Below, one piece after another: positions 1 to 32,000 of a stretch of DNA of 32,000 nt; within the stretch, counting starts at the first letter, position 1, and every line of letters starts with the position of its first letter. The notes under the pieces were generated by a model. The model was not told the DNA's origin. It made no database searches and saw nothing but the letters and a program-made list of their open reading frames with translations. The position numbers and the translations under genes are program-made. The DNA is from Candidatus Lokiarchaeum ossiferum. Lineage in GTDB: Archaea > Asgardarchaeota > Lokiarchaeia > Sigyniarchaeales > Promethearchaeaceae. The DNA lies in the NCBI GenBank assembly GCA_025839675.1, contig CP104013.1, positions 2,790,001 through 2,822,000 on the forward strand, read 5' to 3'.

Positions 1-784
1 ATTCATCAATTTCAACGCCCCAAATTTGATCAAGTAATTGGGTATGACTCAAGGATATAGAGCTTGCTTGTCCTAGTTTTTTTTTTTGATCATATGCTTT
101 TCTGAGAAGTGTTCCACAGCCACAAGCAGGATCAAGAATAATATCATCCGGCTTTCGAATGCAAAGTTCAGCCATTAATTCAGCGATATCCCTAGGTGTA
201 TAAATTTGGCCTAATGCTTTCCTATTTTTGATGGGAATTAGTTTTTGAAAGAGTTCGGCGATAAAATCATCACTTAATTGAGTGATGTCAAAAGTTGTGA
301 AATGATTGATAAATGTAATTAAACTTGATTCTAAACCCTCTGGAAATGTATAACCGCGATCCCAATTGTTTTCATGGAAAATAGGGGCAAATTCATATTC
401 AGAACTCATCTGGGCAAAATTTTTTTGTAATTGAATCGAAAAAGGGACCAATAAGCTCGGATCATACAATTTAGAGATCGATCTTCCGAACTGGTGATAA
501 ATTTGAGACCGAATGACATAATAACTAAAAATTTTGTTCAAAATCAGATAAGTCGCTTGAATTGCATGTTTTTCAAGGATATCTTCATGAAACTCGGAGT
601 TTTTGGTAGATTTCAGAGAAGCGGGAGATGTATTATTTTTTAAAAAGGCTTGAAAATGGAAATTAGTTTCTTTAAAAATTCGATGATAAAAATGCAAAAA
701 TTCTTCTTTATTAATTTGGGGAATACTCGCTAATTTTTCCCTCTGTATTTGAAAAGAGGATTTTACACTATTTTTCATCACCAT
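1..784 (-). CDS. N6-adenine DNA methyltransferase, N-terminal part (gene continues beyond the left edge of the window)
   Basis: Absent from the ORF track because it is edge-truncated. Hand translation of the minus strand from ATG at 784-782 gives an unbroken 261-codon frame to position 1. It contains GQIYTPRDIAELMAEL followed by DIILDPACGCGTLL (AdoMet-binding motif I, DPACGxG) and then IWGVEIDE. This order is typical of HsdM/Eco57I-type gamma-class N6 methylases. Confidence 0.8.
   Translation of the reverse strand, partial: MVMKNSVKSSFQIQREKLASIPQINKEEFLHFYHRIFKETNFHFQAFLKNNTSPASLKSTKNSEFHEDILEKHAIQATYLILNKIFSYYVIRSQIYHQFGRSISKLYDPSLLVPFSIQLQKNFAQMSSEYEFAPIFHENNWDRGYTFPEGLESSLITFINHFTTFDITQLSDDFIAELFQKLIPIKNRKALGQIYTPRDIAELMAELCIRKPDDIILDPACGCGTLLRKAYDQKKKLGQASSISLSHTQLLDQIWGVEIDE
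77..87 (-). repeat. T11 (A11 on coding strand) homopolymer inside the methyltransferase gene
   Basis: Counted directly. On the minus strand it reads CAA AAA AAA AAA CTA (QKKKL), 8 codons after motif I. Confidence 0.95.
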
Positions 785-804
785 TTTTTCAAAATCAACC
801 CGTA

Positions 805-858
805 GATCACTTGATAATAAAATCAGTGATCTTAATATCGTTCATAACATAACGATAT
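805..858. promoter_or_regulatory. two adjacent inverted repeats just upstream of the methyltransferase start codon
   Basis: The repeats are GATCACT-n13-AGTGATC (805-831) and ATATCGTT-n8-AACGATAT (835-858), lying 21-74 nt upstream of the ATG at 784. Their function (operator or RNA hairpin) is unknown. Confidence 0.3.
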
Positions 859-1036
859 GATCCAATAAGAGTTTTTAAAGTAAAAAAATATGCCGACAAA
901 AAGCCCGAAGGTGAAAATAGGGAGAAAAAAAAGATCTTAATACACTCCCCGAAATTATTGTCGGTAAGCAAGGATCCTATACGGGTTAATACCTAAGATT
1001 GTATTTGCTTGGAAAAAATGTACTCAATCTGTGTTT

Positions 1037-1372
1037 TTAAATTTGGGAATAGAGATCTTCGAGCCAATATTCTGCGATGGTCGCTATCTTCTTCATTGTA
1101 ACATTTTGATGGTTTGAATCTATCTTTTCTTCGAGAGATCTTTGCAAAGATGTAACCATTTTATGAATTTCATCATGCCGCGCCCGATCTTTAGCAAGGA
1201 ATAATGTGGATAGTTTGCGATGATTTCGTTCTTCCCAATGATTTAATACACTTTCCCCTGATTGTCGAATAAATTTGAGATCAATTCCCGTGATCTCACC
1301 AATACGTTCCACCATTTGATTGAACTTCTCATGGCGATTTTCAGATCCAATAAATTGATTTTTAGTAACCAT
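1037..1372 (-). CDS. hypothetical small alpha-helical protein (111 aa)
   Basis: ATG-initiated ORF with charged, helix-like composition and no recognised motif. It lies co-directionally between the metallophosphoesterase and methyltransferase genes. The overlapping ORFs 1243-1485(-) and 1262-1456(+) look like shadow frames. Confidence 0.5.
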   Translation of the reverse strand: MVTKNQFIGSENRHEKFNQMVERIGEITGIDLKFIRQSGESVLNHWEERNHRKLSTLFLAKDRARHDEIHKMVTSLQRSLEEKIDSNHQNVTMKKIATIAEYWLEDLYSQI

Positions 1373-1520
1373 TGTGTCACACTTCCAATATTATTGATTT
1401 TATGCGAGCAGAAGGCAAAAAAGGTATGCAATAATGTAGGGAAAAAGAAATCATAAAAATCGATATAAATCATTAAAGTTTTCAAGGAAAATGAATAGAA
1501 TTATAGATGAAAAAATAGAA

Positions 1521-2198
1521 TTATTCAGTTTCTGAAACCAAACTGACTTCACAAGAGTTCAAATCAATAAGAACTCCTTCTAGTTTTCCTTCTTGACATG
1601 TTCCACTGTTGGTATAGATTTTGGATCCGAATTCTTCTTTTGTAAGGTAATGGCTATGAGCACAAACTACAATGTCATATCCTTTATCCAACAGATTTTT
1701 TCCATAATCCATCACCTTTTGTCGAGTTCCCTTGTTTAAATAATACTTGTGAGCGAAAAAATTGTCAATATTCGGAAAAATGAGTTCAATTTTTCCTATA
1801 ATCCAACAAAAAAATCGTCCAATTTTATTTTTGAGATGTTTTTCATTTTTAAATCCATGAGTGATGCAAATTTTCTTCCCATTATTAGTAGTGAGAGAAA
1901 CTTTAAAGGCACCACCTAATGTATAGTCATGATTTCCACAGATTTTTATGACTCTCGAGTCATAATCCATAAATTTTATGATTGTTGGATGAGCATTGAT
2001 GATTTCAGCCATTTTTACTTGCCATAATTCATAAATATCTCCATTAATGTAGATATTTTGAGGGGAATATTTTTCCATAAAAGCAATTAGGCGATTTTCT
2101 CTTTCTAGACTGTTCGATTTAAGACTAAAATCATCTAATTTTGATCCATCAGCTAAATGGAAGTCAGAAACAATCAAGATTTGATCAGAATTGGACAT
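1521..2198 (-). CDS. calcineurin-like metallophosphoesterase (LpxH-like family)
   Basis: Ordered metallophosphoesterase motifs are present: VSDFHLADG (DxH), IYINGDIYELW (GD), ICGNHDY (GNHD), ITHGF (H) and VVCAHSHY (xHxH). The track ORF starts at a TTG (2252). I prefer the internal ATG at 2198 (MSNSDQILIVSDFHL). Confidence 0.8.
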   Translation of the reverse strand: MSNSDQILIVSDFHLADGSKLDDFSLKSNSLERENRLIAFMEKYSPQNIYINGDIYELWQVKMAEIINAHPTIIKFMDYDSRVIKICGNHDYTLGGAFKVSLTTNNGKKICITHGFKNEKHLKNKIGRFFCWIIGKIELIFPNIDNFFAHKYYLNKGTRQKVMDYGKNLLDKGYDIVVCAHSHYLTKEEFGSKIYTNSGTCQEGKLEGVLIDLNSCEVSLVSETE

Positions 2199-2272
2199 AC
2201 ATAGATGTTCGTTTTTTAACTTAAATGTATTGGGAAACCAAAAATCTATCAAAAAATGAAATATGAAAAAAA

Positions 2273-2971
2273 CTATTTCTCTTTAACAAGAAATCCTCGT
2301 AATATTTCAATTAATCCAATATTCAATGAAACTTGTCCAATGATTTCGAGGATAATACCAATATCACCAGCAACATTTCCAAATAGGAAGAGTAAAATAC
2401 CAACAATAATAAATATCATACCGATTGAGAAAAGTCGTAATTGTTTTCTAACGCGAGTATCACCCGCTTTTTTGACTAATAGTATGAATTTAATTAAAAC
2501 ATAAAACGCAATAGCTAAGCGGTATATTGAAATGTAAATTAAAAGACCGGGCTCAGTATGAGTATTTACTTCCCCAAGAGCATAATTTTCAGAATCAACA
2601 GTTGGTGTCCAAATAAAATATCCAAAAATTGATGAGAGAAATAGACTAAAAGTAATAAAAAGGAATTTCGGAGACATGGCTTTCTTTTCTGAAAATTCAA
2701 GTATAAATTCAGTCATTAACAAGCAAGCCAGACATAAATTGAGCAAAATATTTGTTGTAACCATGATATAAATGACCCAATCTGAGCTATTCAAAATTAA
2801 ATGATAGAGAACATACCCAAAGAAGCCTAAAGATGCAAAAGTAAAGAATAATGCAAAGAACCTATTTAACCAATAGTCCGGATTTTTTTTAATTTCAAGA
2901 TATGCACTAATAACACCAACAAACACCAAGATAACAGCGAGTACGATTTTGGTTACAGTGAGGGGCTCCAT
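2273..2971 (-). CDS. hypothetical integral membrane protein, about 7 TM segments
   Basis: 232-aa ATG ORF made almost entirely of seven hydrophobic stretches separated by short polar loops. No catalytic motif was recognised. Confidence 0.65.
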   Translation of the reverse strand: MEPLTVTKIVLAVILVFVGVISAYLEIKKNPDYWLNRFFALFFTFASLGFFGYVLYHLILNSSDWVIYIMVTTNILLNLCLACLLMTEFILEFSEKKAMSPKFLFITFSLFLSSIFGYFIWTPTVDSENYALGEVNTHTEPGLLIYISIYRLAIAFYVLIKFILLVKKAGDTRVRKQLRLFSIGMIFIIVGILLFLFGNVAGDIGIILEIIGQVSLNIGLIEILRGFLVKEK

Positions 2972-3152
2972 GGTTGTCTTATGAGCGAAGAACCTAAAAA
3001 TATTGTGCGAAGAAATCTTTGTGATCAGAAAAATTTCGGGAGTGCAAAAAATATTTCAAAAGATTACAGGATAAAAATCATTTTTCCAGTAAAAGAAGAC
3101 AATTATATTTGCAGATAGAGAAAAAAATAGTAAAAATTTGTTTGAATGAAGA

Positions 3153-5588
3153 TTAAATCTTTTTAATTTCCTCAAACAAACGATTTGAAGCAGCACTTAA
3201 TTCTTCGGCGGCAGCAGTCATTTCTTCCAAAGTAGAAGCCATTTCTTCGGTTGAGGAGGAAAGTTCTTCAGCCGTACTTGAGCTTTCTTCAATCACACCA
3301 TTAATATTTTCCACATTAGTTACAATTTGGGTGATTTGATTGTCTTGGGTATTAACATTAACGATTGTATCCCGAATACCAACATCAGTTTCATTGATCA
3401 CCGTAAATAGAGCATCCAACTGCAATTTTGTTTGGTCAATTGCAGTGAATCCTTGTTTAGCAGAATCAACCGTTAAATCCGTGGCACTCACTGCATCTTG
3501 TACTTCTTTTTGGATCATATTTATTAATTCATTGATTTGATCTGCAGCTTGTTTGGAATCTTCGGCAAGTTTTCGCACTTGTTCAGCCACAACAGCAAAA
3601 CCTTTACCCGCATCTCCAGCACGAGCTGCCTCAATTGCAGCATTCAAAGCAAGTAAGTTTGTTTCTGTAGCAATCCCAGAGATCACATCTACAATTTTAT
3701 TGATTTCTTTACTTTTTTGAGATAAGGATCCCATCGTTTTAGAAACTCGTTCGGCACCGTCGTTAATCTCTTGAATCCGGAGTAGTAAATCATCAGTTAA
3801 AGCTTTTCCCTTTTTAGCCATACTTTGGCCTTCTTTGGATTTCATCGCAATATCTTCGGTACGAATAACGATTTTATCACTCAAGCCTTTTATTTGAGTT
3901 ACAGCATCAGATATCTGCATGACTTGTTGGGATTGACTTTGAGCACCTCGAGCAACTTCTTGGGATCCCCCAGTTACTTCTTGAACCGAAATATTAATTT
4001 GATTCGAAGATTCAGAGATCTGTTCTGCCATGGAATTAACTTCACTAGCGATTGTTTCAACATTTTCAATTAGGCCTCGAATGGTAGTCATATCAACAAA
4101 TGTGGTGAGATTTCCAAGGGGAGTACCGTTTGACGAATAGAGAGATTTAACAAAATTACTCACAATGATTTTTTTATTTTTAGCATTAGCAAGTTCATAT
4201 TCAAAATCAGAAAAGCCTCCATCTCGCTTAAATAATTGAACTGCTTCATCACATCGTTTTGAATCCACAAAAAATACATCAGGATTACGACCTAAAACAT
4301 CTTTTTCTTCGAATCCGGTCAATTCAAGGAAGGATTTTCCTACCATAGTTATCGCCAAGTTCTCATCCATCACCACCAAGGGAGATGAAGAAGAATCGAC
4401 TATGCTTTTATTCATATCGATAAGAATTTTGGTTTTACTAACCATTTCTTGTATATTTTGAGTAAGACCAACTATTTCGGTATCATTTGATTTGCTATAG
4501 ATTTCTGTGTCATAACTGCCCTTGGCAACTTCTTTTGCTTGAGATTGCAATTGTTCAATTGGGTTACTAATTGTTTTTGAGATGAAGAAGATTAGAAGAC
4601 CTAAAGCAACAACTCCAACAAACATTATAATTAAAGTGATGATTAGAAGGGAAGAAACAGCACCCAAGATTTGACTTCGAGGAAGGACGAAAGCAATGGA
4701 TCCATCAATTAAAGATATTGGCTTATACACTACAATAAAGCTGCCATAATCCAATGAACCAGATTTAGCACCCTTCATTTCAGTTAAAATTGTTGTTAAA
4801 GCCGCTTTATCGGTAGTATCTTGATCAATTAAATTATCTGTATTAAAGTATTCCCCTTCATCATAAGTCGCTGCAAAGGTGACTTCAACATTATCATGGG
4901 CTAAAATCGCACCCATTTTATTATCCAAGAGAAAAGCATAACCTCCATCCATCGTCCCACTAAGAGCTTTTATCTCAGTTTGTAAATATCCAATATCAAC
5001 ATCCAAACCTGCGACACCAATAATTGTATCCCCATCATATATCGGAATTGTGGCGGACATATATAAGAAATCGAGCACAGGATCGTAGTCCGGTTGTGTC
5101 CAAGTGAAATTTTGAGCGGTGATTGCTGTCTCATAGTACAGAGACCCATCATAATCGGCATATGAATAATATTCCAACACAACTGCCCCATCTCCATCAA
5201 GATATGCCAACGGCATATATTCAGAAGTAGTTGCCCCCGCTGTTTCATTCCAAGCCATATTCGGTTCAAAAGCCACCCATGCATCATAAAGCCAAATATT
5301 TGCAAGCACTAATTCGCCTAAATAAGCTTGGGTACTTTCCATAAAAGTAGCTTTATTGATTTCCAAATCTTTTTCAACTTGTTTCCCAAGTGATCGAACG
5401 ATATGTTCATATCTCTCAAATTGTTGATTAAATCCTGAAACATATTCACCAACTTGCATTTCAGCGACTTCCACAACTTTGGTTTTATATTTCGGTTGGA
5501 TGTAGAGGTATGAGATCAACCCACTTGCCACTAACGCTATCAATGCAGGAACAAGAATAAATAACAACATACGTTTCTGTAAATTCAT
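3153..5588 (-). CDS. methyl-accepting chemotaxis protein (TM - Cache-like sensor - TM - HAMP - PAS - MCP signalling domain)
   Basis: The C-terminal domain carries the near-invariant hairpin-tip sequence [35 protein letters not shown]. There are two TM segments ([23 protein letters not shown] and [23 protein letters not shown]) flanking a ~280-aa aromatic/Asp-rich extracytoplasmic domain. A PAS-like block ([33 protein letters not shown]) follows. The track start at 5624 is GTG, and the ATG at 5588 ([12 protein letters not shown]) is the likely start. Confidence 0.9.
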
Positions 5589-5958
5589 CTTTAGTAGATT
5601 CTGATTTTTTACCAATTTTTTCACCTAAAATATCTCCAAGCAAAATTCACCCTTTTCACTAAATATATTGTTGCATTGATAACAATTCTTAGAAAAAATA
5701 TGAAATCTGTAAATAAAATTACGAATAAGTAAATTCAAATCTAATTTAACATTCTTTAAATCGTATTCAATCGATATGATGTGATATTAGCAACAACAAA
5801 ACAAGATCAAAAAGTCTTGATTATTTACGTATCTTATAAATAGAATCTTTTATGGATCCCCTTTTTTTTATCAAGATACTATTTCTGGGAAATAAATCTA
5901 AACCATAGCTTTTTGGACAAGCATGAATTGTATCATAAGTAGGAGTTGCTCATAAAAC

Positions 5959-7308
5959 TTGATTAACTATTTCTTGCTGGGTATAACAATTGGTCTCTTC
6001 ATTATCATCTTAATTGTTTTTAGCCGTGAGAAGATGGATTATGTGGGATATTCGCTAATTTGTGCCTTAATTGCTTGTATATTGACGGCCTTCATGATTC
6101 CTATAGAACAAGTCGCGGATACACTAGATTGGATAGATCCAACCAAAACATCTAGTCTCACATGGATTCAAGTATTTGTGAACATGATAGAATTCAAACC
6201 TCTTATGTTCATTATGGGCATGCAAATGATAGTTACCATTTCAGAACGTTATAAAATATTTCAATGGGTGGCGGTGAAGACCCTTCATATCACTAAAGGA
6301 AATTACCGACTTTTTTTTTATACCATTTGTACCATCGCGACTATTGTCGCTGCAGTAATAGCCGATGTCACAGTCGCCGTGATATTTGTCCCCTTGGTGA
6401 TTCGAGCATGCCGGATATTAAAAATCAATCCAGTTCCCTTTCTCTATGGTATCAGCATCACAATTAATATTGGTTCCGTCCTGACCCCCTTTTCTTCCTC
6501 GAAAAACATTCTCATTTCATCTGAATTTGGATTAAGTTTCGGGTGGTTTTTAGGAAATATGGGCCTATTTATAATTTTTAGCCTTATATCCACACTAATA
6601 TTGCTTGATCTATTAGTACTCCGAAAATATGATGCACCTACAGAGCGAAACCGGACAGTGTTTTTGGAAATCATGAATCCCAGCTTAGTTATTGCAGATC
6701 GCAAACGTTTTATCTTCAATGGAATTTATTTTTGTATCATTATTTTAGGCTTCATGCTATTTTCAGATTACTCATCAATAATTGCCTTTTTTGGAGCTAT
6801 TTTAATGGGGATTTTAAATGGAGAACCTTTTATTCAAGTTATCAAGGAAATTGATTTGAAGGTTATATTCTTTTTCATTGCACTATTTCTTTTGATAGGG
6901 GCCATGGAAATAAATAATGCATTCAGCTTAATCTCCACAGGACTCTCTGTCTTTGATTTAAATAATACTTATGTGGTAGCCTTAGGAGTTCTTTTAATTT
7001 CGAGTTTCTTCTCAGGCTTTTTAGCCAGTAATCCAACAGCAGTCTTTTTAATCATCGTGTTACGGAGTGTGTTTCCAGGTGAAGTTCCAAGTGTCATTTT
7101 GATAGCCTTCTTATTTGGAATCAATTTGGGAGGTAATTTACTACCTCAAGGAGCAACGTGTGATTTGATGACACTTAATTTAGCAAAAAAAAATAACGTC
7201 GAGGGATTCACATACAATTCTCTTTTGAAAACGGGAGGATTATTCGCCATGTTGCATATTATTATGTGTATAATTTACCTAACACTATATTTTCTCATTA
7301 TTGGATAA
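5959..7308 (+). CDS. ion transporter superfamily permease (ArsB/NhaD/CitMHS-like)
   Basis: 449-aa polytopic protein with two re-entrant-loop-like motifs typical of this superfamily: NIGSVLTPFSSSKNILIS and GINLGGNLLPQGATCDLM. The start is TTG at 5959, and the first in-frame ATG would remove the first TM segment. Confidence 0.7.
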   Translation: MINYFLLGITIGLFIIILIVFSREKMDYVGYSLICALIACILTAFMIPIEQVADTLDWIDPTKTSSLTWIQVFVNMIEFKPLMFIMGMQMIVTISERYKIFQWVAVKTLHITKGNYRLFFYTICTIATIVAAVIADVTVAVIFVPLVIRACRILKINPVPFLYGISITINIGSVLTPFSSSKNILISSEFGLSFGWFLGNMGLFIIFSLISTLILLDLLVLRKYDAPTERNRTVFLEIMNPSLVIADRKRFIFNGIYFCIIILGFMLFSDYSSIIAFFGAILMGILNGEPFIQVIKEIDLKVIFFFIALFLLIGAMEINNAFSLISTGLSVFDLNNTYVVALGVLLISSFFSGFLASNPTAVFLIIVLRSVFPGEVPSVILIAFLFGINLGGNLLPQGATCDLMTLNLAKKNNVEGFTYNSLLKTGGLFAMLHIIMCIIYLTLYFLIIG

Positions 7309-7373
7309 AAAATCGAGAAATCAATAAGAGTTGTTTTCTGAGAGTTTTTGTCTGATGTGGTTTTGAGGTACAT

Positions 7374-7832
7374 ATGATTCGACCCATGGAAATTTCCGAT
7401 CTTCCAACAATAACCCATATTTTCAAACAGGCCAATCCGAAAACAACTGCGGAAGCTATTCACAAATATACTCTCCCGGTTCTCCAAGAATTTCCTCAAT
7501 TTTGCTGGATAGTTGTTCATTCTGAAGGAACAAAAATTGTGGGTGGAATCACCGGAATTATCCAAAAGGATCGATCTGCAGGTTATATCATGGATATTGC
7601 GGTGGAATCTTCATATCATCATCAAAATTTTGGGCATTTATTGATGGCGAGAGAATTGAAGGCTTTTGATGAAGCGAATGTATCTTCAGTGGAATTGGAA
7701 ATCCACTATCTCAATGCCAAAGTCATTCCCTTCTATTATCGATATGGATTTCGACTCCAAAAAATCAAGAAAGATGAATATGGATCCGGTCAAGATGCAA
7801 TTGAAATGAATAAAACTTTCAAAGTTAATTAG
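7374..7832 (+). CDS. GNAT-family N-acetyltransferase
   Basis: 152 aa. It starts MIRPMEISDLPTITHIF, has the core IMDIAVESSYHHQNFGHLLMARELKAF (a degenerate acetyl-CoA motif A) and a C-terminal FYYRYGF. Size and layout fit RimI-like GNAT enzymes. Confidence 0.75.
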   Translation: MIRPMEISDLPTITHIFKQANPKTTAEAIHKYTLPVLQEFPQFCWIVVHSEGTKIVGGITGIIQKDRSAGYIMDIAVESSYHHQNFGHLLMARELKAFDEANVSSVELEIHYLNAKVIPFYYRYGFRLQKIKKDEYGSGQDAIEMNKTFKVN

Positions 7833-7833
7833 A

Positions 7834-7851
7834 TTTTTTTGAATTTTTTTT
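7834..7851 (+). terminator. oligo-T tracts (T7 then T8) immediately after the GNAT stop codon
   Basis: The sequence tag-a-ttttttt-gaa-tttttttt follows the stop directly. Archaeal termination commonly uses oligo-T runs. Confidence 0.4.
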
Positions 7852-7957
7852 AACTAGATTTAAGCGGGATTTCTTTAATATGGCACAGAGCAAGTGCAAT
7901 TTAATAAGGCGGAATTTTTTATAACCGTGTTTTCACTTTGTATATGGAGAACTTGAA

Positions 7958-8431
7958 ATGGAAAATATTCAACTTTTAGCAAATAAAGAAGATCAAATCA
8001 GTCGATTGATCAAATCCATTTCAAATTTTAATGATAGTTTAGAAGAAGTAGAGATAATTGAACTTTCATCTTTAGTGGCAAGTTATTCTAAACAACTTAA
8101 TCGATCTTTAAAGGATTATGCAATAATTAGTTATCAAAACGAACCACGACGAAAAATTGCCACGAAAGCGAAAATTAACTTTGCATATCACATTCTCTCA
8201 TTACTCACCAAAATCATTCGCCTCTTTGAACAGACACAAGCAATATCGGGTGAAATCGAAATTAATTTTCAAACTTTGATTGAGATCATTGATCAAAAAG
8301 AAGCACTTCTTATCAGTTCTTATGAAGAAGCTGCTTTAAAGGAGCTAGAATCGTTTTATAACCCCGAAATTCGAGATAAATTGCAGAGTGAACTTGAAAA
8401 ACGCATTTCCAAGAAATACCCCTCTTCTTGA
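7958..8431 (+). CDS. hypothetical all-alpha protein (157 aa)
   Basis: ATG ORF preceded by GGAG about 12 nt upstream. It is rich in heptad-like charged helices. No motif was recognised. Confidence 0.5.
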   Translation: MENIQLLANKEDQISRLIKSISNFNDSLEEVEIIELSSLVASYSKQLNRSLKDYAIISYQNEPRRKIATKAKINFAYHILSLLTKIIRLFEQTQAISGEIEINFQTLIEIIDQKEALLISSYEEAALKELESFYNPEIRDKLQSELEKRISKKYPSS

Positions 8432-8502
8432 TATAATAATAGAAATAAAAAATTTAGGGAATATTTTGCCAAAAAAAGGGTTTTTGAGCCAATCAAGAAA
8501 GC

Positions 8503-8730
8503 CTAATTTAGCGAATTTAAACCAATATTAAATGCATGAGTAATAGTACGCTCATCTCCATGAAATCTATCTAAATTCCGTTCACTTTCTTGAGGGACAT
8601 CAGGATGGTGAGTTTGGATATGTGTATTTTTTGATCTTTTGTCCAATATCCATGAAATTAAAAGACTCAATGAAAAAACTGTAACAACGACAATCATACC
8701 TATTGAAAATCCGTTTAAATCTTCCATCAT
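8503..8730 (-). CDS. hypothetical small single-pass membrane protein (75 aa)
   Basis: ATG ORF with one clear TM segment (FSIGMIVVVTVFSLSLLISWIL) followed by KRSK. This is weak evidence only. Confidence 0.35.
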   Translation of the reverse strand: MMEDLNGFSIGMIVVVTVFSLSLLISWILDKRSKNTHIQTHHPDVPQESERNLDRFHGDERTITHAFNIGLNSLN

Positions 8731-9081
8731 TATAATAGATTATAGAAATCTTAATGCAATAGAAAATGACCTATTGATACATTTGGATACATTTGGTTTT
8801 CTATTTCTAATTAAAGAATAATTTTTTGCACTAGTTTTGATAAATAATTGATGGATGCTGGAAAATCACACATCTATAAAATAATTATTGCTAAATTGAA
8901 AAAGGAGGTAAAATCATCCTTGTGCTCCATAGGATGATCTACCAAGGGATTTTTGTTGTCAGACAAAAATTGGTATTTTTGGATGGTGATAGATGCACAA
9001 AATGCACCCATTCCTAAAGATCTAGAGTAAATTCAACTATTTAAGTGATTCGTAAAGTTTCGTGTGTCTCGTTTGAGACAT

Positions 9082-9099
9082 AAAAAAAAAACCCCCCCC
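9082..9099. repeat. abutting homopolymers A10 then C8
   Basis: Read directly as taaaaaaaaaacccccccct. A 6-bp-stem hairpin, TGTCTC-gttt-GAGACA (9065-9080), lies immediately before it. A C8 run is striking in this AT-rich context. Confidence 0.95.
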
Positions 9100-9248
9100 T
9101 TCATTTTTGAACGTTATGTTTCGATCGGAACATGTGAGTTCATCAAATCCCAGCCCTTCAATCTAAAAGAAATCGAGTAACTTAAACAAAATTTAAAAGT
9201 TGTTTTTTGATATACTTTACTGTGAGCAACATATTAGAAAATGGTTCA

Positions 9249-9791
9249 ATGATCAAGATTTTAAAAGGGCTTAATGATATTCAGGGACCCTTTCAACGGG
9301 TTATTTATAGGAAATCCTTCAATGTTAGCTCAAAACCGGCTATGCGAGACCATGATCTTCTATATAAACATAAACTCATTCGTTCTGTTCCAGATCCTTC
9401 TCGACTTTTATTTGAAGTTACTGAAAAGGGAAAAATAGTTGCGCAACTGGTGAATTGTGTGGATTACATTATACATAGTCCATATAAAAATTCCGATTTT
9501 TCCCTTCCTTCACTCAAGAAACGTAAGAAAAAAAAAAAAAAACCAACAGACTTCATAGAACTAATTCCTAAACTAAGTACCCAACTTGAGGCGGTACTAC
9601 GAGTTTTAGATAATACCGTTTTAGATGAAACGTATCATCATGCATCGAAGAATTTAATGGATGATGTTATAGATTTTATCGAATTATTTTCTCCACAGAA
9701 AAAAACACAAATTAAAAAACCCGCTTACAACAAATTTCCAAATTTTGAAGATTATCCTGTAAAATCGGTTGGAAATGCTTTTAATAAGTAA
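9249..9791 (+). CDS. winged-helix-like DNA-binding protein with internal poly-lysine tract
   Basis: The N-terminus ILKGLNDIQGPFQRVIYRKSFNVSSKPAMRDHDLLYKHKLIRSV...FEVTEKGKIVAQL has a wHTH-like helix-turn-helix-wing pattern. It is followed by KKRKKKKKKP and a helical C-terminal region. The track start (9207) is TTG, and I prefer the ATG at 9249. Confidence 0.55.
   Translation: MIKILKGLNDIQGPFQRVIYRKSFNVSSKPAMRDHDLLYKHKLIRSVPDPSRLLFEVTEKGKIVAQLVNCVDYIIHSPYKNSDFSLPSLKKRKKKKKKPTDFIELIPKLSTQLEAVLRVLDNTVLDETYHHASKNLMDDVIDFIELFSPQKKTQIKKPAYNKFPNFEDYPVKSVGNAFNK
9528..9542 (+). repeat. A15 homopolymer inside the coding sequence (encodes part of KKRKKKKKK)
   Basis: Fifteen consecutive A residues counted directly, at 9528-9542. 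Confidence 0.95.
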
Positions 9792-10065
9792 AGAAAAACT
9801 TCGACGAGATTAGGAGAAACGCTTCTCCATTAGATTTTCATCTATATATGTAAACTTTTTCTACAAAACTCATTTGCTAATGATATTTACACTGATTTTT
9901 CGGGTTTCGGTAGAAATACTTCAATTTTCAATAATAAAAAAGTATATTTTAATCATTTGTCTTATTTGAATTGAGAAGGGGCGAATTCATGGAAGTCAAT
10001 CGCAAAATTATTTAATTATGGCATATTTTTTACCTCAATTAACCTATTAAAAAAGGTCTAGAATT

Positions 10066-10239
10066 ATGTCTTATAAACAAGAGGAATGTACTGCTTGTGG
10101 TAATTTAGTTGCTCCAGGCGAGAATGCCGTTCATTTTCCATGCCCTAAATGTGGAGATGTATTATTATGGCGCTGTGAAAGATGCCGTCGATTTGCAAGA
10201 TCTTATACTTGTCCAAAATGTGGATTTGAAGGTCCATAA
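10066..10239 (+). CDS. small Zn-ribbon protein (57 aa), the archaeal partner gene found upstream of aEF-1beta
   Basis: Not in the ORF track (under 60 aa). Hand translation gives MSYKQEECTACGNLVAPGENAVHFPCPKCGDVLLWRCERCRRFARSYTCPKCGFEGP, which has four CxxC pairs. It ends 26 nt before the aEF-1beta ATG. This Zn-ribbon/EF-1beta pairing is a conserved archaeal neighbourhood. Confidence 0.8.
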   Translation: MSYKQEECTACGNLVAPGENAVHFPCPKCGDVLLWRCERCRRFARSYTCPKCGFEGP

Positions 10240-10265
10240 TCTCAAAAATAAATTAAGTGAATAAC

Positions 10266-10562
10266 ATGGCAGAAAAAAAAGTTAAACCCCCAAAAAATCT
10301 ATTAGGTGTCTTTGAAATCATTCCAGAAGATATGGATAATCTCGATGACTTAATGAATAACGTTGTGAAACCTGCAGTCGATAAAATGGGTGCAGCAGTC
10401 GAAACCTATCGGATCGAGCCAATCGCCTTTGGTGCAAAGAAGATTATTGCACGATTAATCTTCAAAGAAGCAGAAGGCGGAACCCAACCATTAGAAGATG
10501 CAATCACAGACTTAGAAGAAATCCAACGAGCCGAATGCTCAATGGTAACCATTATCTCATAA
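10266..10562 (+). CDS. translation elongation factor aEF-1beta
   Basis: About 98 aa with the typical aEF-1beta layout: LGVFEIIPEDMDNLDDLMNNV...YRIEPIAFGAKKIIARLIFKEAEGGTQPLEDAITDLEEIQRAECSMVT. The track start at 10257 is GTG, and the ATG at 10266 is the likely start. Confidence 0.9.
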   Translation: MAEKKVKPPKNLLGVFEIIPEDMDNLDDLMNNVVKPAVDKMGAAVETYRIEPIAFGAKKIIARLIFKEAEGGTQPLEDAITDLEEIQRAECSMVTIIS

Positions 10563-10697
10563 GATTATCTACATTCATCTTTTTTCTCTTTCCTTCTTAA
10601 ATTTTTATTATATTATTTCTTTTAAGGGTGTTAACAGTATTTTAAAGGTGATTAGAGAGAATTTCATGCTTTATTTCCAATAGGAACTTCAGATGTT

Positions 10698-11600
10698 TTA
10701 GATTTCTCGGGATGGATTTGACATTTCCACATCTTTTTTTTCAAGTTGCTCAAGCTTGATTTTATAAATATACCATATAATTCCAAATAGTAGCAAAAGA
10801 ATCGAAATAACAACAATTTGATTAAGTACGGGGTTAATTAAAGTAAATCCAATGTTCCAGATAATATGTACCCCCATCGAGATAAACAAATTATTCGAAA
10901 CAATGTAGACAATGCAAAATAGAAGACCTATAAGGATCAAGAAAGGAATATTGATAATGATATCTATGAAAGAGAACCCTTGTATAATTCTATTTGGGAT
11001 ATGGATTAGCGCAAAGATTATACTAGTGGATAATGCACCTAACACTAAAGATTTAATTGGTTTTTTATCATTTTTGGATGAAATTTTTTTTGTTAATTGA
11101 GATAAGATGTATCCTCTAAAGAAAATCTCTTCAAAAAATACATTCCCAAAAATCTGGGCTATCAATAATCCAAAAGCGGAAAGAATCGTTTGTCCATCAT
11201 ATAACCACATTGGGTACCAAATTGGTTGAACATTAAAAATTAGACAGGCAATTAAAAAAATAAGATTTAAACCACACCAAAATAGGAAATAAAAAAGAAA
11301 TCCTTTCAATAATTTACCCTTCTGTATTCCAATACTTTTCCACGAATTTCTAGCAACTATTACTACGAATATAACAAGTATAATTAAGATCAAAACTAAG
11401 TATACAATAAAAGTTTGATTAATCAGGCCATCTGTGTTATTATCCACAAAGTTTAGCCATCCTTTTTCATAAACCACAAAAATTATGAAAAATATCAGAC
11501 CAACATAAAAAAGCAAAATGCTAAGTACGGTTTTCCAGGAGTTTTGTTTAGTGTTACTGCACAAATCCTCAGAAAAATTGCGTAGATGATTTTTAATCAT
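10698..11600 (-). CDS. CPBP-family intramembrane glutamic endopeptidase (CAAX protease/Abi type)
   Basis: All three family motifs sit in TM context: FFEEIFFRGY (EExxxR), IFALIHIPN (FxxxH) and GVHIIWNIGF (HxxxN). Confidence 0.85.
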   Translation of the reverse strand: MIKNHLRNFSEDLCSNTKQNSWKTVLSILLFYVGLIFFIIFVVYEKGWLNFVDNNTDGLINQTFIVYLVLILIILVIFVVIVARNSWKSIGIQKGKLLKGFLFYFLFWCGLNLIFLIACLIFNVQPIWYPMWLYDGQTILSAFGLLIAQIFGNVFFEEIFFRGYILSQLTKKISSKNDKKPIKSLVLGALSTSIIFALIHIPNRIIQGFSFIDIIINIPFLILIGLLFCIVYIVSNNLFISMGVHIIWNIGFTLINPVLNQIVVISILLLLFGIIWYIYKIKLEQLEKKDVEMSNPSREI

Positions 11601-11723
11601 GATGTAATTTCTTTTTTGGTTATAATAAACATTAATAATTTACTCAACGAATTTCATATTGAGAGAATCCTTCATTAGAAGTTATATGTAAGAAAAAAAA
11701 TGTTCTGTAACTTGAAAATAAAA

Positions 11724-12215
11724 TCAATAGGCGTATGGAACCCCTATTAAAGTTGGTAGATGATATCGGTCTTTACAAATCTTTGCAATTTTTTGCATTG
11801 CTTCAGCTAATTCTTCGCAATAGGGATGTAAAATTTCAGATAGATTAACATTAAAAATACTTTTCTTTGTCTCGAAGATGGAGATAACTAAAGAAAATTC
11901 GGATTTTTCATCCTCGGGATAATTTTTCTTTAACTCAATCTTTATTTTTTCGATTAAATCAGTCTCAAATGAATGTGATATTATTTCAGTTTGAGAGTCG
12001 AAGAAATTGATACGTTTTTCACAGAACTGAATGGAATCAAATTTTTTGCAATATTTTTGAAATGAAAATTTCTGAACATTTGGCCTAATAATCAACAATT
12101 CTTTCTCATGATTCAATTGTGGAATAGCTAACGATTTAAAATGGTAGTTATATCTGCTTTCACCTTGAATGGGCACACCACTCAAAGCTTGTGTTTTAGT
12201 AACTAGTTTCAACAT
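11724..12215 (-). CDS. hypothetical protein (163 aa)
   Basis: The ORF in the track starts at TTG 12239, and I prefer the ATG at 12215. It has a mixed alpha/beta-looking composition and no recognised motif. Confidence 0.5.
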   Translation of the reverse strand: MLKLVTKTQALSGVPIQGESRYNYHFKSLAIPQLNHEKELLIIRPNVQKFSFQKYCKKFDSIQFCEKRINFFDSQTEIISHSFETDLIEKIKIELKKNYPEDEKSEFSLVISIFETKKSIFNVNLSEILHPYCEELAEAMQKIAKICKDRYHLPTLIGVPYAY

Positions 12216-12374
12216 AATTTTTGCTTCCTTATACGTCAAAGATAAATAGGTGAAAAAGGTAATATTTTTGTTCCGTATTATTCATATGGCACCAAATAGA
12301 TGAAAATCAAAGCCTATGAATAAACTAGAAAGAGAATTGAATTTGAAAAGAGAAATATTTTGCAAAGAGAGAGA

Positions 12375-13019
12375 TTAAATGGATATTTTTTTTCTAAATT
12401 TCTCAAGGGCAGGATTTTTTTCTTTCATCAATTGGACAAGATATGATTTGTTTAAAAGATCAGGTTCTTCTCCATTAAACTCATTTATTTTCCCATCTTT
12501 GTGATCTGGACAACATAACTGAAGAATTTCTGAAGGACGCCTTATACTTCCATTAAAAACCAACTTAGATTCTTTTGCTAAATCAGACTTGAGATCTTCC
12601 GAGGGAGCAAAATCAATTGGATCGATTTCCAAAGGTTGAATTTTTGGTGGAGGAACCGGAGTGCCCGATGGAGGGCGAGGAGGAGGAGGAGGAGGTGTTG
12701 GATAAGCAGGAGCACTAGGAACAAATTGATTAGAAGTTAGATGCATCCCACCTCTGTAGATGGATTGCTTCAATAAATCTTGGACGTACATTTGCATTGT
12801 ATCGAGTTCCTTTTGCAATTTTTCATTCTCGATCTTCATATCTTCGTACTTTTGAGAATGATCCCGCCAATGTTGTACGACAAGATTTGCAGTTCCCTTG
12901 ATACCAAGACTTTGTCCAATTTCCAGTTTCAAATTTGAAATTCTCTCGAACATTTCACCATCGACGTAGATAGGTTTAGTTTTTCTAACTGAATTTGATT
13001 TTGGACTACATTCTTCCAT
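12375..13019 (-). CDS. coiled-coil protein with central polyproline tract
   Basis: 214-aa ATG ORF. It has a heptad-like segment QKYEDMKIENEKLQKELDTMQMYVQDLLKQ, then PSAPAYPTPPPPPPRPPSGTPVPPPKIQP (16 Pro in 29 residues). Confidence 0.6.
   Translation of the reverse strand: MEECSPKSNSVRKTKPIYVDGEMFERISNLKLEIGQSLGIKGTANLVVQHWRDHSQKYEDMKIENEKLQKELDTMQMYVQDLLKQSIYRGGMHLTSNQFVPSAPAYPTPPPPPPRPPSGTPVPPPKIQPLEIDPIDFAPSEDLKSDLAKESKLVFNGSIRRPSEILQLCCPDHKDGKINEFNGEEPDLLNKSYLVQLMKEKNPALEKFRKKISI
12678..12695 (-). repeat. (AGG)6 on plus strand = (CCT)6 coding microsatellite giving PPPPPP
   Basis: Read directly as aggaggaggaggaggagg. On the coding strand this is six tandem CCT proline codons. Confidence 0.95.
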
Positions 13020-13327
13020 ATGGGGAGTGCTCCTTTTTTGTGATTCCCTAGTACGTTACACTATATATGTTACATAAGTATATAATCTAATAAAATTTTG
13101 TATTAAAAGATTGGTGTCAGAAGTACAGCAGAAAGGTATAATAATTCATCAAGAATTGTAAAGCTGATATATGATCTTTGTGAAAAATTATCATCCTCAA
13201 TTAAGATCATATTGATTTTCGCTTTAAGAACAATGATTGAAAAGAAATTATCAATGGTTCATTAAGAAAAGTCGTTTTTCCTTTTATAAATAAATTCCTT
13301 AAGTAAATTCAGTATGCGATAAATTGC

Positions 13328-14404
13328 TCAGGGAACAAATGAAAAATAATCTTCTACATAATCTTTTATGAAGAAATAATCATTCAAAACCGTCGAATAA
13401 ACATAATTTCCCGTAATCCTGTGATCTGAAAATAATTTCTTTGTAAAGGCATCTAAAGATTTAATTAAAGATGGACTTGCTTTATCTGTTATGATGACTG
13501 CAAATAAAGGAGTTGTTGAAGAAGATTTAACTAATAAGGTTGCATTTTCTAAAATTATTTGTCTTACCTTCCCACGATTCAGCGTATAGTCAAATAAGTT
13601 TCCTGTAGCTTTCATAAATCCAGAAAAAATAGCTTCTGGAAACTCTTTACCCTTGTCGTTAAACTCATGGGTAAAAATGGACATTCCATTGTGAGAATCA
13701 ATTATTAATAATCGTTCTAAAGTAAAGGGAAGAATAAAAGCTAATTGGGGCGTATTTATCAATGTGTAGGTTGCGATAATCACTCCGATAGCAATAGCAC
13801 TATTTGCAATTCCAGGAACTATTTTCTCGAGTTTTGTGTATTGAATTATATAGGGCAGTATACCGTACATAATAAAACCAAAGAGATTATTACGAGAATG
13901 ATGAAGCAAATGCTTGGGACTCCGTCGTAATAAATTAACATTTGAGAAGAGCAATAATGAAATAATGAATGCCATCAACATCAGATTTGCAACTCTGAAA
14001 CGACCATGCATGGTTGGGTAAGGTTGAATTCCATCATAATCAATAATAACGGCATTTTCATCAAATGAAAAGACAATAACTAACATAACAATGGCAGTTA
14101 ACACAACAAACTTTCGAATATCATGTGTTTCAAGGGTTATAACATCAACATAAAGAATTGTGAAATAACCAACTCCAATTAAGGCATAAAAACAGATCAA
14201 ATGTAATTTTACGGAGAGAAATAGGTCAGATATGGCTTGAAATACTTCCCAAATAAACCAAAAAACCCACATAATCGCATAATAAAGAAGATGTTTATAA
14301 TGAGTTTTTCTATAGTGGTTTAAGGTAAATAAAACACACAACAATATAAATAATGCTGCGGAAAATGAAATAATTACACCAAGTGTCCAAAATATTTGTG
14401 CCAT
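13328..14404 (-). CDS. 7-TM membrane protein with C-terminal cytoplasmic roadblock/longin-like domain
   Basis: 358-aa ATG ORF. Seven hydrophobic segments occupy residues ~1-225. They are followed by ~130 soluble residues with a beta-beta-alpha-beta-beta-alpha pattern: LLIIDSHNGMSIFTHEF..EAIFSGFMKATGNLFD..VRQIILENATLLVKSS..LFAVIITDKASPSLIKSLDAFTKKLF. The fold assignment is inference. Confidence 0.65.
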   Translation of the reverse strand: MAQIFWTLGVIISFSAALFILLCVLFTLNHYRKTHYKHLLYYAIMWVFWFIWEVFQAISDLFLSVKLHLICFYALIGVGYFTILYVDVITLETHDIRKFVVLTAIVMLVIVFSFDENAVIIDYDGIQPYPTMHGRFRVANLMLMAFIISLLLFSNVNLLRRSPKHLLHHSRNNLFGFIMYGILPYIIQYTKLEKIVPGIANSAIAIGVIIATYTLINTPQLAFILPFTLERLLIIDSHNGMSIFTHEFNDKGKEFPEAIFSGFMKATGNLFDYTLNRGKVRQIILENATLLVKSSSTTPLFAVIITDKASPSLIKSLDAFTKKLFSDHRITGNYVYSTVLNDYFFIKDYVEDYFSFVP

Positions 14405-14552
14405 ATTTTCTCATTGAAGATTTTATCTACTAATAAACCAAAAAACCTTAAATAATTTTGCTTGAAGAGATATGGAGAAATCGATTCTTTCTCTTGAAAT
14501 CAAGCAATTTGGAGACCTTCTGTCTAAAGCAAAAAAACCTTCTGATTACAAT

Positions 14553-16580
14553 TTAAGTAATTCGATGAAACCATTTATCTAAATCTTGGTAAGATATTTT
14601 GATATAAGTGGGTCGCCCATGCGCGCAATGATGGGGATTTTCTGTTTCATCCAATTTTTTGATTAATCGACGAATTCGTTCTTCACTCCAGATTTCATCC
14701 CCAGCGGTAATACTCATGTGGCAAGCCATGTACTGCATCATCTCACGTTTAATAATGGAAAAAGAACTTTCTTTGCCTTTATGAATGATTTCTAAACACA
14801 TGTCAGTAATCAATGATTCTGACCGCTTCTCTTGTTTGAGAAGTGCGGGAATAGTGCGAATGATAAAAGAAGTTCCCCCAAAAAACTCCAATTCAAAACC
14901 AAATTTCTTAATATCCGGAATTGCATCTTTCACAAAATCAACTTCATTTGGGGCCACTTCTATTTTCATCGGAGTAAGTAACGTTTGAACCGTGATTTTT
15001 TCTTGTTCAAACATCTGTTGGACTTTTTCATAGTTTATGCGTTCATGAGCAGCATGCTGATCAATAATAATAAGTTCCTCTTCATTTTGAAATACCAAGT
15101 AATTTTTTCCCCCCTGAATACCGCTATTGAGTAAGGATAATGGAGGAAGTTGTTGGACAGAAATTGTGGGAGAACGAAGAGTGGAAGATTTTTTTTCAAC
15201 AGAAGAAGCAAATGGATGAGAAGAAATGTCAGATTTCTTTTTTGGAGTTTTAAAATGGGTTTGAATCGCCTTAATCGAGGATTTCCGAGGGGAGAGGGTT
15301 TGTTGAGGATCCTTAGGGATTTTTAAAACAGGGGAACTTTTTTTCTGGGAAACTGCGGATTTCTCTGAAATTGATGGAGAAGAAGAGGTCCCAGATCGAC
15401 TCGGTTTGGATGTTTGTGGGGTATTAGGTGAAACTTTTTTCATGGTTTTTCGAGAAGAAGGAGCAGAAGGGGTCCAATAATCCATGGAAGAATCCATCCC
15501 TCTTCGAGATTTTGCGGATTTTTCTTGATTGGAAGAAATTAAATCGGCTTTCACATGTTCTTTAACGAGTTGAACGACAATCATTTCCAGATTGGCAAAA
15601 AATTCCCGTTCATTAAGAAAATGGACCACTTTTTTTGAAGGATGGACATTAAAATCCACTTGGTCGGGTGCCAGATGAAGAAAAAGCACATAAAAGGGAT
15701 ATTTTTGGCGCATTAAATAATCTTTAAAAGCCGTTTCCATAATAGATGCGATGGAATTATTAGTAACTAAGCGATCATTGACAAACAATGAAGCCGCGGT
15801 TCGATCAGAGCGAGCAATTCCAGGTTTCCCAATAAACCCATAAACGCGTACCATATTATCCTGAAAATCTATAGGAATCATTTGATCGAGAACTTTTTTT
15901 CCATATATGGACTGAATCGCATGTCCAAAAGCTTCAAGAGGGAGGAGGGAAGGAATAATTGACTGGTTTTGTGAAGCCACCCAAGCAGGAGAGTTGGTTA
16001 AAGACAAGCCATTATGGAGCAGCTTGAAATGGACTAAAGGATACGCCAAGGCATATCGACAAACGACATCAGATATATGTCCCATTTCGATGCGATCGCT
16101 ACGCATAAATTTCTGGCGGACAGGAAGATTAAAGAATAAATTTTTAACTTTCAAGGTAGTCCCCACCGGACCTCCACACACACCCTTCCTTACATCAGCA
16201 CTTCCTTCCATGCATAATTCCACCGCATATTCTTGATTCAAAGGTCGACTTATAATTTCAATTTGGGATACTGCAGCAATACTAGCTAAAGCTTCCCCAC
16301 GAAATCCTAAAGTAGTCAATTGGTCCAGATCATCAGCAGATTCAATTTTTGAGGAAGTATGGCTTAAAAAAGCCACATCAAGATCTTCTTCAGGGATCCC
16401 GCATCCATTATCTTCAATTTGGATCAATTGTTTCCCAGCTTTCTCAATGGTAATGAAAATTTGTGTAGCATGGGCATCCAAAGAATTTTCGATTAATTCC
16501 TTGACAACGGAAGCGGGGCGTTCAATCACTTCCCCCGCTGCGATTTTTTCATAACCAGAAATAAGCTTTATTTTGGGCAT
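14553..16580 (-). CDS. mutL: DNA mismatch repair endonuclease MutL
   Basis: The N-terminal GHKL ATPase motifs are IAAGEVIERPASVVKELIENSLDA, EDNGCGI and LGFRGEALASI. The C-terminal endonuclease motifs are DQHAAHERINYE (DQHAxxExxxxE), ACHMSITAGD and CAHGRPT. A QTLLTP (QxxLxP-type clamp-binding-like) motif lies at the start of the C-terminal domain. The track start at 16616 is TTG, while the ATG at 16580 gives the canonical MPKIKLISGYEKIAAGEV N-terminus. Confidence 0.92.
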   Translation of the reverse strand: MPKIKLISGYEKIAAGEVIERPASVVKELIENSLDAHATQIFITIEKAGKQLIQIEDNGCGIPEEDLDVAFLSHTSSKIESADDLDQLTTLGFRGEALASIAAVSQIEIISRPLNQEYAVELCMEGSADVRKGVCGGPVGTTLKVKNLFFNLPVRQKFMRSDRIEMGHISDVVCRYALAYPLVHFKLLHNGLSLTNSPAWVASQNQSIIPSLLPLEAFGHAIQSIYGKKVLDQMIPIDFQDNMVRVYGFIGKPGIARSDRTAASLFVNDRLVTNNSIASIMETAFKDYLMRQKYPFYVLFLHLAPDQVDFNVHPSKKVVHFLNEREFFANLEMIVVQLVKEHVKADLISSNQEKSAKSRRGMDSSMDYWTPSAPSSRKTMKKVSPNTPQTSKPSRSGTSSSPSISEKSAVSQKKSSPVLKIPKDPQQTLSPRKSSIKAIQTHFKTPKKKSDISSHPFASSVEKKSSTLRSPTISVQQLPPLSLLNSGIQGGKNYLVFQNEEELIIIDQHAAHERINYEKVQQMFEQEKITVQTLLTPMKIEVAPNEVDFVKDAIPDIKKFGFELEFFGGTSFIIRTIPALLKQEKRSESLITDMCLEIIHKGKESSFSIIKREMMQYMACHMSITAGDEIWSEERIRRLIKKLDETENPHHCAHGRPTYIKISYQDLDKWFHRIT

Positions 16581-16775
16581 TGATCTTAGCTTTATTCTTC
16601 CATCCTTTTTAATCAATTTACTAAGGGGTAATTAGAAGGAGAACAAACCAATTTTTTTTTCTTTCCATTTTTGAGAAATGATGTATGATTTTCAGATCAA
16701 TTATGTATAAATATTCACACATTGTGACTAAGAATAATGGAAGCTTTTTATCAATAAAGGTCAAACCAAAGCATT

Positions 16776-18656
16776 ATGAAGAATAAAAGTCTCTTAAATG
16801 GGACTTGGAACCTAATTGTCGATCCCCAAAAAAAAGGAGAGAAAGAATCTTGGTTTTCCCCTACTTTTCTAAATAATCAAAAATATTCTGTAGAAAAAAT
16901 TGCAGTTCCTTCTAATTATAATACAATTCCAAAGTTATTTGAATATACTGGGGTTGTTTGGTATATCCTCGAACTATCGGAATTCCCAGCAATTTCATCC
17001 AAAGAGGATTTATTCCTATGTTTTGATGGGGCAAATTACATTGCAAAAATTTGGATAAATGGCCAGTTTATCGGCGAGCACGAAGGAGGTTTTCTTCCCT
17101 TTAAATTTAGATTGCCTAATCCCTTGAAATTAAAACAACCTAATGGAGATAAAAATTGGTTAGTGGTGAAAATTGATACCTCAATTGTAAAAGATGGAAT
17201 TCCAGGGGAGAGTACAGACTGGTTTAATTGGGGAGGACTACACCGAGATGTGTATTGGGAAATTAAGAATAAAATTCGGATTGATCATGTGAAGATCAAG
17301 TCATCTTTTAATTCTCCGTGGCCACATTCGGCACAAATCTCCATTTCTATTAAAAAAAATAACTTTTCAAAAAACCTATTAGATGAACATGTATTGACAT
17401 GTAGAATTTATGAGCTAAGAAAAGATAACCTAACTCAAATTAAACGTGCATCCCAGATTTATATTCAACAAGAATTTTCTCTTGATACGAGATCAATTCA
17501 GCAGTTCAACATGGATATACTTAATCCAAAACTTTGGTCCCCTACCGAACCCAATCTTTACGAAATAGAATTGCAAATTAAAAACTTAACTTCACCAGTT
17601 ATAGAACGCTTTGGAATTCGTATGATTGAAACCCAAGAACATTTACTTCTACTTAATAAACGCCCGATCAAAATGAAAGGAGCTTCACTTCATGAAGAAC
17701 TAGAACCTTATGGACGGCACTATAGTACCCAGCTTCGGCGATCTGAACTCCAAGCAATGAAAGCTTTAGGATTTAATGCCCTTCGCTCTGCCCACTATTC
17801 GCATGATGAACGACTTTGTCAATTGTGTGATGAAGAAGGATTACTACTTCTAGAAGAAATACCTCTATATTGGAATATTGAATACACAAATCGCAAAATT
17901 ATCAAATTAGCAGCTCAAATGATTCGCGATTTGATATCTCGCGATTTTAATCACCCATCAGTTATTGTTTGGTCTGTGGGGAATGAAGTACCGGTTGAAG
18001 ATTTGGGGTGTCGCCAAACAATCAAATTATTGCTGCAATATGCCCGAAAATTGGATCCGTCTAGACTTGTAACTTATGCAAGCTGTCGAATGGTTTCTGA
18101 TGTAACTCGAAAATATAGCAGTATCAATGCAATTAATTTTTACTTCGGTTGGTATTACATGACCCCCTATAATCTCAATTTCTTTTTAGATGCCATGTAC
18201 TATGGAACACACCCAAAAACACCATGGATAATGACAGAATTTGGAGCAGGGGCAAAATATGGAGAACATAACCTTAAAGAACAATTTTCCGAAGAAAATC
18301 AAGCCCGAACAATCGCCCATCAGATTCAAGTGATGAATTCTAAACCCTATATGGCTGGATGGTTCATTTGGATCTATCGAGATTTCCGGTCTTCACAACG
18401 TTTAAATCGATTTCAACAAGGATTCAATCGGAAAGGTATCGTCAGTGAGAAGAATGAAAAAAAACTGATTGCTCGAATAATGCCTCAGTTGATCAATAAA
18501 AAAATAGAGAGAATTCGCCATTATCGAGGGTTGGCTCAATTTTACGCATATATCATGCGTTGGGTTGAAAGAGTAGCGGTTAAAATAATATTTTTCTTAG
18601 AATTTCGCAAAGAAAGAAAAATGGTTAAATCATATTACCATACCGAGTTAGATTAA
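16776..18656 (+). CDS. glycoside hydrolase family 2 enzyme (beta-glucuronidase/beta-galactosidase-like)
   Basis: Sugar-binding domain: FDGANYIAKIWINGQFIGEHEGGFLPFKF and WGGLHRDVYW. TIM barrel: GFNALRSAHYSHDE, NHPSVIVWSVGNEV (acid/base Glu) and PWIMTEFGAGA (nucleophile Glu). No signal peptide was seen. Confidence 0.85.
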   Translation: MKNKSLLNGTWNLIVDPQKKGEKESWFSPTFLNNQKYSVEKIAVPSNYNTIPKLFEYTGVVWYILELSEFPAISSKEDLFLCFDGANYIAKIWINGQFIGEHEGGFLPFKFRLPNPLKLKQPNGDKNWLVVKIDTSIVKDGIPGESTDWFNWGGLHRDVYWEIKNKIRIDHVKIKSSFNSPWPHSAQISISIKKNNFSKNLLDEHVLTCRIYELRKDNLTQIKRASQIYIQQEFSLDTRSIQQFNMDILNPKLWSPTEPNLYEIELQIKNLTSPVIERFGIRMIETQEHLLLLNKRPIKMKGASLHEELEPYGRHYSTQLRRSELQAMKALGFNALRSAHYSHDERLCQLCDEEGLLLLEEIPLYWNIEYTNRKIIKLAAQMIRDLISRDFNHPSVIVWSVGNEVPVEDLGCRQTIKLLLQYARKLDPSRLVTYASCRMVSDVTRKYSSINAINFYFGWYYMTPYNLNFFLDAMYYGTHPKTPWIMTEFGAGAKYGEHNLKEQFSEENQARTIAHQIQVMNSKPYMAGWFIWIYRDFRSSQRLNRFQQGFNRKGIVSEKNEKKLIARIMPQLINKKIERIRHYRGLAQFYAYIMRWVERVAVKIIFFLEFRKERKMVKSYYHTELD

Positions 18657-18773
18657 AAGGGTAGGGAATTATTATAGCTAAGTGCAAAAGTTCAATATCT
18701 GAATCAAATTATAACTTGTTTCTCCAAGAAATAACATTGAATTTAATATATAAGTAAAATTAAGTTCAAATTA

Positions 18774-19760
18774 ATGAGCTTGGAAATTGTTCTTTTCTAT
18801 TTCTCTGGTACAGGTAATACAAAATTAATCGCAACTCAGTTAAAGCAACAATTGGAACGAGCATCCCATCAGGTTACTTTAATTTCAATTGAAAATCTGC
18901 AGGAATTAGATGATATACGCAAGTGGTTCAAGCCAGGAATACTATTAGGCTTTGGGTTTCCTGTTTATAAATTCACTTACCCCGCGATTTTTGACGATTT
19001 CATTAGTAAAATTGAAGTTGTGAAAAGAAAAGAGATGAATGAAAATACAATGCGATACTTCTCTTTTTGCACTTATTGTCGATTTCCCGCAAATTCCCTA
19101 TATCAATTTGCACGAAGAATGAAAAAAATCAATCTTTTCCCCATCGCAACAGAAGAGTTCAAATGCCCTTCCAATGGAATTGCAGCAATGAAATCCTCAG
19201 ATGATTATGAATACAACACCGTGATGTACTTTGAAATAGGTATAACGGCAAAAATAAAGCAATTTGCTCGCAATATCGAAAAAAGTTTCCTTTATATAAA
19301 AAGAGCAAGAGTACCAATCCATCCGATTCGAAATTTATTTGACTCGATTCAGCTGAAAATAGTGGAAAAAATCGAAGCGGTAAAATATCCCAAATTAACT
19401 ATAGATAAAGAATCCTGCATTCTCTGTGGATTGTGCAGTAAGCAATGCCCTCAACAAAATTTAATCCAAAAAAGCACCCAAGTTCAGATCGAAGATCCAT
19501 ATTCCTGTCTTCATTGTCTTCGTTGTATGCATTATTGTCCTTCTAAATCGATCAGTTTCGGGGAATTAACTTTTGGTCCTCAACAATATTCTTCCAAAAT
19601 TCGCCAAAATCTTTTTTTAGCAGCGGATCAACCAATTCCAACAGAAAAAATGTGGATTCATAAAAATGCATCAAAAATTCTTCGAAGATGGAAAATGAAA
19701 GCGATTTTATATTGGATTACCCAAGGACACCGAATCTTGCGAGAGCGAAAGAATGAATAG
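18774..19760 (+). CDS. flavodoxin-like domain protein with 2x[4Fe-4S] ferredoxin domain (EFR1-like)
   Basis: The N-terminus VLFYFSGTGNTKLIA is a flavodoxin-like phosphate loop. Two cluster motifs are present: CILCGLCSKQCP and CLHCLRCMHYCP. Confidence 0.75.
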   Translation: MSLEIVLFYFSGTGNTKLIATQLKQQLERASHQVTLISIENLQELDDIRKWFKPGILLGFGFPVYKFTYPAIFDDFISKIEVVKRKEMNENTMRYFSFCTYCRFPANSLYQFARRMKKINLFPIATEEFKCPSNGIAAMKSSDDYEYNTVMYFEIGITAKIKQFARNIEKSFLYIKRARVPIHPIRNLFDSIQLKIVEKIEAVKYPKLTIDKESCILCGLCSKQCPQQNLIQKSTQVQIEDPYSCLHCLRCMHYCPSKSISFGELTFGPQQYSSKIRQNLFLAADQPIPTEKMWIHKNASKILRRWKMKAILYWITQGHRILRERKNE

Positions 19761-19790
19761 TTATAAGAAAGTTATCACCAATAGTAACGT

Positions 19791-20816
19791 ATGAACTTTC
19801 TAACTTTCAAAATCATTATTGGAGACGATCCAGGGGCAAAAACCTTTAAAAAACTAGCTCGTTGGTGGAATTCCATTCGTCAGTTGGATGAGAACGATCC
19901 GAGTCCAGAGCATTTCTGGATGTTTTACCAACTGGGAGATTTTGATCAACAAACTCATATCATCAAATGGGAGATTTGGTCTACGTGGCGTCTCAAGCAA
20001 AATTTTGATGATTTTAACAAGGGGATTTATATTGGAGCGACATGTGGCTTATTTTTCTATTATCCTGATATTCCAGCGTCCTATGCACAGCTAAAGAAGA
20101 CTATGAACGTGTTTTTTGAGAAACGGAAAACCAAAATTGCACCCTTTTTCATCGTGGCTTTAAGCGATCTCGGACATAATGACATTCCCACAGAACAGCA
20201 ATTATTTATTGAGAGTAATGGGGGAAAAATTCTCCCGTTAGCAACTGAAGTACTTGATAAGGACATGCGCCCCTTGCTCAATAAATTATTTAAAATCTTT
20301 CTGCAAGAGTTAGATCCAGAACGCTGCCGCCAAATAGACATTCAAAAGAATTATTGGGCACTTTCCCTTGAAGAATTGCAAAAAATTTTGTATGAAGATA
20401 AAAATGGGATCAAAATTCGACCCCGTCATACCCCTCCACTTGCATCACCCATTGCATCCTATCCTAAAACGGAAGAGCAATCTATTGAGGTTCCGCGAGC
20501 AAAACCAGGATTTGAAGCACGCAAATTGACCGAAGCAGATCTTACGGAGGAAGAACGCAAACACATTGCCATTAGTCCCGATGGAGATATTGTACTCTTA
20601 GAAAAAGATATTTCTCAAGATAAAATTGTGGAGATGGTGAGTAAAGGATATCAATTACCAGCATGGATTGTGGTCCCCCGCCACTGTCCCAAGTGCTTGA
20701 ATCAAAATCAAGCCATGATTCGTGAAGTCATAGATAGAGACAATGTTCTCATGCAATATCCCACAATTTATGGAAAGAAGTATATATGTGGAAATTGTGG
20801 GAATGATTGGCATTAG
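19791..20816 (+). CDS. Ras-like (small-GTPase-fold) domain with degenerate G motifs fused to a C-terminal C4 zinc ribbon
   Basis: FKIIIGDDPGAKTFKKL resembles beta1 plus the P-loop (GxxxxAKT instead of GxxxxGKS/T). IKWEIWSTWRLKQNF sits where xxxWDTAGQE would be. FFIVALSDLGHND sits where the NKxD motif would be. The C-terminus has CPKC...(30 aa)...CGNCG. The start is 31 nt after the preceding gene. Confidence 0.55.
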   Translation: MNFLTFKIIIGDDPGAKTFKKLARWWNSIRQLDENDPSPEHFWMFYQLGDFDQQTHIIKWEIWSTWRLKQNFDDFNKGIYIGATCGLFFYYPDIPASYAQLKKTMNVFFEKRKTKIAPFFIVALSDLGHNDIPTEQQLFIESNGGKILPLATEVLDKDMRPLLNKLFKIFLQELDPERCRQIDIQKNYWALSLEELQKILYEDKNGIKIRPRHTPPLASPIASYPKTEEQSIEVPRAKPGFEARKLTEADLTEEERKHIAISPDGDIVLLEKDISQDKIVEMVSKGYQLPAWIVVPRHCPKCLNQNQAMIREVIDRDNVLMQYPTIYGKKYICGNCGNDWH

Positions 20817-20858
20817 CGCAATAAGAAATTGAAAAAAGTTTTTTTCGACAATTCTAAT

Positions 20859-21818
20859 TTAGATCGAAATAGGTTTTCCAGTAAAGGGGTTGAATAATGC
20901 AGTAACATTCATTCCAAAAAGGTCTCTCATTCTAATCCGGAAGAGATAAGCGACAATGTTTTGCAGAATAATGAGCAACAATAGTATACAGTTTAAACCT
21001 CCAATGACGGCAATCCAAATCAAATCAGCCCGCCCTATTACCATCAATGTTATACACAAAGTTTTAAGCACAGCACCTCCCACCAAGGACCATAGTTTAT
21101 GCATTAACGAAAATGCTTCTTTATAGATCTTCTCATACTCGTTTCGAATTTTTATTTTATCTTCCGTTGGAATCTGAGGTGGAATGCTTAATTTCGGAAT
21201 TGGAGCGATGGCTGTGTAAAATTTTTCAACTAGATCACCAAGATATTCGAAAAAGTTTAGTTTTTTCTTCTCTAGCGCAGAATTTTCATCTTCTTCAGGA
21301 AAACAAAATATTTCATATGTCTTTCTATTGGTGGTTTGCAATCCTTTGACATATCTTGCACGGAAGTGATCATAAGCCAAGACTTGGAGACCCAATGATA
21401 AACCAATCACAATCCCATAGAGTAAAACCATCCATCCGCTTTCAGCAGATTCAAAAATCATTAAACCAACTACAACAAACACAAATCCTAAGGTATCACA
21501 AGCAGCATCAAAAATTGCACCAAATTTGGTGTATTTTTTTAAATTCCGAGCGAGAGATCCATCGGTGCAATCTAAAACATGACCAGCAAAGAGCATTATT
21601 GCAGCCGAAAGAAAATTACCTGTAGCAATTAAAATACCTGAGATAATAGTAGTAATGAATCCAATTACCGAAATGGCATTAGGAGTCAATTTTAATTTCT
21701 TTGCAATCATAACAAAGGGAAAAGCGAGGGGTCGATAAAAATACTCATTTAATACTTCCCCGTTTTGCTTAGAACCTTTTTTATATTCTATATTAATTGT
21801 TTCAATAATCGAATTCAT
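20859..21818 (-). CDS. CDP-alcohol phosphatidyltransferase family protein
   Basis: The complete signature D(x)2DG(x)2AR(x)8G(x)3D(x)3D is present in LDCTDGSLARNLKKYTKFGAIFDAACDTLG, and the protein is multi-TM. The track start at 21863 is GTG, and I prefer the ATG at 21818 (MNSIIETINIEYKK). Confidence 0.85.
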   Translation of the reverse strand: MNSIIETINIEYKKGSKQNGEVLNEYFYRPLAFPFVMIAKKLKLTPNAISVIGFITTIISGILIATGNFLSAAIMLFAGHVLDCTDGSLARNLKKYTKFGAIFDAACDTLGFVFVVVGLMIFESAESGWMVLLYGIVIGLSLGLQVLAYDHFRARYVKGLQTTNRKTYEIFCFPEEDENSALEKKKLNFFEYLGDLVEKFYTAIAPIPKLSIPPQIPTEDKIKIRNEYEKIYKEAFSLMHKLWSLVGGAVLKTLCITLMVIGRADLIWIAVIGGLNCILLLLIILQNIVAYLFRIRMRDLFGMNVTALFNPFTGKPISI

Positions 21819-22419
21819 ATAACAACAATAATGTATTGGTCTGAAATAAAATAAAGTTACCACTTCCCCAATGAAACTGAATTTAGTCCAACATAGAAGT
21901 GTCTTGAAATCAGAAATTGAATAACTAAAGAAAGATATAAAAAAAAAGTTGAGAATTTTGGAATTTTACTAGAAATTATCGCATTAGAAATCGAAAATAA
22001 TGTGAAGATTCACAGCTTTTCTGGCGTTGAAGTTGGTGAAATTCAGTAAATTGAATTTTGGAAATCAAATCAGGATTCATGGTCGGTTTTTTCATTAGGG
22101 TTCACAAATTGTTTTTGTTAATTAATATATGTATGGCACCTCATTTGATTAATATCCAAATAGTCCGCTAGATACCATATGGAATTATTTTTTCAATAAG
22201 GTTCTTAAACTCCACTTTTTTTTACTCAAAAATTACTTTGGGGGGATTTATCCCTATTAAACTTATTGAATCTCTCACCTCATTAATAGGAAAATTTGGC
22301 ATTTCAATTGTTTACATTCATATTATTTAGAACTTCTTGATGAAAATTGCGCTATATTCTTAAAAATCATTTTAGTCTAACATCATTTCAAAGAATTATC
22401 ATTCTAAAAGTGATTATGT

Positions 22420-23475
22420 ATGAAAAAAATTAAAATTATTATCGGATTCTCACTTCTAATCTCCGTTTGCACTTTTTCGTTTGTGTTTGCATTTAATCAA
22501 AAAAAATTTCCCGGATATACCGTAGGTTATCGAATATATGCGGATGACGAGTACGCTTATGTTTCCCATAATGACGGAGTAGAAATAATTGACATTGAGA
22601 ATAAAAGACATCCCAAAATTCTCGAAAATATAGAATTTGGAGATGGCGCTTTTGGAATTGAAAAACAAGGGGATCTTCTTTATATCGCTGGATGGTCTGA
22701 AGGCTTAATCATTGCAAATGTGAGTAATCCGAAACAACCTTCTATTTGTAGCAAAACACCGTTTGAGGGAGCTGCAAATATGCTAACTTACCATAACGAT
22801 TTAGTGTATATATTACTTAGCTCCAACGTGGTGAAAATAATGAATGTTTCAAATCCTTATTCTCCAGTTCTTCTCCCGACTTTCACAACTTCCCAAGCGA
22901 GAGATTATCGAGATATTAAAGTTGCAGAAGATGTCATCTTTATTGCAGATGTTCAGCGAGGTATCGATATAATTAATGCAAGCAATCCATCATCCCCCGT
23001 TCTACTTAACACAATCAAAACTTCGGCTCCAATTGCTCTTCATATATATGAGACAAACCTATTTCTAGGTTGTCATGGGGTTGGAGTAAAATGGTATGAT
23101 ATTTCTAATTTGACTTCTCCAATTCTTAAGGGAACTTATCAGGAACCAGGAGGTGAAGTCTACGGAGTTTGGGGGAATGTAACTCATTTATATGTAGCAG
23201 ATTTGCAAAGAGGAACCTATTGCTTAGTGACTTTGGGAGGACGATTATCAAAAATCAATCATTATGAGGGTGCAGCCCCCCATGACATTTCAGGTTCGGG
23301 AGAAACGATTTATTTGGCAGATCAAGATCTTCGGTTAATGATTTTTGATGCTAATCTTAATTGTTTGTATGACGGACACAAGAAGAGTTATTGGTTCCCA
23401 ATTGGGTTGACTATAATACCCGTAAGTTTGATTGTATGGATGAGAGGAAAAGTAAAGAAAAACTCGCCAATCTAA
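22420..23475 (+). CDS. LVIVD-repeat beta-propeller surface protein with N-terminal signal/anchor and C-terminal TM anchor
   Basis: About seven repeats of the LVIVD type, for example YAYVSHNDGVEIIDIENKRHPKIL, LLYIAGWSEGLIIANVSNPKQPSI, VIFIADVQRGIDIINASNPSSPVLL and HLYVADLQRGTYCLV. The N-terminus is MKKIKIIIGFSLLISVCTFSFVFA. The C-terminus is YWFPIGLTIIPVSLIVWMRGKVKKN. Confidence 0.8.
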   Translation: MKKIKIIIGFSLLISVCTFSFVFAFNQKKFPGYTVGYRIYADDEYAYVSHNDGVEIIDIENKRHPKILENIEFGDGAFGIEKQGDLLYIAGWSEGLIIANVSNPKQPSICSKTPFEGAANMLTYHNDLVYILLSSNVVKIMNVSNPYSPVLLPTFTTSQARDYRDIKVAEDVIFIADVQRGIDIINASNPSSPVLLNTIKTSAPIALHIYETNLFLGCHGVGVKWYDISNLTSPILKGTYQEPGGEVYGVWGNVTHLYVADLQRGTYCLVTLGGRLSKINHYEGAAPHDISGSGETIYLADQDLRLMIFDANLNCLYDGHKKSYWFPIGLTIIPVSLIVWMRGKVKKNSPI

Positions 23476-23547
23476 GAGTTCGTAATTTAAATTAATTGAT
23501 TCCTACACCCAAATTTAAAAAGAAGAATTTCTATTTTAAAAACAGAA

Positions 23548-24426
23548 ATGACCTTACATGACAAAAAAAAAATGGAAGAGAGCCTACAACCTTTTCTGGA
23601 ACAATCTCTGAATTTACCCGAGAACATTCTAAAAATCATAGATTTCTTCTTTGAAACAATGCAAGCTATATTTCATAAAGCCAGTCAACTTTATCCGATG
23701 TTAGAGGAATCAGCCTTTGATTTGCCAACATTTAATACAATACTAGAAAATGTCAATGATCTTGAAATCCACTTCAAGAAATTACATCATTTGGATAAAG
23801 ATCATGTAAGCTTTTTCCAAACTTTGAACCAACTTCTTGAAGATCCCACGAACAAAATGGAAAAAATTCGGTATTTATCCAAGTTAGGCTCGGGTTTTTC
23901 CTTGACGGGTAGCCATGATCATGTTAGTGACAGTGATTTTGAAGTAGGATATTTCTACAAGCTCTCCTATAATACTCTGAGCAAGCCAATTACTGATTTA
24001 GAATCGTTAAAACCGTTCATGCAAACTCCAAAAAGTTCAGAGCAACATCATCCCTGTACGACTTGGATTCACAAGTTCATTCAAGACTTAGCCCAAATAA
24101 TGCTAAATGGTCTTGGAGAAATAATACCGGGAGTAGTCTACTATGAATTCCCCCCCTCAATTATGCATTATCATCAAAGATCCCAAGAGATTGCTCAAAT
24201 CTTTGATCTTCCATTATTTATCAACCCAGAGAATAAAGTTTCCAAATATCTTCAATTAGTAATTCGAGAATTCAATAAAATATTGGATGAGAATCGTTAT
24301 CGTGAAAAGAAAATCAAAATGAATGGAATATTGAGTGATAAACCAGGATTATATGAATTTCGAAGAGTTATCAAGTCCATTAAAAAATTCCAGACCAAAT
24401 TTGAGAAATTAGGATTTTTAAACTAG
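23548..24426 (+). CDS. hypothetical protein (292 aa)
   Basis: ATG ORF with soluble, mostly helical-looking composition. No motif was recognised. Confidence 0.5.
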   Translation: MTLHDKKKMEESLQPFLEQSLNLPENILKIIDFFFETMQAIFHKASQLYPMLEESAFDLPTFNTILENVNDLEIHFKKLHHLDKDHVSFFQTLNQLLEDPTNKMEKIRYLSKLGSGFSLTGSHDHVSDSDFEVGYFYKLSYNTLSKPITDLESLKPFMQTPKSSEQHHPCTTWIHKFIQDLAQIMLNGLGEIIPGVVYYEFPPSIMHYHQRSQEIAQIFDLPLFINPENKVSKYLQLVIREFNKILDENRYREKKIKMNGILSDKPGLYEFRRVIKSIKKFQTKFEKLGFLN

Positions 24427-24509
24427 AAACACTAATTCAAAATTCTCACTCTTTTCTTCTTTGAAGTCAATTTTATAAGATTAAAAAGAGATTGAATCAA
24501 AGTTTAGGA

Positions 24510-25976
24510 CTATATTTTTTGATCATTATTATTGTTTTTCTCCCAATGCTCAAATTGATTATCTAATACCTCCAAATATTCCTTAACACCATAATTCACA
24601 AATTCCCTTTTATCGGTAATTTCCCCTTTAATTTGATTTTTGTGAATAAGTATCTGAATGAACTCAAAAACTTTCTCCTCAGGATACTCTATAACTTCCG
24701 CGATTTCAGATATTGCAGATAATTTTTTTTGATTCAATAGAAAGAGAATCATTTTTTCTTCAGCGCTGCCTAAGGAACGATATTTAGGCATAATTGAATT
24801 TCTAAAGATGATTAACTCTAAATGAAGATTATCATATCGGAGAAATACTTTTGCAATGATTTGCATGATAATATATCCCAACAAAACCACTGTCAACCAA
24901 TTACTGGATGGTGTAAACCATTTCATAATGGGCAGAATTACAAAATTTAAAAAGAGAATCCAACATAATAAGGGAACCACGAAAAGATTGGAATCATAAT
25001 TACCACTTGATTTCAGAATTTTATAATAGGTCACAATCTGCCCAATTTCAATTATGGCGATAAACATAGCATAGAATAACAATATATTTGATAGGATGAA
25101 GTTTCTCCCCAAAAAAGAATATTGCAATGATCGAATCAAATATAAATCAGGACTGAAAATTTCGATTGAGTTGACAATAAATGCAATAAGGACAGATAAA
25201 ACGAGTGAATTTTCTAGTAAAACAAGAATCCCAATTAAAATCTTGTAAATCCCTGTGATTAATGGCTCTTCAATAGTAATAACTTGCGTTTTTTCCGCAT
25301 TTTTGGGAAAGATGGAATCCATATTCTTACGGAATATTAAATAGTCTGAAGAAAGAACATTTTGACACACCCAGATCCCTACTATCGATGAATTTACTAT
25401 CAACCAGCTGATCAAATCATCATCTATTATAAGGAAAATTACGGCCATAGAAACCACTAGGACTAAAGATAGGAAGTGTAATGGAATTAGATAAAATTTC
25501 CCATGCATCTGCTTTCCATCATATATTTCTTTAATCTTTACAACATAAAGAGCAATGAAAATAAAAACCACGAGCAAGATAAAAATTAAAAAACCAAGAG
25601 AATCGACCAAATCATCGTAGACCATTCTTCTATAGGAATAGATATTTGAAAAGAATAAATTAAAACATATAAGCATCGGAGTAATTGCATGAAGAAAGAA
25701 CACAATTTTTTTCATTTTCTTTGATGGAATTATCCATTTCCCAGATAAGAGAACAACATCTAGAATCACAATAAGGTTAAAACTTATAATAATAAGGAGG
25801 CGAAGTTGACTAAAGGGAATAGTTATCGTTTGGAAAGTGTACGGTATCCCAGAAAAAATGAAATCTACATCTGAGGATTGCATTGAAGCTGCAAAGATAT
25901 CTAACCAAAAACAGGCGAATATTTCAAGAAATATAACAAATGTTCTTTTTATTGATTTTTTCTTCAAGAATTCCAT
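24510..25976 (-). CDS. polytopic membrane protein (about 10 TM) with C-terminal winged-helix-like domain
   Basis: 488-aa ATG ORF. About 400 residues form hydrophobic segments. The soluble tail is EEKMILFLLNQKKLSAISEIAEVIEYPEEKVFEFIQILIHKNQIKGEITDKREFVNYG, which reads as a helix-turn-helix plus wing pattern. Confidence 0.65.
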   Translation of the reverse strand: MEFLKKKSIKRTFVIFLEIFACFWLDIFAASMQSSDVDFIFSGIPYTFQTITIPFSQLRLLIIISFNLIVILDVVLLSGKWIIPSKKMKKIVFFLHAITPMLICFNLFFSNIYSYRRMVYDDLVDSLGFLIFILLVVFIFIALYVVKIKEIYDGKQMHGKFYLIPLHFLSLVLVVSMAVIFLIIDDDLISWLIVNSSIVGIWVCQNVLSSDYLIFRKNMDSIFPKNAEKTQVITIEEPLITGIYKILIGILVLLENSLVLSVLIAFIVNSIEIFSPDLYLIRSLQYSFLGRNFILSNILLFYAMFIAIIEIGQIVTYYKILKSSGNYDSNLFVVPLLCWILFLNFVILPIMKWFTPSSNWLTVVLLGYIIMQIIAKVFLRYDNLHLELIIFRNSIMPKYRSLGSAEEKMILFLLNQKKLSAISEIAEVIEYPEEKVFEFIQILIHKNQIKGEITDKREFVNYGVKEYLEVLDNQFEHWEKNNNNDQKI

Positions 25977-26075
25977 CTCTTCATAATTAATAAATTTCCT
26001 CAGTAATTTTATGGCAAATTACTTTAATAAATTTGATTTTTTTGAGGGACGTCAACTCCTAGGAAAAAAAAAGAA

Positions 26076-26873
26076 TCAGAATAAGACTGATTTCAAAATA
26101 TTAAAGAAATTTGTTCTTGCAAACTTCTCAATCCACGGCTTATGCCCACATTTTTCCAGCAGAAAAAATTTAAAATTCTCAATTTTTTGTTCTAGGGGAA
26201 TTTTGACTCCATTGGCAGGGTGAGGATCATAATCCCCATGAATAGCTACGACTGGACAAAGTATCTTCTCTGCTTGTTGTAATAACTCACCCGATTTTCG
26301 CATACCAATCACTTCATTAAGGGCTTGCTGAAAGTAAGTGCTTCGGTCCAAGTCAAAATGTGGAGAAGGAAAGGATTTTTCAAAAGGGTCTGGATGGTAT
26401 TGATCAATTTTACTGCACAAAGCACCTAATTGGGAAATTAATGAATTCTTATTAGATTCATCGGGATCTCGCAATTTTTGAAGGATCTCCAAATAAAGTT
26501 CTTTTTGGGAAGGATTCATTCGACTTTCGCGAGTCTCCAATAACTTCAGAAAATATTGATGTTCATAGGGTCCGCTTCCTACCAGAATTAATTTTGTGAC
26601 CAAAGCGGGATATTTTGCTGCAAAAAGATACCCCAACCATGCCCCCCATGAAAATCCAAGTAAGGACACAGTTTTCAAATGTAGTAGTTGAATAATTTGC
26701 TTTAGCTCATTTAGTTGCCCTTGTAGGGTTTCTTCTAAGAAATACGGTTCAATAACACCACATTTATCAGCAATTTGGTCTGCTACGGGTGCCATCTCCC
26801 CCCAAGCCCCAGGGCCACCATGTAATACAATAATTTGATAGGGTACAGACCCATGAGTTTTGAATTCAACCAT
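26076..26873 (-). CDS. alpha/beta hydrolase (S33 proline-iminopeptidase-like)
   Basis: VLHGGPGA is an oxyanion HGGPG motif, GFSWGAWLG is a GxSxG nucleophile elbow, and the catalytic region runs IHGDYDPH ... CGHKPW. It lies 17 nt downstream of the preceding minus-strand gene. Confidence 0.8.
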   Translation of the reverse strand: MVEFKTHGSVPYQIIVLHGGPGAWGEMAPVADQIADKCGVIEPYFLEETLQGQLNELKQIIQLLHLKTVSLLGFSWGAWLGYLFAAKYPALVTKLILVGSGPYEHQYFLKLLETRESRMNPSQKELYLEILQKLRDPDESNKNSLISQLGALCSKIDQYHPDPFEKSFPSPHFDLDRSTYFQQALNEVIGMRKSGELLQQAEKILCPVVAIHGDYDPHPANGVKIPLEQKIENFKFFLLEKCGHKPWIEKFARTNFFNILKSVLF

Positions 26874-26890
26874 TTAGAAACACCAGCAAT

Positions 26891-27730
26891 TTACAGCTTG
26901 TCCAACCAGTAGTGATAGCCTAAGTAATGTGCTTTTTCCACACAATATTTTTTACTAGCGGTTCCCCATCGGAGACCTTTTTCAAAATTCGATCGCAGTT
27001 GTTCATAATCCACTATTGCAGATCCACCTAAAATATCAACACCACGATCGAAAAGAGGATCTGGGATAAATCCCGCTGTGGGGCCAATGACTGCTATGTA
27101 CTCTGCACTTGTGCAATACTTTAAAATATCATCCAAAGAATTGTTTAACACTGTGGTACTCGTGATGAGAACTTTATTACACCCCTTTAAACACAAAGGA
27201 TCCAATGTAACCTTCCATTTTGGATGGGTTTGCACCAAGGATTCCTTTTTTTCAATCACGGTAAGCGGGATTTTTTGATCACCTAGCTGTTTTACAAGGG
27301 GGGGGAAAAAACCCACCATTCCGACGTGATCCGTTTTCTTCAAGGCAAAATTACCCATCGAATTGGTAGTAAAGTCTAAAGGAAGCTTACTTTGGTCAAA
27401 AAAATAAGAACTCATCGCATTTATCGTGCCTAGAGCTAGTGCTTTTTGCAGTTCACTACTATGAGAATGACTTAGCCATTGTGCTACTGAAAATGGATTT
27501 TGCCCTGGAAAAGAATCTAATGCAAGTGATGCTGCTTGTTCAAGATATACGGGAGATAAACTTAAATAAATTATGCCGGATGCACCCCCCTCCAATTGAA
27601 TTAGCCCAAAACTTGTTTTTTCGGGGGATTCGGGTGAGTACTGAGGAATATAGATATCTTTAATCATTGGAAAGGGAAATTTTGCATCGATCTCATGCAA
27701 AATTGTCAAAAATTCTTCCGCAATTGTCAT
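26891..27730 (-). CDS. DUF364/DUF4213-like Rossmann-type protein (putative chelatase-like domain)
   Basis: The pattern HVGMVGFFPPLVKQL ... VLITSTTVLNNSLDDILKY ... IAVIGPTAGFIPDPLFDRGVDILGG matches my recollection of the DUF364 family layout. The track start at 27817 is GTG, and I prefer the ATG at 27730 (MTIAEEFLTIL). Confidence 0.55.
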   Translation of the reverse strand: MTIAEEFLTILHEIDAKFPFPMIKDIYIPQYSPESPEKTSFGLIQLEGGASGIIYLSLSPVYLEQAASLALDSFPGQNPFSVAQWLSHSHSSELQKALALGTINAMSSYFFDQSKLPLDFTTNSMGNFALKKTDHVGMVGFFPPLVKQLGDQKIPLTVIEKKESLVQTHPKWKVTLDPLCLKGCNKVLITSTTVLNNSLDDILKYCTSAEYIAVIGPTAGFIPDPLFDRGVDILGGSAIVDYEQLRSNFEKGLRWGTASKKYCVEKAHYLGYHYWLDKL

Positions 27731-28189
27731 CGAGTGTATAAATGCAATGGTGATTATGAAGTTTCTTCTGATGGAAAAGAAAAAGGGATTTCGGATATAA
27801 GAAATCCAAGATCTCACTAAATTCTTTGTATAGACAATGTTTTGAATGATTAAGATCAGTTGATTAAATTATGATTTAGTGCCATTTTGATGAAATTTCT
27901 TCAAAATCTTGACAAGTTTGTCATCTATCGAACATCCATTCATTTGCGGAGACATTTTCTAATAATTTTAAATATTTTGAGAAGAAAATAATACATAATC
28001 ATTTACTACAAACAAAATTGTTGGAAAATAACGGTTATTATAAAATAATAAAAAGATGATCATATTTCGAGTCTTTTGAGGGTCTTTTGAAAGAATGCGT
28101 TTCTATTATAACAGTTATTGAAGAAACGGGTAAGCTTAGTTATAAGTTTTATTTCCGATGATTTTAGAATTAATGGAGAATGACAATTG

Positions 28190-31100
28190 ATGAAACAATT
28201 AATGAAAAGAAATAAAATTCCAATTCGAATCTTATTCCTGGGTATCTTATTCATGATTTTGATACCATCCTTCATTCAAACAGGAATGAATAAAGATGAT
28301 AACTTTGAAAATCCCAGAAATTATTCGAATAGGACCCCAAACAGTCAGGTTGACCCAGAGGGAAATGAAATTTCCGTTGTATTATCGCTTAACACCACAG
28401 AACTTCCAGCAGGGCAATCCATAGGATTTAGCGCAATTTACACTGGGTCTGAAAATCCGGGACTATTGAGAATTTGCACGTCCTATGAAGGATATAGTAC
28501 AGTAGAATATTCCTTTGATATGTATGAAGCAGATCCCGATAATACTGATTATGCCAGTGGAAAAGAATATATTACAAATATTTCACAAAGCCTCTTGTCT
28601 ATCATCATGCCCAACCACTTTGACTTTTATTGTTATGCAATTCCAACCTTTAAAAATGTTGTAGTAGGCTTTAATGGAGATGAATCCAATGTTGAATATT
28701 TTCAAATAGTAACAGCACCACCTATCGTGGATGATATCACTTTATCTCAACACCAAGTTTATTTTAATGAGCAATCCCGCACTTTCCTTGAATGTAGTGT
28801 ATCTGATTTCGATACTGCTTTAGAAGATCTATCGGGAAAAACCTTTCTGAAAAATACAGTCAATGATGAACAAGTGCTAGTTCTAATGCATCCGTTATCC
28901 TATTATGTCTCAGATTATATTTGCAACGAACTTCCTTTCTATAATTATTTGGAGTTTATGTTAAATGACATGGGAGATATTTTTGCTACTGTCGAAGAAT
29001 TAGAAGCAGAAATTAATACCCCCACTTGTTTATACGCTCGGATAGACACGAGATCGGATCCAATTAATACTGTGATCAATTCAGCGGGACCATGTATTCT
29101 AAATTATACAGTTCAAATCACCGATGGGAATGCGTCCTCAAGTTCCGTTCCAATCCTACAAACAGTGAATTTTTATGAGGATATTGAATCCATCAATCGA
29201 CCGAACATAGCACCATCCCTCAGCGCTTCTATCAACCCTAGACCTATTTGGATAGAAAATCCTGTCTACCCGACTATTTCTGTTACTTATTACGATGAGG
29301 AAGATTATCAACCCGACACGATCCGCATGTTCGTTTATGATCCTGCAGGAAATACTCGATCCTATACTCTAGCCTATGACACAGAGAAAACTCCGATTCA
29401 TAATTCCCCAGATGATGGAATTGTTTATTCTATAGATATTGAACCCTATGGGAATCAATTCGAGGATGAAGGAGTCTATCGAGCCTATTTTACTTTTTCG
29501 GATGAGGATAATGATTGCCGTTATCCCCTCGATTCATCTCAAACAGTAAAGCTATTCTATGTCGGAGATTTAGTCGCCCTACTTGGAGGGGAAGTATCCC
29601 AAACCCGGATTGATTATTATGACACGGACAAAATAACTTTTTCGATTGATTATATGCACTATCAGAATACCGCTCCCGATTCAGATGTGATTCTCACCTT
29701 GAAAAATCCACGCAGCGGTACTATAAACACGCATCCTTGTGTTCTCATTGAAACTGATCCAAAAATTTCCAAGGGTACCACTTATACTTACTCAATGCTT
29801 ATCGGAGACACTGGTTTTGAGGATATTGGTACTTATGAATTTTGGTTTAGTACGATGGTTGATAGTACTCCGGTCCAATCCCAAGTGTACAAAGGACCAA
29901 GTGTTAGTCGGGAACAATTTTCAGCCATATTCGTCAATGGTCCAACTCGCGTGCGAATCAATTCCAGCCAAATTCTTTCTTTTGAAACATTTTATCAAGA
30001 TAGATATTCACTCCCTGACAGTGCCAAATTGTATATAATTCCGTTAGGAGAAGAAGAGAATACCACGGAATATAATTTAGCCCATGCAATTAGTGATGTA
30101 GATTATCAAGACGGAGTGATTTATAATATTTCGTTGGTAGAAGGTGAAGGAATTCTAAATCGAACAGGTAGCTATGAATATTGGATAGTGTTCAATCGAG
30201 ATGGGGAGGTACAGCGAATTCCGGGGATGGAAGACAACTATCAATTTTCCATCCATAGTGAAACGACAATTATTTCAACGATAACTGATTCGGAGATCTT
30301 TTTAGAAAAAGGAAAGGGCGAAGAGGCGGAAATCCATTTTACACTTTTAGATCCATTAAATCGATCCTATCTTACCAGTTTCCACAAACCATATTTCAGA
30401 ATTAGATATGAAAATAACACAAAAGATAAAGTTCCTCTTATTTGGGGGGATAATTTGATGGAAGTGGATAAATACGATGATAATTGGGTCGATGGGAAAG
30501 ACTTTTACTTCAAGTTGACGGAGGGTGAAGGTGTTTTAAATGCAGAGGGAGTCATAGAGGGATACCTTGAAATTATACCAGAAGATGGAGATGAAGCATT
30601 ATTTTGTCCAGGACCCCACGAATATACCTATACAACAGTTTTTAAGATCTATGATTATGCAAGTTTTACTTATGATGCAGCGGTCCATTCTTCATTGACC
30701 CCAACAATTGATCAGAATTTTAAGTGGAAATCAGGCGAGGATATTATTTTTATAGTAAATTATTCGCAACCTCAAAATTTCGAACCCAAAATGATTGCCT
30801 TAGCAATCGACGATGGGATTGTTCCTGATCAGAAACCTCACTATCCTATGGAAAAACTTGATCCTTCAGACAACAATTATACCGATGGATGTTTATACTC
30901 GATAAAAGTGGAAATGGGAGGAGAACTTCTACCTTCGATTGGAGACTACTCGTATGATTTTTATTATGGCATCGAACATCACCGAATTTTCAGGGGTGAT
31001 TTGGGACAAGGTGAATTCTATGCATTCACTATAGAAAATGACGCCCCACAACTTTCTAATATTCTTGTAGATGATCCGATTCTAAAAATAGGCGAATCTA

Positions 31101-32000
31101 TTCCAATTGTGGTAAATTATACGGATTCTGATGGCGTAGCTCCCGATGAAATTAAACTTTCCCTTTATAATGAAGGGGACGAAGGCGTTTTTGACCATTA
31201 TACCAATTTTACTATGACCCCTCAGACTGTAAATAACCGTGATTATACAATGGGAGTGCTATATATTGCCATGGTGGAAGCAGGTACATATCGTTTCAGC
31301 GAACTTGGAAATTATTCGTACTGTATTTGGGCTACAGATGGGTTAGAAACAGATTTACTCACCGAAACAGATTCGACTTTATATCCCGAACTCGAAATTC
31401 AAGATTCAATGTTCACGTTATCAGAAGGATCATCAAATCCGGCCGTAGTGAATTACTCGAACCCCACTAATGTCAACTTTTTAGTCTACTATACCGATCC
31501 AGATGGGGACTTTCCAACCTATGTTAATGTGTCGATTTATTCAGGAGATACTCTCGAAACAACCTACGATCTAGCCCAAATTGGAGGAATTCATTCCGAT
31601 ACCACAAGACCAGTTCCTTATGCTATACTTCGAGATGTCACTGCATCTTTAACCCCAGGAAATTATACCTATGTCTTTGGAGCTTTCGATGGAACAACGT
31701 ACTTGGAACTTGCCGATGAAAGCTTCACATTGGAAATACAACCATCTATGTTCACATTATCGGACGGATCTGCAACTCCAGCGGTGGTTAATTATTCGAA
31801 TCCAAGCGATGTCGACTTTTTGATCCACTATACCGATCCGGATGGCGACTTCCCAACCCATGTCAATGTGTCGATCTATTCAGGAAGCACCCTCGAGACA
31901 ACTTATGACTTAACCCTAATTGGATCCTTTTCCGATACCACGGGATTAACCCCCTACGGCATCAGCCAAGATGTTACGGCATCCTTAACCCCAGGAAATT
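28190..32000 (+). CDS. giant secreted/anchored repeat protein, over 1270 aa (3' end beyond the window)
   Basis: Absent from the ORF track because it is open at the window edge. Hand translation from ATG 28190 (stop TGA at 28181-28183 in frame upstream, GGAG at -14) is stop-free to 32000. The N-terminus MKQLMKRNKIPIRILFLGILFMILIPSF is signal-like. It is followed by at least 8 modules sharing YxDxDxxxP...GxYxYxF...DG skeletons and at least 20 N-x-S/T sequons. Confidence 0.85.
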   Translation, partial: MKQLMKRNKIPIRILFLGILFMILIPSFIQTGMNKDDNFENPRNYSNRTPNSQVDPEGNEISVVLSLNTTELPAGQSIGFSAIYTGSENPGLLRICTSYEGYSTVEYSFDMYEADPDNTDYASGKEYITNISQSLLSIIMPNHFDFYCYAIPTFKNVVVGFNGDESNVEYFQIVTAPPIVDDITLSQHQVYFNEQSRTFLECSVSDFDTALEDLSGKTFLKNTVNDEQVLVLMHPLSYYVSDYICNELPFYNYLEFMLNDMGDIFATVEELEAEINTPTCLYARIDTRSDPINTVINSAGPCILNYTVQITDGNASSSSVPILQTVNFYEDIESINRPNIAPSLSASINPRPIWIENPVYPTISVTYYDEEDYQPDTIRMFVYDPAGNTRSYTLAYDTEKTPIHNSPDDGIVYSIDIEPYGNQFEDEGVYRAYFTFSDEDNDCRYPLDSSQTVKLFYVGDLVALLGGEVSQTRIDYYDTDKITFSIDYMHYQNTAPDSDVILTLKNPRSGTINTHPCVLIETDPKISKGTTYTYSMLIGDTGFEDIGTYEFWFSTMVDSTPVQSQVYKGPSVSREQFSAIFVNGPTRVRINSSQILSFETFYQDRYSLPDSAKLYIIPLGEEENTTEYNLAHAISDVDYQDGVIYNISLVEGEGILNRTGSYEYWIVFNRDGEVQRIPGMEDNYQFSIHSETTIISTITDSEIFLEKGKGEEAEIHFTLLDPLNRSYLTSFHKPYFRIRYENNTKDKVPLIWGDNLMEVDKYDDNWVDGKDFYFKLTEGEGVLNAEGVIEGYLEIIPEDGDEALFCPGPHEYTYTTVFKIYDYASFTYDAAVHSSLTPTIDQNFKWKSGEDIIFIVNYSQPQNFEPKMIALAIDDGIVPDQKPHYPMEKLDPSDNNYTDGCLYSIKVEMGGELLPSIGDYSYDFYYGIEHHRIFRGDLGQGEFYAFTIENDAPQLSNILVDDPILKIGESIPIVVNYTDSDGVAPDEIKLSLYNEGDEGVFDHYTNFTMTPQTVNNRDYTMGVLYIAMVEAGTYRFSELGNYSYCIWATDGLETDLLTETDSTLYPELEIQDSMFTLSEGSSNPAVVNYSNPTNVNFLVYYTDPDGDFPTYVNVSIYSGDTLETTYDLAQIGGIHSDTTRPVPYAILRDVTASLTPGNYTYVFGAFDGTTYLELADESFTLEIQPSMFTLSDGSATPAVVNYSNPSDVDFLIHYTDPDGDFPTHVNVSIYSGSTLETTYDLTLIGSFSDTTGLTPYGISQDVTASLTPGN
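31409..32000 (+). repeat. in-frame tandem duplication of a 113-aa module (period 339 bp, with one codon indel)
   Basis: ATGTTCAC(G/A)TTATC... at 31409 recurs at 31748. AACCCCAGGAAATT at 31651 recurs at 31987. By hand alignment the two copies are about 75 percent identical at protein level. Confidence 0.9.

Follow-up and report, generated by a model that had tools for sequence, protein, structure and literature searches.

A gene for a seven-helix protein with a soluble tail

The window, by which we mean the whole 32-kb stretch of DNA that was analysed, comes from a Lokiarchaeum-type Asgard archaeon and carries on its minus strand a gene for a protein of 358 residues, in which seven predicted membrane helices are followed by a predicted cytoplasmic longin domain (Table 1). 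The open reading frame lies exactly where a first-pass annotation of the sequence had placed it (13328..14404), opens with an ATG that is consistent with the N-termini of its homologues, and closes with a stop codon at 13328–13330. An AF2 model of the full 358-aa protein had a pLDDT of 93.1 and a pTM of 0.87. The ORF-poor 3' end of the window was considered separately as a possible RNA locus and rejected, as it had no Rfam match and a long ORF runs past the window end.

Table 1. Coordinates of the gene, its predicted parts and a related gene in the window.
Feature	Position	Strand	Evidence
7TM-longin protein gene, complete, 358 aa	13328..14404	-	ORF listing; full-length Asgard homologues; AF2 model
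Seven-helix membrane module, residues 8–217, predicted N-out/C-in	13754..14383	-	DSSP on AF2; K+R counts; hhalign; sub-threshold Pfam
Cytoplasmic loop 2 (ICL2), D87...K98, inner end of TM3/TM4	14111..14146	-	Conservation
Small predicted beta-hairpin, residues 119–132, outside loop TM4-TM5 (ECL2)	14009..14050	-	DSSP E119–122 and E129–132
Linker after TM7, residues 218–228, most conserved family motif	13721..13753	-	Conservation, pattern search
Predicted cytoplasmic longin domain, residues 229–358	13331..13720	-	AF2 models; Foldseek; Fuz_longin_1 in 7/57 tails
C-terminal motif F-x-F-[VI]-P, residues 354–358, protein end	13331..13345	-	61-sequence alignment
Stand-alone 232-aa 7-TM protein, tail-less	2273..2971	-	hhalign; P0204 HisKA_7TM score

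An exhaustive phmmer search returned 443 cluster representatives (clusters of 50% identity) at E<=1e-3, 305 of them at E<=1e-10, and among the matches listed most were ~355–365 aa long and aligned end to end. Because of these matches the ORF is, judging by conservation, a genuine gene, and a chance ORF is ruled out. Every family member that could be traced to a named organism was an Asgard archaeon, and the family appears to be confined to this group as far as it is traceable. It is present in both cultured Lokiarchaeia; P. syntrophicum MK-D1 has three copies in tandem, and one Helarchaeota MAG at least four. The pattern used to find genome loci, P[QK][LI]A[FY]ILPF, undercounts divergent members.

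Every name that the sources give to family members is ‘hypothetical protein’, and no Pfam model exists for the family. Pfam and NCBIfam scans of the 358-aa protein matched zero families, and neither the whole protein nor the tail alone had a Pfam match at E<=10. The literature that we searched does not describe a 7TM-longin fusion, though an unnamed asCOG of Liu et al., 2021 may already hold the family. The combination thus appears undescribed, and the architecture is a new combination of known parts.

A membrane module with a probable distant relation to prokaryotic sensors

In the AF2 model, DSSP assigned seven long helices (residues 8–34, 37–62, 65–90, 96–113, 134–161, 164–190 and 199–217), and a Kyte-Doolittle scan likewise yielded seven, in agreement with the seven hydrophobic helices of the first-pass annotation. 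Across 61 homologues, lysines and arginines numbered 10.4 per loop on the inside versus 1.3 on the outside. By the positive-inside rule, this asymmetry therefore indicates an N-out/C-in topology, with the tail in the cytoplasm as had been proposed, and not outside the cell, the placement named at that stage as incompatible with the proposal.

Conservation in the 61-sequence alignment is concentrated in the linker, ICL3 and ICL2. The linker has the highest mean conservation of all elements (3.22 bits) and carries the motif P-[QK]-[LI]-A-[FY]-I-L-P-F, in which P219, L225, P226 and F227 are nearly invariant; in the model it forms a 5-residue helix (219–223) that precedes the first strand of the tail. 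The consensus of cytoplasmic loop 2 is D-x-I-x-R-E-x-x-D-P-x-K, with D87 nearly invariant and K98 among the most conserved columns. ECL2, at the other extreme, averages 1.48 bits, less than any other element, and the beta-hairpin that it contains, the sole structured extracellular element of the model, thus belongs to the least conserved region. This distribution, high in the linker and the two inner loops and low in ECL2, would fit signal transduction. As modelled, the bundle is almost without an ectodomain. Its membrane core has no invariant charged or polar residue, conserved positions lying mostly at the cytoplasmic face, and the alignment shows no conserved catalytic-looking or ion-binding residues in the bundle.

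A second seven-helix protein, which lacks a tail, is encoded elsewhere in the window. The first-pass annotation saw no similarity between the two proteins, but comparison of the family profiles with hhalign gave a probability of 79–84% and E-values of 1.6e-5 to 7.6e-6 over 201 columns that include all seven TMs, while reversed and shuffled controls failed to match. The stand-alone protein is therefore probably a distant paralogue of the membrane module.

The same comparison connects the bundle to prokaryotic sensors. Two of the 61 family members matched HisKA_7TM, at E-values of at least 4.9e-4, and the window protein did not; P0204, a member of the stand-alone family, scored 28.1 bits against the HisKA_7TM cut-off of 28.6 over model positions 7–190 of 224. 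Members of the 7TM families also matched 7TMR-DISM_7TM below threshold. All of these matches, which are sub-threshold to borderline, cover TM1–TM6 in register. They suggest, indirectly and at the borderline of significance, that the bundle is a distant relative of HisKA_7TM-type sensor modules; for the window protein, the link runs through the hhalign match to the stand-alone family (E 7.6e-6, with controls). Enzymatic domains, among them HisKA, HATPase and GGDEF, are absent from the window protein.

Since both 7TM families point to HisKA_7TM, the ‘receptor-like’ architecture proposed in the first pass is better supported by this relation than by the analogy to GPCRs with which it had been introduced, and which comes out weaker. 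Foldseek matched the protein to class A and class C GPCRs at E-values of 3e-3 to 3e-2, with an rmsd of 6–9 Å and 9–14% identity, and no Pfam 7tm family was matched by the window protein or the 61 members. We regard these as weak, generic seven-helix matches and reject GPCR homology.

The bundle might nevertheless sense nothing and serve as a passive anchor, tethering a longin scaffold to the membrane permanently in the manner of LAMTOR1-Ragulator, with regulation taking place elsewhere. Ragulator is a eukaryotic membrane-tethered longin/roadblock scaffold, and such scaffolds are often simply tethered; a bundle whose only outside structure is a 14-residue hairpin, and whose core holds no invariant charged or polar residue, would be in keeping with that role. 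We consider it unlikely, however, as seven conserved helices exceed the needs of an anchor, the module is related to the input modules of sensor kinases, and conservation in the protein peaks at the linker and the inner loops. The fixed inter-domain geometry of the AF2 model (pTM 0.87) likewise suggests coupling over a loose tether.

A predicted longin domain as the cytoplasmic tail

The tail begins at residue ~228–229 of the model (nt ~13723–13720), where the first-pass annotation had also set its start (~nt 13723). DSSP on two AF2 models gave β1 (229–236, LLIIDS), β2 (242–247, MSIFTHEF), α1 (257–275, EAIFSGFMKATGNLFD), β3 and β4 (282–284 and 289–294, together VRQIILENATLLVKSS), β5 (300–306, LFAVIITD) and α2 (311–326, SPSLIKSLDAFTKKLF), followed by two short helices (328–331 and 340–343) and a final one (345–353). 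All of the secondary-structure elements that had been called by eye agree with this assignment. The protein ends in a conserved motif of its own, with F354 invariant and F356 and P358 nearly so.

When the tail alone was compared with the PDB by Foldseek, the best 50 hits were all longin or roadblock proteins, which bears out the superfold suspected from the sequence. The best hit was zeta-COP (3tjz_C, E 4.5e-5); TRAPP, AP sigma, Fuzzy and Mon1-Ccz1 followed, and then MglB/LAMTOR, the lower-ranked hits including MglB 6hjm (2.2e-3), MP1/p14, LAMTOR and Streptomyces LC7 3kye. With the predicted model as query, 20 PDB hits had E<=1e-3, at TMq values of 0.5–0.65. Among the 50 are subunits that serve as GTPase platforms, those of TRAPP, Mon1-Ccz1, Fuzzy-Inturned, Ragulator and MglB. 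AP sigma, zeta-COP and the SNARE longin domains have the longin fold without regulating GTPases, and these non-GTPase coat subunits rank among the best structural matches of the tail.

At the sequence level, Fuz_longin_1 was the sole recurrent Pfam match, found in 7 of 57 tails, always below threshold (best E 0.0064), and profiles of the tail and of the full-length protein gave chance-level matches to BAR, TetR and Hsp70 only when searched against PDB sequences. The elements of the tail follow the order ββαβββαα, which defines a longin domain and of which the roadblock/LC7/MglB order αββαβββα is a circularly permuted arrangement (PMC3747258). In the tail two strands come first and the extra helices are C-terminal, in place of the N-terminal helix of roadblock proteins. 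The conserved motifs of the tail, an F-S-G motif that opens α1 and the residues G278, R281 and I283 around β3, coincide with the elements that form the longin dimer interface, α1 and β3 (PMC3747258), and α1 would lie on the GTPase-contact face.

Judged from these models, residues 229–358 are a longin domain. The first-pass annotation had left the choice between roadblock/LC7/MglB and longin; the shared superfold and the longin alternative hold, and the roadblock assignment falls because the order of elements is wrong and Robl_LC7 is absent from the 25 Pfam families most matched by the 61 full-length members or, at E<=10, by the 57 tails, though a hit of a single member could rank below these 25. 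The V4R and GAF families, considered as further alternatives, were rejected, neither being in the best 50 Foldseek hits. In two long members, P0109 and P0110, the C-terminal extension that follows a Cys4 zinc ribbon was suspected to be a second longin domain, but this had no hhalign or Pfam support and was also set aside.

The domain could instead be a profilin-like regulatory or small-molecule-binding domain of the PAS or GAF kind, or could control transport or catalysis by the bundle. In PAS and GAF domains, helices likewise flank an antiparallel sheet of order 2-1-5-4-3, and histidine kinases typically carry such domains after a sensor TM module, so that both the sheet order and the position after a HisKA_7TM-like module would suit them. 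We nonetheless think this very unlikely, since no PAS, GAF or V4R domain was in the best 50 Foldseek hits despite their abundance in the PDB, the Pfam families that the 57 tails matched most often at E<=10 included neither PAS nor GAF, and the protein has no enzymatic output further downstream that it might control; an activity of the bundle is further disfavoured by its lack of conserved catalytic-looking or ion-binding residues.

A role in trafficking or coat assembly is a further alternative. The tail would then play the part of a small coat subunit, as sigma does for adaptor complexes and zeta for COPI, or that of a SNARE longin, binding larger adaptor- or ESCRT-like Asgard proteins and marking patches of membrane for vesicles or protrusions without direct regulation of a GTPase. 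Zeta-COP and AP2 sigma (TMq 0.63) are its best structural matches, but the Foldseek E-values do not separate longin subfamilies, TRAPP, Fuzzy and Mon1 differing from the coat subunits by roughly a factor of ten at most. Asgard genomes encode fusions with adaptin/COPI-like C-terminal domains (bioRxiv 10.1101/2020.10.19.343400), and vesicles and protrusions have been seen in cultured Lokiarchaeia (PMC10933270). The sole sequence-level signal, though sub-threshold, is for the Fuz/Mon1/HPS1 GEF-type longin domain, and no adaptor-like neighbours occur among 112 neighbouring ORFs; we therefore hold a coat role to be quite unlikely.

Proposed role and comparison with known systems

The first-pass annotation had pointed to small-GTPase genes in the neighbourhood as a test of its proposal, and 18 loci showed no such association by motif search, all-against-all clustering and Pfam census. 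A Ras-like gene lies within ~6 kb in one of the 18 distinct loci (L014), and apart from it we reject a small-GTPase neighbourhood. The Pfam census of the 112 neighbouring ORFs found no recurrent GTPase, roadblock, longin or adaptor-like family, and no P-loop GTPase motif was found in the 32-kb window. Across 16–18 loci the gene neighbourhood is not conserved, as comparison of the window with a 50%-identical orthologue and with a Sigynarchaeota member illustrates. Given this null result, a role as receptor-to-GTPase regulator is one that we infer from longin function elsewhere. In eukaryotes longin domains are docking platforms for small GTPases, and Asgard genomes encode such GTPases by the dozen, as they do longin and roadblock proteins. 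The Rab-like GTPases of Asgard archaea are without cysteines for prenylation, a GTPase and its regulator do not share an operon, and the proteins that have been tested showed no membrane targeting (PMC10933270).

We tentatively read the protein as a membrane sensor or anchor with a longin docking platform as its output, which is possible if short of probable. No catalytic output domain was found by Pfam or NCBIfam, and the longin fold accounts for the whole 130-aa tail, so the output is expected to be a protein-protein interaction. The bundle would sense a cue at or within the membrane, for instance a lipid, a hydrophobic ligand or the membrane's own physical state, and the signal would pass through the conserved cytoplasmic loops and the linker to the longin domain. 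That domain, probably as a homodimer or as a heterodimer with a paralogue, would form a docking platform attached to the membrane; the multiple copies in MK-D1 and in the Helarchaeota MAG mean that paralogues are at hand. The likeliest client would be an Asgard small GTPase (Rab-, Arf-, Rag- or MglA-like) without a lipid anchor, or alternatively a soluble, GTPase-binding protein of the longin or roadblock type, and the protein would fix the membrane site at which the GTPase is recruited or switched.

More specifically, and more doubtfully, the family may serve the small GTPases of Asgard archaea, which lack lipid anchors, as an exchange-factor or GAP platform that is integral to the membrane and regulated by a signal; a prokaryotic-type seven-helix sensor would then directly control a eukaryote-type longin platform. 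If so, archaea would have in it a way of their own to set the place on the membrane at which a GTPase is turned on. Membrane-recruited longin GEFs (Mon1-Ccz1, TRAPP, Ragulator-like) might have evolved from such a precursor, and the likeness to GPCR signalling would be one of function, with an independent origin. A GTPase partner, if one exists, would mean that a chain from membrane sensor to longin to GTPase predates eukaryotes; if there is none, the family would represent a new type of output for prokaryotic 7TM sensor modules in a new, Pfam-less family of >400 clusters. In either case it offers a concrete and tractable entry point into the membrane attachment of GTPases, longin proteins and roadblock proteins in Asgard archaea.

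Among known systems, the eukaryotic longin platforms (Mon1-Ccz1, the first longins of Fuzzy-Inturned, the small TRAPP subunits, zeta-COP and AP sigma) share the fold and ββαβββαα order of the tail, although sequence similarity to these families is below family thresholds. They also act at membranes, but as soluble or peripheral proteins recruited through lipids or partner proteins, and we know of none that also carries a polytopic membrane module. Roadblock proteins, such as bacterial MglB (a GAP for MglA) and LAMTOR2-5 of Ragulator, share the superfold but in the helix-first order, and pair into dimers that act as platforms for small GTPases (PMC3747258).

By analogy, the closest prokaryotic precedent for linking a membrane sensor with a small GTPase by way of such a domain would be the conservons, the G-protein systems of actinobacteria, which consist of the membrane sensor kinase CvnA, the roadblock/MglB protein CvnB, CvnC and the small GTPase CvnD (PMC13343842, PMC13621833). 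They have in common with our proposal a histidine-kinase-type membrane sensor and a protein of the roadblock superfold. Their parts, however, are separate proteins of one operon that includes a kinase domain and a GTPase gene, whereas the 7TM-longin protein is one polypeptide without a kinase, and its 16–18 loci reveal no conservon-type operon: the neighbourhood is not conserved, and neither a GTPase nor a roadblock gene recurs in it. Proteins with HisKA_7TM (PF16927) or 7TMR-DISM_7TM (PF07695) resemble it in having an N-terminal seven-helix input followed by a cytoplasmic output, but that output is usually enzymatic (histidine kinase, cyclase or phosphatase) rather than non-catalytic, and the extracellular domain of 7TMR-DISM proteins is absent here.

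With GPCRs, evidence of homology being nil, the protein shares seven TMs, the N-out/C-in topology and a cytoplasmic signalling face. GPCRs are direct exchange factors for heterotrimeric G proteins, acting through their loops and without a fused longin domain. If the function that we propose is right, the logic by which a receptor is coupled to the regulation of a GTPase would be formally analogous in the two.

Fold and orientation of the 7TM-longin protein

The reading of this gene in the first-pass annotation, as seven membrane helices followed by a soluble tail, was borne out. The ORF begins with ATG, and its N-terminus aligns with those of its homologues. An AlphaFold2 model based on a 61-sequence alignment had a mean pLDDT of 93.1 and a pTM of 0.87, with no residue below 50, and agreed with a hydropathy scan on seven long helices. 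Each tail element that had been picked out by eye was matched in the model, and the tail boundary placed near nt 13723 corresponds to residue 228.

Features of the 7TM-longin protein, its gene neighbourhood and homologous loci
Feature	Position	Strand	Description
7TM-longin gene	13328..14404	-	ATG start, 358 aa, ORF listing
Helices 1-7	residues 8-34, 37-62, 65-90, 96-113, 134-161, 164-190, 199-217		AlphaFold2 model
Small beta-hairpin	residues 119-132		TM4-TM5 loop, AlphaFold2 model
Tail strands 1-2	E229-236, E242-247		AlphaFold2 model
Tail helix a1	H257-275		AlphaFold2 model
Tail strands 3-5	E282-284, E289-294, E300-306		AlphaFold2 model
Tail helix a2	H311-326		AlphaFold2 model
Tail C-terminal helices	328-331 and 340-343 (short), 345-353 (last)		AlphaFold2 model
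MutL homologue, full-length	14553-16616	-	HATPase, DNA_mis_repair and MutL_C domains; long Ser/Pro/Lys-rich linker
214-aa protein	12375-13019	-	immediately downstream of family gene; proline run PAYPTPPPPPPRPPSGTPVPPPK
Rce1-like CAAX-protease-family membrane protein	10698-11600	-	~2 kb downstream of family gene
Very long ORF	28184-32000	+	at least 1,272 codons; hydrophobic signal-anchor-like start; continues past window end
LRR neighbour genes	L001 12576-14060, L011 8758-9618, L013 7929-8825, L014 1685-3139, L017 104-1546		at homologous loci

Across the 61 aligned members, K+R totals were 10.4 inside versus 1.3 outside. Inside means were 3.13 for L1, 0.98 for L3, 3.57 for L5 and 2.72 for the 20 residues past TM7, while outside means were 0.13 for the N-terminus, 0.07 for L2, 0.70 for L4 and 0.41 for L6. 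This clear positive-inside signal predicts an N-out/C-in topology for the family and therefore puts the tail in the cytoplasm, as first proposed, rather than outside the cell.

A Foldseek search of the PDB with the full-length model gave two coherent sets of matches, those to the tail being TRAPP small subunits, Fuzzy, zeta-COP, AP sigma, Mon1-Ccz1, LAMTOR and LC7. When the tail was modeled by itself with AlphaFold2 (pLDDT 87), all of the best 50 matches were longin or roadblock proteins, led by zeta-COP (3tjz_C, 4.5e-5) and the TRAPP entries 3cue, 2j3t, 7b6d and 7e2c; AP2 sigma gave a TMq of 0.63. Fuzzy-Inturned, CPLANE and Mon1-Ccz1 came next, and MP1/p14, Streptomyces LC7 (3kye), LAMTOR, Ego3 and MglB (2.2e-3) ranked lower. 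We consider a trafficking role, coat- or SNARE-like and without GTPase regulation, quite unlikely. PAS, GAF and V4R proteins, the last two named earlier as alternatives, did not appear among these best 50 matches, and this makes a PAS/GAF-like regulatory or ligand-binding tail very improbable.

Fuz_longin_1, the first longin domain of FUZ/MON1/HPS1, was the sole recurrent Pfam match, found in 7 of 57 tails scanned singly, always below threshold (best E 0.0064). Profile searches against PDB sequences with the tail or the full-length protein gave nothing meaningful; the sequence-level longin signal is faint but coherent. Longin domains have the element order bbabbbaa (b, strand; a, helix), of which the roadblock order abbabbba is a circular permutation (Levine et al., PMC3747258), and the modeled tail follows the longin order. 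The original call of a roadblock or longin fold thus holds for the superfold and is sharpened to longin; roadblock is rejected by element order, and Robl_LC7 is outside the 25 Pfam families most matched by the tails. The model therefore argues for a longin-fold domain on structural grounds, its placement in the longin family being unproven at the sequence level.

Across the 61 aligned members, mean information was highest in the linker after TM7 (3.22 bits; motif P-[QK]-[LI]-A-[FY]-I-L-P-F), which shares the top tier with ICL3 (P163). ECL1 and ICL2 (D87...K98) form a second tier; the tail is intermediate (2.13 bits), the helices lower (~1.7 bits) and the outside loop ECL2 lowest (1.48 bits). 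The tail ends in a nearly invariant F-x-F-[VI]-P motif, and its conserved F-S-G opening helix a1 and G278/R281/I283 around b3 map to the elements that make up the longin dimer interface, a1 also lying on the GTPase-contact face (PMC3747258). This conservation pattern and the high pTM suggest that the bundle is mechanically coupled to the tail in a fixed way.

Relatives of the membrane module

Foldseek matches of the protein to GPCRs were of a weak, generic kind, with 9-14% identity, an rmsd of 6-9 A and E-values of 3e-3 to 3e-2. In Pfam scans, two of the 61 members matched HisKA_7TM (4.9e-4) and one matched 7TMR-DISM_7TM. The same two models were matched independently by the family (50 relatives) of the stand-alone 7-TM protein; its member P0204 came just short of the HisKA_7TM gathering score (28.1 versus 28.6 bits), aligning to positions 7-190 of the 224-position model. 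Profile-profile comparison aligned the two families over 201 columns and all seven helices (79-84% probability, E 1.6e-5 to 7.6e-6), with a score of 43.5 versus 16-26 units over at most 66 columns for reversed and block-shuffled controls. The first-pass annotation saw no likeness between the two proteins because single-sequence comparison is not significant; profiles correct that view to probable remote homology. The module is best described as a probable divergent relative of prokaryotic HisKA_7TM-type sensor modules, present in the L. ossiferum genome both alone and fused to a longin domain. This link strengthens the receptor-like reading; a purely passive anchor seems unlikely.

The stand-alone gene (2273-2971, -) lies between a metallophosphoesterase gene (1521-2252, -) and a chemoreceptor gene (3153-5624, -), all on one strand, the latter encoding an MCP with Cache, HAMP and PAS domains. 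The stand-alone protein shares 99% identity with one listed under Candidatus Lokiarchaeum ossiferum. Its adjacency to the phosphoesterase recurs in P. syntrophicum MK-D1, in flipped order, but not in a relative further removed; that to the MCP is not conserved.

Family distribution and gene neighbourhood

Seven close relatives came up in a word-index search; those with a named source are from Promethearchaeota and Hodarchaeota. An exhaustive phmmer search of 1.84 billion cluster representatives returned 443 proteins at E<=1e-3, of which 305 reached E<=1e-10; among the matches listed, most are 355-365 aa long and align over their full length. Judged from these alignments, the two-part architecture is conserved as a unit, beyond its single domains. 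Organisms named for members are Promethearchaeota, Hodarchaeota, Sigynarchaeota and Promethearchaeum syntrophicum, and every source-supplied protein name is "hypothetical protein"; Pfam and NCBIfam scans gave no model covering the window protein. A pattern-limited scan of species-representative genomes found 15 loci, 12 titled Asgard (Promethearchaeum, Promethearchaeota, Helarchaeota, Hodarchaeota) and three only "uncultured archaeon".

P. syntrophicum MK-D1 carries three consecutive same-strand copies (L005 4741-5832, 5944-7077 and 7328-8404), which include DSAG12_03429 and DSAG12_03431 with the third between them. They share 53-68% identity among themselves and 37-42% with the window protein, and are therefore lineage-specific duplicates. 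Related Promethearchaeum MAGs (L006, L007) have at least two tandem copies, and a Helarchaeota MAG carries no fewer than four family copies. Tandem paralogues could heterodimerise via their longin domains. A few metagenomic members have C-terminal extensions: P0101 carries an alpha/beta hydrolase, and P0076, P0109 and P0110 carry a Cys4 zinc ribbon. In P0109 and P0110 the ribbon precedes an unassigned stretch of ~140 aa, patterned strand-strand-helix-strand, for which neither hhalign nor Pfam supported a second longin domain.

The proposed neighbourhood link to small GTPases came out negative. A Ras-like gene lay within ~6 kb at one of 18 distinct loci (L014, 4072-4680, between an LRR gene and the family gene), all-against-all clustering of neighbours gave no conserved partner, and among 112 neighbouring ORFs at 16 non-redundant loci, a Pfam census showed none of the Ras, Arf, Roc, roadblock or longin families to recur; a P-loop GTPase motif is absent from the 32-kb window. 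This weakens the GTPase hypothesis without refuting it, because genes for GTPases and for their regulators do not usually share operons in Asgard archaea (Tran et al., PMC10933270). The commonest neighbours in the census were LRR proteins, SDR, GNAT and MFS. LRR genes, the most frequent, lie within a few kb at five of the 16 loci, which may reflect mere LRR abundance in these genomes.

Neighbours in the window (G+C low, 31-39%; no Rfam match throughout) are MutL, a GH2 glycosidase, an Rce1-like protease, EF-1beta and proteins of unknown function. The MutL gene is directly upstream on the same strand, across a 148-bp gap. The 214-aa downstream protein has no Pfam match; its proline run is of a kind typically bound by profilin or SH3-type domains and may be of note in an archaeon whose cytoskeleton includes actin and profilin. 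An Rce1-like gene (L001 1-698) also lies ~7 kb upstream of a 50%-identical orthologue, but members of this family are common across prokaryotes and do not by themselves imply prenylation. The seeming absence of ORFs near the window end is due to the very long ORF that fills it.

Proposed function and known systems

The predicted protein combines a seven-helix membrane module and a cytoplasmic longin domain, with no detectable catalytic domain. Its output would be protein-protein interaction, the most likely client, by analogy with every well-studied longin and roadblock platform, being a small GTPase or GTPase-binding partner docked on a putative dimer of tails, and the bundle would sense a membrane-embedded cue or at least provide positional information. 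We hold this joint reading only tentatively.

We found no description of the fusion in the literature, with asCOG tables outside the scope of that search. The closest structural relatives of the tail, eukaryotic longin platforms, include none fused to a polytopic membrane module. In logic, the closest prokaryotic precedent is the actinobacterial conservon, a G-protein system of sensor kinase, MglB-type roadblock protein and small GTPase (PMC13343842, PMC13621833); its parts are separate proteins from one operon, whereas the window protein is a single fused polypeptide. Asgard archaea also fuse longin domains to two-component signalling domains (Liu et al.), and the 7TM-longin fusion fits this theme of eukaryote-type longin joined to prokaryote-type signalling modules.

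Follow-up and report, generated by a model that had tools for sequence, protein, structure and literature searches.

The last part of the window, by which we mean the whole 32,000-nucleotide stretch of DNA that was analysed, is occupied by a coding sequence on the + strand (28190..32000). In the frame-1 translation, 1270 codons with zero stops were read through to the window end, and the product was identified as NEF87_002372, a hypothetical protein of 1482 aa from the Asgard archaeon Candidatus Lokiarchaeum ossiferum (P0001; 100% identity, 100% coverage). The window covers codons 1-1270 of the 1482, which is the first 86% of the protein, and the gene runs on beyond it. A stop codon sits in the same frame two codons before the ATG, which delimits the start well. 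The original prediction had described an ORF of more than 1270 codons, in agreement with the stop-free frame in the window and the 1482 codons of the full gene; it had also pointed out that this ORF was missing from the supplied ORF list, and the sole cause was that the frame leaves the window. The gene lies in a closed single-contig genome assembled from long and short reads, with a GC content of 33-40%. NEF87_002372 is the only member of its own 90% cluster, represented by one genome, and was named in none of the papers found in a literature search.

The protein begins with a predicted signal peptide or signal anchor (aa 1-33, 28190..28288, +), which reads MKQLMKRNKIPIR + ILFLGILFMILIPSFI + QTG and consists of a basic, K/R-rich n-region followed by a hydrophobic segment (Kyte-Doolittle >1.6 in windows starting at aa 7-16). 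The full protein contains only one other hydrophobic segment, aa 1453-1477. Downstream of the window, a Thr-rich linker (aa 1413-1450) precedes this second segment, and the C-terminal end reads ...TTTTTTTTTTTGTNSSTSSTTDTTEPEGGGGG-IPGY-SVGLLLSCVFLSLAIIF-KKHPKSFN. The tail is tripartite, with a short motif, a hydrophobic helix and a basic cluster behind a low-complexity linker, as in the Loki-CTERM architecture, and the host is a Lokiarchaeon. Scanned alone with the Loki-CTERM model (NCBIfam NF033507; cutoff 19.9), the final 74 residues scored 22.8 bits (E 7.6e-5); a scan of the complete protein gave 18.1 bits (E 0.0024), which does not reach the cutoff. The tail and linker also weakly resembled the C-terminus of the Haloferax S-layer glycoprotein (TIGR04216, 16.2 bits vs a cutoff of 400). 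No cognate sorting enzyme for Loki-CTERM was identified within the 32-kb window. An Rce1/CPBP-like protease encoded at 10698-11600 resembled myxosortases only in a generic way and below threshold (35 bits vs a cutoff of 195). The signal- or anchor-like N-terminus that had been predicted is recognisable in the basic n-region and hydrophobic stretch, and, together with the Thr-rich linker and the Loki-CTERM-like tail, it suggests the exported and anchored architecture of an envelope protein, as had been proposed.

Repeat modules and sequons

NEF87_002372 carries a repeat module of ~105-120 aa in nine clear copies and one degenerate copy (m4). A seed HMM was built from m5-m8 only, leaving all other copies unseeded, and it matched aa 74-142, 347-434, 474-555, 598-672 and 1307-1413 (iE of the order of 1e-3 to 2e-7). 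An external-only profile of 44 module copies, all from other organisms, scored 250.6 bits against the protein vs <=10.0 bits for 200 shuffles, and detected nine modules with iE of 5e-5 to 3e-18. Pairwise identity between modules was 23-33%, in register, rising to 75% for m7 and m8.

All copies are encoded on the + strand. The divergent m0 (aa 60-176, 28367..28717) was detected at iE 1.3e-3 unseeded and 5.5e-5 with the external-only profile. It is followed by a region left without assignment (region X, aa 177-337, 28718..29200, +), for which HMM, BLAST and hhalign gave no module support. AlphaFold with the family alignment gave a mostly beta model of region X at pLDDT 57.6, and MAFFT could thread it over the module, which does not count as evidence; region X may be a module with an insertion of ~40-60 aa or a distinct distal domain. 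Then come m1 (aa 338-459, 29201..29566), m2 (aa 460-574, 29567..29911) and m3 (aa 575-689, 29912..30256), with unseeded iE of 2e-5, 2.7e-3 and 2.4e-5 and external-only iE of 8.9e-10, 1e-8 and 7.8e-8, respectively. In m4 (aa 690-825, 30257..30664), only the central D..W.DG..FYF...EGEG hairpin region was detectable: the iterative HMM from m5-m8 missed this copy, the external-only profile gave iE 0.07 at aa 757-777, and hhalign gave a probability of 13%, while BLAST against the modules of a relative (P0103) gave E 7.6e-5, in register. The next copies are m5 (aa 826-950, 30665..31039; external-only iE 2.9e-16, pairwise E 1.5e-8 to m6), m6 (aa 951-1073, 31040..31408; 3.6e-14) and m7 (aa 1074-1186, 31409..31747; 3.2e-18), which has an intact YTDPDGDFP and was the copy modelled. 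The window end cuts m8 (aa 1187-1299, 31748..32000) at aa 1270, and the ninth clear copy, m9 (aa 1307-1413), lies beyond the window. The original prediction of at least eight modules stood in that the repeats were confirmed by HMM, with boundaries agreeing with the HMM envelopes to ~10-15 aa and all three quoted motifs present in the modules; however, its fourth module, m4, is degenerate, and m0 had been overlooked.

The two most similar copies, m7 and m8, share 75% amino-acid and 75% nucleotide identity, and m8 is recognisably an old tandem duplicate of m7. In 84 aligned codons, synonymous differences (29) exceeded non-synonymous ones (20), which supports purifying selection on this pair. Only m7 and m8 retain a full DxDxD motif; m1, m6 and m9 keep part of it, and the other copies have lost it. 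The family signature motifs are found in full in m7 and m8 and in part in m1, m5, m6 and m9; in m0, m2, m3 and m4 they are eroded.

The window encodes 22 N-x-S/T sequons, ~2-fold enriched over shuffles (12.1 +/- 3.1, P about 0.002) and in line with the at least 20 previously counted. The ectodomain has 28 sequons vs 14.3 +/- 3.3, a number that none of 5000 shuffles reached, and the reversed control motif occurred 11 times. The proposal that sequons occupy fixed positions within the module was borne out in part: the same columns are used in two to three copies, and this recurrence is partly due to m7 and m8 being duplicates. Another Asgard archaeon, P. syntrophicum, has been shown to glycosylate N-x-S/T sites (PMC11284389). 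From the 2-fold enrichment and this precedent, we infer that NEF87_002372 may be N-glycosylated.

Fold and family of the module

A template-free AlphaFold model of m7 was all-beta with nine strands (pLDDT 94.5, pTM 0.85). Foldseek ranked 6FHN first (E 8e-6, TM 0.77, rmsd 2.1 A, 113 columns) and E-set Ig-like domains next; model and structure search thus both point to the Ig-like beta-sandwich that had been predicted. The family profile matched residues 817-915 of 6FHJ, a crystal structure of the Paenibacillus xanthanase PspXan9, across the whole module (E 5.5e-22), and this stretch carries every signature motif (YTDANNQAP, DPTDTTYSDG and GTHKFYFRTTD). Since a profile of the NEF87_002372 modules alone gave only E 7 against 6FHJ, though in register, the link between the Loki module and 6FHJ is transitive through the family. 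On these profile and model comparisons, the module belongs to a beta-sandwich family that has no name, with PspXan9 residues 817-915 as its type member. Reportedly, Moroz et al. 2018 described the C-terminal beta domains of PspXan9 as having very few sequence homologues. Judged by the clusters now matching the family profile, that description no longer holds.

The search with the family profile returned 947 protein clusters from Archaea and Bacteria. Many of these are giant Asgard proteins, and the copy number ranges from 1 to 49. In cultured bacteria, one module per protein was found within multi-domain glycoside hydrolases. In these carriers, which are GH9 xanthanase homologues, the module is followed by DUF1080-like or CBM84-like domains. 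The consensus of 47 diverse copies was F.F.V.YTD.DN.AP / D..YTDG..Y.Y / G.Y.Y.F.ASDG. An N-terminal hydrophobic segment was present in 107 of 152 relatives, the C-termini of relatives carry PGF-CTERM-like tails, TM segments with basic anchors or zinc-ribbon tails, some with a true PGF-type tail (STPGF...RRKRA), and the bacterial members are secreted-type glycoside hydrolases. These features support an extracellular location of the family. The survey of homologues and copy number suggested with the original prediction found relatives to be widespread, and the implied novelty of the module was overstated, given this spread and a solved homologue. By profile similarity, the module is neither new nor Asgard-specific, and it is still without a name in Pfam and NCBIfam.

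No Pfam or NCBIfam model matched the module in NEF87_002372 or in 51 family instances. The expectation that it would not be a PKD, cadherin or CARDB domain was correct: PKD (PF00801/PF18911) and cadherin (PF00028) were rejected with no match in either set, and CARDB (PF07705) with 0 of 51 instances at E<=0.1 and none in NEF87_002372. A CARDB domain (3IDU, Pyrococcus furiosus PF1109) was the second-best structural neighbour of m7 (TM 0.52-0.55, rmsd 5.2 A), and the profile-to-sequence comparison gave E 0.76. CARDB resembles the module in its E-set Ig-like sandwich, similar size, metal-ion binding and presence in archaeal surface proteins, and the modelled similarity is at the level of fold class only. 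Elsewhere in the sequence of one relative (P0010), a sub-threshold cadherin match was seen (20.5 vs 28.8 bits). The Big_1, Big_3_5, Big_7 and Big_9 models gave only isolated sub-threshold matches in the 51 instances. CBM84 was also rejected: at E<=1, the module profile matched neither xanthan lyase 6F2P nor MiXBM 7EHG. Both were matched by the last domain of a PspXan9 homologue (6e-14 for 6F2P and 7e-13 for 7EHG); this small beta domain is CBM84, whereas the module corresponds to the function-unassigned domain directly preceding it (6FHJ 817-915) and belongs to a different family.

Proposed surface role and alternatives

We consider that NEF87_002372 is probably, if by no means certainly, a cell-surface glycoprotein that stands out from the single membrane as a long rod coated with glycans. 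Its basic, then hydrophobic N-terminus would target the protein to the Sec translocon, and ten or eleven Ig-like modules, the fold having been modelled for one of them, would fold in series outside the cell into a rod of ~40-45 nm, assuming the ~4 nm per domain expected from general domain dimensions. The ~28 sequons would be glycosylated by the archaeal oligosaccharyltransferase. The Thr-rich linker would space the rod from the membrane, and the Loki-CTERM-like tail (IPGY, hydrophobic helix and KK) would retain it there; if it behaves like the PGF-CTERM substrates of archaeosortase A, the tail is perhaps cut off and exchanged for a lipid anchor. The membrane-proximal m7 and m8 keep the acidic DxDxD and D..YTDG motifs, as do m6 and m9 in part, and putative Ca2+ binding by m7 and m8 may stiffen the stalk. 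In the presumably distal m0-m5, these motifs are lost (DxDxD is partial in m1) and divergence is far greater. Conserved proximal and diverged distal modules fit a conserved stalk that carries an exposed, rapidly evolving end for interactions (aa 34-340). The module is most likely a structural spacer or presentation domain, a role also apparent in the bacterial glycoside hydrolases, where a single copy separates the body of the enzyme from a carbohydrate-binding module. Cryo-ET of L. ossiferum showed a single membrane without an ordered S-layer and protruding 'complex surface proteins', some bridging protrusions (PMC9834061), and the best reading of the sequence is that NEF87_002372 would be one of these. 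Against this reading, proteomics of P. syntrophicum did not pick up its large putative surface proteins.

A binding function of the modules themselves has to be weighed against this spacer role. NEF87_002372 might be a lectin- or CBM-like surface protein whose ten copies bind a polysaccharide substrate or the glycan coat of syntrophic partners multivalently. The bacterial single copies sit beside carbohydrate-binding modules, the E-set fold class includes many CBMs, the module conserves Tyr and Asp residues of the surface type that is typical of Ca2+-assisted sugar sites, and, as a weak pointer, a GH2 glycosidase is encoded 10 kb off in the window. However, xanthan binding maps to the last xanthanase domain, the one common to 6F2P and 7EHG, rather than to the module, whose profile matches neither structure; moreover, the alternation of the conserved Tyr residues along the strands probably places them in the core, and the acidic motifs are gone from the distal copies. 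We thus regard glycan binding as unlikely. Still more doubtful is Ca2+-dependent adhesion expanded in Asgard archaea, in which module strings on the protrusions of L. ossiferum would adhere to one another or to the envelopes of syntrophic partners. If that were true, the strings would be the densities bridging parts of the protrusion network and would be functionally analogous to cadherins, in the lineage ancestral to eukaryotes, and giant relatives with cytoplasmic zinc-ribbon tails would couple outside contacts to the cell interior.

Readings in which the protein is the main envelope component or no functional protein at all fare worse. The overall plan and the weak tail similarity to TIGR04216 recall a lattice-forming S-layer glycoprotein of the Haloferax volcanii type, but that score is far under the cutoff, the tomograms of L. 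ossiferum show unordered densities and scattered larger structures, an ordered S-layer is also reported to be absent in two other cultured Asgard archaea, and a family copy number of 1 to 49 is unlike that of lattice subunits. This reading is disfavoured and, in our estimation, highly improbable. It is hardly credible that the gene is decaying or unexpressed, a repeat-rich ORF open by chance, or a tandem-repeat assembly artefact. The hypothetical-protein annotation, the 90% cluster with this one member from one genome and the strong divergence of the distal modules, one of them degenerate, might suggest so; against this, 1482 codons stay open at a GC content where chance stops are frequent, the m7/m8 differences are mainly synonymous, and the predicted targeting signals appear intact at both protein ends. 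The closed contig speaks against an artefact, and collapse of the repeats is not an issue because they are only 23-33% identical, apart from one pair.

As a glycosylated surface rod, NEF87_002372 would share with the Haloferax volcanii S-layer glycoprotein a Sec signal, tandem Ig-like domains, N-glycosylation sequons and a Thr-rich linker, and with this protein and other PGF-CTERM substrates a terminal short motif, hydrophobic helix and basic residues. Unlike the substrates of archaeosortase A, however, its tail, when scanned alone, matches Loki-CTERM and not PGF-CTERM, and its repeat family is different. Giant Ig-like adhesins of bacteria (Big, SiiE/BapA and RTX-adhesin types) are also long strings of beta-sandwiches with very variable copy number, often Ca2+-stiffened at acidic inter-domain motifs and with a conserved stalk and variable distal end, whereas the predicted secretion and anchoring of NEF87_002372 are of archaeal type and its module shows no above-threshold sequence relationship to the Big models. 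The homologous system is PspXan9, the GH9 xanthanase of Paenibacillus nanensis / sp. 62047 (6FHJ/6FHN), which depends on Ca2+ for its stability and whose penultimate all-beta domain is of equal size and extracellular; this domain has ~18% identity to the Loki modules and occurs as one copy in a bacterial enzyme, whereas NEF87_002372, an archaeal protein with a predicted anchor, has ten copies in tandem.

The NEF87_002372 gene and its repeat modules

The very long open reading frame claimed to begin at window position 28190 was recovered: frame 1 is open for 1270 codons up to the final base of the window (28190-32000, +), and since an in-frame stop lies two codons 5' of the ATG, the start is well bounded. 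The ORF was absent from the supplied ORF list only because it runs off the window end. Its translation was 100% identical over its whole length to hypothetical protein NEF87_002372 (1482 residues, NCBI), carried on the 6,035,313-bp contig of Candidatus Lokiarchaeum ossiferum, so that the guess of an Asgard-type host was correct; 86% of the gene lies inside the window. It is directly preceded by a 370-bp AT-rich intergenic region. The surrounding genes are ordinary housekeeping and sensory ones (DUF364, alpha/beta hydrolase, LVIVD-repeat protein, CDP-alcohol phosphatidyltransferase, GH2, MutL, chemoreceptor, CitMHS transporter, and CPBP protease), and no operon logic linking them to NEF87_002372 was seen within the window. 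A literature search with the locus tag, Loki-CTERM, and L. ossiferum surface proteomics returned nothing about NEF87_002372.

Two further features of the window were recorded. ARAGORN called a 93-nt tRNA-Ser(GGA) at 3558-3650 (-), inside ORF 3153-5624 (-), which encodes a methyl-accepting chemotaxis protein (dCache-HAMP-PAS-MCPsignal); the call is probably a false positive. A second protein likely to lie at the surface is the LVIVD-repeat protein at 22420-23475 (+), which resembles choice-of-anchor B below threshold and has a signal-like N-terminus and a C-terminal hydrophobic helix with a basic tail (...YWFPIGLTIIPVSLIVWMRGKVKKNSPI); the Loki-CTERM model (NCBIfam NF033507) did not match this tail.

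At least eight divergent modules (m1-m8) had been proposed. When cut at the proposed boundaries, they aligned in register with 23-33% identity (E 1e-8 to 1e-2 in a tiny database), the m7/m8 pair being exceptional at 75%. An HMM seeded from m5-m8 only recovered, at iteration 0, unseeded copies at aa 74-142 (iE 1.3e-3), 347-434 (2e-5), 474-555 (2.7e-3), 598-672 (2.4e-5), and 1307-1413 (2.4e-7; m9, beyond the window), and converged at nine copies. In a non-circular test with a profile built from 44 copies, all of other organisms, NEF87_002372 scored 250.6 bits vs at most 10.0 bits in 200 shuffles of itself, and the nine copies were each significant (iE 5e-5 to 3e-18). The repeats are thus real and nine copies are clear, but the proposed set needed amendment: a copy at aa 60-176 (m0) had been overlooked, and the fourth module (m4, aa 690-825) is a degenerate copy recognisable only in its central motif DDNWVDGKDFYFKLTEGEGVLNAEG. 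This motif gave iE 0.07 with the external profile, BLAST E 7.6e-5 in register with the modules of P0103 (a small Hodarchaeales relative), and an hhalign probability of 13%. Both ends of aa 177-337, between m0 and m1, are module-like; HMM, BLAST, and hhalign all gave no support for an extra module there, AlphaFold with the family alignment reached a pLDDT of only 57.6, and the region was left unassigned.

Among 84 aligned codons of m7 and m8, 35 were identical, 29 differed synonymously, and 20 non-synonymously, a pattern which argues against a pseudogene. These two modules are an old tandem duplication under purifying selection, and the gene of 1482 codons is intact and under selection. Only m7 and m8 keep the acidic DxDxD and D..YTDG motifs whole; m1, m6, and m9 retain them in part.

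A large module family with a solved relative

Searches of Pfam, NCBIfam, and PDB sequences with the whole of NEF87_002372 yielded nothing above threshold. When 51 diverse family instances were scanned singly against Pfam and NCBIfam, at most two of the 51 touched any one model, all below threshold. Since no model recognises either the protein or these instances, membership of PKD, cadherin, or CARDB fails, in agreement with the original prediction. A word-indexed search of 5.8 billion proteins with NEF87_002372 returned the protein itself alone, and word-indexed searches with the 6FHJ fragment (a PspXan9 xanthanase structure) or the family alignment found no homologues. An exhaustive search of 1.84 billion cluster representatives with the nine-copy profile, on the other hand, found 947 proteins at E<=1e-3 (474 at E<=1e-10 and 116 at E<=1e-30), showing the orphan status to be a search artefact. 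The family thus comprises at least 947 clusters at 50% identity; the module, said to be unplaceable in a named family, is indeed unnamed in Pfam and NCBIfam but far from unique. Most of the 947 matches are very large (1000-6800 residues), with as many as 49 stretches matched in one protein. The family consensus, P.L..G.V.P..G...T.F.F.V.YTD.DND.P..V.V.I....Y.M.K...D.DYTDG..Y.Y......G.Y.Y.F.ASDG, is much sharper than the Loki copies.

Members or genome hits occurred in Asgard archaea (Lokiarchaeota, Helarchaeota, Hodarchaeales, Sigynarchaeum, Odin- and Hermodarchaeota), other archaea (Thermoplasmata, Methanolobus, Methanohalophilus, Hadarchaeota, and Altiarchaeales), and bacteria (Paenibacillus, Cohnella, Kribbella, Armatimonadota, Dehalococcoidia, Planctomycetia, Elusimicrobiota, Omnitrophota, and Verrucomicrobia). 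The 80 loci kept in a locus search were about 25 Asgard, 19 other archaeal, and 36 bacterial; because its query was a tighter six-sequence subset biased to consensus-like copies, L. ossiferum paralogues were not reported. In cultured bacteria, there is one module per protein, in multi-domain glycoside-hydrolase-type enzymes and adjoining CBM-like domains. No useful functional context came from the contigs of P0103 and P0006, which are among the nearest small relatives.

The proposed Ig-like beta-sandwich was borne out by a template-free AlphaFold model of m7 with the family as alignment, which was very confident (pLDDT 94.5, pTM 0.85, nine strands). Its top Foldseek match in the PDB was the PspXan9 xanthanase (TM 0.77, rmsd 2.1 A, all 113 columns), followed at TM about 0.5-0.6 by generic E-set Ig-like sandwiches (PF1109 CARDB, the sulfite oxidase dimerisation domain, and GH3 FnIII-like). 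The family profile likewise matched one sequence in the PDB, 6FHJ/6FHN chain A 817-915 (E 5.5e-22), with all signature motifs aligned. These structures are of PspXan9, a GH9 xanthanase of Paenibacillus nanensis / sp. 62047 whose stability is strongly Ca2+-dependent (PMC10049358, PMC11002231, PMC10881899).

As 6FHJ is the CBM84 type structure, we examined whether the module is CBM84. A close PspXan9 homologue from Paenibacillus sp. YN15 aligned to 6FHJ 146-971 (E 6e-288), with its module copy at 6FHJ 817-915. It was the last domain of this homologue, not the module, that matched xanthan lyase 6F2P (6e-14) and MiXBM 7EHG (7e-13), an isolated xanthan-binding module, and the module profile matched neither 6F2P nor 7EHG. 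The identity with CBM84 was therefore ruled out, and with CBM84 placed in the last domain, these alignments identify the module as the penultimate beta domain of the xanthanase. This domain, which Moroz et al. in 2018 reportedly described as nearly orphan, is, as judged from the profile matches, widespread. The primer for the published 'PspCBM84' fusion construct (PMC10049358) places its start, DGRVYT, at about residue 877 of 6FHJ chain A, in the middle of the penultimate domain rather than at a domain boundary; besides CBM84, some 40 residues from the adjacent domain therefore seem to be included.

Export, sorting tails, and sequons

NEF87_002372 has two hydrophobic segments only. The N-terminal one, MKQLMKRNKIPIR-ILFLGILFMILIPSFI, is shaped like a Sec signal peptide or signal anchor; the other, at aa 1453-1477, follows a Thr-rich low-complexity linker (aa 1413-1450) that lies after the last module and beyond the window. 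The C-terminal tail after the linker reads GGGGG-IPGY-SVGLLLSCVFLSLAIIF-KKHPKSFN and, taken alone, scored 22.8 bits against the Loki-CTERM sorting domain (cutoff 19.9, E 7.6e-5), vs 18.1 bits within the whole protein. Tail and linker together weakly resembled the C-termini of the Haloferax S-layer glycoprotein and of a PGF-CTERM-anchored binding protein. In its three parts (short motif, helix, and basic cluster), the tail has by analogy the form of archaeosortase/exosortase-type sorting signals, a class established for PGF-CTERM and ArtA. The literature search found no mention of Loki-CTERM. Some C-terminal signals are handled by CPBP proteases acting as sorting enzymes (myxosortases), and an Rce1-like/CPBP intramembrane glutamic protease is encoded at window 10698-11600 (-). 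Considered as a candidate sorting enzyme, this protease showed only generic similarity to myxosortase models (35 bits vs a cutoff of 195) and offers a weak lead towards a Loki-CTERM processing enzyme.

Among the relatives, 107 of 152 had an N-terminal hydrophobic segment, and the C-termini included PGF-CTERM-like tails, a transmembrane segment with a basic anchor (the three nearest relatives), and zinc-ribbon tails (34 of 150). These features indicate that the family is clearly extracytoplasmic. The zinc-ribbon tail, a conserved double CxxC, replaces the sorting signal in its bearers (including P0011, P0013, P0014, P0016, P0019, P0021, and P0026), which are giants of up to about 4500 aa; the sampled named ones are Asgard. 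Its presence suggests that these proteins span the membrane and hold the zinc ribbon in the cytoplasm, possibly allowing outside-in coupling. The largest members, P0002, P0004, and P0005 (3800-6800 aa), end in a ...L.WDG.DE.GRP.P.G.Y... motif with the look of a FlgD-Ig/T9SS-type C-terminal domain, suggesting bacterial giants with a different export route. In P0103 and P0105, the nearest small relatives (Hodarchaeales), the tails contain ...AEFPSQIV... and ...VPEFDSS... followed by a helix and basic residues; as these resemble PEF-CTERM-type signals, the module appears to have been combined with several archaeal sorting signals.

At least 20 N-x-S/T sequons had been claimed, and 22 were counted in the window part vs 12.1 +/- 3.1 in residue shuffles (P about 0.002). 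The ectodomain has 28 vs 14.3 +/- 3.3, a count reached by none of 5000 shuffles, and the reversed motif [ST]-x-N, used as a control, occurred only 11 times. The fixed positions proposed for the sequons held in part: the same columns recur in two or three copies (VNY[ST] in m5 and m6, GNY[ST]Y in m6-m8, and VNVS in m7 and m8), but this partly reflects the m7/m8 duplication. Since glycoproteomics has demonstrated N-glycosylation at N-x-S/T in another Asgard archaeon, Promethearchaeum syntrophicum (PMC11284389), N-glycosylation of NEF87_002372 is a reasonable inference.

Proposed role and comparison with known systems

Based on these results, we consider it fairly probable that NEF87_002372 is an anchored, glycosylated rod or spacer. 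The protein would be exported via Sec by its signal-like segment, N-glycosylated at its sequons, and anchored in the membrane by its C-terminal tail, possibly with sortase-like processing. An Ig-like domain contributes about 4 nm, and the modules in series would accordingly form an extended rod of roughly 40-45 nm. The DxDxD and D..YTDG motifs resemble Ca2+-binding loops of the DxDxDG class. Drawing on motif intactness in m7/m8 and the Ca2+ dependence of PspXan9, the membrane-proximal copies may form a conserved stalk, possibly Ca2+-stiffened, and the diverged distal copies together with aa 34-340 may form an exposed, fast-evolving interaction end. Cryo-ET of L. ossiferum revealed a single membrane that lacks an ordered S-layer and bears small, unordered densities as well as 'complex surface proteins', which reach further out and at times bridge protrusions (PMC9834061). 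Similar amorphous coats have been reported for other cultured Asgard archaea. The stalk-and-distal-end reading fits the L. ossiferum cryo-ET.

Other roles were weighed against the rod or spacer. That the modules bind glycans themselves is possible although unlikely, and we would give still less weight to an Asgard-expanded system of Ca2+-dependent cell-cell adhesion. A role as an S-layer lattice protein appears very improbable. That NEF87_002372 is a dead gene is the least credible of these, as the codon differences between m7 and m8 point to purifying selection.

Cultured Asgard envelopes are without an S-layer, and 'complex surface proteins' figure in models of the cell-cell contacts leading to eukaryotes; to our knowledge, none of these proteins has been assigned to a gene. 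NEF87_002372 offers a concrete candidate that can be tested in a strain amenable to cultivation: its domains are defined, its module has a confident model, and an anchor signal is likely. The family is now delimited as prominent in giant Asgard proteins and present also in bacterial glycoside hydrolases; a new curated family would be justified and would help to annotate thousands of giant proteins now listed as "hypothetical".

NEF87_002372 was known beforehand as a deposited hypothetical protein, and the result is useful to the specialist rather than surprising. Archaeal surface proteins of its kind, with tandem Ig-like repeats, glycosylation, and C-terminal sorting, are well known; new are a specific candidate gene for the surface structures of an Asgard archaeon in culture, the membership of its repeat in a large uncurated family missing from Pfam and NCBIfam, and the tie of this family to an existing crystal structure, distinct from CBM84.
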